Shown here: piece after piece, positions 1 through 64,000 of the stretch | Position numbering within the stretch: position 1 is the stretch's first letter | Layout of the letters: every line of letters begins with the position of its first letter | From: a virus | Reading direction: 5' to 3' (one strand) | Length of the DNA: 64,000 bases | IMG/VR virus record: IMGVR_UViG_3300028864_000019 | Coordinates: 47,870 to 111,869 of that record | Translations under genes and position numbers: made by a program | Notes under the pieces: generated by a model | What the model was told of the DNA's origin: nothing | Database searches by the model: none | The model's input: the letters and a program-made list of their open reading frames with translations, nothing else

Positions 1-1727
1 TTATCAACTTTTATAAAATATGTCCACCTAATTCAATGCTCCACTCATTTAATCTAAATATTCCATATGCACCATTGTATTTAACCTCATATCCAATTAA
101 ATCATGGTTTGAATTATATAACTCATTACTTATTATTCCTTTATAAGTAATTGTTGTACCACCTATTTTCTTAACACATTTGATAGACCTCAATTCTCCC
201 ACCTCACTTCCAATGAAATTATGATATTATTGCCTTATCTATCAACTTCAACTTCCATTCCTAAATCTTCTAATAAATCTTTAATATTACACGCCAACTC
301 TCTTACACCACATTGCGAATCAAATGACCATCCATTTACCCAAATCATAGTATCTCCTATTTCAATTATAACCTTTTTCTTTTCATCTTCCATTTTCTCT
401 TTCCTCCTAAACTCAATATTTTAATGACTCTTCAATTAGCATCAAAACACAAGCAACCCATATTTTTCAATATATCCTTTTAAATCCATAGGCATGTTAT
501 CAAATAATCTAAACAAAAAGTATTGATAACTATTAACTTTCATTAATTCATCTTTGTGTATACCTACTGTCAGGTTACTAAATTGATATTGAAGATTTTT
601 ATCTATAAAAGATATTCCTAAAACTAAATAATCTGCATCATTGAATCCTTTAATGTTCATTCCAGAAATTTTTGTATGATTGTAATAGTTCATCCAATCC
701 ATAATATTATATTCAATTGTTTGACCAATTTTTATAACTTTAGCATTCTCTTTAAAATTTTTCATATAAATAATCCTCTCTTATATTTTATTTTATTTGC
801 ACTAATTCAACTTCATCAGTTTTCAATCTTCTAATTCCTCCATATGTAAATAATTCAATGGTATCACCTTTAACAAATCCTATAAATACTTTATCCTTTA
901 GTTTATCATCATTTAATATTTTAAAAGCTCCCAATGTTATCTTACCTCCTGAATCCCACTATATTTTTTCTTTGTTTATTCTTAGTAACATCTTTATAGC
1001 TAATTCATATTCTCCAGCTTCTAATAACCCTTTTATAATACCTTTCATTTCAACTACCTCCTATTTGTTATTTTCTTAATCTCTTTTCTATATTATAGCA
1101 TTTATATTTCAATATTGCAATACTTTATATATTAATTTATTTTAATAATTATACAATCCCAGATCTTTATGAATTGCCTTGTAAAATAACGCCATAACTT
1201 CAGCTTCTTTGAGGTAATGACACCTTACATTTCTTTCACCATCTTGATTACTCATTACAAAATCATACGTTAAGAATCCATCTACTGTTATGCTAATTTT
1301 GTAATACTCGTAGCTATCTTCATCTATAATATACTCTAAGCAACCGTTTATATACATATTATCTTTTCTATAAGTAACACACCATTCATCTCCTAAGATT
1401 GCATTTAACTTTAACATTAAATTATATAACATTTCAACTTGCTCCTTATTTAATTTGCTTCTTTGATATATTATATTCAGCTATACTTAAAATAGTACCA
1501 CAAAAATAATAAATTAATATAATAACTTAAAAACTATATATAGATAAACTATCCCAACCAATATGCAAATGCTCCTATACTTAAAATTAATAATATAATC
1601 AATATCCTAACTATTATTCCCATATAATTATAACTCAATTTAACATCAAATATTTTATTGTCTATGTGAAATTTTCTACTTTGGTATAGATACTCACTTA
1701 TTTCTTTTTTAGATTTCATTATATCGC

Positions 1728-2039
1728 CTACTTTCTATTCATTTCCATTTCTAAAATAATATTTACTGTATGCTTACCCATATCATCAAGACTATTATAT
1801 TTATCTAACAGTTTCTTTTCACTTTCAGTTAAATAATTATTATTCCAACCCATTAACCAATCAGGAGCGACTTCTAATATATCAGCTAATCTTTCTATCT
1901 TATCAAAAGGTATATTTGATATTACACCACTTTCATATCTTTGTAATGTTGGCTTACTTACTCCTAGTTTTCTAGATACTTCGTCTAATGTCATATTTAA
2001 TTCTAATCTTCTATTTTTAATATTCTCTTTAAAACTCAT
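1728..2039 (-). CDS. XRE/Cro-C1 family HTH transcriptional regulator
   Basis: IKNRRLELNMTLDEVSRKLGVSKPTLQRYESG is a typical HTH_3 signature; ends with the 'LADILEVAPDWLMG' pattern. Confidence 0.9.
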   Translation of the reverse strand: MSFKENIKNRRLELNMTLDEVSRKLGVSKPTLQRYESGVISNIPFDKIERLADILEVAPDWLMGWNNNYLTESEKKLLDKYNSLDDMGKHTVNIILEMEMNRK

Positions 2040-2226
2040 AATTTTCTTCCTTTATAACTCTTCTTTGCTCTCTTTGAAGAACTAAATTAGCCATATTCAT
2101 ATAAAAATCCTGTTCTTCCTTTGTTTTTGCCTCATTAAATAATTCCTTTAACTCTGAATATGAATACTTTAAAAACTGATTATACAAATTAAAATTCGAT
2201 TTGTTATCCATAATATAATTCTCCAT
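2029..2226 (-). CDS. small hypothetical protein, coupled to the XRE gene
   Basis: 65 aa ORF overlapping the XRE start. Confidence 0.6.
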   Translation of the reverse strand: MENYIMDNKSNFNLYNQFLKYSYSELKELFNEAKTKEEQDFYMNMANLVLQREQRRVIKEENYEF

Positions 2227-2469
2227 TCATTTTATATACATATAATTATATCATATATTTATTTTAATATTATACTATATAATTCTCAAAATATTCCAGT
2301 TATTTTTAACGTAAAATACCGAATTTAATTGCTTATTTTTCTACAGGTCTTATTATATTACCTACCTTATTACAACCTCGTGGTGAGCCTTGTGACGTTA
2401 CTATATAAGTAATTTCTCTGCAACAAAAAAGAGTACAAAGATTTTTCTTTATACTCTCAATAATTTAAT

Positions 2470-2994
2470 TTAGAATCCAGTTACTTCTGCTAATTTATAC
2501 GTTGCAACTGCATCATCTGTATCTATTCCCATTGCTTTAAATTTCCATGTACCGTCTTTGGCTAAATTATTTACATTTGCAATAGCTGTTCCTAATTGAT
2601 TACCATCTTTGTCAAATAAATTATATGTTACTTGAACATAATTTAATTCTTTTCCTGAGTTGTTTTTAATTATCCCTTCTATATGAATAGCAAATGAATC
2701 TTTTGAACTTGTAACTTCTCCAACAAATTCATATTTTTCTTTTGGTTTCTCTTCAACTTTTAGAGTTTCTGTTTTTGTTTCTTGTTTGTCTACACTTGCA
2801 TTTGTTTGAGTTAAATCTGTTTTAGTCTTACTTCCTCCCGATCCTATTGCTCCCAATAAGAAGAATACTACAATAGTAATAAACCACCATCTTAAATAAA
2901 TAGGCTTTTTATTTTTAGCACCACAACTAGGACAAGACTTAGCACTTTTTGCAATTTCAATTCCACAAGTTTTACATTTAATCATTTTAGGCAT
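2470..2994 (-). CDS. zinc-ribbon + transmembrane + FxLYD-domain membrane protein
   Basis: CKTC..CPSCG, hydrophobic WWFITIVVFFLLGAIG, C-terminal YNLFDKDGNQLG (FxLYD-like). Confidence 0.75.
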   Translation of the reverse strand: MPKMIKCKTCGIEIAKSAKSCPSCGAKNKKPIYLRWWFITIVVFFLLGAIGSGGSKTKTDLTQTNASVDKQETKTETLKVEEKPKEKYEFVGEVTSSKDSFAIHIEGIIKNNSGKELNYVQVTYNLFDKDGNQLGTAIANVNNLAKDGTWKFKAMGIDTDDAVATYKLAEVTGF

Positions 2995-3419
2995 TTTCAG
3001 CTCTCCTCATTATTTATTATTATAATTTTAATTTATTTATATAAGCACAACATACAGTTATGTATCTATTTAAAATACCGTATGTTGTGTTAAAGGTCTT
3101 GTTTTTAATGAAATAACGCTTTTAAAAGAATTTAAATTTATTGTCATGTAAATCAAACCTAATTTCATAATTAATGCTCTTTGGTTCTACATGATTTTCT
3201 TCAGATAGCTCTATTATTGATTTTAAATTTTCAAACACTTCATTAACTACTTCTTTGTCAGTTTTATTATGTTCTTCTATTATTGTTTCTACTATATCTG
3301 ATATACATATAACTTTAGAAAAATCATTGTTGTTTATAATCTTGTATTGCTTCATTTTTAATCACTCCTTAATTATTAATTGATAATTATTTTCAATAAA
3401 ACTCTTGATTTATTGTCTT

Positions 3420-3971
3420 TTATTTTTTTAAATCTTCTAAAGCTTTTAATTCTTTTTCATATGCTGACATTTTAGATTCTATATAATCTTTTCTTCTATT
3501 AATTGCTTCAACTAATTCATTTTCATACTCTTCTTTCGTTGCCAACTCATATTCTTTACTATCTTCTAATACATATTCCACTTTTAAACTGCAATTATTC
3601 TTAATTTCATATTTCCCATCAAAGTCATAATCTAGCCACAATCCACCATAAAATTCTTTTGTTCTATTTAGTTTTAATATTTCTTTCTTGTCTTTAATAT
3701 ACTCAGGTAAATCATCTACAAACTCATATTCCCAGTCCTTAAGCCATAATTCTTCATCATTATACTGTATACAAATCATTTCTTCATAGTCATAACTATA
3801 CAAGACATCAAATGTTTTTCCTACTGAATCCTTATATTCACTATTTAATATAGATTCACATTCTAAAACTTTTGCTTTTCTAAATTTAAATGATTCTTTC
3901 TCTAAAATATATTCACCATCTTTTATTAATTGTTCTACAAAGCCATTTTCATATTTCTTCATGAATATCAA
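3420..3971 (-). CDS. hypothetical protein
   Basis: 183 aa ORF with GGAG-type RBS, same orientation as neighbours. Confidence 0.6.
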   Translation of the reverse strand: MIFMKKYENGFVEQLIKDGEYILEKESFKFRKAKVLECESILNSEYKDSVGKTFDVLYSYDYEEMICIQYNDEELWLKDWEYEFVDDLPEYIKDKKEILKLNRTKEFYGGLWLDYDFDGKYEIKNNCSLKVEYVLEDSKEYELATKEEYENELVEAINRRKDYIESKMSAYEKELKALEDLKK

Positions 3972-4017
3972 CTCCTCAATATTTAATTATATTATAACTC
4001 CGATTAAAAGAACTATT

Positions 4018-4797
4018 TTAAGCCAACATATTATTTTTATTGTATAAATATCTTAAACCATCAGCTAAGTTCTTTAAAGCTTCTGGTGATGGTTTATTGC
4101 ATCTTACGGTTATAGTCACTTCTCTACCACCAATAATTCTCTTATCAACCGTTGTAGTCCACTCGCTTTTATTAACAGATTCAACTTCCTCTAAATCAAC
4201 TGCCTTTATTTCCTTTTCATTTAATGATTGACATACAACATTTATTTCTAATGGAATATTTCTTTTTCTATCTCTATAATTTTTAGAAATGAATCTAGCT
4301 ATATATTCTATTTTAATATCAACATCTCTATATTCATTGTTATCTTTTACGAAATCATCATATAAGTATTTTATCATAGAATATTCTTTTTGTATTTTTG
4401 CTAAATTTAATGACATAAATTTATGTTTATAATCATCATATTGTTTAGATGATTTTTTATTGCTCTTTATTAATACAGGAATTAATTTATCTATTATTGT
4501 ATTTATATAATCACTAATATTTTTATAATTTTTTGTAACAGCTTTTAATAAACTTGTATTGAAGTCTTTCTCCCAATTATTACATAACTTAATTAACTTG
4601 AAAATCTCAAACATTTCATATCCTTCGGTTGGAATATGAACAAATTTCAAAGGTTCGTATTTTTCAAATTCTGATTTTATAAAGTTAGCATTAATATTAT
4701 ATTTTTCTAGTTCTAATTTTAATCCTTCTATAGTTGCGTTTCTGTTCCCGTACATATATTTTTTAACTATAGTCTCATATCTTTTTATTTGTGGCAT
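4018..4797 (-). CDS. hypothetical protein
   Basis: 259 aa ORF, AGGAGG RBS. Confidence 0.65.
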   Translation of the reverse strand: MPQIKRYETIVKKYMYGNRNATIEGLKLELEKYNINANFIKSEFEKYEPLKFVHIPTEGYEMFEIFKLIKLCNNWEKDFNTSLLKAVTKNYKNISDYINTIIDKLIPVLIKSNKKSSKQYDDYKHKFMSLNLAKIQKEYSMIKYLYDDFVKDNNEYRDVDIKIEYIARFISKNYRDRKRNIPLEINVVCQSLNEKEIKAVDLEEVESVNKSEWTTTVDKRIIGGREVTITVRCNKPSPEALKNLADGLRYLYNKNNMLA

Positions 4798-4874
4798 ATC
4801 AATATCCTCCTAATTTCATTCTTAATTCTCTTATGATAGTACACGATTTAACATGTACTAAGCTAAAAGAACTC

Positions 4875-5351
4875 TTATTTATTCATTAATACATTTATTA
4901 ACATTCTATACTCATTAGGTATTAAACTCAATACTAAGCTATTGTCTGTGTACTTTAAAGCCTTATCAAAATTATTTTCTATACTAAAAGTTATGAATGA
5001 TTTTATATATCTTTCTTGATTATTTCTAGTAACACCTTCAAAATTATTTAAATAGCTTTCTAACTCGTTAGTATTAATCTCTAAAATATCTTTATCAATT
5101 GCATCTATAAATCTTTTAACTGCACTCTTATATTGAGGTAGGCTTGATTTAGTTTTACCACTGTTACTCTCAAAGTTATTCCAGTATTCTTGATTAATCC
5201 CTTTGATTGAATAAAGTTCTTTTCTAACTTCTAACCCCTTATAAAATTGCTCCCCTTTATGATAATTTCCTTTAGTTGTACTATTTGATGCTATCAAATT
5301 ATTTGATCTAGATTTATAACTTTCAAAATTTACAAGTTCCATATAAAACAC
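4875..5351 (-). CDS. protein resembling an isolated tyrosine-recombinase N-terminal (SAM-like) DNA-binding domain
   Basis: KTKSSLPQYKSAVKRF...ILEINTNELESYL...TRNNQERYIKSFITF pattern; no catalytic domain. Confidence 0.45.
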   Translation of the reverse strand: MFYMELVNFESYKSRSNNLIASNSTTKGNYHKGEQFYKGLEVRKELYSIKGINQEYWNNFESNSGKTKSSLPQYKSAVKRFIDAIDKDILEINTNELESYLNNFEGVTRNNQERYIKSFITFSIENNFDKALKYTDNSLVLSLIPNEYRMLINVLMNK

Positions 5352-5883
5352 TCCTCATTAATATTTAATTACTTTTTATGTAGCATTTCCGTAACTCTTA
5401 TCTTATATTCATTATAAATCTTTTCTTTATAAATTGCAATACTTCTTACATTAATTTATTGAATTATTTTTTATACTAAGCAACTTATATTATTCAAAAT
5501 CCATTCTAATGAAGTACCACGTTCTAATAATTCCTGTACTTTTCCCACAAAGCTTAAATTTATATTGATATTTTCCTTTGTACAACTTTCTACAATCTTA
5601 CTGTATATATTTATACTCATATGTATTACCTCCTTTACCAAACTTGTATATATGGTGTTTTTATAATTTTCTTAGTTGGATTACCTAAAGTACCACCCCA
5701 CTCAACTTTTACATCAACACATTCTTTTACATTACTTAATCTGCAATTACCATTCATCATATCATAAACTTTTATTTCAATATCATCTGGATAATCTTTT
5801 ATTTTTTCTAAAAATTCACCTTTGGTCATTTTATTTCCCTCCTATATTTTACAATTAAAATTTGATTTTTATCAGCTTATTTT

Positions 5884-6372
5884 TTATTTATTACATAAAT
5901 CTTTTCTAATTTTATCCCTTCTTTCTTCTCTACGCTCCTTTAAAGGATGTATAAAGTCATTATTTAAGGAATCTACACAACCATTATTTATACTCCACAC
6001 ATATCCTATTGGAATAATATAATCATTATTAATATCATAAAATAAGCCATCATATGTATATTCTAAAACATTATATAAATCATTGGTATTCCACATATCA
6101 ACTAATAATCCATTATAATTAATTTTATATCCTCCAAAAGAATTCTTTATAAATTCTAATTTGTGATATTCAGTGAATAATTCAATACAATCTGAATCAT
6201 TCAGGACTACTATATCTAAATCTTTTGGCTTTCTATCATTTAAAATATCTTTAACTGCTCCACCTATTAAAAATGTAGGACATTTAAATTCCTGTTCTAA
6301 TATTATAGGAAATTTTTTTTGTAAATAATTTTTAATCTTTTCTTTATTTCTATTTAAATCATTATAATTCAT
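5884..6372 (-). CDS. nucleotidyltransferase (CCA-adding/poly(A) polymerase head domain)
   Basis: LIGGAVKD...PKDLDIVV class II NTase motif. Confidence 0.8.
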   Translation of the reverse strand: MNYNDLNRNKEKIKNYLQKKFPIILEQEFKCPTFLIGGAVKDILNDRKPKDLDIVVLNDSDCIELFTEYHKLEFIKNSFGGYKINYNGLLVDMWNTNDLYNVLEYTYDGLFYDINNDYIIPIGYVWSINNGCVDSLNNDFIHPLKERREERRDKIRKDLCNK

Positions 6373-6385
6373 TTTTACTACTCCT

Positions 6386-6868
6386 TTATATTAAAAAATT
6401 ATCTTTATCCCAATACTTAGCTATATAACCATTCTTATATCTATTGTCATTTGTAACTTCTCTACCAAACCAATTTGGAATAATAAAACTATTACTTTTT
6501 TCTTCAGACTCAAACTCTACTTCAATTACCTTTAATGAATTAGTATCATCAACATATACATTCTCATAAAAATCAACTTCTGCTTTTAGATTATTTTTCA
6601 AAGGCACTATAAATCTAAATTTACTAATTAAACTGTTAGGTTGTCTATTTTTATATAAATCTTCATATGTATTTTGGGATATTTCAAGTTCATATTCTTC
6701 TCTAACTTTATCACCTTTACTTTTAACAGTTAAATAATATTTATCTTGTTTTTCTCTGATCCTTACTTCTGGTGTATATGACAAATAACTTTGTTTTATT
6801 GCTTTTACTGGATATGTCCACATTTTTTCTATATTACCTTTAAATAAAAATTTCCTTTCTATTTCCAC
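6386..6868 (-). CDS. CYTH-domain protein (triphosphate tunnel metalloenzyme)
   Basis: MEIERKFL, RIR, LTVK, EYE, EVEF, WFGREVT..RYKN motifs. Confidence 0.9.
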   Translation of the reverse strand: MEIERKFLFKGNIEKMWTYPVKAIKQSYLSYTPEVRIREKQDKYYLTVKSKGDKVREEYELEISQNTYEDLYKNRQPNSLISKFRFIVPLKNNLKAEVDFYENVYVDDTNSLKVIEVEFESEEKSNSFIIPNWFGREVTNDNRYKNGYIAKYWDKDNFLI

Positions 6869-7631
6869 ATTAGTCTCTCCTTTAATTTATTATTATATAG
6901 TATTTTAAACCATTTAAAAGTGGAATTTGATTAAAAACATTAATATGCATCCCAAAGCATATATTCACCATTCATAAGTTCACTTAGTATTAAAGTTCCT
7001 TCAATTGAAGCACTCCTTAAATAATTTTCTTTTCCATATTCTTCACGCATAAATTCTTCTTCGTATAGATCTGATATAAGTAAATTTTTATCTTTTTTAT
7101 ATTTTTCAATAACATAGTTTATTGCTTCATCTTCATCATCAAATATATAAAACATATCATATACATCTTCACCTCGTAATTCTATTGGAATTTCAAAATT
7201 ATCTTTACATGTTTTCATTAAAATCATCTCCTTAAAATTATTTTTATCTGCTTTGCTTTAAAATGCAAGTTTGATTGGAACTCTAAACAACAAAATACTT
7301 ACTATCCCATCTCTTGAAAATTTTATTTTTATCTCTTTTCTTTACATGAAATAATATATTCTGTCTTCTAAATTGCATATATCCTTTTGTATTTTTATCT
7401 TTATATATTAGTAGTTCTCTATTATATATAAGATGCTTCAAATCATATGTATAATAGCTTATAAATAATATTAAACGCTGATACCAGTATAAATTCTTTA
7501 TATCAATTAAATTTTTCCACATATCGTTAACTTCCTGAAGTTATTTTTTTTTCTCAAAAGAGACTATAAACAACCCTGCAAATAATCCCTCCTTACACCT
7601 TAATTCTTTATGTAGTACTTTATATAATATA

Positions 7632-8471
7632 TTAAATTGCTGGTGCTAAATCTTCTATTACTTTTTCTAAAGGTTTTTCTATAACCTTGCCGTCCTTTAA
7701 TAATTTATTATATATGTATGTAATTCCTATAGGTTTCAAAAGTGTTTTATAGTTAGTTTGTCCTGTCCATTGATTAATTACTGGAATAACTTTAAAATAC
7801 TTTGTATAAGCTTGATAAGGTACATTATTAGACATTAATATCTTTTTATCTTTTAACCAAGCAAATAGTCTTGTTCTCCCTAATTCTTTAGATTCTAATA
7901 TTTTAGCATATGTACCAATATCATAACAATTATTTGTATTTACAAACTTGTCTACCAAACTTACAATAGGTTTCATTTCAGCATTCTCATCTTTTAATAA
8001 TAAATTTTCTTCTTTCAGTCTAGTTACTTTGTTTTGTAAAATAGTCATAGCTTGGAGAATAAATTCATCATCTGACATTTCACCACCAGATACTTTTTCT
8101 TCTCCATTTATGTACGCTCCATCTTTTCTAATTGCAGGGATAACTACTCCTGTGATCCATTTTTTAAAATCTTTAGCTATCTTAAATCTTTCAGGATTTC
8201 TTTTAGTTATAGATAATACTGAATTATATAATCCACTTTCATTAATTACTAAACATTCTTGCTCCCCTCCAAGGGTAAGCAAAGTTTGCGTATCCTTCTC
8301 ATCATCATCTAAATTCCTTGTCATATCAGTAGCTTTGTTATATTGTAATACTTTTGCAACATCTGAACCCATAAACCAAATTACATTGTCAATTTCAATT
8401 GCTCTTACCTCACCAAACCTTTCATTTAAAAATTCTTGTACTTTATTACCCATAATTCTCTCTTCCTTCAT
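7632..8471 (-). CDS. BRO-N / KilAC-type phage antirepressor
   Basis: FGEVRAI...WFMGSDVAKVL, INESGLY, FKKWIT..VIPAIRKDGAY; C-terminal GRTRLFAWLK. Confidence 0.88.
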   Translation of the reverse strand: MKEERIMGNKVQEFLNERFGEVRAIEIDNVIWFMGSDVAKVLQYNKATDMTRNLDDDEKDTQTLLTLGGEQECLVINESGLYNSVLSITKRNPERFKIAKDFKKWITGVVIPAIRKDGAYINGEEKVSGGEMSDDEFILQAMTILQNKVTRLKEENLLLKDENAEMKPIVSLVDKFVNTNNCYDIGTYAKILESKELGRTRLFAWLKDKKILMSNNVPYQAYTKYFKVIPVINQWTGQTNYKTLLKPIGITYIYNKLLKDGKVIEKPLEKVIEDLAPAI

Positions 8472-8546
8472 ATTTATTAAACATATTTTTTATTTAATAT
8501 GCCTGTATAAGGATACCCCCGTATAAGATATCCTTAAGCCTACATA

Positions 8547-9152
8547 CTATTCTGCATCAATTACCACATCTTCAACTATTGCCCTAGTAATATCAATACT
8601 TAACAACTTACAAATTAAATATGTCACATATCCGTCCAATAATATATTTTCTTTATTAATTGTAATATCTTTATCAAATTTTTTATTAACTTTATAATAA
8701 TTTAATCTTTCAGAAATTTTATCTATTGATGGCGGAGTTAATTTGAATGAATCTTGAATATTAATATTTTTTACATTAATATAAATTTTTTCTTTATTAA
8801 ATTCATTGCATTTAGACTGTGCTTCTTCTTTGCTATAGAATAAATTTTCCTCAGCTCTATTTAAATTACTATGTCCACAATATCCTTTATATTTTACAGA
8901 TGCTTTAAGATTACTATCTAAACTGACTTTATAAGATGTTATTTGGAATGGTTCATCACAAACTACATGAATTTGCTTGTTAGATACAAACTTACCTTGT
9001 CCCATACATTCAGGACATCTCATAACTTTATCATTGTATGTAATTGTCTTTTTACCCTCGCATACATGACAAACTTTTTCTTCTTTGATTTGCTTTATTG
9101 TATAGAATATCTCACCTTTTTCAAATTTAACTGGTATTATTAATTCTTTCAT
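8547..9152 (-). CDS. DnaJ-type zinc finger protein with ParB-like C-terminal region
   Basis: CHVCEGKK and CPECMGQG; ILLDGYVTYL. Confidence 0.5.
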   Translation of the reverse strand: MKELIIPVKFEKGEIFYTIKQIKEEKVCHVCEGKKTITYNDKVMRCPECMGQGKFVSNKQIHVVCDEPFQITSYKVSLDSNLKASVKYKGYCGHSNLNRAEENLFYSKEEAQSKCNEFNKEKIYINVKNINIQDSFKLTPPSIDKISERLNYYKVNKKFDKDITINKENILLDGYVTYLICKLLSIDITRAIVEDVVIDAE

Positions 9153-9268
9153 TTTACATTTCTTCTTCTTACTTTAATTTATTTTTATTAATATTAGTAT
9201 AAACTTTCCATTTTTAATTGTCAATTGCTTTTTATATTAATTTATCATAACCTATTCAAATGAGTAAT

Positions 9269-9793
9269 TTAATTACTCCATAAACAAGTTAAATTACCCA
9301 TTGAATTATCAAAACAACCATATAAAAAGTTTAAATCTAAGTAATTATTTTCATTATTTAATCTTTCTTTTAAGAATCCATTATCTTCATTCTCTATATC
9401 ATCTATAAAGTTATTCCAGCTACTTGATATAAAGTTAATAAATCCTTCATCGTTTCCACGCTCTTTAAATCTTCTTATCCATTCTACTTTTAAATCTTTA
9501 TTAGGATATACCATAATAACTTTAATATTATTCTCTTTTAGAGCTTTCCTAACATTATCATGGCTTGATACAAATATTACATCAACTTTTCCTATATTCT
9601 CTTTGATATGCTTAATATAATTCGTAGGAAACTCAGGATTCCTCTCTTTAGTATTATTACTATTCTCGTCTTTAACCCAACTAAATTCACTACTGTCGCT
9701 ATCTAACATAGCATATATATCTTGATGATTCCTAAAACAATAACTCTTTCCACATGCAGGAAATGCACTAATTACAAATGTTTGTTTTCTCAT
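9269..9793 (-). CDS. P-loop nucleotide kinase-like protein
   Basis: N-terminal ISAFPACGKS Walker A; DSDSS; RFKERGN lid-like motif. Confidence 0.65.
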   Translation of the reverse strand: MRKQTFVISAFPACGKSYCFRNHQDIYAMLDSDSSEFSWVKDENSNNTKERNPEFPTNYIKHIKENIGKVDVIFVSSHDNVRKALKENNIKVIMVYPNKDLKVEWIRRFKERGNDEGFINFISSSWNNFIDDIENEDNGFLKERLNNENNYLDLNFLYGCFDNSMGNLTCLWSN

Positions 9794-10668
9794 ATTTTTA
9801 TACCTCTTTCTTTTTTATTTTTTTTAATTTAGTCTATTTCAATATTAATATTATAATCGTTTTTGATATCCATAAATTCATGATCTTGAATATCAAATAT
9901 TCTATATAAAATATCCCCAATTATTTCATCTTTATTAATTAATTCAAGTCTAATTTGACAATCTTCTTTTCTGTAACAACCACCCATATTATTTATAGAT
10001 TTTCTAATATTCATCCTTTCTTGTAATAATGTTTCCATTGCTCTTTCTACATCTCTTTTACTTTGTGTAATTTTTAAAATTCCATTTTCAATTTTCATTT
10101 TCTTCCTCCTAATTTTAATTGATAATTATTATTGATAAAATTCATGTTTTATTTACTATTGATTATTATTTTCAATTAGTTCTATGTAAAAGAAAAGGAA
10201 CTTATTAAAAGCTCCTGAATTATAATTATTACTTATCTACTGCATTTGCTAAAGCTTCAGCAAAATCAAAACTCTCTCTATATTCCTTACAATTAAATTG
10301 AATCTTTTCGTCTGTTATGCCGTCTTCAATACATCTGCAACAATCACCAGTTAACCAATCACCACATGCAGTTGCTCCATGTTTATGAATATATTTTTTA
10401 AATACTTCTTCATTTACAGAAATTTTATCTTCACCTAGACTAATTGTTTTCTTAAATTCAAATAGTTTATCCATTTTTATATTCCTTTCTTTTTTATATA
10501 CTTTTTATTACGGTTTATTTTACTAATTTTAACATACTATTTCATATTCTTCTAATATTATTTTATACGCTCTAGACCTTCTTTTGTTAACTATATAAAA
10601 TCTTTATTAGTTTTTATTAGATTTTAAAAAGGAACTACAAAAAAATAGTAGTTATCTCTTTATTACTA

Positions 10669-11112
10669 TTACCAATCTAACCCAACTAATTTATCGCCCT
10701 TTACTTCCCAACATAGATTTTTTAATTGTTCTAACAAACTCATATTATACCATTGGATACTTCTATTTCTAAAACTTGATGCAGAATGAGCATATATTTT
10801 TTGTTCCTTTAACCATTTTTCTAACTCTGACATGTTATTATTGAAATCTTTTAAATTTATATTACCTTTATAATTTGCTTTTATATCAAATGTTATATAA
10901 ACATCTCTATCAACATTTTCTAGACTTAAAACATTTTTTGTAAATTTTTTTTCTATAATGTCTCTATCACTTTCTTTTTGTTTCTTCAATTCTTCTCTCT
11001 TTTTATCTAAAATTATTTTTAATAAAGTTTCTCTCTTTTCTATTTCTCTTAACTCTTTTTCCATTTCTTCAACTTCATTATTTAATTTATTACTTAGCAT
11101 ATTAACAACCAC
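10669..11112 (-). CDS. hypothetical coiled-coil protein
   Basis: 147 aa ORF. Confidence 0.55.
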   Translation of the reverse strand: MVVNMLSNKLNNEVEEMEKELREIEKRETLLKIILDKKREELKKQKESDRDIIEKKFTKNVLSLENVDRDVYITFDIKANYKGNINLKDFNNNMSELEKWLKEQKIYAHSASSFRNRSIQWYNMSLLEQLKNLCWEVKGDKLVGLDW

Positions 11113-11976
11113 CTTTATATTTAATTTATTTCTTTTATGTATCTCTTATCTATGTACTTAGTATATCATGGTTTAATCTAATTGTACATAGATTTTAAAC
11201 AAATTAATAGAAAACTAATCTACATATTCCCTTAAAATAATCAGTTTATCATAATATTCCTTTACACTATAACTAATATATTATCATTATTATTAAAAAT
11301 TATATCTTTTACAGTTGCGAAAATTATTGTCTTATTATATTCTTTTGCTAACTGTTTTAACATCTCTTTATCTGCCTTGTTAAGTTGTGCACTTCCTACC
11401 ATTAAAATATCTTTTTCATTTTCTTGTAGTTCTTTTAATACTTTAGATACATATATATTCATCGTTAATAACTTCCTTTTCTTTTGATTTAATTATTTCA
11501 CAGTTTTAATTTATTTTAATCCTCCAACTTACCTACTAATCTTTCAAGCTCATCAATTGATAAGTTAAATGTTTCGGGTTTGCCTTTATATCCTATGTAT
11601 TGATGCACTCTTACTGCTACTTTGCCTAGTACTATTATTTTTATAGCTCCTAATTTTTTAGTTTCATATATATTGCCTTGTTTCATATTCAACAACCCCT
11701 TAATCACATTAATTTATTTCCGTGGTATCTCTTATCTATGTATTAATTATAATGCTATATTAAATCAAAGTCAATAACAAATTAATATATAAACAAAAAT
11801 TATTTTCTGGTGGTTTTGTAGTCAATATAGAAGTTTTAAGCGTGTTTTGTTTTTAATGGTAACTTATACTATATTTTGATTTGTGAGCGTTCTGTGGCTT
11901 ATATGAGCTTAATTTTATCTATATATAAGGTTGTTAGTATTAACTAGTATTTATATTAACAACCTTATTTTTTATT

Positions 11977-13197
11977 TTACATTTCATCAATGAACTTTTT
12001 AGTTCTTTCAATTCCTGCATTGTAATCTGCTTCTGAATTGTAAACTTCTGCTATGAAATCACCCTCGCAATAAGTCAATATTGTTTTTAATTCATTGTTA
12101 TATATATTCATTTGGTAATATTCAATATATAAATCCCTATAGCCCTTGTTTTGATAAAGTTCATACAATATACCTTTATCTATTGATCCTCTGTAAATCG
12201 TTCTAGTAGCTTCTATTGTTTCATTATCTGCATAGATATTAATTACCTTTTTAAGTTCCTCATTATCTGTATTTATTTTAAATGGTAATATTTCATAGTT
12301 ATCTAACATCTCATCATATTTGTTATGAGTAACTTTGTTTTTGTTTTCTTGTTTGTCTGCTGATACTTCTAAATTATTTAATGTATAGCCTTTATATAAA
12401 TTCCATTGGAATAGTTCGCCTGCTCCAATACTATTAATTTCTATATCGTGTTTATGATGTCCACTTATTCCAATTGTTACAACTATTTTATTATCTTTAT
12501 ATATTAATACTTCTTGTAGGTTGATCCAATATTTATCACAACTTAAAACATACTCTTGAATTTCTTGAGGTAGTTCGTTCCAGTTTGTAATATATACAGT
12601 TTTTAAAGTTTCAATATTATTAAAATCGTTAGCATTTGGACAAATTTGTTTTTCTATCATTTCATCTAATAAACTATAGTAATATTTTAAATGATTTGCA
12701 ATTCCTTTTAATTCTATTTCGTTTTGTTCATTTTCAAAATTATATTCTTCAATAGTCTTATATATTTTATCTATAAAAGTGCTAACAACTTCAAATGATT
12801 CTTTTTGAGTTTCTAAAGATTCAGTATTGATTGATAAAATTACCTTTGAAGATTCTTTTTTTAATTCTTCTAATACTGAAGGTTCAACTTCTACAATTTC
12901 TTGAACTACTTCAACTGGATTAAGTTCTTTTACTGCTATTATAGTGTCGTTTCTTATAGTTCTTGTATCTTCTTGCATTTCAGAAATCCATTTACCATCT
13001 TCAAGTCTTGCATGTTCATTGATATATTCACAAGTAACTATTACACTTTTACCAGTTTTATTAGATTCAATTCTTATTATTTTTTCAGTTGATCCAAAAT
13101 TAAAAACTCTTTCATCTCCAACCTTTAAGTTAATAGCTTTGATTCCTTCAACTATTCCAATTCCTTGTAGTCTTAAAATTCCTTCAAATTCTCTCAT
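11977..13197 (-). CDS. hypothetical early protein
   Basis: 406 aa ORF, AGGAG RBS, consensus sigmaA promoter upstream. Confidence 0.7.
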   Translation of the reverse strand: MREFEGILRLQGIGIVEGIKAINLKVGDERVFNFGSTEKIIRIESNKTGKSVIVTCEYINEHARLEDGKWISEMQEDTRTIRNDTIIAVKELNPVEVVQEIVEVEPSVLEELKKESSKVILSINTESLETQKESFEVVSTFIDKIYKTIEEYNFENEQNEIELKGIANHLKYYYSLLDEMIEKQICPNANDFNNIETLKTVYITNWNELPQEIQEYVLSCDKYWINLQEVLIYKDNKIVVTIGISGHHKHDIEINSIGAGELFQWNLYKGYTLNNLEVSADKQENKNKVTHNKYDEMLDNYEILPFKINTDNEELKKVINIYADNETIEATRTIYRGSIDKGILYELYQNKGYRDLYIEYYQMNIYNNELKTILTYCEGDFIAEVYNSEADYNAGIERTKKFIDEM

Positions 13198-13320
13198 TTT
13201 GATCTCCTTATATGCTTTTCAGGATTAAGCATAACCATATATTTTTTACTTTTAATATTAATTTGTTTTATTCCTATGTAAGTTACAAGTTGTAACTTGT
13301 TTCTGTTCTCTATATATACT

Positions 13321-13349
13321 ATTATACGCTCGTGTTTAGATAATGTCAA
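13321..13349 (-). promoter_or_regulatory. consensus sigmaA promoter TTGACA-N17-TATAAT
   Basis: Reverse strand reads ttgaca ttatctaaacacgagcg tataat. Confidence 0.85.
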
Positions 13350-13687
13350 CAAATTAATGTAGAAACAACTGATATTTTTTAATTATTTTTAGGCAATAAA
13401 AAGAAGCTTTTTCAAGCTCCAGTTATTTATATTATAGTCAGATAATATTTTAATAAATTTTATCTCTTAAATACTCTCTTATGCTTCCAAATGCTCTAGT
13501 TTTCAAGGGTATAATTAGAATAAAATGGATATTTTAAAGATATATGTAAAGCTCATATGGACGTTTTAAGATTATATATTTTTATATGTGTTATTCGTTG
13601 CTGAATTGATTTAATGTTGATCTGGTGGTTTGTATGATGTTTAGTTTATTAATTTTAGACATTAAAAAAGAAGGTCTTTTAACCTCC

Positions 13688-14077
13688 TTAATTATTAAAC
13701 CATTCTATTAATTCATTTTCGTTATTACACTCGAACAATAATTCATCAAAATTATTGTCCCACCCATAAACCACAAATTTAAAATTATCTGCATCATCTA
13801 TATTAATTGAATATATAAGTTGACCATCTGCACCTGAAATATTGAGTTCATCGTAAGCTCTGTGATTTTTAAACCAAATATGCATATCTTGTGAGTCAAA
13901 TTTTGAATCTTTAATATTTTTAATTATATTCCCCATGTAAATTGTTTTATCCCTTAATTGTCCATCTTTACAGTTCCAATCAAACCAGCCTGCATCAATT
14001 TGTGTATCTATTTTCTTTTTATTAAAATCTCCATTGTTAAATTTTTCAATCCATTGATTCATGTTTATTTTTATCAT
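13688..14077 (-). CDS. hypothetical protein
   Basis: 129 aa ORF with GWFDW motif and RBS. Confidence 0.6.
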   Translation of the reverse strand: MIKINMNQWIEKFNNGDFNKKKIDTQIDAGWFDWNCKDGQLRDKTIYMGNIIKNIKDSKFDSQDMHIWFKNHRAYDELNISGADGQLIYSINIDDADNFKFVVYGWDNNFDELLFECNNENELIEWFNN

Positions 14078-14953
14078 TATTAATTTACTCCTTTATATCT
14101 TAGTTGTTTTGCTTCTTTAATATATTATATGATTTATGCACCTAAAAGATTCCTATTTAAATTAAATATATTAATTTATTTCTGACTACTTAAAAGTTGA
14201 AATTTATTAGCTGACAAACTAAAAAGAAGCCTTTCAGCTTCTTAATTAATTTATACATATTGTTTTTAATGGTCTTGGTGCTACCATATCATCACTCATA
14301 AGTGATAAACTAAAATGTTTTGAAAAACGTTGGCTATTTTTGAAATTGTTATACATCTTTTTAGCTTCTGCAATAGTTGAACATTCAATATTGAATGATT
14401 GTACTTGATCAAAATTTCTTCCCCTTCTGCAAGATATTGAGAATGTTGATATTTTATTCATTTTAAAAACTCCTTTGATATATACCTTAACCGCCTTGTA
14501 GGTCGGTGGTGTTTTTTGTAAGTGACCACTTTTTCAAGTGGTTTCGTATCAATTTTCAGATACTCTTCAGACTTACTTATTTTACTCTGTTTATATATTC
14601 CATTCGTTTGATACTATTTAAACTGCTCCAACTTGGATAAATTCCTAAACTTTCACATTCTGCATAATATAAATCAATTGCTTTTTCTCTTATTTCTAAA
14701 GTTATCATTTTAAAATCTCCTTAATATTTGCCTTAACCACTATTTCTAGTTGGTGGTTTTTAATTTGCTTTATCTTTATAATTTATTATATGCTTATTAG
14801 ATTATAATTACCACAACTTTTTAATAGATTAATGTATAAACCATTCGACAAATTGCGATAAAACTGAGTTTTTATTTGGATATTGATTATTTATTTCAAT
14901 TAAAATAGGAATAAAAAGAAAAGGATATATAAAAATATACCCTCAATACCTTT

Positions 14954-15166
14954 TTAACTAACTTGATTTTTAAATGCAAAATATAATGATTTACTTTTAA
15001 AATATTTGTGACAATCAAACTTAGTATATACTTTCCAATTCCCCTTAATACATGCTATTTGTTTGTCTGTTGGCTTGTCTTTCTTCCATTTAGCATTCTT
15101 ATCTATAAAACTACTTCCATATGTATAAGCCATATTATCAACATTATCTACTAACAATATTCCCAT
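14954..15166 (-). pseudogene. possible C-terminal remnant of an SF2 helicase-like gene behind the GIY-YIG gene
   Basis: AKWKKDKPTDKQI resembles the W-x3-P-x-T/S-x-KQ tail of Irc3-like helicases; overlaps the GIY-YIG stop; no clear RBS. Confidence 0.3.
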
Positions 15167-16212
15167 ACTAAAAGAGTTCCATCTTCTAAACTACCACATG
15201 ATTTTTGATGACTTAAACAACATTGACTTATACCACTTCTATCACAATTATAAAACTCTGAGGCTTCTCCTATACTGTTAAATTCTTTATTAGTTGTAAT
15301 ACATTTTACTTTCTTTTTTCTTTTTATACTTTGTAATTCAAGTGCCTTTTCTTTTGAATTCGCTTCATATATTTTTAAGTTTATATCAGCTTGTGTCATT
15401 TTTATAAAATCACTATATCTCACCCAAATACAAGGTTTATTATTCAGCATTCCTGCATATCTTTGTTTATTATCACAACATTTTAATATTGTACCTATAC
15501 TTATATTTTTTATATCTTTTTCATTATTAATTATATCTGATGGTCTATCATATATAATTTTTGTTTCAATATTTACAATTCTTTTATCATTAATTGAACA
15601 TTCCAATTCATATATTTTATCTTTTATCTTTTCAATATCTTCATTAGTTAATTTAGAATATTCTGATTCGTATATAAAATACATTTTTATACCTTTACCT
15701 TGTACTATATAAGCATTATTCATTGCCTTATATATACTCTTATAACTAGTATTGTAATATATTTTTGCAGTCTCTATAAGTTCAAAATGCTTATTATCTA
15801 TCACATTAACTATTTGTTTTGCATTGGGATTTTTATTTCCATCAAATACTCCTTGTTTCAATTCTGACATTCTTTTTCTAGTTTCTTCATTTTGTACACC
15901 GTTATGTCCACCATCATCATTATTATAACCATATAATCTATTATTGCTCTTATATAATACTATGTAGGATTTTTCTTTAATATCTAATTCATCTTTACTA
16001 AAAGCATAATCAATAATATCTAATTTAAAATTATCTACTCCATATTTTTTAGCAGAATCCTTTAAATGCTTATTCTTTGAATATATCCACCATTCTCCTG
16101 CTGGATATCTCCTATTAAACTTATTTTTAGTTTGTCCAATATAAACTTTTTTATTAATTTGGTTTGTAATTCTATATATGATACCATATATTTTTAAATT
16201 ACCTATTTTCAT
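15151..16212 (-). CDS. GIY-YIG homing endonuclease with NUMOD-type DNA-binding repeats
   Basis: YGIIYRITNQINKKVYIGQT...R, E, GYN motifs; ETRKRMSE; KKVKCITTNKEFNSIGEAS. Confidence 0.9.
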   Translation of the reverse strand: MKIGNLKIYGIIYRITNQINKKVYIGQTKNKFNRRYPAGEWWIYSKNKHLKDSAKKYGVDNFKLDIIDYAFSKDELDIKEKSYIVLYKSNNRLYGYNNDDGGHNGVQNEETRKRMSELKQGVFDGNKNPNAKQIVNVIDNKHFELIETAKIYYNTSYKSIYKAMNNAYIVQGKGIKMYFIYESEYSKLTNEDIEKIKDKIYELECSINDKRIVNIETKIIYDRPSDIINNEKDIKNISIGTILKCCDNKQRYAGMLNNKPCIWVRYSDFIKMTQADINLKIYEANSKEKALELQSIKRKKKVKCITTNKEFNSIGEASEFYNCDRSGISQCCLSHQKSCGSLEDGTLLVWEYC

Positions 16213-16320
16213 GATGCATCAACCTTCCTTTTTTAATTTATTATCAACCTATTTAATATATAAGGGAAAACGTAGGTTGAAACGTCTTTCATTCAATTGA
16301 TCAGATTGAACTATCCCTCT
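16213..16320 (-). ncRNA. structured 5' leader RNA, copy A
   Basis: GGGA..TCCC outer stem; TTCAAT-CTGATCA-ATTGAA hairpin; second hairpin loop TTCAACCT complementary to two downstream AGGTTGA sites; homologous to 26758-26868. Confidence 0.7.
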
Positions 16321-16401
16321 TATATAATACAACATAGCTTTCTATTTTGGGTACTTTTTTATAATTTTTTAATTTATTTTTACTTGAAAACGTCAATCTA
16401 T

Positions 16402-16510
16402 TAGATACTAATAAATGAAAGTTTCGCTATTTATTAGTATCTATAAATTTGACTGTTTGTTTTTATAGATACTAATAAATCAAAGTCTTACCATAGCGTC
16501 AATACTAATA
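16402..16510. repeat. TAGATACTAATAAAT repeats (direct at 16402 and 16466, inverted at 16429)
   Basis: Exact 15-mers read directly; partial copy at 16501. Confidence 0.85.
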
Positions 16511-16611
16511 CGCCAGTATAGTGTAGTAATATAACTAAATAACAATATAATCCATCAGTAATAAAATCCATAAGAAGATGAATTTACAGTTTCGCTAAAG
16601 CTCAACCCCTG

Positions 16612-17538
16612 CTACGCCTTTTCGTTTGGTTTCTTTTCTTCTTTTTCTTTTGTTAGTTCTTCATATTGTTCTGTTAGTAGCTTTATATTTTCAATATCAA
16701 TTATGTTTGCTTGTCCTTCTTCTTGTCTTTTCTTTAGATATTTTAATTTGTTTGTAATTGACCTTTTTAAGTTACTCTTATCTTTGTTTCTTTGATTTAC
16801 TTTTATAAATCCTTTTTTGATTCTTTCAATATTTAATCTTTGTAATAGTAGATCTTCATTTCCTGTTCTAGTATAAAACATATTGCCATTCTTAATTTGT
16901 CCTTTTGAAGTCTCTTTAAATCCTGCATAATCAAATACAAATATGTTTAAATCTCTAAGTATATTTATGTATTTTAAAGCTGTCTTTTCTGTTATTTCAG
17001 ACATCTCAGCTATTTTAATTATACTTGGAAATCCTAATAAATAATCTTCAGCTTGTACATTGTTATTAAAGGTACTGCATATGTATATGTAAGTTTTGAT
17101 TAATGAATATGTATCAATTTTGTTTTTATTACTATAATTTATTAATAACTCAATTTCACTATCTAGTATCATTGTAAAACCACTATCACCTATTTCATTA
17201 AATAACTCTGCAAAGATTAAGTCATTTTTGTTATAATCAATTATACTTTCTATAGTATCTTTGTCTTTTAAATATATATTATTGTAGTAAACTAATATTT
17301 CATCATTATAAAATGTTTGTAATATAGTTCTTATTTCCTTTTTGCCATATGTATTATTAGATTTTATTTGTAAAGATTTATATAACCATTCTAAATTAAA
17401 AATGCATGTGTCCTTTGAGTTCCTAGACATATATAATAATGTTAAAACCGTTAATTCTTTAGGATCAAGCTCCTTATCATCTTTAATTAAATTATTAGGT
17501 ATTCTTGTAAATTTTCCTTGTAGTTGTCTTTCTTCCAT
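16612..17538 (-). CDS. winged-HTH replication-initiator-like protein (paralog of 32893..33870)
   Basis: FTRIPN N-terminus; GFPSIIKIAEMSEITEKTALKYINILRDL HTH. Confidence 0.55.
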   Translation of the reverse strand: MEERQLQGKFTRIPNNLIKDDKELDPKELTVLTLLYMSRNSKDTCIFNLEWLYKSLQIKSNNTYGKKEIRTILQTFYNDEILVYYNNIYLKDKDTIESIIDYNKNDLIFAELFNEIGDSGFTMILDSEIELLINYSNKNKIDTYSLIKTYIYICSTFNNNVQAEDYLLGFPSIIKIAEMSEITEKTALKYINILRDLNIFVFDYAGFKETSKGQIKNGNMFYTRTGNEDLLLQRLNIERIKKGFIKVNQRNKDKSNLKRSITNKLKYLKKRQEEGQANIIDIENIKLLTEQYEELTKEKEEKKPNEKA

Positions 17539-17584
17539 ATATTTTTATATCTCCTTTTGCTTTTTGATTATTTGATTTATGTAA

Positions 17585-17782
17585 TTATTTTTCTAATCCT
17601 TTATATTGACTCATGGCTTCAGTAAGTTCTGGCGTATTTTTGAATAACCATACAACTTTTTTAGGTTCGAATATATTGGGTAAAGTATCAACTATTTCAA
17701 AACCCTTATCAGTTAAAAATTTAGTCATTGCTATAGTTCTAATTACATAATTCTCTTTATTGTTATTATTTACTTTATTCAT
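17585..17782 (-). CDS. small DUF5659-like protein
   Basis: FLTDKGFEI...KKVVWLFKNTPEL pattern. Confidence 0.55.
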   Translation of the reverse strand: MNKVNNNNKENYVIRTIAMTKFLTDKGFEIVDTLPNIFEPKKVVWLFKNTPELTEAMSQYKGLEK

Positions 17783-18099
17783 AATACTTCATTCCTTCTT
17801 TTATATATTCTTTATCCTCTCTTATTCTGTATTAATTTATCATTCATTCAGCATCTTATCAGCAACCTTTCAATGTTATTTATACTTATCATATATAATA
17901 CAAAAGTTTTCTGTGATTTGGGTACTTTTTATATATTAATTTATTGAGTTACTATCATTTGTTTATAGATTACTTAAAAAGTAGTCACTTCTCCCTTCAA
18001 CTTTTATTGTACTACTAAAGGATTATATTGTCAAGCTTGCTTTAATTTGTTATATATTATTATAAAGCTAAATAAAAAGACCAACTATAAAAGCTGATC

Positions 18100-18822
18100 T
18101 TAATTATATAGATTTTGATTTATAGATACATGAGAATGAAGTATACCTTCTTGACCATAATTACTTATAGAACCTTTTGCAATTACTTCAGTTTCAAAAG
18201 TATTTGTTCCATCATTATATTCATTACCTTGTTTTGCCATCTCATAATGTACAAGTTCATGAATTAAAACTTTTTCCGCTTTAATTTGATTTAAGTTACC
18301 TGATAAATCTGAATCTATAATAATTTGTATTGGTTTATTGTCTATTGTAAAAGTTGTTAATCCATTTATTTTCATATTAGAATCTGAGCTATTATATACC
18401 TTATTGAATACAATTGGAATGTTTAAAGTATCATTATAATTATCTTTTAGGAATTGTTGAGCGTATTGTGTTAATTCTGCGTCAGTTTGTAAGCTATTAG
18501 TATATGTAGTTCCGTCTGTTCCTAAGTTATATAGTTCTCTAAAATTTATAGCTGATCGCATTTGAATGATTTCATTATCTTTTAGTGTGATTGTAGCTTT
18601 ATCATTTACTTGCCATCCGTCAGAACCTTCTTCATTTTCCATTAGATAAGTTTTATTATTGTCTGATTGGATTGTTACTGTTGAGTCTGTTACGCTTGTT
18701 ATAGTTGCATTATGATTCTCTATTGTAGTTGCTTGGACTAATTGAGTTGGTGATATGATTATTAATAGTGTAATAACTCCTGTAAATATAGTTGCTTTTA
18801 TTAGAGTTGATATTGATTTCAT
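18100..18822 (-). CDS. secreted SprT-like zinc metalloprotease
   Basis: Signal peptide; VLIHELVHY HExxH motif. Confidence 0.65.
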   Translation of the reverse strand: MKSISTLIKATIFTGVITLLIIISPTQLVQATTIENHNATITSVTDSTVTIQSDNNKTYLMENEEGSDGWQVNDKATITLKDNEIIQMRSAINFRELYNLGTDGTTYTNSLQTDAELTQYAQQFLKDNYNDTLNIPIVFNKVYNSSDSNMKINGLTTFTIDNKPIQIIIDSDLSGNLNQIKAEKVLIHELVHYEMAKQGNEYNDGTNTFETEVIAKGSISNYGQEGILHSHVSINQNLYN

Positions 18823-19503
18823 TATGATTACTCCCCTTTATTTATATATTAATTTGTTATATTTATTATTATACTCTCATTATATGCGTTAATCAAATAA
18901 ATTATAAAATAAATATATACATATATAATGAAGAGATTCTTTAAGTGTTGGTTATTAAGTGATCCAATATAGATTGTTAGCATTGTATTATTTATGTTAT
19001 TAGTTCCATTACAAGGTAGTATATAAGGATTATATGAGGTTCTATTGATTAAGTTATACAATTGTACTGTTATCTAGTTAATTGTTATATAGCCTTTATA
19101 TATGTACATCTTATTAATGTTATTAGTACAATTGGATCTGCTTTATAATGTATACTATTGTTATTGGTATAATAGTATTGTTTGTAATAAGTTATAATAA
19201 AGTTGTGCTTCATATTGACGTTGTATGAGGTCTTAGAGTTGTTAGTAATGTAATTGGTTGTCTTGATAGCTAAGTGTTGTATAAGGTTGTTAAGTTAGTT
19301 ATAATAGATTTGTTATATTGTAGTGTTATTGTATCATTTATTACTGGTATTAGTGTATTGAGTTCATATAGTGTTTGATTATAATTATATGTTAGTGTTT
19401 GCTTTTATTATGATATACTATATAAATATATGTGTTATACTAATTATGTATTGTGATATACTATATAGAAGAGTATTTATATTGTACTATTGTGTTAATA
19501 CAA

Positions 19504-19696
19504 TGTGTATAAGTCTATCTATATTGTGGATAACTATTTTAATTTGTTATACTTATATTGTATTGGCATTATCGGTTACCTGTTATTATGCTTAATTATG
19601 TGCTATTATAAAGGTTATTTGTATAATGTTAGTTATATTGGTTGTGGATAAGTCTGTTGATAACTTGTTCTTTATATGTTGATAACCTGTGTATAA
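19504..19696 (-). promoter_or_regulatory. cluster of six co-oriented DnaA-type boxes
   Basis: Plus-strand TGTGGATAA at 19525 and 19643 (perfect TTATCCACA), TGTGTATAA at 19504 and 19688, TGTTGATAA at 19655 and 19677. Confidence 0.7.
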
Positions 19697-21027
19697 GTTT
19701 AGTTAGTATAATATTGATTATAAGTGTTGCAATCATCGACAACATTTGTCCACGATTATTCAAGTCAACTTCAAAACAATCAATCGTATTTTTAAATTGT
19801 ATTCAATCAAACTGTCTCTTACTATCTATTCAGCTTATACTGGTCAAGTGATCCAATGTCACCTATTTAAGTTAAGATAAAAGCAACATTTTAACAATAG
19901 ATGATATAAGTTATCAATTAAATAGTGTTCGTATCTGTTCAAATTATTCAACTAAATATGTATTTAATGGAATTGTTGTTGAAGTGTTGGTATGACTTGT
20001 CTGTAGGGTTTTATGTTGTGAATTAGTGGTTATTTAATGTGGTTGATAATGGTTATTAATGTTTGGTTATTTGTTTTAATACATAGTATTCCTATAGGGG
20101 CGGTGCATTTACATTGTTATGTTCATTATCTGAACGCAATAGTCGGACATCACATATATCGGCATACCAACTTTGGAGTGTAGCGATTGGTAAAACACGA
20201 ACGTTAATCAAAATGTGTATCGGTTGTGCTTTCGTTCAGCCTTGTTATACCAATACTTTAACTTATTTTTAAGTCATATATTTTACCATATTTACTACCC
20301 AATAACCCTCAAACCCACTAATACCAACCACTCACACGAACTCCACTCTATAACAGTTATATAGCACACATCGTAAAATAAATTCAAACAACCTCAACCT
20401 GTTACTATCACTACTCTAACACCAATTATTCACACCCTATTAAAACCCCGTCACGACAACTCCCTATCGTTAATTAAAATTCAAAAGATAATTAAAAAAC
20501 AATTCAAAATAAAAAAGAGCCTACAGAAAAATATTCTGCAAACTCAATTTGCTAATTATTTAATTATTAATATAAACTCAAAATATCAAAATCAACTACA
20601 ACCACTCTCTCACAAATTCTAAACCCTATCTACACTTATACCTAAAATAATCTATACCCTACTTACAATCCATCTCTAAGCTTGTCTAAATTACAAATCT
20701 ATAAAAATAAATATACCAATCAAATAATTAATTCAGCAAACAAAAAAGAGACTGCTCTAAATTAATTAAAATTCAAAACAGTCCCAATTGGAATAGAATG
20801 TTTACACAACTACATTATATCATTTTGTCTATATCTTAACAACATCCTATATAGGATAAGGGAGGGGGTATATTTTTAAATCCAGAATCTAAGTACCTAA
20901 TATATAATACCCTACCCTATATAAAATTGGACATAAAAATAAGACCATACTAATTAAATATGATCTCAACTTAAATACTAAAAGCCAATACATTATTACT
21001 CCTACTATATAATCTACCAACCAATAA

Positions 21028-21333
21028 TCAAATCCTAGCAATTTCAATATAACTTTTCATTAACTCCTTAACATCAGTATCACTAAGCCTATTTACAATA
21101 TCAACTGTAATATCATTGAATTGGTTTACCTCATTACTCATAAAAATTAAAACCAATACTTGTACTAAAAACATTAATTCTAATCCAACTATACCAATTA
21201 GATTCTTATTTGTTATTATCTTAATTAAACTATTATTCATTTTATTGCTATGTTCTTTTCTTATTTCCTTTAATGTAATTTCACCTGATTTATATTTATT
21301 GTATTGGGCTATTGTCATTGTTGTTGTTTTCAT
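21028..21333 (-). CDS. hypothetical membrane protein
   Basis: One TM segment; GGAG RBS. Confidence 0.55.
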   Translation of the reverse strand: MKTTTMTIAQYNKYKSGEITLKEIRKEHSNKMNNSLIKIITNKNLIGIVGLELMFLVQVLVLIFMSNEVNQFNDITVDIVNRLSDTDVKELMKSYIEIARI

Positions 21334-21842
21334 ATTAATATTCTCTCCATTACTTTATTATAGTATATACTATGAGTCAAACTTTTAATTTGTGCTATAT
21401 TGTTAAATTAAATTTCTAGTATCTAAATCTCATAATAATATAGTATTAAATAACTTTTAACTTTCGTTTGTAATAAAGTATTCATTACTACTTTCCTTAA
21501 CTAATACTATCTTAGATTTAGTTCTTTCTGTTAATAAAAAATATCCTTCTAAAATGCACACCTTATCATAGATTAATATTTGATACCAGTCTATCTTTTC
21601 CATAAGTAACCTAATAACTTGAACCTTATCATAATTATTAAAATCTTCTATATTTATGTTCTTTAATGTAAATTTAAAATCTCCAATAGTAAATTCAATA
21701 TTTGTATAAAAAGATACACCTTCTTGTATCTCTTCATCTGTCATTTCTTTTATTGATTTAGTTTGTCCTTTCGCCATATATAATACAACTCTTTATATAA
21801 TTAATTACTATATAGTATATGCAATAGTATACTTAAAGTTTC

Positions 21843-22253
21843 TTAAAATAACCTTAACGCCATATCAAAAACACAAATAACTAATAATACCCATCCAACA
21901 ATCTCAATTGCTTTATCAAAGATTCCACCTGTTAAGAATAATCTCAATCCATATCTCTTATTTTTTAATGGCATAAATAATGGTATTCCACTTCTAGTCA
22001 TGCTATCCAATACTAAATGACTTGAATAGGACACAAACCAAATTAAGGCAATTTCTTTGCTAAATATATTTATAATTAATGTTGTAAATAACAAAAATAT
22101 CAAACTATGTGTAAATGTTCTATGGAATGTCATACCAAGTTTACAATCCAAATCTGGAGCAATTGAACCAAAAATTCCCAATAACCCTAATGGACTTGCC
22201 AGCATGGGAATACTTACCAATGTACCTATAACTAAATGTGTTTTCTTTGTCAT
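21843..22253 (-). CDS. YdjM-like membrane metal-dependent hydrolase
   Basis: TH, PDLD, HRTFTHS, SHLVLDSMT..G.PLF.P motifs. Confidence 0.85.
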   Translation of the reverse strand: MTKKTHLVIGTLVSIPMLASPLGLLGIFGSIAPDLDCKLGMTFHRTFTHSLIFLLFTTLIINIFSKEIALIWFVSYSSHLVLDSMTRSGIPLFMPLKNKRYGLRLFLTGGIFDKAIEIVGWVLLVICVFDMALRLF

Positions 22254-22743
22254 CGTAAAATCACGCTCCTTTTGTCGCTACGCAAGCCATGCCACTCCTA
22301 CCCTTCCTATCGCTTAGGCTTTTTATTAGGTTAAATAGGGCTTTATACTTGTACTATTTGTCTAGTTATACTTTATGTCCTATAGTCTATATTTCCGTAT
22401 CTATCGTATTACTGTACCTTATATCGTAGTTTACTATATAAAGCTTATTGTATTATTTCTTATCTTCTATATAGTATTCTCTATTTTACTTAAAACTATA
22501 CTATGTATTTAAATTTAAACGCAAAAAATAAGACCATAACTTAATATGATCTTAATAATTTAAGTATTATATAATTTAAAATAGTACCTGACTAAACAAC
22601 AATGCATAGTATTATAATTAATATTGTAAATAATAAATGTGCTATTGTTTACATATCTAGTTTTCTTTCTATTTTATAGATTACAAGCATCATAAATTAC
22701 TTTTTTAAGTTTATACGTATAATTTTCCTATCTCTTAAAACTA

Positions 22744-22968
22744 TTAACTTGCAAAACTAGCTAACCATTTTATAAAACTACCAACCCAACCTTCACTTAT
22801 ACTGAAGCTAACACTATTTAACCATGTAAAAAGGTATATTCCTGTTCCAACCCAACCACATAACACCATTAATTCTCCAAATTCTTTTTTACCCATACAT
22901 TTAAATATTTTAGATGATATAAAACTAGCTGATCCAACTACTATGACATTTGATATCATATTAAACAT
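22744..22968 (-). CDS. small two-TM protein, SpoIIIAC/AD-like
   Basis: SKIFKCMGKKEFGELMVLCGWV pattern. Confidence 0.45.
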   Translation of the reverse strand: MFNMISNVIVVGSASFISSKIFKCMGKKEFGELMVLCGWVGTGIYLFTWLNSVSFSISEGWVGSFIKWLASFAS

Positions 22969-22976
22969 ATTATCAC

Positions 22977-23183
22977 CTATCCTATATGTGAAATTACTTG
23001 AATTAATTTTACTACTCCAGCAATTGCACTTATAGCTATTTGACTATACCCTGCAATGCTTACATATTGTCCCATTTCTGTTTTCCCTAAATTGTTTAAT
23101 ATTTTTTCTCCTACTATTGAAGCTACTCCTAAAGATGTTAAACCTGCTATTACTACTGCGTTCATATTATATCTCTCCCTCAT
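22977..23183 (-). CDS. small two-TM protein, SpoIIIAC/AD-like
   Basis: EKILNNLGKTEMGQYVSIAG pattern. Confidence 0.5.
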   Translation of the reverse strand: MRERYNMNAVVIAGLTSLGVASIVGEKILNNLGKTEMGQYVSIAGYSQIAISAIAGVVKLIQVISHIG

Positions 23184-23475
23184 TATTATTTATTATTTAA
23201 TACAATTCTATTATTTTTCTGTCATAATCTACCTCATAAGATTCCACACTATATAAATCATAAATTACTTCTTCCATATCTTGTTCAGTGTTTATTTTAA
23301 AATCATTACATTCATTATAATATTCTCTATAGTCTTTTATAAAATTTTTAAAAGCAATTGTTTTCATATTTATTTCACCTCACATGTATATTATCTAAAT
23401 TTAAGGTAATACTATTTATCATAAGGGATACAAGAATTTGAATATCATCAGTTTTCAAATTCTTGTATATGAACA

Positions 23476-23820
23476 TTATTTTACGTTGGCTTTTGGAAAT
23501 TGAATCACATTAGATTTAGCCTTGGACTGAGATTGGGACTTTTTAGTTTTAGTCTCAGTTTTTGCTTTAACTTTTTTAGGTTGCTCAATTTCTTTATAAT
23601 TTGCACACATGTTCTTGACAACTTTCCTAAGTTGAATTGTTACAAAATGAGTAACTTTATATGCAGTTTTAAATGTTCCTATAATTAATCTTCTTACGCT
23701 TCTTGGTACAAGTAATAATGCTACATTGACAAGAACCATCATTAATATTAATTGACCTAGTGAGTTTATTATGTATTTCATAAGAAATACCTCCTTCTTA
23801 AAGTTTATTTCATATCTCAA
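23476..23820 (-). CDS. membrane-anchored basic protein
   Basis: N-terminal TM, Lys-rich tail. Confidence 0.55.
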   Translation of the reverse strand: MRYEINFKKEVFLMKYIINSLGQLILMMVLVNVALLLVPRSVRRLIIGTFKTAYKVTHFVTIQLRKVVKNMCANYKEIEQPKKVKAKTETKTKKSQSQSKAKSNVIQFPKANVK

Positions 23821-24163
23821 AAAGTGAGATAGCTTATCGTAAGTTTACTGAAATTGATTTGCTAATTACCAATAACTTATAATATAAATATCATTACAAT
23901 GATTCATCTAGTATATAGTCAACTATTTATACTGAATACCAATTAAGATTAAGTATTCAAACTTGACTTTCATTGCATATCTAGTATAAATAATCAAGCC
24001 ATATACTAGATAAATATTGTAGTGATACCATATCATAAGTCTAGTAATTACATATCAATTCTTAAACTTATGATATATATCTATCTTTTGAAATTAGAAT
24101 AATCTTATTCAGAATATTCTTTCTTTTGTGATATGTATTCCTCCTTCAAGGAGGGGTATTTTA

Positions 24164-24790
24164 TTAATAGCATAATACTTTTGCTATATCTTCCATATTC
24201 ACATCTAATTGAGTTATTTTAAATTGAGTATCATTTTCTGCTTCATAATCTTTATTTGTATTTTGGATTATTATAAGTCGTGGCATTGTTAGTTCTTCTT
24301 CCCCTGTTTCTTCGTTTATTGCCCTTGTTTTATCCAATATGGCATTTATAGTATCGTTATCTTTAAATCGTTTTAAATCTATATAATCATGTCTAATTTG
24401 CATTTCTACAATTTGATAATACATGTTTCCATCAAATTTAAAAGATACATATAGATCTGGTTTAATATTATTAAATACAGGTTCTATCTCTATTTCTTGA
24501 ATATCACATCCTAAAGTTTTCAATCCACACAAATATTCTAAAACTTTTATATTATGAATAGATACTCTTTTTATTTTAGAATCATATGGTACATAAACGA
24601 GTTCGTTGGTTTCTTGATTTTTAAAAACTCTGATATATTCTCCCATTTCAGCAATCTTTTTAAGTCTCTTTCTTGCAACATCATATGCATAACGTTTTTT
24701 TGTAAAATACATATCTGCTATATTTTTTATTGTTGCGTAGCCAATAGTCTCTATAAAATCTATTATCAGTTTATCTCTTTCAACTATCAT
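24164..24790 (-). CDS. replication-relaxation (Replic_Relax)-like protein
   Basis: ERDKLIIDFI wHTH, ARKRLKKI, H, IKPD, IVEMQ PD-(D/E)xK-like; coupled to FtsK gene. Confidence 0.7.
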   Translation of the reverse strand: MIVERDKLIIDFIETIGYATIKNIADMYFTKKRYAYDVARKRLKKIAEMGEYIRVFKNQETNELVYVPYDSKIKRVSIHNIKVLEYLCGLKTLGCDIQEIEIEPVFNNIKPDLYVSFKFDGNMYYQIVEMQIRHDYIDLKRFKDNDTINAILDKTRAINEETGEEELTMPRLIIIQNTNKDYEAENDTQFKITQLDVNMEDIAKVLCY

Positions 24791-26277
24791 AATTTTCTTT
24801 TCCCTTCATTAATTGATTTTTTAGTATTACTAGGTAATTTAGTCTTATCAATAATAGTCATTCCTGTATAATTATCATAAGGAACACAATTAGGTATCTT
24901 AGACATGCCTTCTTCTAGCATTTCCTTTTCTGTTTTAATACGAGTGCCTACTTCTACTAACTTTCTCTTTCCTTGTTTAACTCCATCCCTATGTTGTAAT
25001 TTCTCTAAGTCATCAAACAATGTTCTGTGATTAGGTTTAATAAAAGGTTTTATATATTCATATATTTTTTTATTATCAACTATTGGAACTAATCCGTATT
25101 CCCATGAATCCAAATGATAAACTATTTCTCTTCTCTTTAAATCTAACGCCCTTTTGCTATCATCTGTGGCTATTTCACTTGACTTCTGATTTGCCTGTCT
25201 ATATGATATATTTATATTTGACATTGCTTTTATGAAGCTAGGGATATTATCAACTGTACTTCTTTGTACACTACTATAAAGAAAGACTGAAAGTGAAGCC
25301 CCGTATTGTGCAATGGATTCGATATATCCACTTATTTCTTCTTTAAGTTTCTTTTCATCACTACCATTACCTTTTGTTTGAAAAAGTGCCATCATTTCAT
25401 CAAAAGCAATCAGTATCATAGGTTCTTTTGTAAAAACCTTCTTTAACTCATTATATTCAAAGATATTATCAACTATTGCTTTTTTCCTATAAGGTTTTAT
25501 TTTTGAAATTCTATCAGGTATAATTACTTCTTTTATATATTTCAATACGTCTCTTGTTTTCTCTAAAGTATCTGCAAAAGCTTTAGTATGAATTACATCC
25601 TCATATAGGCAGAGATCATTTTTTGCCACTTGACACAAGTACAATTGTAAATCTTCTGGACTACAATTTACTATTAAATTAGTTATCGTACAATCTTCTC
25701 CTTTTGATTTTCCGCTTCTTGTAGTTCCTGATACTAATAGATGTGGATTTTTTCTCAAATCTCCAAATATAGCATTTCCAGCAAAATCATTGCATATAAA
25801 TAGCTTATAAGGACTTTTCTCTTTAATAATTTCAAATCCCTTTTTGTCATTTTGATTAAATATAAACTTAGCATTTATCCATTTACTAGCCTTTGAATGA
25901 TTAAATATAATACAACAACCTAAATTCTCTTCTATCATATCTCTTTGAGAGTCTAATTTATCAAATGTTAAAGGTGGAACTATATATATCTGTCCAGATA
26001 AACCGTAGGGTGTGAATTTGATTTTATTAAGAGCATAAGTAAAATACATTTTGTTATAAAGCCCTGATAAAGTCATAATATCTAACCATGTATTTTTAAA
26101 TTTATTTATAACCGAAGATTTTTTAGATTCTTTTATTTCTTCTTTTTCCATTATTGCTATACATATTTTTTTGATTTGTTGTTCTAGTCGCCCTTGGCAT
26201 TCTTTTTCTTCAGTGTTATCAGGTATTGTTTTAGGTTCTTTTACTTCTTCTTTTATTTCTTGTTTTAATAATTGCAT
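24787..26277 (-). CDS. FtsK/SpoIIIE-family ATPase
   Basis: PHLLVSGTTRSGKS Walker A, IAFDE Walker B, VQR motif. Confidence 0.88.
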   Translation of the reverse strand: MQLLKQEIKEEVKEPKTIPDNTEEKECQGRLEQQIKKICIAIMEKEEIKESKKSSVINKFKNTWLDIMTLSGLYNKMYFTYALNKIKFTPYGLSGQIYIVPPLTFDKLDSQRDMIEENLGCCIIFNHSKASKWINAKFIFNQNDKKGFEIIKEKSPYKLFICNDFAGNAIFGDLRKNPHLLVSGTTRSGKSKGEDCTITNLIVNCSPEDLQLYLCQVAKNDLCLYEDVIHTKAFADTLEKTRDVLKYIKEVIIPDRISKIKPYRKKAIVDNIFEYNELKKVFTKEPMILIAFDEMMALFQTKGNGSDEKKLKEEISGYIESIAQYGASLSVFLYSSVQRSTVDNIPSFIKAMSNINISYRQANQKSSEIATDDSKRALDLKRREIVYHLDSWEYGLVPIVDNKKIYEYIKPFIKPNHRTLFDDLEKLQHRDGVKQGKRKLVEVGTRIKTEKEMLEEGMSKIPNCVPYDNYTGMTIIDKTKLPSNTKKSINEGKRKL

Positions 26278-26721
26278 ATCGTTTCCTCCTTTCTTTTAAT
26301 ATATACTATGATATTTCTTATTGATGTGTTACAACTTTTTTATTTTAGAATGTGGAATTTTTAGATTCTTTATTTAGTCTATCTATTTTCCTTACTCGTG
26401 ATCTAACATTCATCATTTCTATTTTATTCTCTTTGCTATTACCTTTAAAACAATAAACTGTATATGCAATGGTCATAGAAGCTAACCATCCACCTGCTAA
26501 TATTAATATTTGTTGCATTGTCTTTAACTCCTTATTGATTTCTTATAATATATACTATTCGATAATGATTTAAATGATACCCATTTAATGAAAATAATCA
26601 TTAAATAATTACAAAAATCAGTCAAAAACATCTAAATTTACATAATTTTTAGTAGTTTTAAATGATTATTTTGATTAAAATAGATATAAACTATAATCAA
26701 AACAAATTAATATAATAACAA

Positions 26722-26750
26722 TTGACAAGTAATATTCTTTGTGATATACT
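26722..26750 (+). promoter_or_regulatory. sigmaA promoter TTGACA-N17-TATACT
   Basis: Read directly; predicted start site just before the leader RNA. Confidence 0.8.
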
Positions 26751-26757
26751 AATCTTA

Positions 26758-26868
26758 AGGGATAGTTTAGTCTGATCAACTAAATGATAAAGGAGTATCA
26801 ATCGCCCTTCCCTACTATATTTAGGATTGATAACAAATTAAAATACATATTGAAAGGATTGATTGTTA
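26758..26868 (+). ncRNA. structured 5' leader RNA, copy B
   Basis: GGGATAG-TTTAGT-CTGATCA-ACTAAA-TGA...TCCC; loop TATCAATC complementary to GATTGATA (26825) and GATTGAT (26857, overlapping the SD). Confidence 0.7.
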
Positions 26869-28278
26869 ATGGAAGAAAAGAAAATTAAACAAGAAAAATT
26901 TAAAAAGGTGTTTTTAGATGATTTACCACATGGAGGTAAAGGTGTTAAAAATTCAAGTATAAATTGGTTGGAATCTAAAAATTATAAAGTAAGATTCATT
27001 TATAACAATGTTGAAGGTTGGGTAGAAATTACAGAAGTTAAAAGAGAAAATGGAAAAACTATGTTAGGTATAAAATATTTAGATAATGATATATTTTATA
27101 TATTTACAGGTCACTTTCAACAATGTAAATTAAAAGAATTACTTGGACTAATAAACCATGATTACGTATATAAAGTTAATGAAATAATAAAAGACGAAAA
27201 AAGAAATCTATTAATATTAGAACAATTTTATATAAACGGATATAGATATTATAAATATGAATGTTTGAATTGTAGATATATTGGTACTATAGCTGAAAGT
27301 CATTTAAAAGAAGGAAAAAATTGTTCAATTTGCTCACATCAAAAAGTTCAAAAAGAAATTAATTCAATATGGGCAACTGATAATGAATTAGTTAAATATT
27401 TTGTTAATGAAGAAGAAAGTTATAAATATCCACATTATAGTGAACAATCTATTAAAGTAAAATGTCCTGATTGTGGGTCTATACGAAAAATATCAATAAT
27501 ATCTTTATATATAAATGGATTCACTTGTCCAAAGTGTGGTGATGGAATTTCTATGCCTAATAAAATGATGTTTAACGTATTAGAACAATTATTAGAATTA
27601 GACAATTTCAAAAGAGAATATTCACCAGAATGGATAGGCAGAAGATTATATGATTTTTACTTCATATATAATGAAAAAGAATATATAATTGAAATGGATG
27701 GTGGTTTAGGTCATGGTAATATGGTATATAATGAAAATAATATGACTTCAGAAGAATCCTTAGAAATTGATGACTACAAAGATAAAATGGCTGTTGAACA
27801 TGGAATGCAAAAACCTATTCGAATTGATTGTAATCCCAGCAAATTTGATTATATAAAAAATAATATATTAATGGATGATAGACTAAATAAACTATTTGAT
27901 TTGTCTAAAATTGATTGGAATAATGTTTTTCAATATACTTTAACAAATCAAATGAAAGAAGCTTGTGATTTATGGAATGATGGTAAAAATGTTAAAGAAA
28001 TAAGTAATGTTTTTAAAATTAGTACAGGTGCGATTCGTAGATATTTGAATGATGGAAATAAGTTAAATTTGTGTCATTATAATGGATCTGAAAATAGTAA
28101 GAATAGTAATATAAGAAATGTAATATGTATAGAATATAATTTGATGTTCAATTCCATAACAGAATGTGTAGAACAATTATCAAAAATGTTAAATTTAAAA
28201 TTCAATATATGTAATATATCAGAGGTATGTAAAGGTAATAGAAAAACTCATAATAAATTACACTTTGAATTTGCATAA
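26863..28278 (+). CDS. zinc-ribbon, PD-(D/E)xK/Vsr-like homing endonuclease with NUMOD1-type tail
   Basis: Repeated CxxC; YDFY..IIEMDGGLGH; C-terminal FNSITEC...ISEVCKGNRKTH. Confidence 0.7.
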   Translation: MLMEEKKIKQEKFKKVFLDDLPHGGKGVKNSSINWLESKNYKVRFIYNNVEGWVEITEVKRENGKTMLGIKYLDNDIFYIFTGHFQQCKLKELLGLINHDYVYKVNEIIKDEKRNLLILEQFYINGYRYYKYECLNCRYIGTIAESHLKEGKNCSICSHQKVQKEINSIWATDNELVKYFVNEEESYKYPHYSEQSIKVKCPDCGSIRKISIISLYINGFTCPKCGDGISMPNKMMFNVLEQLLELDNFKREYSPEWIGRRLYDFYFIYNEKEYIIEMDGGLGHGNMVYNENNMTSEESLEIDDYKDKMAVEHGMQKPIRIDCNPSKFDYIKNNILMDDRLNKLFDLSKIDWNNVFQYTLTNQMKEACDLWNDGKNVKEISNVFKISTGAIRRYLNDGNKLNLCHYNGSENSKNSNIRNVICIEYNLMFNSITECVEQLSKMLNLKFNICNISEVCKGNRKTHNKLHFEFA

Positions 28279-28384
28279 ATTTTTAAAGCTTAGATTAATT
28301 TCTAGGCTTATTTTTTAATTGAAAACAAAAAAGCACCTACAATTAAAAAATGTAAGTGCTTGGACTGTTATTATTTATATTTGT

Positions 28385-29467
28385 TTAACTCCAAAAATCT
28401 GCATTCATCATATCTCGTAATTTTTGTTTTGTTGCAACTGGCTCTTCCTTGTTTGTATCTTTAGATGTGGTATTATTACTTTTATTTTTACTACCATTTT
28501 CTCTAAATTCAAATACTTTTTCTTCATCTTCTAATTCTTCGTCTTTCATATTATCATAAGCTTCTTGAAGAGTTTGTATATATTCATCTGGACTTGTTAC
28601 CCCACCAAGTACCATTAAATTCTTACTGCCATAATCGGTCTTTCCCCACATTTTAGCTTTAAATAATTCTTTCCATTCATCTTTATCATATATACCCTTT
28701 TCAAATATACCTCCCATATAAGAACAATCTAAATTATTAGGCATTACAAAAGGAGAATTATCCATACTATAATCTACTGCATCTACTAATGATTTGAATT
28801 TATCAGCCAATGGTAATATTACTTTATATTTGTTTGCTGAATTAATCATTTTAGTATCATTAATATCTACTGCCCCTTCTTGTAATTCATATGAATCTAA
28901 AATTAATTTCATACATAGTTTGTTAAATTCGTCTTCATTTTGCATTTTGTCATTGTCTATATATTGATAAGAATTGACTACCCCTTGAACTCTTAATTTT
29001 GTAATTTTTGAATGTAATTTAAGTGCATTTCCTATTGTTGTCTTTCCTTCTGACAATGCTGGCATAGCAACAACTAAATTAATTGCTAATTTTGAATTTA
29101 AATGCCTTAATACGTTAGTTAATGTTGTAAGTGAACCACCTCCAAATCCGCCACCACTAGCTAGATATATTGACGCAACATCATAATTATCTGTTTTATT
29201 AGCAAGGAAATTTATAAATTTACTTCTATCTTTTGATATGCTTTCTTGTGCTACATCTTGATTCCTTCCTGTACCACCACCATTTATTGCCAAGCCATTA
29301 ATAGTTGAATTATAGTGTTTTAATCTCTTCATTTCATTTATGTTAGAGTTCACAAATACACCATCGTATACCGATTGTAATACGTTTTCTGAATTATCTA
29401 ATAAATCCATGAAAGTATCTAATAGTTTATTACCTGTACCACCTGTCCCAATATTTAGTACGTTCAT
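28385..29467 (-). CDS. tubZ: TubZ, tubulin/FtsZ-like partition GTPase
   Basis: IGTGGTGNK, GGGTGRN, SGGGFGGG signature loop, IDND, VDIND. Confidence 0.85.
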   Translation of the reverse strand: MNVLNIGTGGTGNKLLDTFMDLLDNSENVLQSVYDGVFVNSNINEMKRLKHYNSTINGLAINGGGTGRNQDVAQESISKDRSKFINFLANKTDNYDVASIYLASGGGFGGGSLTTLTNVLRHLNSKLAINLVVAMPALSEGKTTIGNALKLHSKITKLRVQGVVNSYQYIDNDKMQNEDEFNKLCMKLILDSYELQEGAVDINDTKMINSANKYKVILPLADKFKSLVDAVDYSMDNSPFVMPNNLDCSYMGGIFEKGIYDKDEWKELFKAKMWGKTDYGSKNLMVLGGVTSPDEYIQTLQEAYDNMKDEELEDEEKVFEFRENGSKNKSNNTTSKDTNKEEPVATKQKLRDMMNADFWS

Positions 29468-29470
29468 TTC

Positions 29471-29734
29471 TTAACACATCCCCTTTAATTCTAATAATTC
29501 TTTCATTCCCTTTTCAGTAACAATATAACTTTTTGCATTTTTAACTGATAATCCGTTTTCAATCAATCCTTGGTTGAAAAAATTCAATAATGTATTAGTT
29601 ACTTTTGTTATACTCATTCCTGTTTTATCCATAATTTCTTTTTTAGTAGTACCATTTGTTTTTATATTACCTTTGGTTTTATCATTTTCACTTAAAATAC
29701 TTTGAAGTATTTTAAAATCGTTTTGCGTTATCAT
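29471..29734 (-). CDS. tubR: TubR-like winged-helix centromere-binding protein
   Basis: 87 aa wHTH (TKKEIMDKTGMSITKVTNTL...YIVTEKG) immediately upstream of tubZ. Confidence 0.65.
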   Translation of the reverse strand: MITQNDFKILQSILSENDKTKGNIKTNGTTKKEIMDKTGMSITKVTNTLLNFFNQGLIENGLSVKNAKSYIVTEKGMKELLELKGMC

Positions 29735-29845
29735 TATTGTGATTTCACCTCACTTTTAGATAAGTATAACAAATATATAATTATAAATCAATAGTAATTT
29801 TAAAAATATCGTATCTGTATAGTATTTTAATTTTGTAACTGTTTT

Positions 29846-29980
29846 AATATACTATATGTTTAATATACAAATAGTGTTACTATAGTTGTTAAATACTTTA
29901 TAAATAGTGTAACTATAAAAGTATAGTAGTTTATATATACTATATGGATAGTGTATGATTAGTTTATAAATAGTGTGTAA
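29846..29980. repeat. candidate tubC centromere / promoter repeats
   Basis: AAATAGTGT x3, TTTATAAATAGTGT x2, ATATACTATATG x2 between tubR and tubY. Confidence 0.45.
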
Positions 29981-30150
29981 GTAAATCTAAAGTATCTCAT
30001 TTAGTAAGTAAAGTAAAGTGAAACTTAAAATATCAAAAACTTAACTAAATATAAATTATCATAAAAACAAATATAATAATAGTGATTACTTTTTATTACT
30101 TTATGGTATACTTATAATATAATTAGAATTCATAAAGGAGTGATTTAGAT

Positions 30151-30894
30151 TTGGATAACTTTAATGATAATGACAAACATATTGTAGATACTGACTTTAT
30201 AGAAGTTGACATAGAAGAGAAATTAGAAAATATGAATATAAATAAAGAACCGTTATATTACACAAGGGTTCAAACAGCTAAAATATTAGGAGAGAATGAA
30301 AGTACTATTTCATATTGGAGCAAGCAATTTCAACCATTATTAAATTTAAAAATTATTAATATGACTAGGAAATATACAAAAATAGACATAGAAAACTTAA
30401 TGTTTATTCAAAAATTACTTAGACAGGATCATTTAACTATCCAACAAGCACTGGAGTACTGCTCAGAAAAAGGTTTTAATTCAGAATCAGGCTTAGTTGA
30501 TAGTTCAAATCCATTAGCTGTTCAAACATTTATATCAGCTATGACGGTAGAGTTTGATAAAAAGGTATCAGAAATGCAGAATACTATTATTCAGCAACAA
30601 CGAGAAATGATAGAAAATTTACAGAGTATAATCCTTCAAAATAATGAAGAACTCAAGCAAGAAATTTGTTTAACAGTAGATGAGGTGGTCACAGAAAAAA
30701 TTAATGATTTTGAAAAGAATCTTATAGAAGATCAGTCACAACAAATCCAAAATAACTTTAATAACATGAGTAATAAAATCATTAATGAAAATACTAAAAT
30801 GATGAATGAGTTCAAATGTATCAAATTAGAAGAAATTCAAAAACAAGAAGAACCAAAAGGATTCTTTAGCAAAATATTCAATTTTAAGAACTAA
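30151..30894 (+). CDS. tubY: TubY-like MerR-HTH coiled-coil protein
   Basis: YYTRVQTAKILGENESTISYW...RKYT MerR HTH, long coiled coil, amphipathic C-terminus KGFFSKIF; next to tubRZ as in phage c-st. Confidence 0.7.
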   Translation: MDNFNDNDKHIVDTDFIEVDIEEKLENMNINKEPLYYTRVQTAKILGENESTISYWSKQFQPLLNLKIINMTRKYTKIDIENLMFIQKLLRQDHLTIQQALEYCSEKGFNSESGLVDSSNPLAVQTFISAMTVEFDKKVSEMQNTIIQQQREMIENLQSIILQNNEELKQEICLTVDEVVTEKINDFEKNLIEDQSQQIQNNFNNMSNKIINENTKMMNEFKCIKLEEIQKQEEPKGFFSKIFNFKN

Positions 30895-31065
30895 TAACTC
30901 AACATAAACATTAAATATAATATTAATGTCGAATATGGTATTAATTTCTAACCATCAGACAGGTCGTAAGAATGGAGATAGGATTAAAAGAGTATTAGTT
31001 GTTGTCTTAAAATTTTAAGTCTCAGATTTGACGAGAAGGGCAATACAAGCGATATCTAATAAACA

Positions 31066-31413
31066 GGACTAATGTAGGACGAAAAATTCAATATTAACTC
31101 TTTACATTGCAATATTGTGATTAAAACTATTAATAATTATAGTTTCGTACTATATCCGTCCTTTTTATCTACCCCAAAAAGCCTTTTTACGTACACCTAG
31201 AGTAGCTTTCATGTACTATATCCGTCCTTTTTATAAATATAGAACCGTTGATATCACTTAATTAGAAGTGTATGGTAATATAGAATAATTAAAGTTGTTG
31301 TAAAGCAACAACAAATATATTTATTAATAGTGGCTTAAAAAGGATTGATTTAGTAGATAAAAAGGACTAATATAGGACGTGACAACAATAAAAGGGACTG
31401 ATGTAGGACGAAA
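31066..31413. repeat. 19-bp iterons of a plasmid-type replication origin
   Basis: GGAC(T/G)RATRTAG(G/T)ACGAAA-like copies at 31066, 31342 (degenerate), 31364, 31395 on + and 31143, 31209 on -, directly upstream of rep. Confidence 0.8.
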
Positions 31414-31434
31414 ATATATTGAGGTGGGCTATTT

Positions 31435-32604
31435 ATGGCATATGAACAAATATCAATGTTAATGGATAATACAAAACAATTAAATAACGTAAACTATACT
31501 TATAAATCATCGGCACTTATAGAAAGCTCTTATGAATTAACAATTACAGAACAAAGAATAATCGCATTAGGATGTAAAAAATTACAGCCAATATATATAG
31601 AAAACAGACTAACACCGAATGATTTACAAAAAGTTTTAGGAGCAATGAAATTCAGTTTGATTGAAATATCTGTGTCGGAATACAGAGAAGAATATGGAAT
31701 TGTTGGTAATAAAGTATATGATTCAATACAAAATGCTACTGATGATTTATATGAAAAAGAAATAGTATATTTTGATGATAATGGTAAACTTTGCAAAAGA
31801 CGATGGATGTCATCGGTTAATTTTGATAGAAAAAATGGCAACGTACAAATAACCTTTAATATAGATCTTATTTTAGATTTATTAGTTTTTAACGGTAAAT
31901 TTGTTGCTTTGTTTTTTGATATGTCGCAAGATATAAAAAGTAAATATTCATTTCGTATGTATGAAATATTGAAAAATAGTGCTTATTTAGGAAAAATGAA
32001 AATTTCAGTCGAAGAATTTAAATTTAAGCTAAAGATAACGGATAAGTATACTGATTTTGCAGATTTAAATAAAAAGATAATAAAGCCCAATTTAGAAGTA
32101 ATAAATTTATATAGTGATATATCTCTAGAATATAAAACAATTAGGTCTGGAAGGAATGTAAAGTGGTTATGTTTTAATATAACTAAAAAAAGAAATACTA
32201 CTTTTTCAGTAGATAGCAAGTTTAAAGAAAAGATACCTTCGGCATTTAATGAAATTTCTACTGCATTAGAAAAATATAATTGTGAATTAACTTCTACTGA
32301 CGCACAAACATTATTCGATACAGCTATTGAAGTGACTAAAGAGAAATATCCAGATACAAATCCTGTTAATTACATTTTAGAAAAAATCAACTATATGGAT
32401 AGCTATATTACAAAAAAACCTATAGATAATATCATTGGATTCTTAAAAAACGCAATGGAAGAAGATTATGGATTAAAATCAATTGAAGTTCAACAAAAAC
32501 AAACTAAATTCAATAATTTTGAAGGAAGAGAATATAATTTTGATAAACTTGAAGCTGGGTTATTAGGATATGAAGAAGTTGCAATAGAAGATGTAACTAA
32601 ATAA
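31435..32604 (+). CDS. Rep_3 (RepB-type) plasmid replication initiator
   Basis: LIESSYELTITEQRII, KSKYSFRMYEIL, YTDFADLNKKIIKP.LEVIN, GRNV motifs. Confidence 0.9.
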   Translation: MAYEQISMLMDNTKQLNNVNYTYKSSALIESSYELTITEQRIIALGCKKLQPIYIENRLTPNDLQKVLGAMKFSLIEISVSEYREEYGIVGNKVYDSIQNATDDLYEKEIVYFDDNGKLCKRRWMSSVNFDRKNGNVQITFNIDLILDLLVFNGKFVALFFDMSQDIKSKYSFRMYEILKNSAYLGKMKISVEEFKFKLKITDKYTDFADLNKKIIKPNLEVINLYSDISLEYKTIRSGRNVKWLCFNITKKRNTTFSVDSKFKEKIPSAFNEISTALEKYNCELTSTDAQTLFDTAIEVTKEKYPDTNPVNYILEKINYMDSYITKKPIDNIIGFLKNAMEEDYGLKSIEVQQKQTKFNNFEGREYNFDKLEAGLLGYEEVAIEDVTK

Positions 32605-32748
32605 CCCTTACATTAAATTCATTTACTTAAACGCCAAAATACGCCTCAAATTTAAGACTTGTCCTATCAAAGGTAATAGTTGTTGTCTAAAATTAGAACG
32701 TCTTAGAGAGTCGAATAAGGGTAAATAAATCCTATATATAGATATATG

Positions 32749-32781
32749 AGAATGTAGTAGAAATTATTACATTCTTTTTTT
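32749..32781 (+). terminator. intrinsic terminator after rep
   Basis: AGAATGTAGTA-gaaat-TATTACATTCT followed by a T run. Confidence 0.75.
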
Positions 32782-32892
32782 ATGTTTTGAATTAAATTGA
32801 TAATTATATTATTTTAAAACAAATTAATGTATAAATGATTGACAAATAACTTCAACAGGTTTAATATGGTAATTGAGGAAGGAGGGGAAAAT

Positions 32893-33870
32893 ATGGACGA
32901 AAATCTATTCGCAAAGATACCAACAATTTTATTCTATGAAATAATTGAAGATGAAATAACAGAAAGAAACAAATGCGTAAAAGAGAATAGTATCTTAACT
33001 AATATAAGAGATAGTAAGGTTCTACTAATACTATATCAATTATATATAAGAACAAATTATACTAATGAATGTGATACATCTGTCAGCAAGCTAATAAATA
33101 AATGCAACTATTTCAGTAATACTAAAACCAAAGATGAATTTAAATCTATATTAAATAATCTGTGCAATTTAAAATATATTAATACAAGTGATGATATAAA
33201 TAAATTAAAGCATAATGATTTAATAACATTTGGCACAAGTAAGTTAATTGATATGGATAGCTTTGTAATACTAGAACAAAAAGAATTAAATACAATAACT
33301 TCAAGTAGTACAAGTAATAAAGAAATATTAAATCTTTTAAAAGTATATTTATATCTCAAGTGCAAATGTAATAAAAGAAAAGATGGAGATAATATTCAAA
33401 AGGCTGGTGGAAGGGCACAAGTTGCTTATCCTAGCTATAATAACATAACTGAATATACATATACTAGTGAAAGCCATATAGTTGAATACATAACCAAACT
33501 TAAAGAGTTAGGGATGATAGAATATAGAAATCTAGGTAAAAAGTATCTTGAGAATGATCCTAATAAGAAAATAACTGATTGCACTAATTTATATGTTATA
33601 ACAAATTTAGTGCAGGGAGAATATGTTGATTTAGAATTTAAAGAAGGATTAAAACAACAAAGAAATTTTTATGAGAAAGATGGATATATAATAATTAATG
33701 ATAATAGCATAAATGATAAATCTATATATGGACGCAAAGGTTATTTAACTAAGAAACTAAATAATAATACTATAACAGAAAAAGAAATAAAAGAACTTGA
33801 ATTGATAGATACTGATATAGAAGAATATAAAACAAAATACAAACCTAAAAAAGAAAAGAAGAGAGAATAG
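32893..33870 (+). CDS. winged-HTH replication-initiator-like protein (paralog of 16612..17538)
   Basis: FAKIPT, AYPSYNNITEY...YITKLKELGMI; ATG 32893 follows GGAGG. Confidence 0.55.
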   Translation: MDENLFAKIPTILFYEIIEDEITERNKCVKENSILTNIRDSKVLLILYQLYIRTNYTNECDTSVSKLINKCNYFSNTKTKDEFKSILNNLCNLKYINTSDDINKLKHNDLITFGTSKLIDMDSFVILEQKELNTITSSSTSNKEILNLLKVYLYLKCKCNKRKDGDNIQKAGGRAQVAYPSYNNITEYTYTSESHIVEYITKLKELGMIEYRNLGKKYLENDPNKKITDCTNLYVITNLVQGEYVDLEFKEGLKQQRNFYEKDGYIIINDNSINDKSIYGRKGYLTKKLNNNTITEKEIKELELIDTDIEEYKTKYKPKKEKKRE

Positions 33871-33951
33871 TCTGGGCGACTTCCAAGGCGAACAGGAGAG
33901 TCTTACTAATTCTTATTATATATTTATTAGTTCTTATTACACCTCCATTGT

Positions 33952-34013
33952 AGTCTTGTCATAAGACTGTTACATTAAGGGTAAGCTTGAACTAATAGTC
34001 TTGTAATGAGACT
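33952..34013. repeat. two palindromic 17-mers AGTCTTGT(C/A)AT(A/G)AGACT
   Basis: Copies at 33952 and 33997. Confidence 0.8.
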
Positions 34014-34391
34014 AGAATTGAATTCGGCTTGAGAAGTGTGATTAAATGGTGAATAAAACAAATTAATATATAAAGTGTTGACAAATTAATAGAATTATGG
34101 TAAGATAATACTTGTAAGGAGGAAATAAGAAATTTAGTAATTCAACACATTTAAATAAATTAATGTATAAAAAGGTGGTGAAAGATATGAGTAATGTAAT
34201 AGAGTTTAAATCAAGAAGTAATGATATTATAGAAACGCACTTAATCAGGTTTTATCAATTAAAGGTTAAAAATTTCAGTGGAACTCTTGAAGATAATGAG
34301 ATAATAGAGTTTGATAAAGAGTGTGAATGGTTAAAAATACATATAGGTTAGTAGTAAATAATAAAATAATACAAACAAAGGAGATTAAAAA

Positions 34392-35000
34392 GTGAAAATA
34401 GTTATTGATATAGATAGTTCAACCATAGATACTTGCAGGAGTATAATAAACTTACATAACAAACTGTATGATAATAAAATTGAATATCAGGAAGATTATT
34501 CGTGGAATTTCTACCCCATGATAAAAACTATAGAAGAATTAAAGGAATTATTCAAGTTATTTGACCACAAAGATTTTTATAAAAGTGATACATTGGTTGT
34601 TTTTGACAAAGCTATTCAAGTTATAAATGGATTATCTATGCAGAATAAAGTGATTTTTTGTAGTAAACACGATATAGCTAGAAGACCTATAACGAGTAAA
34701 TGGATATATGAGATATTCCCAACTGCCAATTTAGAATTCACAGACACGTTTAATAAAAGTATAGTTGGAAAAGTTGATATAGTTATCGATGATAAACCTG
34801 AAGCACTTTTGAGTGTAGATGCTGATTATAAAATACTGTTTGGAACATATGACTGGAATAAAGACTACAATGGACTAAGAGCAAATAATTGGAAGGAAGT
34901 AGATAATATGATTAAAATAATAGAAAATACAACTAGAAATAACAAATTAAATGACAAAGTAATAAATAATAAAAGGATGGTAGGAGACAATGAAAGATAA
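34392..35000 (+). CDS. HAD-family 5'(3')-deoxyribonucleotidase-like protein
   Basis: IVIDIDS motif I, IDDKP motif IV, WN...NWKEV. Confidence 0.8.
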   Translation: MKIVIDIDSSTIDTCRSIINLHNKLYDNKIEYQEDYSWNFYPMIKTIEELKELFKLFDHKDFYKSDTLVVFDKAIQVINGLSMQNKVIFCSKHDIARRPITSKWIYEIFPTANLEFTDTFNKSIVGKVDIVIDDKPEALLSVDADYKILFGTYDWNKDYNGLRANNWKEVDNMIKIIENTTRNNKLNDKVINNKRMVGDNER

Positions 35001-35247
35001 TTACGGTTGTACAAATGAGAAGTTTGCGAATGAATTTAGACAATACATAGATGGTTTTAACGATACATATGATAAGGACGAGCACTATAGCAATAATGAT
35101 AGAATTACTGAAGCGTTTCTAATTGGGGCTGATATAAGTGATTATAATTTGAGTAGATGGGACAAAGGTAAGTTAGCAAGATATAGAAATGATATGGATA
35201 AAAGATAATACATATTACATAAATTAATACATAAAGGAGAGAATAAA

Positions 35248-35721
35248 ATGAATAAATACATAGGTACATATAGAATATCATGTGAGTTTGATAGAAGAAA
35301 TTTAGAACCAATAAAAGAAGATACATTTATAATTTGTGCTAGTAATGGACAAATATACAGAGTAAGTGATAATTTACTCGCTTATTATAAGCCAAAGCGA
35401 GGTAATTCAGAACAGTTTGCAACTAAACTAATAGATAAGGGAGTTAAAAGTGTTAATAATTGTTCTAGCGATGGAGATATGTTGATTTATTTTAGTGAAG
35501 ATAGTTTAGACATAGTTGCTGAAGAAGTAGGTGCTAGTACAAATGGTGCAGATATAAAACCAAGCAGTATAAAAAACCTTAGAAAATTAGATTGGTTCAA
35601 AAAGAATAAACAATATTATATAGATAAAGGATATTATAAAGAAAAAGAAGAATTGACCGAAGAAGAGAAAGAAGTTTATAGACAACGATTTGTAAATAAT
35701 ATTAATAAGAGTGTGGAGTAG
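35248..35721 (+). CDS. hypothetical phage protein
   Basis: 157 aa ORF, AGGAG RBS. Confidence 0.6.
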   Translation: MNKYIGTYRISCEFDRRNLEPIKEDTFIICASNGQIYRVSDNLLAYYKPKRGNSEQFATKLIDKGVKSVNNCSSDGDMLIYFSEDSLDIVAEEVGASTNGADIKPSSIKNLRKLDWFKKNKQYYIDKGYYKEKEELTEEEKEVYRQRFVNNINKSVE

Positions 35722-36081
35722 TTAAAATTGTTCGATAGAAAGTCGATTACAGGCTTAAGATGAGGTTTTAGAGTAAATAAGGTACAAGTTGTCTAGTTAA
35801 GAATCTAAATCGAAATAAGGCATTATTTTTGAGTTTCTTGTAATAAACTTTAGATGCCGATGAAGAGTTAAAAATATGGGTTGGTTTTAATTTTAAAATG
35901 TAAGGTGATAAGTTCTTCGTTAAATTGTGTAGAACGTCTTAGAAAGTGGGAAGTCGAGTTTTTGTCGAAGAATGTGGATAAGGTATGATAATAGTAAAAG
36001 CATTAAGCATTATTATAAAACAAATTAATGTATAAAATAAAACCCGATATAATGCGTGTTTTATTGGGATTTTGAAATGAG

Positions 36082-38685
36082 ATGGATAATAAAAAAATAA
36101 AGGAGAGTAAAATAATGGATAATATAAATATTTGGTTTGCCAGAAATAAAGATGGTGATATAGTTACAATAGACAAAGTTAATGAGGATAATAGATATGA
36201 AGAATATAAGTGTCCAATATGTGAAAGTAAACTTATTTCAAAATTAGGTGATATTAATAAACATCATTTTGCACATAAAGATGCTAGTAAATGTGATAGT
36301 GAGGCTCAAGTCCATTTCTTTGTTAAGAACGAATTAATAAAACAAGGATATGTTTTTAAAGTTAAATTAGATGATGAAATTAAAGAATTTGTCTGTAAAG
36401 AAGTTTTAATAGAACAATCTTATGAAACTGAATTTGGTACGTATAGACCTGATATAACTATAATAACTAAAAATGATGAAACTATTTACTTTGAAATAGC
36501 CAACACTAATAAAAAGAAAATAGAAGAGTATTTGGATATTTGGGTGAAACTCAATAATATAGTTGTTGAAGTTGAAACGAAAGAATTGATAGATGGAAAT
36601 ATAACTAATGAATTTAAAGCTTTATTCTATGAGGGGAAATGCTTTAATATCAGCAAAGACGAAAATGAATATTACGAACTAATAGGAAAAGTTAAATTAA
36701 ACAAATATAAATATCCAATAGAGCAAGTTAATAAACTAAGCTGGTTATGGAAAGATATTAATAGATATTTATTAGGAGAATTAGAAATATCTGAGTTAAG
36801 TGATTTGATACAAGCTATAGAAGATGAAGAATTAAGAGAAATAGTAGTTTCCATATTGAGAAAAAATAAATGTACAGGAATTATGGAAGATTATATTAAT
36901 TATAATGTGAATAATTTAAAAAATATTGAAATAAGTGAAAATTGCAATATTTCAGTAGATATTCCAACAAAATATTGTGATAAAATTTATGGATATTATG
37001 ATTTGAAATATCTACTAATCGACTATGATAAAACGTTCTACGATAGGGTTAAATTTTATTCTATAAATGAAATAAGTAAGAAAACATTAAAGAATATCGA
37101 AAGATATAAGAAATTTATAGCAGTAAGTAATATAATAAAGGAAAAATATATAGAAGACGAAATAAAAATAAGTTTCCATGAAGATTCAAATATATATCTA
37201 TTTTATTATACAACATTTATATCTAATATAAAAATGGATGATGAAATAGATGATATTGTGACTAATATTAAGAATGAAATAAACAAAGTAGATAAAAAAA
37301 AGATTAAAGCACAATTTGAATTCAATACATTATTAAATATGTGTAAGAATGGTGAGATAAGTTTGGAAGCCCTTGCAGATAATATAAAAAATAACAAATA
37401 TAAAGAATATGTTGAAACAACATTAAAAATTAATAAAAATATTTTAAATGATTATCTAGATTTTAATATAAAAAAACACACAGAAATTTTAAATAATATA
37501 AATAGTTCAATATCATTTAAAACAGAATTACCAAGATTAATTCATGATAGAATTTATGAATATTTTATTTTATCAGTGTATTGGGATGATTCTATTATTT
37601 TAAGTAATAAAATTATAAATTATGATACAAAAAATATATTATATGTATTAAACTATTTAAATGTATTTAATTACATTAAAGAAAAATATAATGAATATAC
37701 TATTAAATATACTTCTTGTCGTGATAATTTTGAATTATATAAAGATTCCATAAAGATATTTGATTATAGTTTAAAGGAAGATATTAAAAATATATATAAT
37801 AAAATAGATAAACAGATATATTCTAGGGATAATTACATTAAAGATATGCAAGTTTTATGTAATTATATAAATAATAACTACAAATGCATATGTGATGCAA
37901 ATCTAAATGATTATAATACATTATTGTCATTTACTTATTATTTTACAAATGACGTATGTAGGAAATATAGTTTAGGAATAGGAAGATGTGTAGATTATAA
38001 TTCAAATACAGAATATTATATAGATCATATAAACAGAATGATTAGAAATGACTATGATGAAATTGTATGTGAAGAAATAAATAAAATAGATTCTAATGTA
38101 AAAACCATACAATTAAATAATAGAGTATATTTAACATATGATACTGGATCGGTTATTACAGAAGATTATTTTGTATTTAATGAATATATTGAGGAAAATA
38201 CCTTAAATACAATAATAAATTTTTATTATGAAAATATAAAAATTTCAGAAAAATATAATAATATATTTAAAGATTATTATATAACATGTAAAAATATTAA
38301 AAATAATTATTCTATTATATTACTAAATAATGGAATAGAAATTTATTACAAAGAAGATTCAGTTTTTAAATCAGCTTATTTTAATATAGATTCTATAGAT
38401 AATATCATTAATAATAAAGAATTTAAATTAGCATTAATTGAAAATGTTGAAGATTTTGAAAATTATAATAAAATAAAAGAATTAGTAGATAATTTAAATC
38501 ATAAATATATTAAAGTTAATAAACAGTGGAGATTTAAATTCAATGTAAGACGTAATACTATAGATATATATGAATCTATATCTAACTTTTTTAACTCTAT
38601 ACAAATTAATGAAATTAAATTTCAAGATATAGAAAAGAAAATAAGTGATAAGATAAGAAATTATGTTTATAAGATGGAGGAGTAA
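36082..38685 (+). CDS. large protein with N-terminal CoiA-like zinc/PD-(D/E)xK nuclease domain
   Basis: YKCPICES...HHFAH, YRPDI, IYFEI; internally repeated helical segments. Confidence 0.65.
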   Translation: MDNKKIKESKIMDNINIWFARNKDGDIVTIDKVNEDNRYEEYKCPICESKLISKLGDINKHHFAHKDASKCDSEAQVHFFVKNELIKQGYVFKVKLDDEIKEFVCKEVLIEQSYETEFGTYRPDITIITKNDETIYFEIANTNKKKIEEYLDIWVKLNNIVVEVETKELIDGNITNEFKALFYEGKCFNISKDENEYYELIGKVKLNKYKYPIEQVNKLSWLWKDINRYLLGELEISELSDLIQAIEDEELREIVVSILRKNKCTGIMEDYINYNVNNLKNIEISENCNISVDIPTKYCDKIYGYYDLKYLLIDYDKTFYDRVKFYSINEISKKTLKNIERYKKFIAVSNIIKEKYIEDEIKISFHEDSNIYLFYYTTFISNIKMDDEIDDIVTNIKNEINKVDKKKIKAQFEFNTLLNMCKNGEISLEALADNIKNNKYKEYVETTLKINKNILNDYLDFNIKKHTEILNNINSSISFKTELPRLIHDRIYEYFILSVYWDDSIILSNKIINYDTKNILYVLNYLNVFNYIKEKYNEYTIKYTSCRDNFELYKDSIKIFDYSLKEDIKNIYNKIDKQIYSRDNYIKDMQVLCNYINNNYKCICDANLNDYNTLLSFTYYFTNDVCRKYSLGIGRCVDYNSNTEYYIDHINRMIRNDYDEIVCEEINKIDSNVKTIQLNNRVYLTYDTGSVITEDYFVFNEYIEENTLNTIINFYYENIKISEKYNNIFKDYYITCKNIKNNYSIILLNNGIEIYYKEDSVFKSAYFNIDSIDNIINNKEFKLALIENVEDFENYNKIKELVDNLNHKYIKVNKQWRFKFNVRRNTIDIYESISNFFNSIQINEIKFQDIEKKISDKIRNYVYKMEE

Positions 38686-38686
38686 T

Positions 38687-38848
38687 ATGGATATTCAAAA
38701 AATATTTAGTAAAAGAGTGGCAATCCAATTACTCAATATGGGAAATATAATACTATACACAGAGCAGAATAAAAAGTTCCCAAAACTTAAAGTATTCTGT
38801 TTTGTGAATACTAATAAATTAAACAATGATTGGAATTTGCTAAAATAA
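38687..38848 (+). CDS. small DUF5659-like protein
   Basis: IFSKRVAIQLLNMGN...KVFCFVNT; GGAGG RBS. Confidence 0.55.
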   Translation: MDIQKIFSKRVAIQLLNMGNIILYTEQNKKFPKLKVFCFVNTNKLNNDWNLLK

Positions 38849-38889
38849 ATATACAAAATTCAAATTATAATTCAAAGGAGACAAAATAT

Positions 38890-41658
38890 ATGGCGATGAA
38901 TAAACAAATTAAACTATATTCTATAAACTTAGGAATGGTTAAAACAGGAGATGAAAAGCAATTATATTCAATGAAGTATGTAAATGATGGCTCTATGTTC
39001 AGAATTAAGCAAAATTTATCAAATAGAATAAAGAATAAACTGGATACTACAGAGTGGACAAGCGAATGTAATACTATTTTTAAAAAGGAATTAAAAGAAA
39101 ATATATTATATAAAATTATTAATCGAGAAAATAAAAAAATAACTAAAATGATACATAACACAATTAATGATTTTAATGAAGTTAGATACGTAGATAGTAA
39201 ATATTTTAAAGAAACTAATGTAATTGCATTCTTTGATAATGTGCTTACAAGAACATTAAAATTAGAAAGTGAAGAACCTACTTTAGACTTTATAGTAATT
39301 GAAGTAGGAAATACTGATATGCTAATAGTAAAACAAGTAATAGAAAAAGGATTAATTATAATAAGTAGAGAAATGGAATATGATAAGGTAATTTCAGTTG
39401 ATAATAAATATAAATTCTTTACTGCTGGAGCTGGGCAAACTCGTCAAAAGAAATTTATGATGATAAAGGAAGATGTTTGGAAAACTTACGAAGAAACATT
39501 AATGTGTGGATTGACTATAGAGCAAGTCAATAAAGTAGGGGGAATGAACATAAATAAGTTTAATGCATATTTAAGTTTGAATAATTCGGCTTCGGAAGTG
39601 GTAGAAAATTTTGATATAGATAAATGTATTGTAGTGGACGATTTTACAGAAATAATAAATGATACAGTTGATTATATTACAAGAGATGATGAAGTAGATA
39701 ACGGGATAACAGAATATACTACAAAAGGAGGCAAGAAAGTCAAACGAAAAAATAAAAAAACTGATTGGAGTATAAAAAGAGAAAAGAAAGATATATCTTT
39801 TGATTTTATGGATGGAGCAGGAATTTGTTTAAGTAATGTATTCAATAAAAATACTCAAATAAGATTACCTTGGTTTAAGGGCTTGTTATGTCCCATAAAT
39901 TATAAAAAATACATAGAAGAAAATAAGGATTGTTCTGTAAAGGTAAAAGACATATATGGAAAAGAGTATGATATTTTAGAAGATGATATTCAAGTTATAT
40001 TTACAAAAAGTCAGTTCAAAATGTGGAAATTCTATAAAGATTGGAATGAATATAAAACATATTTCAAGAAATATGAATGCACATGTAATAAATGTATGGA
40101 AGATGAAGACAAATTAAAGAATATGAGAATAAATTATCAAATGCTTCAAACTCTTACAGAAATGAGTGATGAAGAAATAGAATATTTAACTAAAGATGTT
40201 AAATCGTTAGTTAATGAAGTACATAGTAGTAAAGATAAACAACTTGAATTTTTAGGAGCAACCCTTGAAACAAAATATAGGGATTATATGCAAGAAATAA
40301 TAAGGTTGTACCCCGAGATACTAACAAGCAAGTACATAAAAAAACAACTAAGTGATACAATTACAAGCTTTAAGAAGGAAGCAAATAGTGGAAGAATCAA
40401 ACTTCATGCAAAAAGAACTTTTATAATACCAGACTTAATACATTTTATGAGTGTATTATTTGGAAATGGACAAGACTATGCACTAGGTGAAAATGAAGTA
40501 TTCTTCAATACATATAAAGATAGTAAAAGACTAGCATTATTACGTTCTCCTCATTTAAGCCGAGAATGGTGCTTAAGAAACAATATAAGTAATGAAAAAA
40601 CAAAGTACTTTAAAACTAATGGAATATATGTGAGTGCTAAAGATTTGGCTTATTTGGTATTAATGTTCGATGTAGATGGAGATGAAGCCTTAGTTGTTGA
40701 GGATTGTGAGGAACAAAAATGGTTATTAGATTTGGCTGAAAAACAAATGAGTGAGTTAGTTCCTTTATATTACGAAATGGGTGGGGGAGAAGGAAAAGTT
40801 ATAAATCCTATAAACATATTCAACTCTTTAAAATTTGTATATGAGAAGTCCAATATAGGTAAGGTTAGCAATACATTGACAAATATATTTTCAAAAGATG
40901 ATTCTGAAAAAAATATGGATAACATAAAAAAGCTATGTGCATATAATAACTGGATAATTGATAGTGCAAAAAAATTAGAGCTTCCTAAACTGCCAAAAGA
41001 TATAAAACAACTAATGAATAATAAATTATATCCATACTTTTTTCAATTTGCAAAGAACAAAAAAAGAAATGAGTGTAGAGATATAGGAAACGGAGTAATT
41101 GATAGAATTTGTAAGAGTATTAGCAATATAAAAAATACAGATTTTGATTATTCAAAAGGGTTTGGAAGATTTAATTTAAAGAAATTATTACATAATAACA
41201 AAATAGAAATAGATTATAATGTTATTGATTTTTATTTGAAGTTAGAAAATAGTACAAGAATACTTATTAATCAATATGCAACTAAATATAAGGAGGAAGA
41301 TGCAGAATTTAATTATAAAGAATTAGCTTATAATCAAGCTAAAGAAGATACCTTAAAATATTCAAAAGAGATGAATATTGATTATTTAGATTTAATAGAT
41401 ATGATAATTAAATATGCATTTAATGAGGACGAAATGAAACTAGCTTTTATATTTAATGTATTTGGAGCAGTAATAATCAATAATCTAAATAACAATTTAG
41501 AATTATCATTAAATGATGAGACTGTTGAAATGTGTGATTGTTGTGGCAAAAGATTTGAAAAGAAGTCAAATAATGCAAAATATTGTTATAAGTGTGCTAA
41601 AGACATAGAAAAAGAACTAACAAAGGAAAGAGTAAGAAAATTTAGAAATAAAGAATAA
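38890..41658 (+). CDS. YonO-like single-subunit phage RNA polymerase
   Basis: Catalytic FDVDGD (DxDGD), LLRSPH, DGAG, QIRLPWFKG, IDSAK motifs; C-terminal zinc ribbon; ATG 38890 after AGGAG. Confidence 0.85.
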   Translation: MAMNKQIKLYSINLGMVKTGDEKQLYSMKYVNDGSMFRIKQNLSNRIKNKLDTTEWTSECNTIFKKELKENILYKIINRENKKITKMIHNTINDFNEVRYVDSKYFKETNVIAFFDNVLTRTLKLESEEPTLDFIVIEVGNTDMLIVKQVIEKGLIIISREMEYDKVISVDNKYKFFTAGAGQTRQKKFMMIKEDVWKTYEETLMCGLTIEQVNKVGGMNINKFNAYLSLNNSASEVVENFDIDKCIVVDDFTEIINDTVDYITRDDEVDNGITEYTTKGGKKVKRKNKKTDWSIKREKKDISFDFMDGAGICLSNVFNKNTQIRLPWFKGLLCPINYKKYIEENKDCSVKVKDIYGKEYDILEDDIQVIFTKSQFKMWKFYKDWNEYKTYFKKYECTCNKCMEDEDKLKNMRINYQMLQTLTEMSDEEIEYLTKDVKSLVNEVHSSKDKQLEFLGATLETKYRDYMQEIIRLYPEILTSKYIKKQLSDTITSFKKEANSGRIKLHAKRTFIIPDLIHFMSVLFGNGQDYALGENEVFFNTYKDSKRLALLRSPHLSREWCLRNNISNEKTKYFKTNGIYVSAKDLAYLVLMFDVDGDEALVVEDCEEQKWLLDLAEKQMSELVPLYYEMGGGEGKVINPINIFNSLKFVYEKSNIGKVSNTLTNIFSKDDSEKNMDNIKKLCAYNNWIIDSAKKLELPKLPKDIKQLMNNKLYPYFFQFAKNKKRNECRDIGNGVIDRICKSISNIKNTDFDYSKGFGRFNLKKLLHNNKIEIDYNVIDFYLKLENSTRILINQYATKYKEEDAEFNYKELAYNQAKEDTLKYSKEMNIDYLDLIDMIIKYAFNEDEMKLAFIFNVFGAVIINNLNNNLELSLNDETVEMCDCCGKRFEKKSNNAKYCYKCAKDIEKELTKERVRKFRNKE

Positions 41659-42246
41659 TCATGTAACGGAATAGAAAGTATACTCTAACACGCATGGTTA
41701 TCACGTTTATAAGTGGTCAACATAAAAAATATATTTTATAAAAATGGGTTATAAGCTAGTGATACCAACGTTTGTAGCGTTTTGGTCAAATTCTGTAAAT
41801 GGAAAAGAAAAGACTGAGAAGTCGTAAATTATCAGCACAATGTCTAAGTGTGCAAAGGAGTTGTATTGATATTAAAGTACAATCCAGTAGGGTAGATTAT
41901 GCCTAGCATATTTGCCCTACATAAAAAATAAAACAAATTAAATAAAATAAAAAGATAGTATTGCTCAATTTTGAGTTTATTATACCAACGCCCTTAAGTG
42001 GGCGAAATACCTTTCATTAATTCATTTTTCATAACTCCCTTTATTAATATTTTAATCTCTCTCCTGACATTGGCAAGGTACAAACAGGTATTCTTGCCTT
42101 GTTGGAGAAAGAAATAAGTAGGAGTAATATGAGTTTGTAATAAATTAATGTATAAAGAAATACAGATTTAATAAGATTAATTCAACTTAATTGTTGTTTT
42201 AAATAAATTATAGGGTTGCGAACTGATTACGCAAGGAGGAATAGAA

Positions 42247-42717
42247 ATGGATAATAAAACAATTGAACAAAATAGAGATTCTTTAATTGAATCACTGATA
42301 ACCGAAGAAAATGAATTACTACAAAAGATCAAACATTCAAGAGATAATAAGGATTTTGGTACTTATAAGAATCTAATTAGAGCTTTAGCAGATGTAACTT
42401 CTTTGAAACAAAAGGAATTAGCTAATATACCTAGAGAAACTTGGATAGAAAAGAGTTCTCATTATTACGAGGGTAGAGAAATAGAAAAAGGCGATAATGA
42501 ATATATTGCCACTTGGGAACAAAAAGGTGATGAAATAAGAAATCATAGAACATTTAAAGTAGAAAAAGAAGTACCTACTATAAAAATTGAGCTGAGTAAT
42601 GATTATATTATAGAAGAAGATAGATTAACTATTCCTATGAAGATTGGGAAGTATAATTATGAAATTCATGCTAGAAAAATTGATAATAAGTGGGTTACTG
42701 AAAGCAAAAGTATATAA
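42247..42717 (+). CDS. hypothetical protein
   Basis: 156 aa, AGGAGG RBS. Confidence 0.6.
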   Translation: MDNKTIEQNRDSLIESLITEENELLQKIKHSRDNKDFGTYKNLIRALADVTSLKQKELANIPRETWIEKSSHYYEGREIEKGDNEYIATWEQKGDEIRNHRTFKVEKEVPTIKIELSNDYIIEEDRLTIPMKIGKYNYEIHARKIDNKWVTESKSI

Positions 42718-42824
42718 AATATAACTTTTAAATGACAAATTAATGTATAAACAAATAGTAAATATCCCTAATTAAAGGGTTATAAATAAATTAAATTAAA
42801 ACAGAGAGAAAGAGGAGAAATATT

Positions 42825-43076
42825 ATGTTATTAAATAAAGATAGAAAAGAAGAGTTGTTCGCACAAGGAGAATTTAAGTCAAAAGCTGAAAGATCAAGAG
42901 TCGCTAAAGCCAATGAAGAAGCTCGAGGTGCAGAATTAAATGCAGTTATAAAAGAATATACAGATTTCTTAAAAGTTGGTGAAAAATTAGTAATTGGTAA
43001 TTTACATATAGAAAAGAAGCTAAAAGATGAAGAAGTAATTATTAAAGTTAAATATGTAGAACCAAAGGTTAAGTAA
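42825..43076 (+). CDS. small basic protein, possibly HU-like
   Basis: LKVGEKLVIGNLHIEKK resembles the HU beta-arm entry. Confidence 0.35.
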   Translation: MLLNKDRKEELFAQGEFKSKAERSRVAKANEEARGAELNAVIKEYTDFLKVGEKLVIGNLHIEKKLKDEEVIIKVKYVEPKVK

Positions 43077-43193
43077 TTAAATAAATTGGATATATCAAAA
43101 GAGATTTAATTGAGTTTTACTTATATTAAGTCTCTCTTTGACTATTATTCACTTTGTCAATAGACATAATATATAATAGAGGGAGACTTACTT

Positions 43194-44669
43194 ATGAGCA
43201 AAAAGAATAAGGATAATGATATAATTTTAAGTTTTGTCGGTGGAAGTAGGGACGATATTTGTGGATCTGCTTTATTAATTAGCTATCCTATAGGAAATGA
43301 CAAACATAAATGCGTTTGTCTAGAATGTGGCATGATACAAGGAGAATCAAAACCAGAGATAGAATATTCAATGAATAAAAAAATGGTTGAAAATATTCCA
43401 GTAGGAGGTATTTCGGGAGTGTTTTTAATGCACTCCCACGTCTGAGTAGACCATATTGGGAACACACCTATATTTGGACAAGATATATTCAAAGGTGAAA
43501 TAATTACAACAGAAGAATGTTTAATGATATCTAAAGAATTATTAAAAGATAGTGTGTATTTACATGATTGTTTAATAAAAGGTTTAAAAGCAAAAGGGAA
43601 AAGACCTAAAAACTTATATACTGAATTAGATATGTATAAGATGTTAGAGAAGGTAAAAACAGTTGAAACACATCAAGTATATAAATTTGATGATTGGTTA
43701 AGTTATGAATTTTATAATTCTGGACATGTATTAGGTGGTACTCAATTGAAACTTACTTTTAGACTACCTAACAATAATATAAAATCCTTAGTTTACACAA
43801 GCGATTTGGGATCAGATTACAATTTAAAATATAAACCATTTGTAAAGAAAAGAGATATAATTCCTAAGGCTTCAATGTACGTTTTTGAGGCAACTTATTC
43901 AAACTCTGAAAAGTGCTTTGATAAAAATTTAGTAGAAAAAGAAAGAAATGAACTAAAAGAAACTTTAACTAAATATTTAAAAAGTGGACACCGAGTATTT
44001 TTTCCTTCCTTTTCTTTCGGGCGTACCCAAGAGTTACAATTTTTAATAAATTCGTTTTTTAAAGATGAAGAATGGTTTAATGAAATACCAGTAACAATTG
44101 ATGGAAGATTAACTAATTCTATATGTGATACTTATAGCAAGATATTAAAATATGATGAATTTGAGGACTGGGAGAGAATAAAAAACTGGAAGAATTTTCG
44201 TTATAATAAAGAATATAAAGGTACTTTGGGAATATTATCTAAAAGAGAATGTGGAATTTACATAAGTTCTAGTGGATTTGTTCAACCTAAAACACGTAGT
44301 TGTGACTATGTTAAAAATTTTATGGGAGTTACAGGAGATCTAATTTGTTTCGTAGGATATTACGGAGCTGAAGGTTCAATTTCTCATGAATTAGTTACTA
44401 GACCAATAGGCACTCCTATTAAAATTGATGGAAGTACATTAATAAAAAGTTGTGATGTTCTTACTCAGAAAACATTTTCGAGCCACATTCAACAAGAAGA
44501 AATTTTTAGCTACTGGAGTCAAATAAACACAAATAAGATTCTAATACACCATTGTACTGAAGAAGGAAAAATTGAAATGAAAGAAAAGGGAACTGAATAT
44601 CTACAAAGTAAAAATAAAACAACTAAAATTGTAGGAGTAAGTAAATTTGCTTCACAATTCATTTTATAA
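43194..44669 (+). CDS. MBL-fold beta-CASP nuclease interrupted by in-frame TGA at 43443
   Basis: Both track ORFs share one frame; HSHV*VDH, SGHVLG, YTSDLG, EATY, FSFGRTQE, FSSH, H motifs. Confidence 0.85.
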
Positions 44670-44827
44670 ACAAATTAATGTAGAAATAAGGAGAGAAATA
44701 GAATGAAAAATTCAACTAAGCGTACATTATCAGGATTTAACTATCAGTCCTTAAATAATTTACAAAACCAACCAATTAAAATGTTAAATGAAAAGAAAAA
44801 GAATAACGAAAAGGTGGAGAAATAATT

Positions 44828-45019
44828 ATGAAAGAAACTAAAAATGTAAGTTTTTCAAAAGCAGTAATAACTGAGGAAGATGGAGAATTTAAGATTACAG
44901 AAGTTGGAAAAGATGATTCTAAAACATACAATCTAACAAATCAAATTAGAAAATGGATTGGAGAAGACGGACTAACTGTAACAATTAAAAAGGATAATGA
45001 TATACCATCTGAAGAATAA
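44828..45019 (+). CDS. small YonK-like protein
   Basis: 63 aa acidic beta-rich protein (ITEVGKDDSKTYNL) in SPbeta-like late-region context. Confidence 0.45.
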   Translation: MKETKNVSFSKAVITEEDGEFKITEVGKDDSKTYNLTNQIRKWIGEDGLTVTIKKDNDIPSEE

Positions 45020-45029
45020 AATGTGAACA

Positions 45030-45690
45030 AAGGCATGTACTAGAAATAGACGTGACCTTTCATTAAAAGAACTGTTTTATAAGGAGTAAAAGAATAACGA
45101 TCCTTTCCCTAGTGGGGGAATAATAATACCATGATTTGCTTGGCTATTGGGTAATACATAGTCTGTTATTCAAAGATTATAAAGAACGAGGTATAGATTC
45201 CCAACAAATATTGAAGTGAGTTAGAAACTCAGACAAAGAAGAATTTTGCCCAAGTGGGAATAAGGAAATCAATACTAAAAATTTACTAATAACATACTAA
45301 ATACTACAAACAGTGAATTTTATTAGTTGGTAATATACTTACCTCATACTCAATACTTTAAGTTGAGAGAACGACAATGAAGTATTTGCCTTGTTACGGG
45401 TAAATATGGAGTCTTATTTAGAGTTTTAGGTAAACTTAGGTGTAACTAGAGATTTGATCTTGAAAAATAAAAACCTATGATACAAATACGCTTCACAATG
45501 TGCGACAAAAATACATTGTATTGATAGATGGAGGCATTCTAGCTGTACCATCGTGACTAATTGTTCATTCTAGAATGATTAGATATTGGGTTGGAATATA
45601 TCCACACAAATAATGAATTGAGTTATGATGGCTCTAACAAAAAAGATGTATTCCCTTTTGTGATATATGGGAGGTTAAATAATAATATCA
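45030..45690 (+). ncRNA. candidate large structured ncRNA upstream of tRNA
   Basis: ~660 nt without long ORFs, with many hairpins; strand inferred from flanking genes. Confidence 0.45.
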
Positions 45691-45698
45691 CATTACAC

Positions 45699-45788
45699 GG
45701 AGAGTTGGCAGAGTGTCCGAATGCACTGGTTTGCTAAATCAGCATACGTTTATTCGTATCGAGGGTTAGAATCCCTCACTCTCCTCCA
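45699..45788 (+). tRNA. tRNA-Ser (GCT), atypical
   Basis: GGAGAGT/ACTCTCC acceptor, CTGGT-TTGCTAA-ATCAG anticodon arm, long variable arm, GAGGG-TTAGAAT-CCCTC T arm, encoded CCA. Confidence 0.88.
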
Positions 45789-46112
45789 AATAAAGCCTTC
45801 AACAGGATTAATGAATTACGATAGTTCTTTGTTAACTGGAAAAGCTTCCGATTATATGAAACTCGAAGTACAAGAGTTTTACCCTATGGGATTAGATGAA
45901 TAGAACATTACGGATAGGGATTAAATATTGTTCCAGATAAGTTTATTGTATAATATACCAATTTATATTATAAACTTAAATGTGCAATATGTAAATAGTA
46001 AAATGAATAGGAAATAAATTAAATATATGATAAAACTCATTGCATGTGATGTTATGAGCTTTTAATGTATTTAAAATTAATTAAAAATTAAAGAGTAAAG
46101 GGAAGATATGAG

Positions 46113-46319
46113 ATGTTAAAAGAAGATGGAAGAATGAGTAATAAAGATAAAAAGAAACAACACAAAAAGTATAAAGATGTTAAATGTAAGAATTGCAAAA
46201 GTAATATAGATATTGATGAAAAAGTGTCTTTGCAGGATTTTGAAAAGATAGGCACAAATGAAGAATATATTTTTTATTGCAATAAATGTGGAGAAAGTAC
46301 AGATATTATAAAGCTTTAG
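46113..46319 (+). CDS. small zinc-ribbon protein
   Basis: CKNC...CNKCG. Confidence 0.55.
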   Translation: MLKEDGRMSNKDKKKQHKKYKDVKCKNCKSNIDIDEKVSLQDFEKIGTNEEYIFYCNKCGESTDIIKL

Positions 46320-46362
46320 AAAACAAATTATGAAAGTAAAATAATAATGAGGGAGAATTATT

Positions 46363-47598
46363 ATGGAAGATGAAAGATATTTAAAATCGGAAATCGAGTC
46401 AAGAGAAAAATATATACATAGAATGTATTCTAACAAAACACAATTTAATATGATTAATAGAGAAATTGCAGAAGTAATTAATCAAGAACTTGGAACTGAC
46501 TTCCAAGAGAGTTATTTCCGTGGTATATATAAAATTTATGAAATTGCGTGTGCTGAATGTTTGGAATCTTTAAAAGGTGATAAAGCAGTAAAAAATAAAA
46601 TAGACGAAGTCACTGAATTGATTGGTGAGTTAGATGTTAAAAAGCAATTAATTCGTAATGATACTAATAAACTTAACAGAATAAAGAAAGACTTTATAAA
46701 GAATATTGAAATTGCAAATTACATAAATGAGTATATTGATAGAGAATGTGAAAACTTTCTACCTTTATCTTATAAAAGAATTGAAGATGAATCAGAAAAA
46801 ACACTAATTTGTTGCATTTCAGATTGGCATATAGGATACATTATTAAGGATTATAGAGGAAATAGTTATAATTATGAAATAGCTAAAAAGAGATTATCTA
46901 GATTCTTATCTGAAATAGAAAAAGAAATACATAAAAATGATATATCTAAAGTTATAGTAGTGCAAGCTGGAGATTTAACTGAAGGAATTTATATGCGTGG
47001 ACAAGATCAATCATATAGTTGTGAATTTAATAGTAATGAACAGATTGTTATGGCTGAGGAATTGCTATATGGATTTATTACAAGTATATCAGAAATGAAG
47101 GTAAATGTAGACTTATATTCAGTAGGTGGAAACCATCAGCGTGGAAACCAAGCTTATAAAGATGGAAATATTGAAGGAGATAACAACAATTATACCATAG
47201 TTAAGAATTTAAAGAAGTGGTTTACTTTAGCTAAGAATGATAGAGTCAACGTTTGTGATATTGATTTTAAAGAAGATTGTGGAGAGTTTGACTTAGGTTT
47301 TGGAGTTATAAAAGTTAAACATGGTGATAAAAGTCCTAAAGAAGATAAGAAATTCTATGACACAGAAACAAGTATGAATAATATAAAGTATGCTATGTTA
47401 ATAAGAGGACATTATCATAATTTTGGTGTAAGTTCACAAAATAATGGTGGGTACGTAACAACTATAGGTTCATTATTTGGTATGAATCCATATAGTGTGG
47501 ACAAACTTCAATGTACAACACATGCAAGTCAAACTCTAATTTTAGTTAACTATGATGGAGTTGAATATATAAGAGATATAAATTTACAAATCAATTAA
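46363..47598 (+). CDS. calcineurin-like metallophosphoesterase
   Basis: SDWHIG, GDLTEG, GGNH, HGD, GHYH. Confidence 0.88.
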   Translation: MEDERYLKSEIESREKYIHRMYSNKTQFNMINREIAEVINQELGTDFQESYFRGIYKIYEIACAECLESLKGDKAVKNKIDEVTELIGELDVKKQLIRNDTNKLNRIKKDFIKNIEIANYINEYIDRECENFLPLSYKRIEDESEKTLICCISDWHIGYIIKDYRGNSYNYEIAKKRLSRFLSEIEKEIHKNDISKVIVVQAGDLTEGIYMRGQDQSYSCEFNSNEQIVMAEELLYGFITSISEMKVNVDLYSVGGNHQRGNQAYKDGNIEGDNNNYTIVKNLKKWFTLAKNDRVNVCDIDFKEDCGEFDLGFGVIKVKHGDKSPKEDKKFYDTETSMNNIKYAMLIRGHYHNFGVSSQNNGGYVTTIGSLFGMNPYSVDKLQCTTHASQTLILVNYDGVEYIRDINLQIN

Positions 47599-47628
47599 AA
47601 TAAAATAAAGGATTAATGGTGAAAAGTT

Positions 47629-48225
47629 ATGGGAGAAGTATATCAACAACGGAATTTATTGCTAGAAGAAATCAAATTAGTAGATTACAAAGATAATAAT
47701 ACACTATATATTGATGATGAAATTACAACTGAATTTATAATAATGTTATCAAGACAATTAAAGAAACTTGCCACTAAACAACTATCATTGAGCAAGGAAG
47801 ATAGAACACCAATAAAATTAATCATAGCTTCTCCAGGAGGAAGTTTAGTTGATGGAATGCATTTTTGTGACCTAATGGAATATTACATTAATAAAGGGAT
47901 AGAAATTCATACATATTGTACAAGCTATGCTTATTCAATGGCATTCAAAATATTTATATGTGGATCTAAAAGATTTGTATATAAGAGAAGTGATTTAATG
48001 TGACACCAATGGAATAGATTTAGATACGGTACTGAGACATATCAAGATACTGTAAATGATAGAGAGCAATGCGATAGATGGTACAAGTTAATAGTTGATT
48101 TAATAACTGAGAAAACAGGTATAACTAAAGAACAATTTGATAGCTATACAAAGAGTAATAAAGACTTTTATATGGATGGTGCTACTGCTTTAAAATTAAA
48201 TGTTGCTGATGAAATAATTATATAA
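47629..48225 (+). CDS. ClpP-like serine protease interrupted by in-frame TGA at 48001
   Basis: IASPGGSL, AYSMA (Ser), SDLM*HQ (His), KDFYM (Asp), ALKLNVADEII; frame stays open to TAA at 48223-48225. Confidence 0.85.
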
Positions 48226-48234
48226 AGGATATAG

Positions 48235-48585
48235 GTGAGAATTATGTGTAAAGAAGAGTTAAATAAAGTTGAAGAAATAGAACCAAATCAGCCTATGGAA
48301 GAACAAGAATATTATAGTAAAGATGAAGTTTTAGATATTATAGAAGAAATAACACCTAGGATTGAAATCAATACTGATGAGTTAAATGGATTTGAATTAG
48401 ACGAAGATATATTTAAAAAAGGTTTGAAAGATATTAGTTTTGCTTGTGGGCAATTTATCGGATTAGTATCTGTAGGAGTAAATAATGCTGATGCTTTTCA
48501 ATATATTCTTAATGAAAGTACAGGTAGAATGAATTTAGAAGCCACAAAAATTAAACAAGATATTCAAGATGATAGTCAAGTATAA
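48235..48585 (+). CDS. hypothetical acidic protein
   Basis: 116 aa ORF. Confidence 0.6.
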   Translation: MRIMCKEELNKVEEIEPNQPMEEQEYYSKDEVLDIIEEITPRIEINTDELNGFELDEDIFKKGLKDISFACGQFIGLVSVGVNNADAFQYILNESTGRMNLEATKIKQDIQDDSQV

Positions 48586-48623
48586 AATAAATTAAATATT
48601 ATAAGTGAGGGAGATAATAAAAA

Positions 48624-49253
48624 ATGCAAGAATTAATTAAAGAAATGATACTAAATTCAGAAGAATCAGGTACAGTATTTATTGGTGATGGCATAGAAAT
48701 TGGTGAAACAGTTTTAGAATTAATGGAAGATGGAGTTCAATTCTGTGAAGCTGATTTTGATTATGTTGAAAATCTAATAGAAGAAAATGATATATTAGCA
48801 ATTGCTAAAAACATTTATGAAGATGGAGAAATAGAATATTTTATAGAAAAAGTCTTCAGTAAAGATGGAGAAACATTAGAAGATGATAGTGATATTGTTT
48901 TTATAGACTCCGATTTAGCTGATTGCATTGATATAAAGAAGTTTTCTGGAATGGTAATGTTAGTTGAATGTACATATGAAAATGATTCAGAAGAAGAATG
49001 TAATTATGACTGCGATAATTGTGAATATAGTGACGACGAAGATTACGAAAAAGAAATTGAAGAAGAAGATACAACAGAGATTTTATTTGAAGAACTTTTA
49101 TCAAGCATTGACGAACTGGATTTAGACAAATACTTAGTTGGAAATATCTATAATTTAATTAAAGATACAATTTCTGATGCTATTGAGATGGGCTACGAAG
49201 AAGGATTCGATGATTGTTTAAAGGACGTTAGAGAAAGTATTGATCATATTTAA
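48624..49253 (+). CDS. highly acidic hypothetical protein
   Basis: 209 aa, very D/E rich, CNYDCDNC motif. Confidence 0.65.
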   Translation: MQELIKEMILNSEESGTVFIGDGIEIGETVLELMEDGVQFCEADFDYVENLIEENDILAIAKNIYEDGEIEYFIEKVFSKDGETLEDDSDIVFIDSDLADCIDIKKFSGMVMLVECTYENDSEEECNYDCDNCEYSDDEDYEKEIEEEDTTEILFEELLSSIDELDLDKYLVGNIYNLIKDTISDAIEMGYEEGFDDCLKDVRESIDHI

Positions 49254-49400
49254 GTTAATAAATTAATATAAAAAGCAGTTAAAAGTAAAATTTTATGTCC
49301 TTATTAGGATTAGGTTGAAATATATCTAGTCCTTTTTATATGTAATTTTAGTTATGCTTATCAAGATGGATAGGTAAATAAAGATTATATAAGAAGGAGT

Positions 49401-50015
49401 TTGATAAAAATGAGTGAGATGAGAGTTTATCAAGACAAAATGTTAAATAGTAAAAAGGAAATTGTAGTATGTAATTGGGAACGAGGAGAAGGAAAAACTT
49501 ATTCTGTGTTTAGGAAGATCATAGAGAATAAGAACGGGAAGTATTTATATATTTCACCATTTTCAAGTAGAATACTACAAGATTATTTTAAAGAATACAC
49601 ATATAAAGAAAGTAATTCTATAAAATTATATAAATCATCTAGAGAAAGGGATTCTATAGAATTTAATGATGGTAACAAATTAGAAGTGTTTTATATTAAT
49701 CCTAATACTCAATTTAAAGCGTGTAGAAATATTGAAATTGCTTTCTTTGACGAATGTTATTTAAATAAAGAATATATTGATAGTATATTAAAACCTATGG
49801 ACGTTAAACAAATATATTGCATGATTACTAATGATAATATTGAATATATAGATAGTAGACAGTCTAAAATTACTCGTAGTAGTTTTTGTGATACTCAAAT
49901 AGAAGAATTAATGATTGAATACGCTGAAACACCTAAGAATAAAAATACAACGTTATCAAGGGAAAATATATTAAAGCAAATTAAAGTATTACAAGATATG
50001 AAGCAAGGTAATTAA
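49401..50015 (+). CDS. stand-alone terminase/helicase-like P-loop ATPase domain
   Basis: RVYQ, WERGEGKT Walker A-like, IAFFDE Walker B. Confidence 0.5.
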   Translation: MIKMSEMRVYQDKMLNSKKEIVVCNWERGEGKTYSVFRKIIENKNGKYLYISPFSSRILQDYFKEYTYKESNSIKLYKSSRERDSIEFNDGNKLEVFYINPNTQFKACRNIEIAFFDECYLNKEYIDSILKPMDVKQIYCMITNDNIEYIDSRQSKITRSSFCDTQIEELMIEYAETPKNKNTTLSRENILKQIKVLQDMKQGN

Positions 50016-50118
50016 TAGATTATTATACTCTACGGGGTTGTCATGCTAAAGCATGATTTGTTGTGGCGTAATCAAAGATTACTTACAACATATAATTAAT
50101 TTAATATGGTTTTAAGGT

Positions 50119-50156
50119 GTCTAGATGAGTTGTTGTCTAGATGAGTTGTTGTCTAG
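50119..50156 (+). repeat. tandem 16-bp repeat GTCTAGATGAGTTGTT x2.4
   Basis: Read directly. Confidence 0.85.
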
Positions 50157-50313
50157 TCTATTTTTAACGTATAATGCTTATTGTTTTTATGATATTTGCC
50201 TATTAGGTGGATAGCTAGAAATAATAAATTAATGTAATAAAGTATTGTAAATTAGTATTCTATATGGTAAAATTATCTTGTAGAATACCTAAAATAAATT
50301 ATATAGGAGGAAT

Positions 50314-50610
50314 TTGAATATGGAAAAAGTTAATTACAAATATAGTCAATCTGAAATGGTAGCTTACTTACTTCTTAATGGTTATACATATAATAATATT
50401 GAGGTGAAAGAAAATAAAAGATATAAAAGTGATTACAAAGTATTTTTTTATATTGAAGGCTATAAAGAAGATTTGATTAAATTGGAACAAGATTTTAAAA
50501 ATAAAACTAATATATGTCTACAAGATTATATCAACAAATTATTACAGATAAAAAGGGTAATAGCTGACGCTATTAGAACTCAAAATAATATGAAGAACAA
50601 AGAAGAGTAA
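50314..50610 (+). CDS. small DUF5659-like protein
   Basis: MVAYLLLNGY...KVFFYIE pattern. Confidence 0.45.
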   Translation: MNMEKVNYKYSQSEMVAYLLLNGYTYNNIEVKENKRYKSDYKVFFYIEGYKEDLIKLEQDFKNKTNICLQDYINKLLQIKRVIADAIRTQNNMKNKEE

Positions 50611-50748
50611 GTTTGTAAAGTGCTGATACAACTAATGTTAAATAAATTAAATATGAGTATTAAGTATGAAAGACTGAACTACATGCAGTATTAACTGTTG
50701 TGATATTCAGTCTTTTGTTGTGCGTAAAAATAAATTTAAGGAGGCATT

Positions 50749-51417
50749 ATGAAGATGCAAAACAATAATATAGGTGAATTAATAAGATATTTTATAATTG
50801 AAGAAGATAGTAAATTTTTAGAAATACAAGGTGGTAGTTTTATTCAGTCTGAAACTGGTGAATTTATAACAAAATCAGAGCATGACAAAATAATACAAAC
50901 TAAATTAGAAAAGTATAAAACAGAAATGTTTGCTACTGCTAATTATGTGTCTAATACTGAATTTGGCATAGAGAATGAACAAAGTTTAACTAAGAAGAAA
51001 GTTAAAAGGAAAAAGAGTGGTAAAGCAAGGGAGAATTTTGATAACGGTGAGTTCAATATAGTTTATAGGAATAAAATTGAGGGAGTGATGAATATGAAAT
51101 TAAATACAAATGAAAAGCTAGTATTTTATATAATGAGAGATTTCATTCAGTATCCTACTAATTGTATTGTAATTAATGATCATATTCCTACTATTAAAGA
51201 ACTAGAACCAATTATAGGATTAACTGAAAGAAGTATAATTACTGCTTTAAAATCTTTGGAAGATAAAAATATGTTAAAAAGAGTTCAATATGGTCATAAA
51301 AAAGCTATTTACATAAATCCAGAATATTATGCTTCAGGGAAAGAACTAGATTTAGATAGTTTGAAGTTATTTGGTTTAGTAAAAATTGATGATGAAAAAG
51401 TTAAAAGTTATTTATAG
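50749..51417 (+). CDS. RepL-like winged-HTH DNA-binding protein
   Basis: PTIKELEPIIGLTERSIITALKSLEDK...IYINPEY. Confidence 0.6.
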   Translation: MKMQNNNIGELIRYFIIEEDSKFLEIQGGSFIQSETGEFITKSEHDKIIQTKLEKYKTEMFATANYVSNTEFGIENEQSLTKKKVKRKKSGKARENFDNGEFNIVYRNKIEGVMNMKLNTNEKLVFYIMRDFIQYPTNCIVINDHIPTIKELEPIIGLTERSIITALKSLEDKNMLKRVQYGHKKAIYINPEYYASGKELDLDSLKLFGLVKIDDEKVKSYL

Positions 51418-51468
51418 AAATAAATTATAAAATAATGAGCTATGTGATATTAGCAATTTAGGAGGAAT

Positions 51469-52830
51469 TTGATTATGGAAATAAGAAAATGTAAAAAATG
51501 TGGACAAGAAAAAGAATTAAACGAGGAAAATTTTTATAAAAACAAAAATGGAAGTTTTGAAAATACATGTAAAGCTTGTAGGAATAAAGCAAAAACAGAA
51601 CAAGAAATTAAATATAGAGAAAAGTTCTATGCTAAAGATGGATATAAAGTTTGCAAATGTTGTAATATTAAAAAAGAGGTATCAGAATTTGGATTATATG
51701 CTAAAGCTAAAGATGGATATTTGTCTAAGTGTTTAAATTGTTCTAATGAGAAAGATACATGGAGTCAAAGGGATAAAGATATTATTATAGCTAATTATAA
51801 TAAATTAATAATCAAAGAGATAATTCCATTGCTTAGCGTTAATCGTACTGAAAAATCTGTATTACATATGAGTAAAAAACTAGGATTATATAAAATAAAT
51901 AATGTAGTAGAAGATTATGACAAAATAAAATATAAAGACATTAAAGGCAAAAGATACAAATTATGCAAGTGCTGTAATGAATATTTACCATTAGAATTTT
52001 TATATTTTCCAAAAGATAATACTTGTAGTGATGGTTTTAGAAACGTATGCAAAAAATGTAAAGGTGAGAACTATGCAATATCTGATTCATACATATGGAA
52101 AGATGAAGAAGTAATAATTATTCAAAATAATTATTCAGATATGACCAATAATGAAATGAAGAATGAATTTTTCCCACATTTAACAATTAATCAAATTATG
52201 GATAAAGCTCATAGTTTAAATTTACATAAAAGTGATGAAAGTAAATTAAGAGCAACAAATGACGCACAAACTGAGGAATGGAGAAATAAAATAAGTGAGA
52301 CTCGACTTAAAAATGGAAAATCAAAAGGCGAAAATAATCCAATGTTTGGTTCTGCAAGATTTGGTAGTTTAAATCCTAATTATAAAGGTGGAATTAGTAA
52401 TATAGAAAATGAATTAAGAAGAAATATTAACCAATGGAAATTAGATAGTATGAAAGAATGCAATTTCAAATGTATTATTACAGGGGAAAGGTTTGATCAT
52501 ATTCATCACTTATATAGTTTTGATAATATAGTTAGAGATACTTTAGAAGAATTAAAATTACCTATATATGAAACTATAAGTAATTATACAGATATGGAAA
52601 TAAAACAAATTATATGTAAATGTACAGAAATTCATTACAGGTATCCATTAGGGAAATGTATGAAAGAAGAATATCATAAAATATTTCATCAAAATTATGG
52701 ATATGGAAGAAATACACATAGTCAGTTTGATGAGTTCTTAATTAGATTTTTTGAAGGAGCATTTGACGAACAGTTAGAAGAACAATATAGAAGTAATAAA
52801 ATATTAAAAAAATTAGAAGTTGCTAATTAA
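51469..52830 (+). CDS. HNH-type homing endonuclease with zinc fingers and NUMOD3-like motifs
   Basis: Repeated CxxC, NPMFG/NPNYKGG, CIITG...HIHH...HKIFHQNYG. Confidence 0.75.
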   Translation: MIMEIRKCKKCGQEKELNEENFYKNKNGSFENTCKACRNKAKTEQEIKYREKFYAKDGYKVCKCCNIKKEVSEFGLYAKAKDGYLSKCLNCSNEKDTWSQRDKDIIIANYNKLIIKEIIPLLSVNRTEKSVLHMSKKLGLYKINNVVEDYDKIKYKDIKGKRYKLCKCCNEYLPLEFLYFPKDNTCSDGFRNVCKKCKGENYAISDSYIWKDEEVIIIQNNYSDMTNNEMKNEFFPHLTINQIMDKAHSLNLHKSDESKLRATNDAQTEEWRNKISETRLKNGKSKGENNPMFGSARFGSLNPNYKGGISNIENELRRNINQWKLDSMKECNFKCIITGERFDHIHHLYSFDNIVRDTLEELKLPIYETISNYTDMEIKQIICKCTEIHYRYPLGKCMKEEYHKIFHQNYGYGRNTHSQFDEFLIRFFEGAFDEQLEEQYRSNKILKKLEVAN

Positions 52831-52877
52831 TTTTGGTGACTTTTTATTATGTAAAAAATTAAGTAGGTGAAAATATA

Positions 52878-54251
52878 ATGGCAGATTTTAAGACAAAAGA
52901 TTTAGATGAGCAGATGAAAGGGAAAACTAGATGTACTAAGTGTGGAACAATACTTAGTAATACAAATAATTTTTACACATCGAGTTCAAAATTACATACT
53001 TATACTGGAAGAGTATCTTTATGTAAAGATTGTTTAACTAATTTTTATGTATCACTTTTAGAAGAAACTAATGATATAAAAATATCAATATATAAAATAT
53101 GTGAGTTATTGGATTTTGTATATCTCGAAGGAATATACAATAGTTCATTAACAGAAGCAGGATGGAATAAAGATTTCACTATAGTACAAAATGGATTAGA
53201 AGTATGGAAAAAATACATAAAAACAATAAATTCTCTTAAAAATTATAAAGGTTATGCTTTTGAACATGGAGATAAAATTGATTTAGGAATGAGTATTGTT
53301 GAGGATGATACTACCAAAGAAAAAGAAAATAGCTTAATTATATCTAAGCCTAAAGAGTTTACTGACGAAGAAATTGAACAACGAGTAAGAGATAAACAAA
53401 ATAAAGAAGATATTATTAGAATAATCGGATATGATCCTTTTCAGAATGAAATAGAAGAAGATAAATCAAAAATGTATGCCAAGTTGATAAATATGCTAGA
53501 TGAAGATAGTCAAAATGATGAGCTTAAAAATAGTGCAATAATAAGTATTATAAAAGGTCAAAATCAAGAAAATAAAATAAATGATGTTATAACAAATTTA
53601 AGTTCTGATATAAAAAGTATAAAAGACAATATTGGAACTATTAAAAGCTTAACCGACACTAAAGAAAAACTAAATAAAAGTTTATTGGCTTTAGCGAAAG
53701 ACAATAAGATTAGTGATTTATATAGTGGTCATAAAACAATCGGTGCAAATACATTAACGGGCATGGTTAAAAAGTTAAAAGAAATAGATTTAAAAGAAGC
53801 ACAAGTTAATTTATTTGATATTCAGACTTCTAATGGTATGTTACAAACAGCAAGATTATCCGCAAAAGCAATTGTAGAAAATCTTAATTTTGGCGATGAT
53901 GATTTAATAGATATGGTAAAATTCCAAAACGAAAAAATAAATTTTTATGAACAAGAATACAGTAAATTAAGAGAAGAAAATAGAAAATTAAAGGCGATTT
54001 GCTCTTTCAATGATGTAGATTATAAACAAGATGTTTTAGAAACAGATTATTATGATGTTTTGGACTACGGAGACATAAAGGATGGACAAGACTCTATTCA
54101 AAAGCAGAATTATAAAGAAGACCAAATAAGTTTTAATAATATGGTTGAGGAAATAGTACCTATTGACACTATGGAGCATATTGATAAGGTTATTAAAAAT
54201 AAAAAAGAAATTGAAAAACAAAAAATATTGAATAGTGTTATAAGTGAATAA
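52878..54251 (+). CDS. putative terminase small subunit / packaging accessory protein
   Basis: N-terminal CTKC..CKDC; directly upstream of the large terminase. Confidence 0.5.
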   Translation: MADFKTKDLDEQMKGKTRCTKCGTILSNTNNFYTSSSKLHTYTGRVSLCKDCLTNFYVSLLEETNDIKISIYKICELLDFVYLEGIYNSSLTEAGWNKDFTIVQNGLEVWKKYIKTINSLKNYKGYAFEHGDKIDLGMSIVEDDTTKEKENSLIISKPKEFTDEEIEQRVRDKQNKEDIIRIIGYDPFQNEIEEDKSKMYAKLINMLDEDSQNDELKNSAIISIIKGQNQENKINDVITNLSSDIKSIKDNIGTIKSLTDTKEKLNKSLLALAKDNKISDLYSGHKTIGANTLTGMVKKLKEIDLKEAQVNLFDIQTSNGMLQTARLSAKAIVENLNFGDDDLIDMVKFQNEKINFYEQEYSKLREENRKLKAICSFNDVDYKQDVLETDYYDVLDYGDIKDGQDSIQKQNYKEDQISFNNMVEEIVPIDTMEHIDKVIKNKKEIEKQKILNSVISE

Positions 54252-54442
54252 GCGAAGCTTCAAAATTAGTGGGTATTAGTAGAGATAAATTAAGATTGTT
54301 ATTAAATGATAATAATAATAATAATAGTGAATAGGCATTTAAATAAAAAAATATGTTTCAATAACTGAAGGCATGGTAACATGTCTTTTGTTGCGTTTAA
54401 GCAAACTTTATTGATATAAGAAGGAGGTGAATTAAATTCATT

Positions 54443-56337
54443 ATGGGTATCACAATTATAAATAAAGGTAATTTGACTCAAAAAAAGTTAGAAGGTTATT
54501 TAAAATACAATGAAATACTTGTATGGGGAAGAAGAAATCCTGTAAAGTTCGCAGAATTAGTGTTGGGACTTGAACTTATGGATTATCAAAAATATACATT
54601 TCAAGAATCATGGAGCAAACAATTTGCATTATGGTTGATGTCTCGTAATGGAGGCTGAGTAAATCAACTTTAAGTTCTCCATTTATAATGACAAAAATGA
54701 TGTTATTTCCAAACTTTCAAAGCTTTATACTTTCATTAACCGCAAGTCAAAGCCAAGATACCTTTCTTTGACAACTTAAAATGGAGTCAATAGCAAAAAA
54801 ACAAATAGAATCTTTTTGTGGATTAACAGATATATTTTTAGGAGAAGTTTCTGCAAGTGCTAACCATGATGGATTTGTTCACTCTCCTCAAGGATTTAGA
54901 TGTAAGCTATTTAACAACAGTCAAGTTACTACTGTTTCTGGGGAAGAAGATAATATTAGAGGGAAAAGATCAAATTTAAATTTGTATGATGAAAGTGGTT
55001 TCATAAGTGAAAACTATATTTCAGTTACAAAATCATTTTGTACACAGGATTCGTCGTTTAAGTTAGGTGGTGGTATAAACACCGAAACTATACCGATGAA
55101 TATTCCTAATCAATTATTGTTTTGTTCATCTGCTAGTAGTACGGATTCTGCATTTTATACATTATATAAAGAGTGGGCAAAGTTAATGTTTGCAGGAAGT
55201 AAAGACCATTTTGTAGCTGACTTAAATTGTGAGGTTATAATAGGAGCTACATTAAAAGGTAAAAAATTAAATATACCATTGTTATCACAATCTAAAGTTG
55301 ATGATGAAATAAGGTCAAACTCAGAGAAAGCAAATCGAGAATATTTTAATCGTTTTGATGCTGATGGTGGAAATAAACAACCTATAAAACGTGCAGTAAT
55401 TATGAAAAATTCATCAGTTAGAAAACCATTATTAATTAATGAAGGAAATATAAAAAGACACATTGCAATTTCATATGATCCAGCACATGATTATGATAAT
55501 TCAGCGACATCAGTAGGAGAATATATATATGATGAACAAGTTGGATGGAAATTAATAATTCAAAACTGTGTAAGTCTTGTGGATTTAGGGAAAAAGAAAA
55601 AAACTCCAATGAGAACGCCAGAACAAATTAAAGAGATAAAACAAATGCTAATAAATTATAACGGAAAAGGCAAGGCTGATTATGAGAATATAGATTGTTT
55701 ACTAGTTGATGCTGGTTCAGGAGGTGGTGGTCCGATAATCGCAGATTATTTTATGGACGACTGGGAAGATGAACAAGGAAATAAACATAGGGGATTAATT
55801 GATAAAGAAGCCTGTGCTGAACATGTAAATTCTTATCCGAATGCAGTAGGAAAATTAAAATTAGTATCACCTAAAAAATATAAAACAGAAATGTATGATG
55901 ATTTTGTAGAATTATTAAATTTAGGACTAATTGAATTTACAGATAATTATGATATGAAAGGGTACTTAAGTCTACCACAGGAAGGAAAAGAGATTGAAGA
56001 AATTGATGAGGATACGAATGAAAAGAAAAAGGTAAAATCAATAGATTATAAACAATACAATCTATCTTGGGACGAAGAATTGGCATTAAAGCAAATTGAT
56101 AACGCAAAAGAAGAATTAATTGCAATAAGAAGACAAGGTGATGATATAAATTATAAATATGAACTGCCTCCTGATAAAAAGAGTAAAATGCATGATGATA
56201 GAGCTTACACAATGGTAATGTTAGCTTGGCATTTAAAAAACCTTAGACGTGACGGAATAGTTAATAAGCAAGCACCACAAGTTGATTGGTCAACAGCACC
56301 AACATTTGTTTCATCAGTAAATTTCAATTCTATATAA
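54443..56337 (+). CDS. terminase large subunit interrupted by two UGA-containing inserts (54656-54660, 54769-54777)
   Basis: MDYQ adenine motif, SRNGG|KST split Walker A, IRGKRSN.NLYDESGF Walker B, YDPA and HDDRAY nuclease motifs; about 626 aa if both inserts are skipped. Confidence 0.88.
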
Positions 56338-56362
56338 TTAAAGCAAGAAAGGAGGAATCCGA

Positions 56363-58111
56363 TTGACAAAAAAACAATCTACAGAAATCCCAATCCCTCA
56401 ACTACAAAAGATAGATTTAACTATACCAGTTCTATCAGAAGGCGAAACAAAACAAGTGTCTAATATCGGTGGGAATTACATCTTATCAGATATAGAAACA
56501 TCTACTACTAAAGATTATTTTGATCCAAACTACATACAACAAGCTACATATGATGCACAAAGATTAAGTAATATTTATAGTACTGTATTAGATAAAAATA
56601 CATCATCTTATGTTACAACTATGGACGAATTATCCTCATTAGCACAGAACACTCAAACTAGTATAGATAAAATAAAGAAAATAAACGGAATAGTTAAATA
56701 TTACATAAACAAAGAAGATTTAATTGGTAGAGTGGTTGAAACTATAGAAAATAATATAAACATAAATTACAAAATTGATTATCCATCTCCTAGCAGTAAA
56801 AAAGGTACTAAACTAAAAAAAGAACAAAAAATGGAAGACGAATTAAAAGTAGTAATAGAAAAGTTTAATAAACAAATTAATATACCTAAGTTAATAGCCG
56901 ATAATGCAGTTATTACATATACAGAAGGTAATTTTATATTCTATTTAATGGGTGATAGTGAAAATGGTTATTCTATAGTAAATTATCCAATGGATATTAC
57001 TGAAATCACACCAATGAGAATTGATGACGACCCAGTAGTGTCTTTTAATGTTACTGAATTATCATCAAGGTTACAAGAGAGTAGAACAAAATATGGAAGA
57101 TTAAAAACAAATAAACTTATTGATATTGAAAAAACAATAGAAGACGAAGTTAAAAAATGTTATCCTACTGAAATATATGACGCTTATAAAGGGAAAGACC
57201 AATATGCTTTATTAAATCCACAAAAAATAGGATTAAATAGGATAAATAATTTAAAAGGGCTATATGGATTAACACCTATATTTAAAGCACTACAACCTCA
57301 ATTAATGTTGGAAACGGTTGATAAAAGTGACCAAAAAGTATTAATTCAAAAGACTAAAAAGATTTATTTGCAATTAACTGAAAAAGAATTAATGGAAAAG
57401 CCAAATGCCATTAATATGATAGGTCATGCACATGTGAGTTTACTTGAAGCTATGTCAAAAGATACTATTATATATACTGCTGACCCACAAGTACAAGATT
57501 TAAAATTGATTGAACCTAAAACTGAGTTGACTGATGAAAAAACTAAATCAGGTTATAAGTTAAGAATATTAGAAGCATTAGGAATATCATTTATTAGTTC
57601 AGAAGGTTCTAAATCTATAACAACTACTAAAATAAACTATGACGAACTATTAAAAATGGTTAATAGAATAACTAAGAGTTTAGAACCAATCCTTAATAAA
57701 TACTATCAGTTGGTATGTGAAGAAAATGGTTTTCCTTTGGAATATTCACCTACTATAACTATTGAATCTACTAAGTTGCTGGATTTAGAAACATTATTAA
57801 GGTTAGTAGAAACTATGTACTCAAAAATTGGATTAAGCTACGATACTATTTTGACAATGCTAGGATTAAATCCTGAAATTGAAATTAATAAACGTGTAAA
57901 AGAAAATAAAGTAACAATAGATGGCGTAGAAATGACTACTGATGATATTATGAGTCCTCATATAACATCTTTCACAACATCGGGAAAAGACGGAGACACG
58001 GTAACACATAATAATCTAGATTCTAATACCAATAAGAATAATAGTAAAAAAAATGAAAATATAGATAAGCAAGAATCAGATCAATCACGAAAAGAAGCAT
58101 TAAAAGTATGA
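56363..58111 (+). CDS. portal protein
   Basis: 582 aa directly after terminase; YGLTPIFKAL portal-like motif. Confidence 0.75.
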   Translation: MTKKQSTEIPIPQLQKIDLTIPVLSEGETKQVSNIGGNYILSDIETSTTKDYFDPNYIQQATYDAQRLSNIYSTVLDKNTSSYVTTMDELSSLAQNTQTSIDKIKKINGIVKYYINKEDLIGRVVETIENNININYKIDYPSPSSKKGTKLKKEQKMEDELKVVIEKFNKQINIPKLIADNAVITYTEGNFIFYLMGDSENGYSIVNYPMDITEITPMRIDDDPVVSFNVTELSSRLQESRTKYGRLKTNKLIDIEKTIEDEVKKCYPTEIYDAYKGKDQYALLNPQKIGLNRINNLKGLYGLTPIFKALQPQLMLETVDKSDQKVLIQKTKKIYLQLTEKELMEKPNAINMIGHAHVSLLEAMSKDTIIYTADPQVQDLKLIEPKTELTDEKTKSGYKLRILEALGISFISSEGSKSITTTKINYDELLKMVNRITKSLEPILNKYYQLVCEENGFPLEYSPTITIESTKLLDLETLLRLVETMYSKIGLSYDTILTMLGLNPEIEINKRVKENKVTIDGVEMTTDDIMSPHITSFTTSGKDGDTVTHNNLDSNTNKNNSKKNENIDKQESDQSRKEALKV

Positions 58112-58132
58112 TTTGAAAGGTGGTGATATAGA

Positions 58133-59716
58133 TTGGACGAAGATAAAATAATTTTATATAGTAATAACAAAATAGAAATATCAGAATCTCAAGATGATTC
58201 ATATATGAATGTAAAATTCATTATATGTAATTTTGATCCCAATAGAAATAATGTAATGTTAAATAGAGATACTATAGAAAATTGGTTAAATACTTTAGTA
58301 ATGAAGCCACTAGTTGGATTAATAAAACCAAATAAGGATGATGAGTTGGATTTTACTTCACATCAAGCAAAAAAAGTTTATGAGTTAATTAATGGACAAC
58401 TTCAAGAAAAATTAAAGTTTGGAACTGATGCCTTTGGAGTATTTGATACTGTTCAAATTGAAACTATTGATGAGGTAGAATATATTACAGCTAATTGTAG
58501 AGTTTGGCGTAGGTTTGAAAATTGTTGCAAAATAATACAAGATAGATTTGATAGTGATGAACCATTAAATACATCTTGGGAAATATCAATTGTAAATAGT
58601 AATATAAATGCAATAGGTGGAAAACAAGTTAAAGTTATTAACGATGGTATTTTTATAGGACATGCGTTGCTTTCTAAATATACAAGTCCTGCATATGATT
58701 GTAGTGGTATGTTAGAAGTTGCCGAAGAAACACAACAAGAAGACGAATTTGCAGAAGCATTTATAAACGATTTAAGTGAAATCAATAGTTTTGAACAAAT
58801 ATCAGAGAACCAAGAAAACATAGAAACAAGCATTCAGTCTGATGAAAAATCAGTTGAAAATAAATTAAACGAAAACATAGAAGAAAAAGGAGGAATTGTC
58901 GATATGGCAGAAAATAAAAACAAAACAGAAGTGTCATCTATAACAACAAATGATTTATATGATAAATTAAGAGTTGCTATTAATTCAATAGACACAAACA
59001 AATGGATTTGCATATCAAGAGTATATCCGTATGAATTTAGAGCAGTAGGGTATGATTGGAATGCAGAGAGCGAAGATGACTTTATAGAATATGCTTACAC
59101 TGTTAATTCAGATGAAAGTATATCTATTACAAGCCAAACACCAGTTAAAATGACTTTTGTTCCATCAGTTCAAATTGATGAACAAATTCAAGAAATTCAA
59201 GCACAATTAAATGGTGTTAATGATGAATTATCAACTAAGAACGAGGAACTTTCTACAAAAATAGATGAAATTGTGAAACTTGGTGAGACAATTACAAGTC
59301 AACAAGAAACTATTGCAGAAAAAGAAAAGGCTATAGCTGAATTAGAACCACTTAGAATTGAAAAGGCTGAAGCTGATGCAAAGAAATTAGAAGCCGAAAT
59401 TGCAGAAAAAAAAGAAAACTTAAAGAAAATGGCTTTATCTAGTAAATATTTTACAGAAGAAGATATTGAGAATTCAGAAGCAATTAAAGAAGCAATTTCA
59501 AATTTAGACGAAAAACAAATTAAATGTCTAATAGCTGAAAGAGTTGTTGAACAAGCTTCAAAAGTAGAAATAACTACTAAAGAAGAAAAAGCAGAAGTTG
59601 AAACAAGTGAAAAAGAAGTAGAAGTTTCTACTGATTTAAACGCAAATACAAACTATAAGTATGAAAATTCAAGTTCTGCATTATTAAATTATGCTAGAAG
59701 AAATATTAAAAGATAA
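58133..59716 (+). CDS. prohead protease / scaffold fusion
   Basis: N-terminal H...SWEI...GHALL..PAY protease-like domain, acidic coiled-coil C-terminus. Confidence 0.7.
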   Translation: MDEDKIILYSNNKIEISESQDDSYMNVKFIICNFDPNRNNVMLNRDTIENWLNTLVMKPLVGLIKPNKDDELDFTSHQAKKVYELINGQLQEKLKFGTDAFGVFDTVQIETIDEVEYITANCRVWRRFENCCKIIQDRFDSDEPLNTSWEISIVNSNINAIGGKQVKVINDGIFIGHALLSKYTSPAYDCSGMLEVAEETQQEDEFAEAFINDLSEINSFEQISENQENIETSIQSDEKSVENKLNENIEEKGGIVDMAENKNKTEVSSITTNDLYDKLRVAINSIDTNKWICISRVYPYEFRAVGYDWNAESEDDFIEYAYTVNSDESISITSQTPVKMTFVPSVQIDEQIQEIQAQLNGVNDELSTKNEELSTKIDEIVKLGETITSQQETIAEKEKAIAELEPLRIEKAEADAKKLEAEIAEKKENLKKMALSSKYFTEEDIENSEAIKEAISNLDEKQIKCLIAERVVEQASKVEITTKEEKAEVETSEKEVEVSTDLNANTNYKYENSSSALLNYARRNIKR

Positions 59717-59774
59717 TTAATTTAAATTAATTAAATAATAAATTAAAATAATAAAAGAAAGAAGGAATATTAAT

Positions 59775-60236
59775 ATGTATAGAAGATTACAAGTAAACTC
59801 AGGAAAAGTATTTAATGCTCAAAACACAGTAAAGGTTGATATGAAAAGGGGGACATTCGTAAACGAGAGTTATGATGCCACTAATAAAATCACAACATTG
59901 ATAAAAGCAGTTGCAGACGCAAATGTTGTAGGAATTTTAACAAGAGATGTAGTTGTTGATGTAGATGTAGCAATGGGTATGCCAGTTTCAGATTATTCTA
60001 CTTCTCAAGATCTTGTTTTAACAGGTGCATACGCTGGAGTTGAAACAATTCAAAAAGGAGAAAGATATGCAACAGAATTATTTGCTTCTGCATTAGTTGA
60101 TGCTGATGTGGTTGAAGGTTCTTTATTAACTGTTGTAAATGGAGAATTAGCAAAAGGAACTACTGGTTCTGCTTTTTATAGCCTTGGTTGGATTTATGAC
60201 AATGGACACAAATTATTAGGATTTAGATTAGTTTAA
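59775..60236 (+). CDS. capsid decoration / head protein
   Basis: 153 aa Gly/Val-rich protein between scaffold and MCP. Confidence 0.6.
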   Translation: MYRRLQVNSGKVFNAQNTVKVDMKRGTFVNESYDATNKITTLIKAVADANVVGILTRDVVVDVDVAMGMPVSDYSTSQDLVLTGAYAGVETIQKGERYATELFASALVDADVVEGSLLTVVNGELAKGTTGSAFYSLGWIYDNGHKLLGFRLV

Positions 60237-60271
60237 TAAAAAAATAATAAAAGAAAGAAGGAATATTAATT

Positions 60272-61312
60272 ATGATAAACAGAAACATAGAATTAAGCGA
60301 AGAAGAAGTAGTAAAAAGATTTAAAAGTGGAGAAGCATATCAATGGGCTAAAAATGTATATTCTAAAAATGTATTAAGAGAAAAGGATATAGTATTATCA
60401 GAAGACGAAGAAGCATTTTCACAAGTAGTTAATACAATGGTAAATGATGCTTGGAAATATGGTAAAACAGAAGCTAGAGAAAGTATTGCACAAATAGTTG
60501 TAGATATAATTGAACCAATTATATTTGAAGTACCAAATGAAGTATTAACTCAATTCTTAACAGATAAGGGTTCTTATGGCGAATTTGATATGGTTAGAAT
60601 TAGAAAATCACCAAAGAATACATTAGTTGCAAGACAAGTTGCTAACAGAACAGGTAACGTAGATAAATCTTACCTAGATGTAGCAGAAGGAAACACAATG
60701 GAAACAGTTTTACAAATCGAAACTGAAATCCCAATGTCTAATTTAAGAAGAGACGGTGCAGTTGGAGTAGCAACTTTAGCTATGTATGCTATTGAAGAAT
60801 TTGACAAACAAAAATTTAAAGCAATATTAAGCTATGTAGATAAATTAATCACTGGTGGAACTCAAGTATTTGGTGTTACTGGTGCATGGACTGCTGGTGC
60901 TACTCAAAGCTTAACTGATTATACATATGATAATGCAGTTACAGGTAAAGAACCATTAATTGTTGGATTATCTAACAGAATAAGAGAAATGTGCAGAGCC
61001 ATCGGTGCTGATTTCTATTCTGAAACAATGAAAGGAACATTAAATGATTTATCATTACTACAAGTATTAAATGGTTGTAAGTTAGTTCCAGTATTAAAAG
61101 GTAAGAAAACAGGAGACGATCAAACATTATTACCAGAAAATAGAGTATTTGGTTTTTCAGGAACAATTGGAGAAATGTATACAAAAGGACAAATGTTTAC
61201 TAGAACTACTGAAGAAAACAATGGTGAAAAGATTTCATTCAAATTCTCTGGAGTTGAATTTGGAATTTGTGTAACTGATACTCAATACATTTCAAAAATA
61301 ACTATTTCTTAG
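60272..61312 (+). CDS. major capsid protein
   Basis: 346 aa, position in head module, highly expressed codon style, strong terminator after it. Confidence 0.75.
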   Translation: MINRNIELSEEEVVKRFKSGEAYQWAKNVYSKNVLREKDIVLSEDEEAFSQVVNTMVNDAWKYGKTEARESIAQIVVDIIEPIIFEVPNEVLTQFLTDKGSYGEFDMVRIRKSPKNTLVARQVANRTGNVDKSYLDVAEGNTMETVLQIETEIPMSNLRRDGAVGVATLAMYAIEEFDKQKFKAILSYVDKLITGGTQVFGVTGAWTAGATQSLTDYTYDNAVTGKEPLIVGLSNRIREMCRAIGADFYSETMKGTLNDLSLLQVLNGCKLVPVLKGKKTGDDQTLLPENRVFGFSGTIGEMYTKGQMFTRTTEENNGEKISFKFSGVEFGICVTDTQYISKITIS

Positions 61313-61322
61313 TTATAACATT

Positions 61323-61350
61323 AGGGTGTGTATTAATTTACATGCCCTTT
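61323..61350 (+). terminator. intrinsic terminator after MCP
   Basis: AGGGTGTGTA-loop-TACATGCCCT then TTT. Confidence 0.7.
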
Positions 61351-61391
61351 CTTAATAAAATAAATAATATAAAATTCAAGGAGAGATAATT

Positions 61392-62003
61392 ATGGAAATG
61401 ATAAAAGAAATAGACTATGTGGATGTATACCACGATTATGATTATAAAACATTTATAGCAAGTGAAAATCCTTTAGACGCAGGATATGAATTACCTCCTA
61501 AGATTGATGGAGAACCATATTATGTATCTGTACTATGGAAAGATATTATGAAAGCTAATATGAAATCAGAAAACTTCAAGAATCAAGCTATTAGATTCTC
61601 ACCAAATATTGAAGACCAAGCCTATAAACAATTAAGAATAGACGTTAATAAAGACAAAAACTCTTATTCAAGAGATGAAATAGAAAGAATGATCCTACAA
61701 CCTAATGACACAATATTAACAAAGATAACTCAAATAGATAAAATGTCAACAATAGACTCTTTCTTATCATTATTAGTTTATTTGAAAAATACTAACAAAT
61801 ATCTTATTGCCGAAAAAGTGGAATTATATATAAGAGCAAGAAAAGAAGAAATTGCTGAAGGTATAAGAAAATCAGAATTAGAAGTTGACGCAACTGAAAA
61901 TATCGAATTAGCAGTAGCTCCAAATGAAGAAAATGTTGAAGATATTCAAGAACCTATTGTAACAAAAACAACAACTAAGAAAACTACTACAACTAAGAAA
62001 TAA
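61392..62003 (+). CDS. head-module protein
   Basis: 203 aa after MCP, T/K-rich tail. Confidence 0.6.
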   Translation: MEMIKEIDYVDVYHDYDYKTFIASENPLDAGYELPPKIDGEPYYVSVLWKDIMKANMKSENFKNQAIRFSPNIEDQAYKQLRIDVNKDKNSYSRDEIERMILQPNDTILTKITQIDKMSTIDSFLSLLVYLKNTNKYLIAEKVELYIRARKEEIAEGIRKSELEVDATENIELAVAPNEENVEDIQEPIVTKTTTKKTTTTKK

Positions 62004-62057
62004 TAAGGGAGATATATAAATCTTCCTTTAATGAATTATAGAAAGGAATGATTAATA

Positions 62058-62528
62058 TTGACGCCTTATTCAGAAGTAATAGATAGATTTGAACGTAAAA
62101 TAAAAGAATACAAAGATTTCTTTTGTTATGAAAATGTTACAGAAGAAGAATTTATAGAAATTACAAATAGAAGAGAAATGGGTTTATTAGAAGATGCAGT
62201 AAGTGACTTGCAATTAGTTGTTTCCATCTCTCAAAATGTAGATTTTTTAGATAAAAATGATGATTTAGAAACATTTAATTTTGAGTTAGTTCCATTGGAA
62301 AAGGATTTAATTAGTGATTGTATGGTTATTAAAATGTTTGATGAAGGAATAGTCAGGTTGAAAAAATATCAAGAATACTTTGGAGATGATATTAAAATGC
62401 CCAATTCTAATACAGAAAGGACTACCTATTTAAAAGTTGCTGAATATAGACAAATACAATTTGATAAAAAAGTTGTTAGCTATAACAGTAAGAATAGAAA
62501 AACTGGTGGTCATTTATTGGCATATTGA
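62058..62528 (+). CDS. putative head-tail adaptor
   Basis: MTPYSEVIDRF start, helical, position in module. Confidence 0.5.
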   Translation: MTPYSEVIDRFERKIKEYKDFFCYENVTEEEFIEITNRREMGLLEDAVSDLQLVVSISQNVDFLDKNDDLETFNFELVPLEKDLISDCMVIKMFDEGIVRLKKYQEYFGDDIKMPNSNTERTTYLKVAEYRQIQFDKKVVSYNSKNRKTGGHLLAY

Positions 62529-62529
62529 T

Positions 62530-63861
62530 ATGAATAAAGAAGATTTAAAATATTATAGAACTATAAACAAAGTTTCTAATAATCAAACAAGCAAAGAATC
62601 ACTCATTTCTGGAATTACACAAGACTATAATAACGCTAGAGAACATGCAATATATAGATTTGATGTATTAATAAATTCAATCGATGCAAAAGATGTATTT
62701 ATAAATAACTTAGAAGCTCCAATCAAAGGAGTAATTGACATATCAAGAAAACAAACTGCTGATACTGAAATGGAAGAAAAATTGCAAGTATATCCTAATC
62801 AGATTAAACGTGGAGACTATGTTAAATTCAAAGTCAATGAAACTGATACACTAAGAACTTATCTTATTAAATCCAAGATAGATAAAAAACATGGATATGA
62901 TGAAGGTATCTTTGAAGAGTGTAATTATGATTTGAAATTCATAGTTGATAACACTTTATATACTATTCCCACAATTGTGACGAATAATACGAAATATACA
63001 TTGGGAATAAAAAGTATTGGTGGAAGTTCAATAATTGAGGGAGATGGAATGTTTGGATTAGTACTCTCAAATAATGATATATCAAAACTGATAAAAATAG
63101 ATCAAAGATTCATAGTAAATGGTCAGGCTTGGAAAGCAACACAAACGGATAGGGTTACTACTAAAGGCGTATTAGCTGTATTACTTGGAGAAACAGCCAT
63201 AAATTATGAAATAGATGATATGGTTTTAGGTATAGCGGACTATAAAACTGTAATTCCACATACATATACATATAATGTCCCCACTACATTTGAAGTAACT
63301 AAGGGAACATCGGCAAATTTAGTATATTCTATTAAAGATGAATTAGGTTCTGAGATTGATTATAGTGGAGTTATGGTTACAAGTAATAGTCCCTTAGCAA
63401 CTATTACTAATACAAATGGAGTTATTTCAATAAGTGGAGTAAATATAGGTTTAGGTAGTATGAAACTACAAGTTACATTAGATAGAGTTTTAAAAGAATT
63501 TGATATTGCATTTGAAGTTAAAACAGATGTAATTGTTCCTGTAATATCATATTCGTGTGAATGGTCAACAGGAAAAGTATCTAATGGCGTTAGCTTGAAA
63601 ACTTATATGTCAAGTACTGCAAATTGCAAAGAAACCATTAATGGTGTCGCTGATTCAACATTGATAGTAAATTATTCATTAGATTCTATTGGAAGTTCTT
63701 TAGTAGCGACAGGGTCAGTAACAATCACTAGAAAATCTAATGTTGACTTCTTAGTTAAAAATGTTAGTGTAAGCACATCAAAAAGTTTCATAATAACATT
63801 TACTAATAGTGTAGATAATTCAATAATTTCTACTCAAACTGTTAGTCTTAGTGGCATGTAA
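62530..63861 (+). CDS. head-closure / neck protein with Ig-like C-terminal domains
   Basis: IKRGDYV, CNYDLKF motifs; beta-rich S/T/V C-terminus; likely start ATG 62530. Confidence 0.55.
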   Translation: MNKEDLKYYRTINKVSNNQTSKESLISGITQDYNNAREHAIYRFDVLINSIDAKDVFINNLEAPIKGVIDISRKQTADTEMEEKLQVYPNQIKRGDYVKFKVNETDTLRTYLIKSKIDKKHGYDEGIFEECNYDLKFIVDNTLYTIPTIVTNNTKYTLGIKSIGGSSIIEGDGMFGLVLSNNDISKLIKIDQRFIVNGQAWKATQTDRVTTKGVLAVLLGETAINYEIDDMVLGIADYKTVIPHTYTYNVPTTFEVTKGTSANLVYSIKDELGSEIDYSGVMVTSNSPLATITNTNGVISISGVNIGLGSMKLQVTLDRVLKEFDIAFEVKTDVIVPVISYSCEWSTGKVSNGVSLKTYMSSTANCKETINGVADSTLIVNYSLDSIGSSLVATGSVTITRKSNVDFLVKNVSVSTSKSFIITFTNSVDNSIISTQTVSLSGM

Positions 63862-64000
63862 TAAAATAAATTAATGCATAAATAATGAGTTGATAAAACA
63901 GAACTTTTATTGGGTTTTTAAGTTTTGAGAATGTGGCTATAGGCTAGGTGTAGAAAATTAAAATTAATTAAAATGATGGAGGTGATAGTAAATAATTATG

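Follow-up and report, generated by a model that had tools for sequence, protein, structure and literature searches.

Covarying leader RNAs before two unrelated nuclease genes of a phage resemble a divergent, long-armed form of int-alpA and are predicted to regulate translation

The stretch of DNA analysed here (the window) is a 64,000-nucleotide segment of an AT-rich phage, the virus record IMGVR_UViG_3300028864_000019, and it holds two nuclease-like genes that are each preceded by a copy of the same element. Copy A lies before a gene for a GIY-YIG homing-endonuclease-like protein. Copy B lies before a gene that is antisense to its neighbours, whose product matches phrog_4538 (2.5e-60) and phrog_681 'endonuclease' (7e-6), and has DUF4379 / DUF723 / NUMOD proteins as its Atlas neighbours. 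The label PD-(D/E)xK nuclease, which the initial annotation gave to this protein, is a tentative one: the protein carries a D..E-x-D-G...H string, but it had no Pfam or PDB sequence match, and an AF2 fragment model of its nuclease core was poor (pLDDT 51.6). The features are as follows.

15151..16212, minus strand: GIY-YIG homing-endonuclease-like gene, 353 aa (Pfam PF01541, E 3.6e-7)
16323..16331, minus strand: possible extended -10 of copy A (TGTATTATA), ending ~6 nt before GGG
16264..16317, minus strand: leader core of copy A, a three-way junction by the fold of the 59-nt core and covariance-model scores
16317-16311, minus strand: GGGATAG of copy A
16310-16292, minus strand: P2 of copy A, TTCAAT / CTGATCA / ATTGAA, with the CUGAUCA loop at 16304-16298
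16291-16289, minus strand: TGA between P2 and P3 of copy A
16288-16267, minus strand: P3 of copy A, AAGACGT / T-TCAACCT / ACGTTTT
16280-16274, minus strand: putative anti-RBS loop UCAACCU in P3 of copy A
16266-16264, minus strand: CCC half of P1 (GGG/CCC) of copy A
16244..16250, minus strand: box 1 of copy A, AGGUUGA, complement of the P3 loop, 12-13 nt past P1
16219..16225, minus strand: box 2 of copy A, AGGUUGA, likewise the complement of the P3 loop
16212, minus strand: start codon ATG of the copy A gene
26722..26750, plus strand: promoter of copy B, TTGACA and TATACT spaced by 17 nt, and a TG upstream of the latter
26759..26812, plus strand: leader core of copy B, by sequence and covariance-model scores
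26759-26765, plus strand: GGGATAG of copy B
26766-26784, plus strand: P2 of copy B, with the CTGATCA loop at 26772-26778
26790-26809, plus strand: P3 of copy B, AAGG...CCTT, with a 12-nt loop
26796-26803, plus strand: complementary segment of the copy B P3 loop, DNA TATCAATC, RNA UAUCAAUC
26810-26812, plus strand: CCC half of P1 (GGG/CCC) of copy B
26825..26832, plus strand: box 1 of copy B, DNA GATTGATA, RNA GAUUGAUA, complement of the P3 loop, 12 nt past P1
26857..26863, plus strand: box 2 of copy B, GAUUGAU, 5 nt before the ATG
26869, plus strand: start codon ATG of the copy B gene
26869..28278, plus strand: zinc-ribbon nuclease-like gene, 469 aa, phage DUF4379 / DUF723 / NUMOD group
28286..28319, plus strand: terminator-like hairpin and T run closing the copy B cassette

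All letters and coordinates that the initial annotation had given for both copies were correct. The two copies share the same order of parts, namely GGG-AUAG, P2 with a CUGAUCA loop, UGA, P3 and CCC, and chance does not explain this likeness. The window has exactly two matches to the signature GGGATAG-N-CTGATCA, and 0 of 100 shuffles had any, while AGGTTGA has nine sites in the window, three of them within ~65 nt at copy A, and GATTGAT has 11, three of them within ~65 nt at copy B. A covariance model (R1) run on the window with filters off returned exactly the two copies, at 31.9 bits (A) and 30.7 bits (B), as did a second model (R2) at 52.4 bits (A; E 4e-15) and 52.1 bits (B); the other 48 kb of the virus record (111,869 bases in all) held no further copies, diverged ones included. 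The first covariance model missed known copies in a genome search, and its empty result was disregarded. Taken singly, the copies fold with energies no better than those of shuffles (z -0.7 to -1.6), so that support for the fold comes from comparison and not from thermodynamics. Only four pairs of P3 are clean in copy B, where two P3 positions are unpaired in the R2 alignment.

That comparison extends well beyond the window. More than 100 further copies sharing the architecture were found in viral and bacterial DNA, with strong covariation: in an alignment of 30 relatives, pairing holds in 95.6% of cells and both sides have changed in 131 cells, a level that 0 of 500 shuffles reached and that compares with 40-58% paired in slid controls. 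The claim that the copies represent a shared, covarying leader RNA with a pseudoknot between loop and downstream sequence is borne out, as is its association with unrelated nuclease families, since the genes behind the relatives encode GIY-YIG, HNH and DUF4379 nucleases and, in addition, tyrosine integrases; the latter follow L016 and L120, which carry the same signature as the window copies. G.U pairs render the family fold strand-specific, and the same holds for copy A because its P3 includes a G.U pair. This bears on whether the element might act as DNA, as an operator, a recombination or homing site, or a cruciform. P2 with its palindromic loop is a near-continuous inverted repeat in DNA, and I-TevI is said to repress its own synthesis at an operator. 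However, the G.U pairs in P2, P3 and the loop-box pairing become C.A mismatches on the other strand, the flanks of the palindrome are asymmetric, the orientation relative to promoter and gene is fixed, and palindromes and boxes differ between copies of one phage, such that each would need a different protein. A DNA-level role is thus extremely improbable.

The nucleases do not require the leader, since close protein homologues in cultured Clostridium and Staphylococcus phages lack it: in Clostridium phage BG3P and Staphylococcus phage qdsa001 the homologues are served by promoters of their own and have no leader. Homologues of the copy B protein are present in multiple copies in Staphylococcus phages. 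A search of IMG/VR by peptide patterns gave no close relative for either nuclease, neither the region nor two relatives matched cultured phages by megablast, and a tubulin-like gene had no match in cultured phages.

Among the relatives the junction letters are near-invariant while the stems are free to vary, with examples of Bacillota type, Bacteroidota type, and from Planctomycetota and Gammaproteobacteria. Such a pattern across phyla would suit a riboswitch-like or protein-binding element, in which the invariant junction (GGGAUAG, YGA-AAG, CUUCCC) forms the pocket in which a universal ligand or a host protein is bound, the pseudoknot of loop and box 1 is part of the sensor and the pairing of loop and box 2 is the expression platform; an external input would also explain why the state with the ribosome-binding site paired is reached. 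Yet the seed patterns demanded part of the junction conservation, which is hence overstated, the downstream genes give no metabolic hint and no Rfam riboswitch matched, and we regard this reading as unlikely. The resemblance of CUGAUCA to CUGAUGA does not indicate a hammerhead, pistol or other ribozyme, as CUGAUCA is a hairpin loop that varies in relatives.

Judged by promoter placement, the fold stands at the start of the transcript. The promoter of copy B agrees with consensus at 11 of 12 positions, is the best site in the region and ends 8 nt before GGG, and in relatives a -10 element of TATAAT or TAnnTTTG type is placed 4-8 nt before GGG. A consensus scan found no canonical sigma-70 site and no usable -35 at copy A, where the extended -10 is a possible one suggested by the placement in relatives; without a recognisable -35 its transcript start is less certain. 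With the fold beginning at +1 and the very 5' end paired, the element could be a stabiliser only, shielding the mRNA from 5'-end-dependent nucleases with no gating of translation. This is very unlikely, because it leaves unexplained both the palindromic P2 loops and the co-variation of the P3 loop with box 2 in 29 of 39 leaders, although an isolated monomer is expected to favour the state in which the ribosome-binding site is open, as such a role would have it.

Downstream of the fold both copies have two boxes that complement their P3 loop, and the second box lies on the ribosome-binding site. At copy A box 2 covers the 3' part of the Shine-Dalgarno sequence GGAAGG and the spacer, stopping 6 nt short of the ATG, and the loop-box 1 duplex is calculated at -10.6 kcal/mol; at copy B box 2 overlaps the end of the Shine-Dalgarno sequence AAAGGA and the spacer, and the loop duplexes are -9.1 kcal/mol with box 1 and -7.5 kcal/mol with box 2. 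The relatives show the same arrangement. Of 39 P3 loops, 29 have two sites of at least 5 nt in the leader to which they belong, whereas 6.8% of 1482 swapped pairings do, and the mean loop duplex energy is -11.4 kcal/mol for own and -5.7 kcal/mol for swapped pairings (p 4e-19). Loop, box 1 and box 2 thus change in concert, and the loop matches the ribosome-binding region as well, both as had been proposed from the two copies; an anti-RBS leader is marked by just such a segment, one that complements the ribosome-binding region and varies together with it. The geometry is conserved: the median distance is 12 nt between P1 and box 1, 17 nt between the two boxes, and 3 nt between box 2 and the start codon. 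Where the promoter is of Bacteroidota type, the boxes do not resemble a Shine-Dalgarno sequence, and box 2 still abuts the start codon. Pairing of the untranslated region with the early coding region gave no signal (-13.0 own versus -12.2 swapped).

These data are consistent with a switch between decoy and ribosome-binding site, as first suggested. For most relatives the pairing with box 1 is equal to that with box 2 or better, and box 1 lies nearer the fold, so an isolated monomer should favour the state in which the ribosome-binding site is free, and simple restraint would therefore need an extra input. Alternatively, the junction might be freed by termination or processing in the linker after P1 and act in trans as an sRNA, free copies, possibly dimers, occupying both mRNA boxes. 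The linker is U-rich (52% T, 7% G), in classical int-alpA members a U run comes after a G+C-rich P1 of 8 bp, Rfam gives int-alpA the type 'Gene; sRNA', the relative L125 has neither downstream ORF nor boxes, and two boxes per mRNA would suit a dimer with two loops. However, the P1 of the window copies is only GGG/CCC and their linker is A/U-mixed, which makes a poor terminator, and nearly all copies directly precede their own matching gene; an sRNA is accordingly quite unlikely.

A feature missed by the initial annotation is the palindrome in the P2 loop, a likely dimerisation site. Among 43 unique leaders gathered with no constraint on the P2 loop, 33 have a perfect 6-nt palindrome there, compared with 5.3 on average and 15 at most in shuffles. 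The palindromes are of eight kinds, with UGAUCA in both window copies, and between leaders whose stems are identical UGAUCA is replaced by UAAUUA, a symmetric change. The palindromic P2 loops are under selection, and they point to kissing-loop dimerisation: for the window P2 an extended homodimer is calculated at -16.8 kcal/mol versus 2 x -2.5 kcal/mol for two hairpins. Both GATC (58 sites, 159 expected) and TGATCA (6 sites, 25 expected) are avoided in the phage, though both leaders retain the latter. Pairing of the P2 loop with GAUCA of 16S rRNA (1530-1534) was rejected as the selected feature because other leaders use UAAUUA, UAGCUA, UCGCGA or yet other sequences, and a rule of one palindrome per phage was dropped, since other multi-copy contigs differ and the few genomes are significant neither way. 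The dimerisation initiation site of HIV-1 is a kissing-loop hairpin with a 6-nt self-complementary loop core. The leader family likewise has such a core with unpaired flanks (consensus AG-UNNNNA-A), kept through symmetric changes, whereas the HIV-1 site is unrelated in sequence and biology, and the window loops are of 7 nt (C + UGAUCA) with dimerisation predicted from energies.

The leader family appears to belong to a known orphan motif. The initial annotation had allowed that a match to a described Rfam family would remove its novelty: scans of the window with Rfam 15, at gathering threshold and at E <= 10, returned nothing relevant (DUF2815 and snoRNA matches at E 4-9 being chance), and the int-alpA model (RF02996) had no match at E <= 10 in either copy or in the whole virus record, the copies falling short of its gathering score of 35.8 bits; nevertheless, their junction letters and architecture, together with graded intermediates, identify them, by comparison of sequence and fold, as a divergent long-armed form of int-alpA. 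Both share the order P1, UA(G), P2, (Y)GA(A/C)AAG, P3 with a pyrimidine-rich loop, CU(U) and P1', bona fide members share the logic of loop, box 1 and box 2, and in the window copies the P3 loop is the complement of a purine-rich box lying downstream, which corresponds to the 3' AgGG in the int-alpA model. The model scores the integrase leader L016 at 26.6 bits, and aligned to it L016 has the three-way architecture with the conserved junction; intermediates follow at 30.3 (L372), 33.6 (L387) and 34.4 bits (L369), and true members with a CUGAUCA loop at 43.1 (L392) and 46.7 bits (L384). Conversely, the long-arm model R2 aligns true members over all 56 positions (L371, E 0.015; L366, E 0.049; L369, E 2e-5). 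The window copies differ from int-alpA in having 3-4 pairs in P1 instead of 8 and 6-7 in P2 instead of 2-4, in being A+T-rich, and in standing before nucleases and not before int or alpA. Classical members often have a GACG tetraloop in P2 and no palindrome, so dimerisation is not essential throughout the class. No Pfam families were found on ORFs called after classical int-alpA matches, where calls are unreliable in G+C-rich DNA. The motif is presumably one of the candidates of Weinberg et al. 2017. Within the library searched, no functional study of it was found, and the main text of that paper (PMC5737381) does not mention int-alpA.

Taken together, the best explanation, to which as a whole we assign a probability of about 0.6, is that each element serves as the 5' leader of a self-contained nuclease cassette, with an RNA that starts at or beside GGGAUAG and folds as an int-alpA-class three-way junction of a long-P2-arm subtype. 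According to this model, pairing of the P3 loop with box 1, ~12 nt past the fold, would form an H-type pseudoknot and leave the ribosome site open, whereas pairing with box 2, which is identical and lies on the ribosome-binding region, would block 30S binding, and the balance between the two would set enzyme output. The self-complementary UGAUCA most likely joins two leader RNAs loop-to-loop, and dimerisation is a plausible input that would shift the balance as transcript accumulates. The parts differ in strength: the leader probably represses translation, a true two-state switch is a little short of an even chance, and dimerisation as its trigger is a tentative proposal.

There are parallels for such control. 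For I-TevI and mobE (Gibb and Edgell), the translation of free-standing and intron-borne homing endonucleases of T-even-type phages is reportedly limited by sequestering of the ribosome-binding site, likewise through pairing within the mRNA; those leaders, however, are simple local hairpins specific to their genes, with no portable three-way junction, duplicate box or palindromic loop. In the toxin mRNA of hok (tac, ucb, dcb, fbi) there are programmed alternative pairings, and the transposase leaders of IS10 and IS200 bury the ribosome-binding site. There too harmful or selfish genes are silenced by mutually exclusive pairings around this site, but the architecture is another one, and the elements described here have no antisense partner and form a modular fold common to unrelated genes across phyla.

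The window copies and their relatives indicate that the int-alpA class is much larger than the Rfam model detects, ranging over phages with Bacillota-type and Bacteroidota-type promoters and genomes of Planctomycetota and Gammaproteobacteria, and if the mechanism holds a wider Rfam model is called for. An orphan motif thereby gains a concrete candidate mechanism in the form of an anti-RBS loop, a duplicate decoy box and a self-complementary loop, and since loop and boxes can take any sequence, it would constitute a compact, programmable module for translational control. Such a mechanism, if it holds, would also account for how free-standing homing endonucleases and integrases stay at tolerable levels without gene-specific regulators. 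A bolder and doubtful reading is that the class is a portable 'governor' of selfish DNA enzymes across phyla, a bistable anti-RBS switch with private palindromic kissing-loop dimerisation as its input. Translation of each enzyme would then track the concentration of its own transcript, and the two cassettes of the window, which share UGAUCA, would be cross-coupled.

The leader RNA is a real and widespread element, and its two copies in the window, each 5' of a nuclease-type gene, follow the same order: GGG-AUAG, the arm P2 (6-7 bp, loop CUGAUCA), UGA, the hairpin P3 and CCC, the GGG and CCC forming P1 of a three-way junction. The letters and shared layout given in the initial annotation hold when checked directly against the sequence, and so does its claim of stem covariation, since two P2 positions differ between the copies and both are compensated (TTCAAT/ATTGAA in copy A, TTTAGT/ACTAAA in copy B). 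The P3 loop is UCAACCU in copy A and UAUCAAUC in copy B, and in each it is complementary, as had been proposed, to two downstream sites, box 1 and box 2, the second of which runs from the end of the Shine-Dalgarno sequence into the spacer. The features are as follows.

16317-16264, minus: copy A leader, 5' of the GIY-YIG gene at 15151-16212
16250-16244 and 16225-16219, minus: copy A boxes, both AGGTTGA, complementary to their own P3 loop
26722-26750, plus: copy B promoter, TTGACA-17-TATACT with an upstream TG
26759-26812, plus: copy B leader, 5' of a 469-aa gene at 26869-28278
26825-26832 and 26857-26863, plus: copy B boxes, GATTGATA and GATTGAT, complementary to their own P3 loop
about 28286-28309, plus: copy B terminator
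24787-26277, minus: FtsK/SpoIIIE-family gene (PF01580, 1e-12), flanking the copy B cassette
28385-29467, minus: tubulin/FtsZ-family GTPase gene (PF00091, 9e-10), flanking the copy B cassette

In copy B, P3 can form just four clean pairs, and the folding energies of the single sequences are unremarkable. The leader signature occurs twice in the window and was matched in 0 of 100 shuffles, and the box 7-mers are rare in the window but three copies of each are grouped at the correct place, which together exclude chance. Model searches found exactly two leader copies, both in the window and in the entire 111,869-base virus record.

A first scan of IMG/VR with GGGATAG-N-CTGATCA returned predominantly chance matches, together with a subset showing the full architecture. 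A second pattern that left the P2 loop unconstrained (GGGATAG..YGAMAAG..CTTCCC) found at least 115 loci, and the second covariance model matched 98 places in the 100 of these loci that were searched; the leaders form a large family. An alignment of 30 leaders has 95.6% of its cells paired, with both-side changes in 14 of 17 pairs (131 cells), a degree of pairing and covariation equalled by none of 500 shuffles; when partners were slid by one to three columns, 40-58% were paired. G.U pairs are frequent, showing that the folded molecule is the sense-strand RNA, and a site acting at the level of DNA is very improbable.

The relationship between the P3 loop and its boxes was assessed in 39 non-redundant leaders. 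In 29 of them the loop has two complementary matches of 5 nt or more within its own leader, compared with 6.8% of 1482 swapped pairings, and the mean duplex energy was -11.4 kcal/mol for own and -5.7 kcal/mol for swapped combinations (p 4e-19). A small RNA released to act in trans is an unlikely account of these leaders. At the median, 12 nt separate P1 from box 1, 17 nt lie between the two boxes and box 2 stands 3 nt before the start codon; the linker is U-rich. Leaders with Bacteroidota-type promoters have boxes of arbitrary sequence (GUUAGC, CAUCAGUUA), and their box 2 nonetheless abuts the AUG; thus it is loop pairing at the ribosome-landing site that is selected, rather than likeness to a Shine-Dalgarno sequence.

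Across the leaders a -10 element ends 4-8 nt upstream of GGG; one group has a TATAAT-like form and a second has the Bacteroidota type, TAnnTTTG. From this placement, the RNA starts at the fold in two unrelated promoter systems. A leader serving purely as a 5' stabiliser is a poor candidate, less probable than a trans-acting RNA. Upstream of copy A there is only an extended -10-like sequence, TGTATTATA. About 85 nt upstream of this leader, at 16402-16443 (minus), an A/T-rich inverted repeat of 15 bp matches perfectly (TAGATACTAATAAAT ... ATTTATTAGTATCTA) and has no T run after it; it may serve as a terminator or as a processing site separating the copy A cassette from the gene upstream. Copy B forms a self-contained cassette on the strand opposite to its neighbours, the FtsK-like and tubulin-like genes; the tubulin-like protein had no tblastn match among cultured phage records. 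This cassette is the sole plus-strand gene in a minus-strand block that extends to about 29.5 kb. From about 30.1 kb onward the genes are plus-strand, and GC skew changes sign at the switch (~29500-30150), probably the site of a divergent promoter or of an origin.

The leader does accompany different nuclease families, as the initial annotation had it. The copy A gene is indeed GIY-YIG (PF01541), and relatives precede GIY-YIG, HNH, HNH-repeat and DUF4379 nucleases as well as tyrosine integrases. The copy B protein falls in phrog_4538 and, by Atlas features, in the DUF4379/DUF723/NUMOD phage group, and PD-(D/E)xK, its label in the initial annotation, is tentative. Staphylococcus phages carry homologues of it in multiple copies, and it has only a NUMOD-like C-terminal patch in common with the GIY-YIG protein. 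Elsewhere, one locus (L125:12325-12381, plus) has the full fold followed by a U run, lacks both matching boxes and an ORF within 450 nt, and may represent the family as a free-standing small RNA. A viral contig bearing a leader-preceded DUF4379 nuclease gene also carries an RT-18 RNA (RF03021, 72.4 bits; L011:5457-5537, minus).

The P2 loop is under selection as a palindrome. In the set with P2 unconstrained, 33 of 43 unique leaders among the matches listed contain a perfect 6-nt palindrome in this loop, whereas 2000 shuffle trials averaged 5.3 and never exceeded 15. There are eight different palindromes, most of the form U-NNNN-A flanked 5' by AG and 3' by a single base, and leaders with identical stems have UGAUCA or UAAUUA, a symmetric double change. 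A palindromic hexamer is unable to pair inside the loop that carries it, and the simplest interpretation is that two RNAs pair loop to loop, as happens at the HIV-1 dimerisation site. The P2 hairpins of the window are weak and A/U-rich, with computed energies of -16.8 kcal/mol for an extended homodimer and 2 x -2.5 kcal/mol for a pair of separate hairpins. Copies A and B, both UGAUCA, could also pair with one another. Within other multi-copy contigs the palindromes differ: a 33.6-kb viral contig (G156) has UGAUCA, UAAUUA and UCAUGA in its three leaders (L396:1501-1557, L398 and L400), along with three different loop/box words, which is how private dimerisation codes would look. GATC is scarce in the window (58 sites against 159 +/- 12 in shuffles), as is TGATCA (6 against 25 +/- 5 expected), a pattern that suggests restriction avoidance in a phage with a G+C content of about 25%. 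The leader loops supply two of the six TGATCA sites, and both leaders keep the site despite the strong avoidance.

Of the readings considered, the best supported is a 5' leader acting in cis, whose P3 loop would alternate between box 1, as a decoy, and the ribosome-binding region at box 2, where pairing would repress translation. Box 1 is usually equal to or longer than box 2 and nearer to the fold, so that a lone monomer should favour the box 1 pseudoknot and leave the ribosome-binding site free. Judged from sequence, any switch would need a further input, and the palindromic P2 loop is a likely one, through dimerisation. The comparisons establish the fold, where it lies, the loop-box complementarity and the selection for palindromes, whereas repression, switching and dimerisation are inferred. 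A junction that senses a ligand or a protein is doubtful, although the most credible of the rival readings.

The novelty expected in the initial annotation stands in part. Rfam 15 gave no match on the window copies, but their relatives tie them to a catalogued orphan motif, int-alpA (RF02996). An integrase leader with the window signature (L016) scores 26.6 bits against the int-alpA model and agrees with it in layout (P1, UA, P2, GAAAA, P3, CU, P1'), and two Planctomycetales genomes with signature copies also contain int-alpA matches above the cut-off and intermediates at 30-34 bits. True int-alpA members, found in 11 of 151 sampled Gammaproteobacteria genomes, have the loop, box 1 and box 2 pattern too; some have a P2 of 2-3 bp capped by a CUGAUCA or UAGCUA loop, whereas others have a GACG tetraloop. 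A covariance model built on leaders with long P2 aligns true members end to end (E 0.015-0.049). From the shared layout, the intermediates and this cross-alignment, the window copies belong to the int-alpA class, as an A+T-rich form, long in P2 and short in P1, that escapes the curated model. The sole Rfam family at gathering score in the window is a tRNA gene (45699-45785, plus; RF00005, 51.1 bits). A literature search on int-alpA found no functional work, and the accessible part of a catalogue of candidate viral RNAs from 2023 does not discuss the leader fold, which may be among its roughly 8,500 unnamed entries. What is new here is thus an undetected form of int-alpA, an RNA family that has been catalogued but not explained.

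Follow-up and report, generated by a model that had tools for sequence, protein, structure and literature searches.

Stop-led inserts of 5–9 nt interrupt the large terminase and MBL nuclease genes of an uncultured clostridial phage inside their catalytic motifs

In an uncultured clostridial phage, the genes for the large terminase (terL) and for a metallo-β-lactamase (MBL)/β-CASP nuclease are interrupted inside catalytic motifs by inserts of 5–9 nt that begin with a stop codon. The window analyzed here comprises 64,000 nucleotides (positions 47,870–111,869 of IMG/VR record IMGVR_UViG_3300028864_000019), and the four TGA codons reported in a preliminary description were located in it at 43443–43445, 48001–48003, 54656–54658, and 54769–54771 (sites 1–4; Table 1). 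Homolog alignments identified sites 1, 3, and 4 as insertions of 6, 5, and 9 nt relative to their families, as had been proposed. Judged from sequence comparison, these three are probably short coding gaps that the ribosome hops, that is, short-range translational bypassing ("stop-hops"). Because the interrupted genes are under strong purifying selection, translational bypassing is the best explanation, and the recurrence of such inserts with covariation in many relatives supports that part of the original proposal.

Table 1 Coordinates of the interrupted genes, the candidate hop sites, and neighboring features in the window.
Feature	Position	Strand	Remark
MBL/β-CASP nuclease gene	43194..44669	+	About 489 codons with the 6-nt gap skipped
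Site 1, proposed take-off codon GTC (Val)	43440..43442	+	Last codon aligned before the gap
Site 1, candidate coding gap TGAGTA	43443..43448	+	Between HxHx and DH; missing from the family
ClpP-like protease gene with in-frame TGA	47629..48225	+	Pfam CLP_protease 1.8e-19; PHROG head maturation protease
Site 2, TGA	48001..48003	+	Replaces a sense codon beside the catalytic His (LM*HQ); context ATG TGA CAC
Zn-ribbon and HNH/EndoVII-like protein	51469..52830	+	Two genes upstream of terL
Large terminase gene terL	54443..56337	+	627 codons with both gaps skipped; adjoins the portal gene
Site 3, proposed take-off codon GGC (Gly)	54653..54655	+	Overlapped by SD-like GGAGG
Site 3, candidate coding gap TGAGT	54656..54660	+	Between GG and KS of Walker A
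Site 4, proposed take-off codon CTT (Leu)	54766..54768	+	From alignment to relatives
Site 4, candidate coding gap TGACAACTT	54769..54777	+	Missing from relatives; known from this contig alone
Portal gene	56363..58111	+	Genuine TGA end (control); RBS and TTG start of the next gene follow

The nuclease gene matches Pfam Beta-Casp and phrog_36352, with partial matches to NCBIfam aCPSF1 / Cas14 MBL-CASP, and residues H81, H83, D85, and H86 are invariant in an alignment of 16 family members (A4). Site 1 (CAC GTC [TGA GTA] GAC CAT; here and below, brackets enclose the insert) lies within this catalytic motif, where the family reads ...THQHI--DHSGN and the window reads ...MHSHV*VDHIGN, and skipping TGAGTA gives exact collinearity with the alignment. 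The proposed take-off codon is seldom used in these genomes (2.1 per 1000 codons); the landing triplet would be GTA (43446–43448), with decoding restarting at GAC (43449–43451). An identical insert is found in a contig from another sample (G005/L014) with flanks that are 9% different, and the nuclease genes of G000 and G005 compare with a dS of 0.32–0.59 and a dN/dS of 0.04–0.09 on both sides of the site.

The terminase family, represented by an alignment of 17 full-length proteins (A3), has SRNGGKST as its Walker A and LYDES as its Walker B motif, and the AlphaFold model of P0004 matched the large terminases of T4 (gp17), HK97, Sf6, and D6E with a Foldseek probability of 1.00. When terL was examined by DNA alignment (A1), protein alignment (A3), and frameshift-aware protein-to-DNA alignment, the last of these identified sites 3 and 4 as the sole defects across all 627 codons, and skipping both inserts gives exact collinearity with A3. 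At site 3 (GGA GGC [TGA GT] AAA TCA), the landing triplet AGT (54658–54660) could pair at codon positions 2–3 only, which counts against a hop; decoding would restart at AAA (54661–54663). At site 4 (CTT [TGA CAA CTT] AAA), the landing triplet CTT (54775–54777) is the take-off codon itself, with AAA (54778–54780) as the next codon to be decoded. It also counts against this reading that two hops would be needed within 37 codons, so that the losses at each would compound. The site 3 insert is absent from every aligned relative and, like that at site 4, is known from this contig alone, but relative L157 carries the 14-nt TGACATAATACGGT at the site 3 position, with a cognate GGT landing triplet, and CGGTA at the site 4 position. 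The 36-codon segment between sites 3 and 4 contains no start codon and has a dN/dS of 0.07; shortly past site 4 lies Met109, the called start of five protein clusters (61–91% identity). The insertion point of inteins lies 3 nt downstream of site 3, and the inserts adjoin intein and probable intron insertion sites. The Zn-ribbon protein encoded nearby matches PHROG 1035 (endonuclease VII, 1.4e-13) and PHROG 2255 (HNH, 9.5e-10), with no Pfam match above cut-off, and is possibly a free-standing endonuclease.

Sites 1 and 3 share a 14-mer with 11 of 14 positions identical, and TGACA is common to sites 2 and 4, both as first described. The proposed arrangement of take-off codon, stop, and matched landing codon holds for sites 1, 3, and 4 but not for site 2 in the ClpP-like gene, which was rejected as an insert or hop site: its TGA is a point change of a codon that is TGC (Cys) in the close relative G005 and encodes Ile in G001. 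Searches at site 2 found neither a cognate landing triplet yielding an open frame nor a SECIS-like hairpin (z −1.4), and its TGA may have arisen recently as a nonsense substitution or may be a leaky UGA-C that a near-cognate tRNA decodes. Reassignment of TGA, which the preliminary description had also discounted, was ruled out. TGA is a real stop at 58109–58111, where AGGTGGTGA and a TTG start come next, and at about 62526, in an ATGA-type overlap with the next start; a suppressor tRNA was looked for and not found, and site 3 shifts the frame. Rfam matches in 42000–58000 were limited to one tRNA.

Although the window's inserts are not found in its terminase relatives, the alignments show that these relatives carry other inserts of similar build. 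We compared 91 distinct terminase loci, some of them from isolate genomes of Clostridium cuniculi and Paenibacillus, and identified 16 independent short inserts of 2–15 nt, occupying at least nine positions in this terminase family and dozens of lineages. The lead codon is TGA or TAG, or else a sense codon used very rarely (CGG, 0.03–0.1 per 1000; ACG, 2–3 per 1000), with TAA in a single 2-nt case; TGA heads most inserts but ends only 7–8% of ordinary genes in these genomes, in which TAA accounts for 71–77% of stops. The last triplet of the insert is cognate to the take-off codon in 11 of the 16 events (null expectation 3.5%, binomial P about 4e-13), and the landing triplets of the remaining five could form two of the three base pairs. 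At one site, the take-off codon and the landing codon vary in concert (GAA/GAG, GAG/GAA, and GAT/GAC). The 4-nt inserts include GAA[TGAG]TTA, GAG[TGAA]TTC, and GAT[TGAC]TTT; others are GTG[TA]ATG, CTT[TGATT]GAC, CAG[TGACAA]AAG, CTT[TGAACTA]GGA, CTG[TGAGCTA]GGA, TGACGAAGGCTT between CTT and TCT, TAGGTTAACTAGCGT between CGC and AGA, and, in L157, TGACATAATACGGT between GGC and AAA. At the site CGN[TAG+C/T/A]AAA, G does not occur as the fourth nucleotide, as an inosine-wobble tRNA-Arg would predict.

The same insert sites recur in separate, distant clades with unrelated inserts, and the two relatives L013/L002, with 84–89% protein identity and about 12% nucleotide divergence from the window terminase, have no insert at site 3 or site 4 but one of TGAG at codon 45. 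Inserts were found in contigs of many samples and in the independently sequenced isolates Clostridium cuniculi, Paenibacillus pini JCM 16418, and Paenibacillus sp. CGMCC 1.60092. For pairs with the same terminase inserts (L092–L125, L047–L048, L059–L127, and L011–L101), dN/dS was 0.02–0.13 upstream of, between, and downstream of the inserts. A point against bypassing is that no shared stimulatory element was found at the insert sites; SD-like runs occur at some of them, and small hairpins were non-significant except in L057.

In the proposed mechanism, the ribosome would pause when UGA, which is slow to decode and recognized by a single release factor, is in the A site and the final genuine codon (GTC, GGC, or CTT) occupies the P site. 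The peptidyl-tRNA would release the take-off codon and, once the mRNA had slid by 6, 5, or 9 nt, would re-pair with the triplet that ends the insert (GTA, AGT, or CTT), after which decoding would restart at the following codon. The predicted products are a nuclease with an intact HSHVDH motif and a terminase with intact ...SRNGGKSTL... and ...QDTFLKME....

That the genes are simply dead, as in a defective prophage or a non-viable variant with ordinary inactivating mutations, is unlikely. Ordinary-looking pseudogenes do occur in related genomes (the CYTH-like gene of G001, with a TGA and a 1-nt deletion; L099, with a TAT to TAA substitution; L003, with an additional uncompensated indel), site 2 is a plain nonsense substitution, and the phage collection holds no cultured, plaque-forming phage with this terminase family. 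Dead genes, however, would explain neither the low dN/dS past inserts common to diverged pairs nor genes otherwise intact over 627 codons; the landing rule and its covariation, the use of TGA or TAG rather than the common TAA as lead codon, and the hits at the same sites in separate clades also argue against decay. Decoding of the inserts, by near-cognate UGA readthrough at sites 1 and 4 (two or three added residues) or by +1, +2, or −1 frameshifting elsewhere, appears quite unlikely. In its favor, sites 1, 2, and 4 preserve the frame, termination is weak where C follows UGA, a +1 shift adding a single residue could account for 4-nt inserts, and readthrough is the sole route to full-length protein at site 2. 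Against this, two added residues between HxHx and DH would destroy the invariant metal-binding spacing of the nuclease; at site 3, the zero frame meets TAA four codons on and simple shifts give GGLSKS or GGSKS rather than GGKS; and the +1 frame at CTT TGA C closes within a few codons. Nor does frameshifting account for the avoidance of G at TAG+N or for an "extra" codon that always encodes the same residue as its predecessor.

Nothing in the data requires removal of the inserts before translation, by RNA-level excision or editing or by transcriptional slippage, and we regard it as distinctly unlikely. The inserts are short and at conserved positions, and inteins and probable introns occur in the same gene of these phages; yet inserts of 2–15 nt share no boundary motif for a splicing or editing machine, the sites lack homopolymer runs, the Rfam search returned only the tRNA, and an in-frame stop or rare codon with a terminal cognate triplet makes sense only for a P-site tRNA. 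It is very improbable that termination and re-initiation yield pieces acting as a split enzyme. Gene callers do report truncated proteins that begin at internal Met codons such as Met46 and Met109, and with inserts near codons 31–45 an N-terminally shortened terminase might conceivably work, but sites 1 and 3 cut within HxHxDH and between the P-loop GG and KS, the resumption points have neither start codon nor RBS, and the start-less segment between sites 3 and 4 is conserved. Although the window is a metagenome-assembled contig, assembly or sequencing artefacts are scarcely credible given the site 1 insert shared across samples, analogous inserts common to contigs from up to seven samples (L004–L010) and to isolate genomes, and the fact that stop-led inserts of 5–9 nt correspond to no known error mode.

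Several known systems resemble the stop-hops proposed here. The programmed +1 frameshift of the RF2 gene (prfB) uses CUU UGA C with an upstream SD. Site 4 is likewise CTT TGA C, GGAGG abuts the stop at site 3, the pause would come from a stop codon in the A site, and release-factor level could set efficiency; in contrast to prfB, site 4 has no open +1 frame, and the shifts needed are +9, +5, or +6. T4 gene 60, with its 50-nt bypass gap and mobA cassette (PMC5462505; bioRxiv 10.1101/2022.08.31.505936; PMC5009743), shares the take-off codon, adjacent stop, and matching landing codon, an insert tied to homing-endonuclease conflict with a proposed protection of the gene from cleavage, and a take-off hairpin like that in the 15-nt insert of L057. 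It differs in being a single homologous element with a nascent-peptide signal and defined stem-loops, whereas the gaps here are short (2–15 nt), heterogeneous, and without a common signal. Magnusiomyces mitochondrial "byps" (PMC5009743) are also numerous coding-region inserts neutralized by translational jumping between matched codons, but are GC-rich mobile elements of 27–55 nt in a yeast mitochondrion. In E. coli, synthetic stop-hops between matched codons and hungry-codon hops are known (Weiss et al. 1987 and later, reviewed in PMC5009743), in which matched codons flank the stop, a slow A-site codon promotes the hop, and peptidyl-tRNA re-pairs a few nucleotides downstream; the 2016 review knew of no natural in-frame stop-hop (PMC5009743).

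The nearest parallel in print is provided by the large terminases of Streptomyces phage Hau3 and two prophages, which are candidates for UUA-triggered bypassing (PMC10732093; also PMC5009743). Their UUA-led, frame-breaking inserts of 10 and 7 nt are missing from relatives, the first lying in Hau3 between ...KGWG and KDPLL..., which we read as the P-loop, and the other ahead of ...TFVVLNETHH..., which we read as the Walker B strand; with UAA in place of UUA, a bypass junction peptide was detected in E. coli by mass spectrometry, and 3 of 100 genes in that study had such inserts (PMC10732093). Short terL inserts, a slow lead codon, a proposed landing codon, and spore-forming hosts are common to both cases. 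The present family differs in its lead codons (natural stops TGA/TAG or CGG/ACG instead of UUA), in the range of gap lengths, lineages, and positions, and in the involvement of a second gene, the MBL nuclease; its terminase is unrelated at the sequence level, and its hosts are low-GC Firmicutes.

The extra bases, the landing rule with its covariation, the choice of lead codons, and the selection on both sides of the inserts are what the comparisons show, whereas the hop, how efficient it would be, and any part it might play in regulation or protection are inferred. A hypothetical "phage-wide checkpoint" on three late functions, as initially suggested, fits the comparative data poorly, and inserts that come and go between near-identical strains speak against a fixed circuit. 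The picture is closer to recurrent DNA-level insertions, tolerated or protective, which the ribosome would rescue, than to regulation conserved as a circuit. Reports of decoding by a hop over such inserts have so far been confined to a few terminases of Streptomyces phages, and the sites described here, unlike engineered or incidental low-level stop-hops, lie in natural genes kept under selection.

Direct reading of the sequence bore out the four in-frame TGA codons, with their contexts, that the preliminary description had reported, and alignment to homologs separated the three that lead short inserts from one that does not. For the large terminase gene (terL), a DNA alignment of eight related loci, a 17-member full-length protein alignment and a frameshift-aware protein-to-DNA alignment agreed that sites 3 and 4 are inserts, as had been claimed; against the family, the window gene carries exactly two insertions and no other defect across 627 codons, namely TGAGT, which splits GG/KS of Walker A (site 3), and TGACAACTT, which follows ...QDTFL (site 4). 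The claim held likewise for site 1, where TGAGTA lies between HSHV and DH of the nuclease motif HxHxDH, which is invariant across a 16-member family alignment; skipping the 6-nt gap restores HSHVDH. The A-site codon at every window site is TGA. The take-off codon (the last before the insert) and the landing triplet (the last three bases of the insert) match fully at site 1 (GTC/GTA) and site 4 (CTT/CTT), and pair at codon positions 2-3 only at site 3 (GGC/AGT). The site 1 insert is identical in a contig of another sample (G005), and sites 3 and 4 were seen in this contig alone. Site 2, in the ClpP-like gene, drops out of the proposed recoding set of four, as it is a single-base substitution with no landing codon: the position is TGA in the window, TGC (Cys) in the close relative G005 (95%-related) and Ile in the related genome G001. 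This stop adjoins the catalytic His and is carried by one lineage only, which is the scope of the pseudogene test there; it is either a recent nonsense mutation or a leaky UGA-C, and has nothing to do with the hop inserts. Selenocysteine at site 2 has a Cys homolog in its favor and was rejected on the variability of the position (Ile in G001), on its place beside the catalytic His and on the lack of a significant SECIS hairpin.

The window forms the final 64 kb of a 111,869-bp IMG/VR viral contig (GC ~26%; 54% complete by CheckV), with the genes of a large, temperate, SPbeta-like phage of Firmicutes; a YonK-like protein is among the products. Related contigs are 120-218 kb long with completeness of 88-98%, and the nearest homologs from named organisms belong to Clostridium (C. 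cuniculi, C. perfringens), Paenibacillus and Bacillus. The phage collection contained no near DNA matches for the window and only distant terminases (< 28% identity), the plasmid collection contained one intact terminase homolog, and a nuclease search of viral contigs returned G005 and distant intact genes only. The terL product had no matches in Pfam, PHROG or NCBIfam, and the terminase profile, run against PDB sequences, also gave no hit, which made a search by fold necessary. The AlphaFold model of one full-length protein of the terL family (> 2,600 proteins, part of them named terminase), with a mean pLDDT of 61.5 and a good C-terminal domain, matched the large terminases of T4 (gp17), HK97, Sf6, D6E and herpesvirus with a probability of 1.00, and also matched the G20c nuclease with a TMt of 0.72. 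The model and motifs together point to a large terminase with a Walker A/B ATPase and a predicted RNase H-like nuclease fold, encoded beside the portal gene. The product of the site 1 gene is, by its motifs, a beta-CASP nuclease of the metallo-beta-lactamase (MBL) fold.

Window coordinates of the interrupted genes and of a gene upstream of terL, with the evidence for each assignment
Feature	Window coordinates	Evidence
terL, large terminase	54443-56337	Walker A SRNGGKST and Walker B LYDES in the 17-member alignment; portal gene adjoining; fold matches
MBL / beta-CASP nuclease gene	43194-44669	Pfam Beta-Casp, 30.9 bits (above cut-off); HxHxDH
ClpP-like gene	47629-48225	Pfam and PHROG matches
Zn-ribbon protein, 453 aa	51469-52830	Weak HNH/EndoVII matches; two genes upstream of terL

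When we surveyed the well-aligned regions of 91 distinct terminase loci and four clades added later, relatives were found without the terL inserts of the window, yet many have other short inserts in the same gene. All of the short frame-disturbing inserts surveyed directly follow a complete codon, and skipping each gives exact collinearity. They start mostly with TGA, otherwise with TAG or with one of two very rare sense codons (CGG, 0.03-0.1 per 1000 codons; ACG, 2-3 per 1000), and in one +2 case with TAA. Normal genes in these genomes stop at TAA in 71-77% of cases and at TGA in just 7-8%; because TGA is rare as a normal stop and yet leads most of the inserts, the choice of stop is opposite to that of random damage, and would suit a requirement that termination be slow and depend on one release factor only. 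Of 16 independent events, 11 have a landing triplet that equals the take-off codon or is its synonym within one codon box, against an expectation of 3.5% (P ~4e-13); in the remaining 5, two of the three positions match. At codon 45, where three lineages carry GAA[TGAG], GAG[TGAA] and GAT[TGAC] (inserts bracketed), take-off and landing covary. At codon 31, five lineages carry CGN[TAG+N], in which N is C, T or A and never G; the TAGA break at this codon is present in L083/84. Inosine at tRNA position 34 (I34) pairs by wobble with C, T or A but not with G, and this is the pattern expected of re-pairing by an inosine-wobble tRNA-Arg.

Displacements across the family (+2, +4, +5, +6, +7, +9, +12, +14 and +15) grade continuously from frameshifting into hopping. 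The distribution of inserts on the terminase tree is patchy, with separate clades hit at the same positions beside insert-free sisters; the recurrent positions are codons 31-32, 42-50, 72, 84, 108 and 184, and the inserts fall on or next to the adenine-binding YQ region and the Walker A and B motifs. The related loci L013/L002 (84-89% terminase protein identity, ~12% nucleotide divergence) have TGAG at codon 45 and lack sites 3 and 4, and another relative, L157, reuses both window spots, with GGC[TGACATAATACGGT]AAA at Walker A and CTG[CGGTA]AAG at site 4.

The anatomy of these inserts is that of translational bypassing, in which the peptidyl-tRNA would occupy the P site with a slow codon in the A site, the mRNA would slide forward and the peptidyl-tRNA would re-pair at a cognate triplet, giving a predicted product that spans the gap. 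As far as sequence can indicate, the gap is absent from homologs, the landing triplet matches and the A-site codon would be slow. Plain readthrough can serve neither site 1, where the spacing of the motif would be lost, nor site 3, where the frame changes. Reading TGA as Trp would merge the ORFs and leave site 3 and the HxHxDH spacing unrepaired; the dismissal of TGA reassignment in the preliminary description was sound, given that TGA ends the portal and other genes, that no suppressor tRNA was present in five related genomes and that site 3 changes the frame. The sole tRNA of the contig, tRNA-Ser(GCU) (window 45699-45788; found also in the related genome G002), has no bearing on UGA decoding. 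A +1 frameshift of the RF2 type at site 4 leads into a frame that closes after CTT T (GAC AAC TTA AAA TGG AGT CAA TAG). No universal stimulatory element was found among the hairpins and SD-like runs around the gaps, and Rfam returned nothing but a tRNA in window 42000-58000. Hairpins around the gaps were not significant except in L057, in which a 15-nt, Arg-flanked insert forms a strong 6-bp hairpin (-14.4 kcal/mol, z -2.1) that holds the take-off codon and stop and is reminiscent of that of T4 gene 60; small hairpins of 4-7 bp occur at site 1, L079 and L042, and SD-like G runs at some sites (GGAGG at site 3, GGGG at codon 31).

An assembly artefact and simple decay are both very unlikely in view of purifying selection, the copy in another sample and the presence of inserts in isolate genomes. 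The insert-sharing terL pairs L092 vs L125 and L047 vs L048 gave dN/dS of 0.02-0.06, with comparable values for L059-L127 and L011-L101, and these figures hold before, between and after the inserts at dS from 0.2 to saturation. For the nuclease gene, comparison of the window genome with the other-sample contig carrying the identical insert gave dS of 0.32-0.59 and dN/dS of 0.04-0.09 on both sides. Overall, dN/dS on both insert sides was 0.02-0.13, and the insert-bearing genes, being otherwise free of defects, do not qualify as pseudogenes. Isolates sequenced independently also have inserts, namely Paenibacillus sp. CGMCC 1.60092, Paenibacillus pini JCM 16418 and Clostridium cuniculi, the last with three in a single terL; the prophages of C. 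cuniculi and P. pini have 1-3 gaps in this gene. When six related genomes were compared all against all by tblastn, no stop-led inserts turned up beyond terL and the nuclease gene, the returns being homopolymer frameshifts and one pseudogene only. A scan for codon-stop-N-same-codon of the kind suggested in the preliminary description, run on the window's genome and G001, recovered site 1 and nothing else, the signal being swamped by ordinary gene junctions.

Separately, a CYTH-like gene of G001 (G001:C1:8283-8360, minus strand) has the look of an ordinary pseudogene, with AGA->TGA and one nucleotide lost from an A run; the gene is intact in the window's genome (G000 54258-54755). Frameshifts in A8/A6 runs were seen at G005 ~3093 (minus strand) and in a further related genome at G007 ~89670, one in an acidic-protein gene (homolog of window 48624-49253) and the other in a GIY-YIG endonuclease gene; these could be slippage, sequencing error or decay.

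Truncated gene calls in homologous protein clusters suggest that the phenomenon is common, as about two-thirds of the 70 nearest terminase clusters begin at Met46, Met66-85, Met109 or near codon 170; P0001, P0005, P0024 and P0026 are among the truncated terL homologs. The truncated nuclease homologs P0121, P0144 and P0148 have the N-termini MSPVDHIGN, MIDH and MSDDSVDHIGN, and terminase P0006 begins MTKGKSTL. We infer that TGA-led gaps of 11 nt (P0121 and P0006), 5 nt (P0144) and 17 nt (P0148), placed where sites 1 and 3 break the catalytic motifs of the window genes, would yield these four N-termini, and the nuclease truncations would fit a TGATT or TGAGT-led gap at the HxHx|DH break of site 1; the gap sequences predicted in truncated homologs are TGACTAAAGGT, TGATT and TGAGT-led. 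Phages that bear inserts may be wrongly scored as defective.

As to function, the preliminary description envisaged a translational checkpoint that holds late functions off until a trigger. A different, tentative and on present evidence rather unlikely reading is that the inserts are DNA-level armour against, or scars of conflict with, site-specific nucleases. A few extra bases would spoil the sites that homing endonucleases, inteins or host nucleases recognise; the targets would be the most conserved, hard-to-mutate stretches of terL and of the nuclease gene (HxHxDH and the Q, Walker A and Walker B motifs); and the ribosome hop would pay the cost of the insert. Protection of this kind is what others have proposed for the T4 mobA / gene 60 cassette, of which the present inserts would be a miniaturised and many times repeated counterpart. 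Inteins of 432 and 1026-1056 nt occur directly after GGK (terminase codon 73), 3 nt downstream of the site 3 position, in eight loci (L078, L080, L082, L093, L096 with a mini-intein, L112, L113 and L135); they are class-3-like (Ala1...THN), starting ALSLDTKIPTP... and ending ...THN before Ser or Thr. Longer terL inserts near Walker B and at codon 343 (L004:3190-3452, 263 nt; L004:3966-4282, 317 nt; L092:1730-1996, 267 nt; GC 0.30-0.33) are probably group I introns. Neither insert of L004, the G001 terL, is a multiple of 3, and that of L092 is, with in-frame stops; Rfam at the gathering threshold gave no match in these 263-317-nt inserts of relatives. In the viable and well-studied Streptococcus phage 2972 (L195, 1448-2991), the annotation divides terL into two CDS separated by ~285 nt, the protein resuming at WTVAEGAIY, and the split looks like an intron rather than a short gap.

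Around the Walker A insert, window 54640-54680 differs from L013 by nine synonymous changes in six flanking codons (including TCA/AGT and TTA/CTC) within near-identical flanks, a cluster suggestive of a conversion tract or of selection at the level of the DNA sequence. The 453-aa Zn-ribbon protein of the window, and a different 401-aa ORF with the same repeated module that is inserted immediately upstream of terL in G002 (L002:1377-2582), may be free-standing homing endonucleases. Together with the turnover of inserts between close strains, such hints fit nuclease conflict at least as well as a regulatory checkpoint. Alternatively, terminase output may, through the efficiency of the hop, serve to sense RF2/RF1 activity in hosts that form spores.

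The nearest published case to the bypassing proposed here is the terminase of Streptomyces phage Hau3, which has two 10-nt UUA-led inserts, the first inside ...KGWG|KDPLL...; bypassing was shown in E. coli after UUA -> UAA, and 3/100 Streptomyces phage terminases are affected (PMC10732093). By our own reading, ...KGWG|KDPLL... is the P-loop. Synthetic stop-hops have long been known, and a 2016 review knew of no natural in-frame stop-hop (PMC5009743); the paper library searched contained no report of stop-led gaps in the terminases of Firmicutes phages. Very few cases of natural translational bypassing are known, and this phage family supplies dozens of independent, naturally selected gaps, each 2-15 nt long and in a defined place within one of two enzymes, alongside matched insert-free alleles, as comparative data for the rules of take-off, landing-site choice and release-factor competition. 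Should the inserts turn out to shield against homing endonucleases or to act as a sensor of release factors, they would represent a new layer in phage genome conflict or late-gene control.

What the first reader, a model, noticed from the sequence alone, without database searches (positions are those of the whole stretch)
43431..43460. UGA insert inside the HxHxDH metal-binding motif of the MBL/beta-CASP nuclease
The sequence reads H-S-H-V-*-V-D-H. Plain readthrough gives HSHVxVDH and breaks the invariant HxHxDH spacing. A Val(GTC) to Val(GTA) hop over 6 nt gives exactly HSHVDH. The stop sits in a small hairpin GTCT-GAGT-AGAC, extendable by CCCA/TGGG, reminiscent of the T4 gene 60 take-off stem-loop. 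Upstream and downstream ORFs are in one frame with no other stop.
Basis: partly seen in the sequence, partly recalled or inferred. Interest (0 to 1): 0.85.

Follow-up and report, generated by a model that had tools for sequence, protein, structure and literature searches.

The report
Stop-hop insert in phage nuclease gene
A large phage's nuclease gene, and also its DNA-packaging (terminase) gene, carry tiny UGA-led inserts inside catalytic motifs; they have been kept under purifying selection and give a working enzyme only if ribosomes skip them, which would be a natural case of the short 'stop-hop' so far known only from laboratory constructs.

Summary
The beta-CASP gene (43194-44669, +) reads CAC TCC CAC GTC TGA GTA GAC CAT. 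All 105 full-length homologues examined have a strict HxHxDH, so 6 nt are extra. It is not an error: a 9%-diverged phage contig and independent peat-metagenome contigs have the identical string. Both halves are under strong purifying selection (dN/dS 0.04-0.09). TGA is an ordinary stop elsewhere, and no suppressor tRNA is present.

About 25 relative lineages (30-90% identity, some in Clostridium genomes) are broken at the same spot. Their inserts are 4, 5, 6, 7, 10 or 13 nt long, in any frame. That excludes plain readthrough as the general mechanism.

An 8-bp hairpin just 5' of the GTC (-14 kcal/mol, z -4.4) recurs in a 67%-identical relative with two compensatory pairs. It is absent from two uninterrupted homologues.

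Both are missing from an 88%-identical relative.

Best reading (about 0.55): short programmed translational bypassing. It is unproven without protein data, and two relatives lack a matched landing codon.

The parts
43194..44669 (+). beta-CASP metallo-beta-lactamase-fold nuclease gene, one frame, interrupted by TGA at 43443
   Evidence: PHROG 36352
43431..43454 (+). codons of motif 2: CAC TCC CAC [GTC TGA GTA] GAC CAT. H-S-H and D-H are separated by three triplets where homologues have one.
43440..43442 (+). proposed take-off codon GTC, the rarest Val codon in this phage (4.1%)
   Evidence: GTC is read in L084 and forced by overlapping gene calls in the P0121/P0315 and P0138/P0052 relatives.
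43443..43445 (+). in-frame TGA, which would sit in the A site at take-off
43446..43448 (+). proposed landing codon GTA, the commonest Val codon (46.5%); decoding would resume at GAC 43449
43415..43437 (+). 5' stem-loop GGGAGUGU-UUUUAAU-GCACUCCC, ending 2 nt before the take-off codon
   Evidence: -14.3 kcal/mol, z -4.4, 0 of 200 shuffles as good. L084 has GGCUGUGU...GCACAGCC (-14.1, z -4.6), i.e. two compensatory pairs. The uninterrupted L083 and L085 give -4.2 and -2.1 (z about 0).
43440..43451 (+). small hairpin GUCU-GAGU-AGAC holding the take-off codon and the stop
   Evidence: Predicted, but not significant on its own.
43374..43459 (+). longest stretch of the gene without a single difference between the window and L003 (86 nt); it contains the insert
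   Evidence: P about 0.015 for a run this long anywhere in the gene
54443..56337 (+). large terminase gene in three pieces (N-part 54443-54655, middle 54661-54768, rest 54778-56337)
   Evidence: profile hit to T4 gp17 Walker-A region at E 1e-7
54656..54660 (+). 5-nt insert TGAGT between the Gly and Lys codons of the Walker A motif (GGC TGA GT AAA); it changes frame
   Evidence: The insert-less relative L089 reads GGT GGA AAA.
54769..54777 (+). 9-nt in-frame insert TGA CAA CTT after CTT, so matched Leu codons flank the stop
   Evidence: L089 reads TTT TTG AAA ATG. P0290 reads DTFLWLKME.
48001..48003 (+). in-register TGA in the ClpP-like gene (47629-48225), one residue before the catalytic His; probably a separate matter
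   Evidence: The relative L087 has TGC (Cys) here.

Best explanation
The 6 nt are a non-coding gap that ribosomes skip, i.e. a short programmed translational bypass or 'stop-hop'.

Proposed steps (all inferred):
1. The ribosome decodes the rare Val codon GUC (43440) and meets UGA in the A site, where it pauses.
2. Peptidyl-tRNA-Val lets go of GUC.
3. The mRNA slides 6 nt.
4. The tRNA re-pairs with the common Val codon GUA (43446).
5. Decoding resumes at GAC.

Nine nucleotides then specify one valine and the product has a normal HSHVDH metal site.

The 8-bp hairpin just 5' of the take-off codon cannot exist while that stretch lies inside the ribosome. Its refolding as the mRNA exits would favour forward movement, the role proposed for the 5' stem-loop of T4 gene 60. 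Ribosomes that terminate instead release an 83-residue fragment, so the site also sets a low ceiling on nuclease synthesis.

The same device is used twice in this phage's large terminase gene.

Shown: the insert, its conservation, selection on both halves, the variable frame in relatives, and the hairpin with covariation. Inferred: every step at the ribosome, the efficiency, and the purpose.
For: 1. Homologues never have extra residues here: 105 of 105 full-length ones are HxHxDH.
2. The insert has been kept while the gene diverged 9.4%. dN/dS is 0.09 upstream, 0.05 in the 27 codons between the TGA and the next ATG, and 0.04 downstream. The 86-nt identical run spans the site.
3. TGA is a true stop elsewhere, for example at 58109, followed by a Shine-Dalgarno sequence and a start codon. 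Code 4 does not lengthen genes, and no suppressor tRNA lies in the 112 kb.
4. No start codon lies between the TGA and the Asp-His codons in the window or in L084.
5. Relatives are broken at the same place with inserts of other lengths. L084 has 4 nt (DNA read). From overlapping gene calls on the same contigs, others have 5, 7, 10 and 13 nt. A gap whose length is free of the triplet rule is what an untranslated gap predicts.
6. N-terminal fragments end in Val in 19 of about 21 clusters, although Val is only 24% of x in intact genes. GTC is the codon wherever it can be read.
7. The 5' hairpin has z -4.4 and -4.6 with two compensatory pairs. It is absent from intact homologues.
8. The codons under it are the rarest available (CAC 14%, TCC 1.8%, GTC 4.1%), which points to selection on the RNA.
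9. Two further UGA-led inserts lie in the terminase, one splitting the Walker A motif, which cannot work as two chains. Both are absent from an 88%-identical relative.
10. Literature: stop-hops with matched codons work at low level in E. coli constructs (Weiss 1987, as reviewed in PMC5009743). Bypass of a 10-nt insert in the phiHau3 terminase was shown by mass spectrometry in E. coli (PMC10732093).
Against: - There are no protein, ribosome-profiling or reporter data.
An essential terminase needing two such events would demand far higher efficiency than has been shown for any short hop.
- The landing codon is not always cognate: L084 has GAG for tRNA-Val, the terminase Walker-A site has AGU for tRNA-Gly, and P0140 has NCA.
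- In some relatives a start codon lies right at the site (ATG made by CAT+G, or NTG as codon x). Restart is therefore not excluded there.
- DNA could be read at this site in only two interrupted lineages, the window with its near-identical relative L003, and L084. All other gap lengths are inferred from protein calls.
- The host and its tRNA-Val set are unknown.
Confidence: 0.55

Rival explanations
1. UGA readthrough. A near-cognate tRNA (Trp or Cys) or an unseen suppressor reads the stop, and the enzyme works with an 8-residue motif HSHV-X-VDH.
For: The insert is in frame in the window. UGA is the leakiest stop codon. The ClpP-like gene of the same phage has an in-register TGA where a relative has Cys, and that site can only be rescued by readthrough. 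About 46% of the phage genome is missing, so a suppressor tRNA could have been missed.
Against: No homologue tolerates extra residues in this metal-binding motif. Relatives have 4-, 5-, 7-, 10- and 13-nt inserts, and the terminase has a 5-nt insert; readthrough cannot repair these. No suppressor tRNA lies in the 112 kb. TGA ends ordinary genes in this phage.
Confidence: 0.12
2. A tolerated scar. The inserts are footprints of, or shields against, homing endonucleases at conserved motifs. They are overcome only by spontaneous low-level hopping or frameshifting, without evolved signals. The nuclease is dispensable or needed only in traces.
For: Interrupted and intact forms are scattered over the tree, needing at least 9 changes of state. 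Gap sequences differ even between close relatives. The terminase Walker A motif is an intein homing site in relatives: a LAGLIDADG intein sits 3 nt from the window's insert. The gene 60 gap is part of a mobile cassette (bioRxiv 10.1101/2022.08.31.505936).
Against: The strong 5' hairpin with compensatory changes, found only in interrupted genes, and the rare-codon cluster look like evolved signals. The terminase is essential and needs two events. Both gene halves stay under strong selection. This rival overlaps the best explanation on mechanism and differs mainly in whether the event is 'programmed'.
Confidence: 0.15
3. Split gene. The two parts are made as separate chains, by termination at the TGA and restart close by, and then assemble into an active enzyme.
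For: In several relatives a start codon lies just before xDH. Examples are the ATG formed by CAT+G overlapping GTC TGA in P0001/P0315 and P0052, and codon x = NTG in the 5-nt types. Gene callers annotate two genes.
Against: The window and L084 have no ATG, GTG or TTG between the stop and the Asp-His codons. A break inside HxH|xDH, and inside the terminase P-loop (G|K), would cut a single metal- or nucleotide-binding loop in two. Most C-terminal gene calls start only at Met codons downstream of Asp-His.
Confidence: 0.08
4. The extra nucleotides are removed from the RNA before translation, or the gene is simply dead in this lineage.
For: The bypass is unproven, and small inserts starting with UGA could in principle be recognised by an unknown RNA-processing activity.
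Against: No system is known that excises 4-13 nt from bacterial or phage mRNA. A contig from an RNA library carries the insert unchanged (weak, since it may be DNA carry-over). A dead gene would not keep dN/dS at 0.04-0.09 on both sides, nor stay otherwise intact in about 25 lineages. No Rfam family matches the site.
Confidence: 0.07

Closest known systems
Synthetic 'stop-hops' in E. coli (Weiss et al. 1987; O'Connor et al. 1989 for tRNA-Val), as reviewed in PMC5009743
   Same: Matched synonymous codons flank a stop codon, so that 9 nt specify one amino acid. GUC UGA GUA and CUU UGA CAA CUU have exactly this layout, and the event needs a slow A-site codon.
   Different: Those were reporter constructs or mutants, low in efficiency and without stimulatory signals. 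The 2016 review states that no natural in-frame stop hop is known. Here the sites sit in natural, selected genes and come with a conserved hairpin.
Streptomyces phage phiHau3 large terminase: two 10-nt inserts (7 nt in prophages) after the rare codon UUA (Smith 2013; PMC10732093)
   Same: Short, frame-breaking inserts lie in a phage terminase at positions where homologues are contiguous. The A-site codon is slow to decode, flanking hairpins are predicted, and there is more than one site per gene.
   Different: The trigger there is a rare sense codon tied to the host's bldA tRNA, not a stop codon. The phage group and host are different, and no nuclease gene is involved. No sequence homology was tested or is expected.
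Phage T4 gene 60 bypass, with homologues in a MobA mobile cassette (PMC5462505; bioRxiv 10.1101/2022.08.31.505936)
   Same: A take-off codon is followed by a stop, with a matched landing codon. The take-off site lies in a stem-loop and there is a 5' stem-loop. The insert sits in a conserved enzyme gene and appears repeatedly at one location. There is a possible link to protection from homing endonucleases.
   Different: That gap is 50 nt, not 4-13 nt. It needs a defined nascent-peptide signal and a Shine-Dalgarno-like element in the gap. It is linked to the mobA gene, whereas no homing-endonuclease gene lies beside the beta-CASP gene here.
Mitochondrial 'byp' elements of Magnusiomyces (Lang 2014; Nosek 2015, cited in PMC5009743)
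   Same: Many short inserts in several essential genes of one genome are removed at translation, and an unusable codon sits in the A site.
   Different: Byps are 27-55 nt, GC-rich, mobile, and depend on a relaxed mitochondrial ribosome. Here there are only three or four sites of 5-9 nt.
Stop-codon-recoded phages (TGA read as Trp, or TAG as Gln) and code 4/25 hosts
   Same: In-frame TGA occurs in phage genes, including late genes.
   Different: Tested and not met. TGA ends normal genes here, TGG is the Trp codon, in-frame TGA occurs at only four places, and two of the inserts break the frame.

Membership tests
beta-CASP metallo-beta-lactamase nucleases | Beta-Casp domain between the two halves of the MBL fold | tested here: met
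   Pfam PF10996 at 31 bits against a cut-off of 27.7
beta-CASP metallo-beta-lactamase nucleases | Motif 2 HxHxDH with fixed spacing | tested here: inconclusive
   As encoded, it is H-S-H-V-stop-V-D-H. It is met only if 6 nt are skipped. All 105 full-length homologues meet it.
beta-CASP metallo-beta-lactamase nucleases | Motifs 3 and 4 (His, Asp) and beta-CASP motifs A (acidic), B (His), C (His) | tested here: met
   Invariant columns H178 (SGHV), D204 (YTSDLGS), E232 (FEATY), H431 (FSSHIQ), H452/H453 (IHH) in alignment A2
Programmed translational bypassing (hopping) | Insert absent from homologues, so that one continuous protein needs non-coding nucleotides to be skipped | tested here: met
Programmed translational bypassing (hopping) | Take-off and landing codons read by the same tRNA | tested here: met
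   GTC/GTA at this site and CTT/CTT at 54766/54775. Not met at the terminase Walker-A site (GGC/AGT) or in relative L084 (GTC/GAG).
Programmed translational bypassing (hopping) | Stop or slow-to-decode codon directly 3' of the take-off codon | tested here: met
   TGA in the window, L003 and L084. The rare CCC, AGG/CGG or TCG in inferred relatives; their usage is 6%, 12%/0.3% and 2.5%.
Programmed translational bypassing (hopping) | Stimulatory mRNA structure with evolutionary support | tested here: met
   The 5' stem-loop has z -4.4 and -4.6, two compensatory pairs, and is absent from two intact homologues. Only two independent interrupted lineages have DNA available.
Programmed translational bypassing (hopping) | One polypeptide spanning the gap, with the junction sequence shown | not testable with these tools
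   Needs mass spectrometry or a reporter assay.
T4 gene 60 / MobA cassette | 50-nt gap, nascent-peptide signal, adjacent mobA homing-endonuclease gene | tested here: not met
   The gap is 6 nt. The neighbours (42247-43076 and 44703-45019) are small ORFs, and the one scanned (42247-42717) had no Pfam hit. It works like gene 60 but is not a member.
Reassigned-stop phages (code 4/25 or suppressor-tRNA phages) | TGA used as a sense codon throughout, with a suppressor tRNA | tested here: not met
Selenoprotein gene | UGA at a Cys/Sec position plus a SECIS hairpin just downstream | tested here: not met
   The TGA lies in an insert, not at a residue position. No Rfam SECIS match at E up to 1.

The most novel reading that the evidence does not exclude
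A family of very short (4-13 nt) UGA-led bypass inserts populates the catalytic-motif codons of essential genes in Clostridium-type large phages: nuclease HxHxDH, the terminase Walker A motif and a second terminase site. Ribosomes skip them efficiently with the help of flanking hairpins, even when the landing codon is only partly cognate. The inserts persist because they destroy the target sites of intein- or intron-borne homing endonucleases, or because they gate late-gene expression through release-factor-2 activity. This would be the first natural stop-hop system and a small-scale counterpart of T4 gene 60.
Probability: 0.3. Interest if true: 0.92.

Novelty: new variant of a known kind. Interest (0 to 1): 0.85.

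Why it matters
- Short-distance stop hopping has been a laboratory curiosity since 1987. The main review of the field (PMC5009743, 2016) says no natural case is known, and my literature searches found none later.
- Here the layout occurs in natural genes under selection, at three sites in one phage and at the same nuclease site in about 25 lineages. A covarying hairpin gives a direct handle on mechanism.
- Some relatives lie in genomes of cultured Clostridium sporogenes, so the question can be tested at the bench.
- Gene callers split all these genes, so terminase and nuclease genes of this phage group are being mis-annotated as fragments.
- The closeness of one insert to an intein homing site offers a test of the idea that bypass gaps arise as protection from homing endonucleases.

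Tried and rejected
DNA of most interrupted relatives could therefore not be read, and their gap lengths are inferred from overlapping protein calls.
- Genome contigs: two scans found nothing.
- Phage and plasmid collections hold no close relative; phage c-st has only a distant, IS-disrupted homologue.
- A degenerate DNA pattern for the interrupted motif found only the L003 contig in IMG/VR.
The records behind L084 and L085 are not held. The L089, L101 and L090 records lack the nuclease gene.
- Read laying showed no indel variants. Gaps in contig cover mean nothing. The RNA-library contig carrying the insert may be DNA carry-over.
- Code 4/25 reassignment is rejected.
- The junction 58109-58133, with two TGAs joining two long frames, is an ordinary gene boundary with a Shine-Dalgarno sequence and a TTG start.
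- A role for the phage tRNA-Ser(GCU) reading the AGU inside UG-AGU was considered. It would add a Ser inside the Walker A motif and would put the nuclease out of frame, so it is rejected.
- A spliceosome-like GT...AG reading of the inserts fits only some of them and is rejected.
- A genome-wide search for further interrupted genes found only the four TGA sites.
- Structure prediction was not run, because it could not tell a hop from readthrough.

Full report
**What is there.** The window is the right-hand 64 kb of a 111,869-bp IMG/VR virus record, GC about 25% and estimated 54% complete. The phage occurs in at least 21 peat-metagenome runs. The frame from ATG 43194 to TAA 44669 encodes a 491-codon beta-CASP metallo-beta-lactamase-fold nuclease (Pfam Beta-Casp; PHROG 36352). 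It has one in-frame TGA at 43443-43445. The local sequence is CAC TCC CAC GTC TGA GTA GAC CAT. Of the 120 best homologues, 105 are full length and every one has a strict HxHxDH, with x = I 26, V 25, C 14, Y 11, A 10, G 8, F 6, S 4, H 1.

**It is real and kept by selection.**
- A second IMG/VR contig from another sample (L002/L003) differs at 139 of 1476 positions in this gene but has the identical 18-nt core.
- Nei-Gojobori dN/dS is 0.09 for the 83 upstream codons and 0.04 for the downstream part. It is 0.05 for the 27 codons between the TGA and the next ATG, based on four synonymous changes and one non-synonymous change.
- The longest stretch without any difference in the whole gene (86 nt, 43374-43459) holds the insert. 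The chance of so long a run anywhere in the gene is about 0.015.
- Logan contigs of two DNA runs and one metatranscriptome library cover the site without a difference. The last may be DNA carry-over.

**It is not a changed genetic code.**
- Reading TGA as Trp lengthens almost no genes.
- TGG is the Trp codon, and TGA ends 6 of 71 long ORFs.
- The TGA at 58109 is followed by AAAGGTGGTGA and a TTG start.
- The only tRNA in the 112 kb is tRNA-Ser(GCU).
- No Rfam family, including SECIS, matches the site.

**Relatives.** Searches with the N-terminal domain found about 25 clusters of short proteins, 30-86% identical, that stop at or just after the motif.
- Several end ...HSHV or ...HAHV.
- One cluster ends HSHC, one ends HCHA, and four end right after HxH.
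- Others run on for 3-39 residues in a different frame.
- C-terminal gene calls begin either exactly at xDH (P0001 MSP|VDH, P0024 M|IDH, P0052 MSDDS|VDH, P0058, P0059) or at Met codons further down.
- The two halves lie on the same contigs. P0121 and P0315 share 5 contigs, the longest 111,757 nt. P0138 and P0052 share a contig of 11,477 nt, P0124 and P0014 one of 30,793 nt, and P0319 and P0017 one of 43,340 nt.
- Two N-fragment clusters come from Clostridium botulinum, C. sporogenes and an uncultured Clostridium, which points to the host group.

DNA could be read for only one further interrupted relative. L084 (67% identical) has CAC GTC TGA G GAT CAT. That is a 4-nt insert, the downstream part is in the +1 frame, and no start codon is nearby.

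For the others, the out-of-frame tails fix the insert length (and my own reconstruction):

| Relative | Insert | DNA that fits the protein calls |
|---|---|---|
| P0121, P0126 | 7 nt | CAT GTC CCC A GTA GAT CAT (also yields P0001's MSPVDH) |
| P0125, P0127, P0128 | 5 nt | not fully resolved |
| P0140 | 5 nt | not fully resolved |
| P0155 | 10 nt | not fully resolved |
| P0138/P0052 | 13 nt | CAT GTC TGA TGA TAG T GTA GAT CAT |

A gap that changes length without regard to the triplet rule, while both flanks stay conserved coding sequence, is what an untranslated, bypassed gap predicts. Readthrough cannot explain it.

On a tree, interrupted and intact genes are intermixed, needing at least 9 changes of state. 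Some 'short' rows may be contig-truncated.

**Signals.**
- GTC is the rarest Val codon of the phage (4.1%) and GTA the commonest (46.5%). The codons before it (CAC 14%, TCC 1.8%, CAC) are also rare. This points to selection on the RNA sequence.
- These codons form the 3' arm of an 8-bp hairpin, GGGAGUGU-UUUUAAU-GCACUCCC (43415-43437). It ends 2 nt before the take-off codon and has -14.3 kcal/mol, z -4.4, with no shuffle of 200 as stable.
- L084 has GGCUGUGU...GCACAGCC at the same place (-14.1 kcal/mol, z -4.6). GGA/UCC has become GCU/AGC, a switch between the two serine codon families matched by Gly to Ala on the other arm.
- The uninterrupted homologues L083 and L085 fold to only -4.2 and -2.1 kcal/mol there.
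- N-fragments end in Val in 19 of about 21 clusters, against 24% Val at x in intact genes. GTC is the codon in the window, L084, P0121/P0001 and P0138/P0052.

**The same device elsewhere in the phage.**
- The gene at 54443-56337 is a large terminase. A profile of its homologues hits the Walker-A region of T4 gp17 at E 1e-7.
- Its N-part ends ...LMSRNGG. Then comes TGA GT, and the next frame starts KSTLSSPF. Homologues read SRN[AG]GKS without a gap.
- Further on, the window has DTF L * Q L KME where homologues have DTF-LKME. This is a 9-nt insert, TGA CAA CTT, after CTT.
- The closest relative with DNA (L089, 88% identical) reads AAT GGT GGA AAA AGT and TTT TTG AAA ATG, with neither insert.
- Relatives show breaks at the same two places: P0270 starts MTGKST, P0311, P0214 and P0229 start at ME.IAK, and P0290 reads DTFLWLKME.
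- Each insert makes a local hairpin that the insert-less relative lacks: -11.1 against -5.3 and -8.0 against -4.0 kcal/mol, z about -2.
- A P-loop cut between Gly and Lys cannot plausibly work as two chains, and a terminase is essential. These sites therefore argue strongly that ribosomes produce a continuous protein.
- A genome-wide search found only four such TGAs. The fourth is an in-register TGA in the ClpP-like gene (LM*HQW). The relative L087 has TGC there, so this looks like a simple Cys-to-stop change rescued, if at all, by readthrough.

**Mechanism.** The simplest single event that repairs the nuclease site, and the terminase site at 54769, is peptidyl-tRNA re-pairing from the codon before the UGA to the synonymous codon after the gap (GUC to GUA, CUU to CUU). 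This is the 'stop-hop' of Weiss et al. 1987, in which 9 nt specify one residue (PMC5009743). Short natural bypass has one published candidate, the phiHau3 terminase. That gene has 10-nt inserts after a rare UUA, and the junction peptide was seen by mass spectrometry in E. coli (PMC10732093). The 5' hairpin fits the role given to the 5' stem-loop of gene 60 and to 'pairing of mRNA exiting ribosomes' (bioRxiv 10.1101/2024.12.09.627546). My inference is that take-off from a weakly read rare codon and landing on a well-read one gives the event a direction.

Several facts count against a strict hop:
- The Walker-A site (GGC...AGU) has no cognate landing codon.
- L084 (GUC...GAG) has none either.
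- P0140 has none.

Either two-of-three pairing suffices, as reported for bypassing in the literature (from memory, not read here), or the resume site is set in another way. Efficiency is unknown, and two events in one essential gene would require far more than the roughly 1% I recall for unassisted hops.

**Why the inserts are there.** This part is inference. In four IMG/VR relatives a LAGLIDADG intein sits between the Lys and Ser/Thr codons of the same Walker A motif, 3 nt from the window's insert. Catalytic-motif codons are classic homing sites, and the gene 60 gap belongs to a homing cassette (bioRxiv 10.1101/2022.08.31.505936). The scattered distribution on the tree also fits repeated gain and loss. 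A regulatory role, as a ceiling on a nuclease or a gate on late genes through UGA termination efficiency, is equally open.

**Verdict.** The hop interpretation is the best-supported reading at about 0.55 but is unproven. Readthrough, a split gene, RNA removal and a dead gene are each disfavoured by specific results. The feature is a new variant of a known kind of recoding, of high interest, and directly testable.

Noticed in passing
window 54443-56337 (TGA at 54656 and 54769): The large terminase gene is in three pieces. A 5-nt insert TGAGT splits the Walker A motif between Gly and Lys, and a 9-nt insert TGACAACTT is flanked by CTT codons. Both are absent from the 88%-identical relative L089.
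   Followed up: yes
window 47629-48225 (TGA 48001-48003): The ClpP-like protease gene has an in-register TGA one residue before the catalytic His (LM*HQW). The relative L087 has TGC (Cys). The frame stays open for 73 more codons with ClpP similarity.
   Followed up: partly
L091:136-1500, L111, L116, L143: Terminase relatives carry a LAGLIDADG intein of about 375 residues (..RNGGK|ALSLDT...VTHN|STL) in the Walker A motif, 3 nt from the place of the window's 5-nt insert.
   Followed up: partly
L101:1501-3637, L102, L103: Terminase relatives 85% identical to the window match over 2137 nt for 519 residues. About 580 extra nt lie inside the gene (intron or intein?). Not examined.
   Followed up: no
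window 45372-45481 (within 45022-45666): ORF-free structured region between the nuclease gene and tRNA-Ser(GCU) (45699-45788). It gives a sub-threshold match to Rfam 'drum' RNA, 40.2 bits against a gathering score of 43, E 4e-5.
   Followed up: no
window 43403-43408: A perfect AGGAGG lies inside the coding sequence, 32 nt upstream of the take-off codon. L084 has GGAGGA at the same place. A possible anti-Shine-Dalgarno pause site; not tested.
   Followed up: no
window 51469-52830: A 453-residue ORF with HNH / endonuclease VII and Lar-like matches lies two genes upstream of the interrupted terminase.
   Followed up: no
proteins P0135/P0322 (NCBI WP_163279211.1): N-terminal fragments of the same interrupted nuclease gene (...GHAHV, then stop) are annotated as hypothetical proteins in Clostridium botulinum and C. 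sporogenes assemblies, on contigs of 195-213 kb. These are probably large phage or plasmid elements, and could serve as a culturable system.
   Followed up: no

Follow-up and report, generated by a model that had tools for sequence, protein, structure and literature searches.

The closest published parallel to the locus described here is the candidate bypassing in the terL gene of the Streptomyces phage phiHau3 and of two prophages (Smith et al. 2013; PMC10732093). The terminase gene of phiHau3 contains two UUA-led inserts of 10 nt, for which there is partial mass-spectrometry support in E. coli (PMC10732093). Hopping of this kind by the ribosome has so far been demonstrated in few cases. In gene 60 of phage T4, the gap protects against nicking by MobA (10.1101/2022.08.31.505936). 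Hops of +5 and +6 over stop codons have been described in reporters (Weiss 1987, as cited in PMC5009743); according to the same review, published in 2016, no natural in-frame stop-hop was known, and shorter cases resembling gene 60 had long been expected. In the literature that we searched we found nothing on stop-led hops in the terminases of Firmicutes phages.

The DNA analysed here is a stretch of 64 kb (the window), which makes up the 3' 64 kb of the IMG/VR record IMGVR_UViG_3300028864_000019, an incomplete metagenomic assembly of 111,869 nt from an uncultured phage. The completeness of the record is 54% according to CheckV, and the GC content of the window is 26%. The nearest match in the GenBank phage collection has an identity of at most 27%, and there is no closer cultured phage in that collection. 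The segments and sites of the terminase gene and the nuclease gene given below lie on the + strand of the window.

Searches of Pfam and PHROGs with the protein that we call the large terminase (TerL) gave no match; the protein has more than 2,000 homologues, some of which are annotated as terminase. That the gene codes for a large terminase had been stated in an initial annotation of this DNA, and the structural comparison bears it out. We used the AlphaFold model (mean pLDDT 78.6) of the homologue P0005, which is full length and 81% identical. A fold search with this model returned the TerL proteins of HK97, T4 (gp17), D6E and Sf6 at a probability of 1.00 and with E values from 1e-13 to 1e-10. 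Judged by this model, the protein has the two domains of a TerL, an ASCE ATPase and an RNase H-like nuclease, and strand 61-66, a loop and a helix starting with K72 form the setting of a Walker A motif, G-K-[ST]. The initial annotation had also raised the question of another intact terminase; neither tblastn with 9 homologues nor a search with two Pfam families of terminase ATPases found one in the 111.9-kb record, which is 54% complete (CheckV). An intact TerL copy is found on one Bacillus velezensis plasmid. At a distance of 1.6 kb upstream there is an HNH/endonuclease VII-like ORF, and nothing ties it to the insert site.

The terminase gene is written in three segments. Positions 54638-54673 read ATG TCT CGT AAT GGA GGC TGA GTA AAT CAA CTT TAA. 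The frame that starts with the ATG at 54443 has 71 residues, ends with LWLMSRNGG and stops at the TGA at 54656-54658, and a second frame, which runs from 54649 to 56337, is interrupted by a single TGA at 54769. Segment 1 (54443-54655, codons 1-71) aligns with residues 1-71 of the full-length P0005, segment 2 (54661-54768, codons 72-107, KSTLSS...SQDTFL) resumes with the codon AAA at 54661-54663, and segment 3 (54778-56337, codons 108-626) starts with KMESIAKK and continues to the stop. In comparison with the relative L003 the dN/dS values of the three segments are 0.08, 0.07 and 0.10, respectively, although a recent inactivation would escape this measure. The selection on the segments that flank the inserts is purifying.

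Between the codons of G71 and K72 of the P-loop there are five nucleotides, TGAGT (54656-54660), that have no counterpart in uninterrupted homologues. The sequences on both sides of TGAGT are contiguous and collinear in P0004 (88% identity), which reads LWLMSRNGGKSTLSS, and in P0005, which reads LWLMSRNAGKSTLSS; both correspond to SRN[GA]GKST without a gap, and therefore exactly 5 nt are extra. The residues G71 and K72 stand side by side without variation in 42 aligned homologues, and the pair is also kept in 61 intact alleles. In the gene as it is written, the Walker A motif arises only if TGAGT is skipped. The G71-K72 pair is regained solely by this 5-nt skip, and readthrough, UGA read as a sense codon, and shifts by +1, -1 or +2 all fail. 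The insert at 54656-54660 is real, and the reading given in the initial annotation is supported: the five nucleotides split the Walker A loop, which in the model lies between strand 61-66 and the helix from K72, and their removal yields the sequence of the closest homologues, P0004 and P0005. The annotation was also right that a change of frame is obligatory, as readthrough of the UGA reaches a TAA in four sense codons. The proposed take-off codon is GGC (Gly71, 54653-54655), the last codon that aligns with the homologues ahead of the stop, and it is directly followed by UGA-G. The landing triplet AGU (54658-54660) pairs as GGC does at positions 2-3 only, which had been noted before. On the other hand, an alternative put forward at the same time, in which one A is missing from the sequence and the insert is TGAGTA, is unneeded and unsupported; candidate 5-nt skips are counted in four other lineages, with L102 and L073 as two independent +5 cases and an ambiguous third in L005, and a +6 hop from GGC to GTA would pair worse. 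Two patterns for the exact window alleles matched no relative, and the exact 5-nt allele was absent from the other contigs of the collections searched.

Further along, the terminase gene contains another insert, CTT[TGACAACTT]AAA, between L107 and K108, where the homologues read SQDTF[LM]KMESIAKK without a gap. Here, the take-off codon would be CTT and the landing codon the last CTT of the 9-nt insert TGA CAA CTT (54769-54777), so that the whole site covers 54766-54777. A further insert is found in the gene for a beta-CASP / metallo-beta-lactamase nuclease (43194-44669), where the 6 nt TGAGTA at 43443-43448 stand inside the HxHxDH motif (GTC TGA GTA GAC). All 20 full-length homologues that were aligned through the motif have HxH-xDH without a gap. 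The nuclease insert is identical in an independent contig, L275 (91% DNA identity); dN/dS against this contig is 0.09 upstream of the insert and 0.04 downstream of it (dS 0.59 downstream), and therefore the part past the UGA is translated in that frame. Both at the 9-nt insert and at the nuclease insert the landing triplet is cognate to the take-off tRNA.

In total, four in-gene TGAs occur in the 111.9 kb: the two sites in TerL, the one in the nuclease gene and one in a ClpP-like gene. The last is a codon substitution, with Cys in the close relative L283; it would either need readthrough or be a nonsense mutation, and a nonsense codon there hints at some decay or at a sequence error. Only one further candidate for a frameshift-type break was seen in the 111.9-kb record (62052-62528 / 62434-63861), and this is an ordinary TGA/ATG coupling.

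TGA also serves as the stop of genuine genes, among them the portal gene at 58109 and another that ends at 62526. The sole tRNA in the record is a normal tRNA-Ser(GCU) at 45699-45788 with an anticodon loop of 7 nt; the record shows no suppressor or otherwise unusual tRNA. An alternative code in which UGA stands for Trp or Gly (tables 4/25) was rejected: the frame would stay wrong, with a TAA four codons on, the in-gene TGAs are only four in 111.9 kb, real genes end with TGA, and there is no suppressor tRNA. A +1 frameshift of the prfB type at GGC UGA was rejected as well, the +1 frame being closed and the downstream frame being +2/-1 of the start frame. Transcriptional slippage in the AAA run was set aside, since a run of three A is too short for it, and an intein or a self-splicing intron at the window site was dismissed with an insert of merely 5 nt. 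A search of Rfam with the window and with the large inserts of relatives gave tRNA as its sole match.

We gathered 153 TerL loci from IMG/VR and from metagenomes, which correspond to 111 distinct genes; six more were added later from genomes. Short interruptions of 2-17 nt are present in 29 of the 111 distinct genes, that is, in about a quarter of them, and occupy 13 alignment positions. The genome of an isolate, Clostridium cuniculi strain 1 (contig NZ_SMUS01000011.1), has three gaps in terL. We tabulated 34 alleles, which form 20 insert lineages at the 13 alignment positions. With the lineages assumed to be independent and the insert boundaries placed by hand, the insert opens with an in-frame stop codon in 18 of the 20 lineages (P about 2e-17); this stop is TGA in 13 of the 18 (P 4e-5), and the base after the TGA is C or G in 12 of the 13 (P 1e-5); the last triplet of the insert agrees at positions 1-2 with the codon ahead of the insert in 14 of the 20 lineages (P 2e-15); and all 13 positions fall within residues 1-187 of 627 (P 1e-7). 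Note that, in E. coli, termination at UGA is weak when C or G follows.

In most of the 14 matching lineages the take-off and landing codons are synonymous rather than identical. Examples of such inserts in relatives are CAG[TGA CAA]AAG, CTG[TGAG CTA]GGA, CTT[TGATGAAAG CTT]TCT, CGC[TAGGTTAACTAG CGT]AGA, GAA[T GAG]TTA and GTG[TA]ATG. Several of the gaps contain two stops (TGA TGA or TAG..TAG), and therefore readthrough is excluded for them. The homologous inserts at two sites, FL/G and E/L or E/F (the slash marks the point of insertion), have been kept between phages that are about 55% identical; the bases within the gap vary, and the take-off and landing codons remain synonymous, from the same codon box. 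Candidate hops of +5 are also present in two independent lineages, L102 (CUU to AUU) and L073 (ACG to GCU), and L005 has an additional 5-nt case that is ambiguous. In L102 and L073, and likewise in a +4 group of the form CGN-UAG-Y, the match of the landing triplet to the take-off codon is partial because the first base of this triplet belongs to the stop codon. A Shine-Dalgarno-like element or a hairpin as a general feature was not seen at the other hop sites. A scan with the pattern CGTAATGGAGGNTGA gave mostly chance matches; the sole TerL among them was L240, which has the same layout as L005. Finally, the gene calls P0003, P0006 and P0008 are truncated and start with MESIAKK, MTKGKST and MEAIAKK, respectively, and these start points suggest interruptions at the same two sites as in the TerL gene of the window.

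Three relatives have an insert at precisely the G/K spot of the P-loop. In addition to GGC[TGAGT]AAA (+5) in the window, we find GGT[TGACA GGA]AAG (+8) in L073, GGC[TGACATAATAC GGT]AAA (+14) in L005 and GGA[TGACTTAATGTTAA GGA]AAA (+17) in L022. All four inserts start with TGA, and a Gly codon is the landing site in the three longer ones. In the alignment, the window allele looks like a deletion derivative of the longer alleles in which the landing triplet has turned into AGU. The four alleles have two further features in common. The motif GGAGG, which resembles a Shine-Dalgarno sequence and ends inside the take-off codon (54650-54654 in the window), is present in all four interrupted P-loop alleles, versus 5 of the 61 intact alleles overall and 2 of the 8 intact alleles from the same clades; at the window site it would be a putative stimulator. 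The second feature is a predicted mRNA hairpin (54647-54683 in the window) that encloses the take-off codon, the UGA, the landing triplet and the resume codon. A hairpin spanning the site had been proposed in the initial annotation, and we recovered it as the minimum-free-energy fold, with a z-score of -1.3 on 101 nt and of -2.5 on 54 nt. The other three alleles have z-scores of -3.2, -4.0 and -2.4, each with an inner stem of its own, while none of 54 intact alleles has a hairpin with a z-score below -2.3. RNAalifold recovered the conserved outer stem alone from the four alleles, because the inner stems are allele-specific and cannot be aligned.

The best explanation for these observations, and in our opinion a fairly probable one, is a programmed translational hop of +5 over the UGA with an imperfect landing, from GGC to AGU. 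Stop codons, codon matches at the level of wobble and termination contexts matter only to the ribosome, and therefore we place the event at translation and not at the level of DNA or RNA. A ribosome with peptidyl-tRNA-Gly on the GGC at 54653-54655 would meet the UGA in its A site, in the weakly terminating context UGA-G. A fraction of the ribosomes would escape termination; the tRNA in the P site would unpair, the mRNA would slide by 5 nt, and the tRNA would pair again on the AGU at 54658-54660 via positions 2 and 3. Decoding would then restart at AAA and give the canonical P-loop SRNGGKST, with the expected junction peptide ...LMSRNGGKSTLSSPF... (...SRNGGKSTLSS...). At the P-loop site, the GGAGG just 5' of the stop and the local hairpin would probably raise the efficiency of the hop. 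Full-length TerL would need a second hop 36 codons further on, from CUU over UGA CAA to CUU (+9), and the nuclease gene would need a +6 hop from Val to Val at 43443. It counts against the hop at the P-loop that AGU matches GGC at two of the three positions, which is weaker than the match at positions 1-2 in 14 of 20 lineages. Moreover, unassisted stop-hops are known to have an efficiency of about 1%, and two hops in series imply a low yield of TerL unless each of them is efficient. From the comparison of sequences, TGAGT appears to be a real and untranslated gap in the TerL mRNA. The insert itself, the comparison with homologues, the pattern over the family with its statistics and the purifying selection beside the inserts are observations; the hop, its efficiency and its benefit for the phage we infer.

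It is unlikely, on the other hand, that the terminase allele is dead or dying, that is, that a recent inactivating insert sits in a defective prophage or in a non-viable variant picked up by the metagenomic assembly and full-length TerL is absent. Such an allele could well look like the one in the window: the 5-nt allele has no second example in the collections searched and would land on a degenerate triplet, and in the alignment it resembles a deletion derivative of the longer TGAC...GGN inserts. Moreover, the ClpP-like gene has a TGA nonsense codon for the Cys of L283, the record is 54% complete, and relatives at 88% identity have clean, gap-free TerL genes. However, four of the four interruptions in 111.9 kb are TGA, whereas with this base composition only about one random stop in four should be TGA, and every in-gene TGA is followed by G or C. 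The rest of the genes in the record are unbroken, the take-off and landing codons match in two of the three inserts, and strong purifying selection accompanies the conservation of the insert in the nuclease gene. Inserts that call for a 5-nt skip recur in relatives, and the hairpin and the GGAGG are common to the other P-loop alleles. Potentially, there could also be a problem with the sequence itself, such that the true sequence lacks the insert or has one more A, which would make an in-frame insert of 6 nt (TGAGTA). The record comes from a metagenomic assembly and the insert abuts an AAA run; still, we give such an error little chance. Random errors do not produce an in-frame, TGA-led insert of a design seen in 13 other lineages, nor a matching hairpin to go with it. 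Even with the extra A a hop of +6 would still be required, and with worse pairing (GGC to GUA); besides, there is no ambiguity about the other two inserts of the contig, one of which was reproduced in an independent assembly.

A simpler event at the ribosome would be a +2 (or -1) frameshift at GGC UGA, in which AGU is read as Ser, possibly by the phage tRNA-Ser(GCU), and the product is SRNGG-S-KST (or SRNGG-LS-KST). It would make a long slide unnecessary, AGU does follow UG immediately and is in the +2 frame, the phage does encode a normal tRNA-Ser(GCU) (45699-45788), and the WGR/K site of relatives (CGN UAG Y) can likewise be read as a +1 shift with an inserted Ser. Nevertheless, we rejected it as quite improbable, since a -1 or +2 shift adds one or two residues between a G and a K that are adjacent and invariant in the 42 aligned homologues and the 61 intact alleles. 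An extra residue between the G and the K of a Walker A motif would break the phosphate-binding loop, and the three sister alleles land on Gly codons that restore GGK exactly. The least probable of all, and by our estimate very improbable indeed, is a removal of the gaps before translation, by some editing or splicing activity on the RNA or through heterogeneity of the DNA. The terminase genes of relatives are indeed rich in mobile elements, such as intron-like inserts of 250 nt and inteins. Yet we know of no mechanism that excises 2-17 nt, it would leave the stop-led start, the weak termination contexts and the synonymous (not identical) codon at the end without a reason, and Rfam matched nothing beyond tRNA in the window or in the large inserts of the relatives.

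What could have kept gaps like these in an essential gene? A LAGLIDADG intein is found between GK and ST in seven homologous proteins, only 3 nt from the position of the window insert, and inserts of intein size occur at this GK/ST spot in 7 of the 111 TerL genes. Furthermore, the TerL genes of relatives have structured, intron-like inserts of about 250 nt at RGK/RS. Because of these inteins and intron-like inserts, we regard the terminase gene as a hotspot of homing elements. Cleavage by the endonuclease would plausibly be blocked if a gap lay in the middle of its homing site, as in T4 gene 60 versus MobA. In parallel with that case, the gaps plausibly persist by disrupting the DNA target of a homing endonuclease; throttling of the terminase output may be another role.

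Extended to the whole group, the proposal would be that a clade of large Firmicutes phages and phage-plasmids, with hosts in Clostridium, Paenibacillus and Bacillus, routinely decodes essential genes by efficient stop-codon hops of 2-17 nt, with no fewer than 13 such positions in terL and one or more nuclease genes affected as well, and that the gaps evolved as a "vaccination" of conserved motifs against inteins and homing endonucleases. We put this forward tentatively, as a conjecture that is maybe right and somewhat more apt to be wrong. If it is true, hopping over UGA-C and UGA-G is either far more efficient there than in E. coli, or promoted by a factor that the phages encode, and a second, independent system would connect bypassing with the arms race against inteins and homing endonucleases. 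If the gaps are hopped, they provide dozens of natural hop sites tested by evolution, from +2 to +17, with perfect or imperfect landing and with or without hairpins, and such a natural series would be material from which the rules that govern take-off and landing could be derived. It is chiefly this family-wide series of recoding sites that makes the finding important. There is a practical side as well: gene callers split or truncate such terminases (P0003, P0006 and P0008 are examples), which distorts phage annotation, marker-gene phylogenies and completeness estimates.

How does the locus compare with the known systems? With the prfB gene (RF2) it shares a shifty UGA in a weak context and a Shine-Dalgarno-like element just upstream, and the second site of the window reads CUU UGA C. 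However, prfB makes a +1 slip to an overlapping codon and is autoregulated by RF2, whereas here +1 meets stops and +5 or +9 is required. The stop-hops in E. coli (Weiss, Dunn, Atkins and Gesteland 1987; O'Connor 1989) are similar in that the peptidyl-tRNA leaves a codon adjacent to a stop and pairs again a few nucleotides downstream, and the sites CTT TGA CAA CTT and GTC TGA GTA in the window have the same arrangement of matched codons flanking a stop. The synthetic cases are reporter events of low efficiency; the hops in the window would be natural, conserved and located in essential genes.

The likeness to T4 gene 60 includes a take-off codon for Gly with a stop directly behind it and a hairpin (in the window a predicted one) around this codon. 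In the window, as in T4, two frames would give one polypeptide, and the gap lies in a conserved site that would be targeted by a homing endonuclease. On the other hand, the gap in gene 60 is 50 nt long, has matched GGA/GGA codons and needs a signal from the nascent peptide, while that in the window has 5 nt; gene 60 belongs to a topoisomerase and to a defined mobile MobA cassette, whereas any endonuclease for the terminase site in the window is putative.

From phiHau3, the window differs in the trigger, which in that phage is a rare sense codon, UUA, in a high-GC host, with inserts of 10 nt, and here is a UGA stop in a phage with 26% GC, with an insert of 5 nt and an imperfect landing. The terminase families are unrelated, the relatives studied here have more sites (13) and more lengths (2-17 nt), and a regulatory tie to the development of the host is not indicated for the window phage. 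The similarities are nevertheless extensive. In both cases two short inserts, which disrupt the frame and whose flanks are contiguous in homologues, break up an essential terL gene; the inserts start with a codon that is slow to decode in the A site, and a Shine-Dalgarno-like sequence and local hairpins have been proposed as stimulators. In our own reading of the peptide quoted for phiHau3, its first junction, GWG/KD, even looks like the same G/K spot of the P-loop.

Next to the proposed hops over short stop-led inserts, other interruptions are present in the large terminase gene (terL) of the relatives. A CGA A CGA arrangement (a tandem CGAA), which comes without a stop codon, is seen at two unrelated terL positions, namely at ~3091-3097 in loci L011-L017 and at ~603-609 in L134/L135, and the A-site codon at these sites is the rare ACG. 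The L011 type is recurrent and is found in seven metagenomes. Two readings fit these sites, namely a +4 hop at a hungry codon or a simple frameshift by duplication. In the relative L002 (terL, 3133-3175), TGAG is inserted between GAA and TTA and is followed ~30 nt downstream by a 4-nt deletion, with which the original frame is regained and 13 codons are left out of register; either a fault of the assembly or a second recoding event could account for this pair. In L131/L132, which stem from prophages in isolate genomes, the conserved Tyr of DDRAY is replaced by an in-frame TAA (~3193); the prophage is probably defective, and the TAA a nonsense mutation in it.

Elsewhere in the window, the ClpP-like protease gene (47629-48225; Pfam CLP_protease, E 1e-19) carries an in-frame TGA at 48001-48003. 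In the alignment, this triplet falls on the Ile of MIHQP in ClpPs of solved structure, and L283, a close relative, has a Cys codon at this point. A codon has been substituted here and no bases were added; this TGA is not a hop site. Either readthrough is needed here, or the TGA is a nonsense mutation or an error. Near the proposed hop site of the beta-CASP nuclease gene, there is a perfect 7-bp inverted repeat (GGGAGTG...CACTCCC, 43404-43436), identical in the relative L275, that stops 3 nt short of the take-off codon.

A 453-residue ORF (51469-52830), located 1.6 kb upstream of terL, contains repeated Cys-rich modules that match the PHROG families endonuclease VII (E 1e-13) and HNH endonuclease (E 1e-9); a comparison with Pfam gave no matches above threshold. 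This ORF may encode a free-standing homing endonuclease.

Larger inserts are also seen in terL of the relatives. Inserts of ~250 nt at RGK|RS (L008, 3550-3797; L009, 2999-3261; L141, 1653-1900) matched no Rfam family at threshold. Since they are kept across relatives and their hairpin pairing is maintained by compensatory changes, they resemble small introns of the group I type. Furthermore, LAGLIDADG inteins are found in the terminase P-loop exactly between GK and ST, both in homologous proteins (P0018, P0042, P0045, P0068, P0075, P0079 and P0089) and in DNA loci (L110, L114, L127, L128, L138, L141 and L150). These inteins are class 3-like, with Ala as their first residue, and the L127 intein is a mini version of 411 nt.
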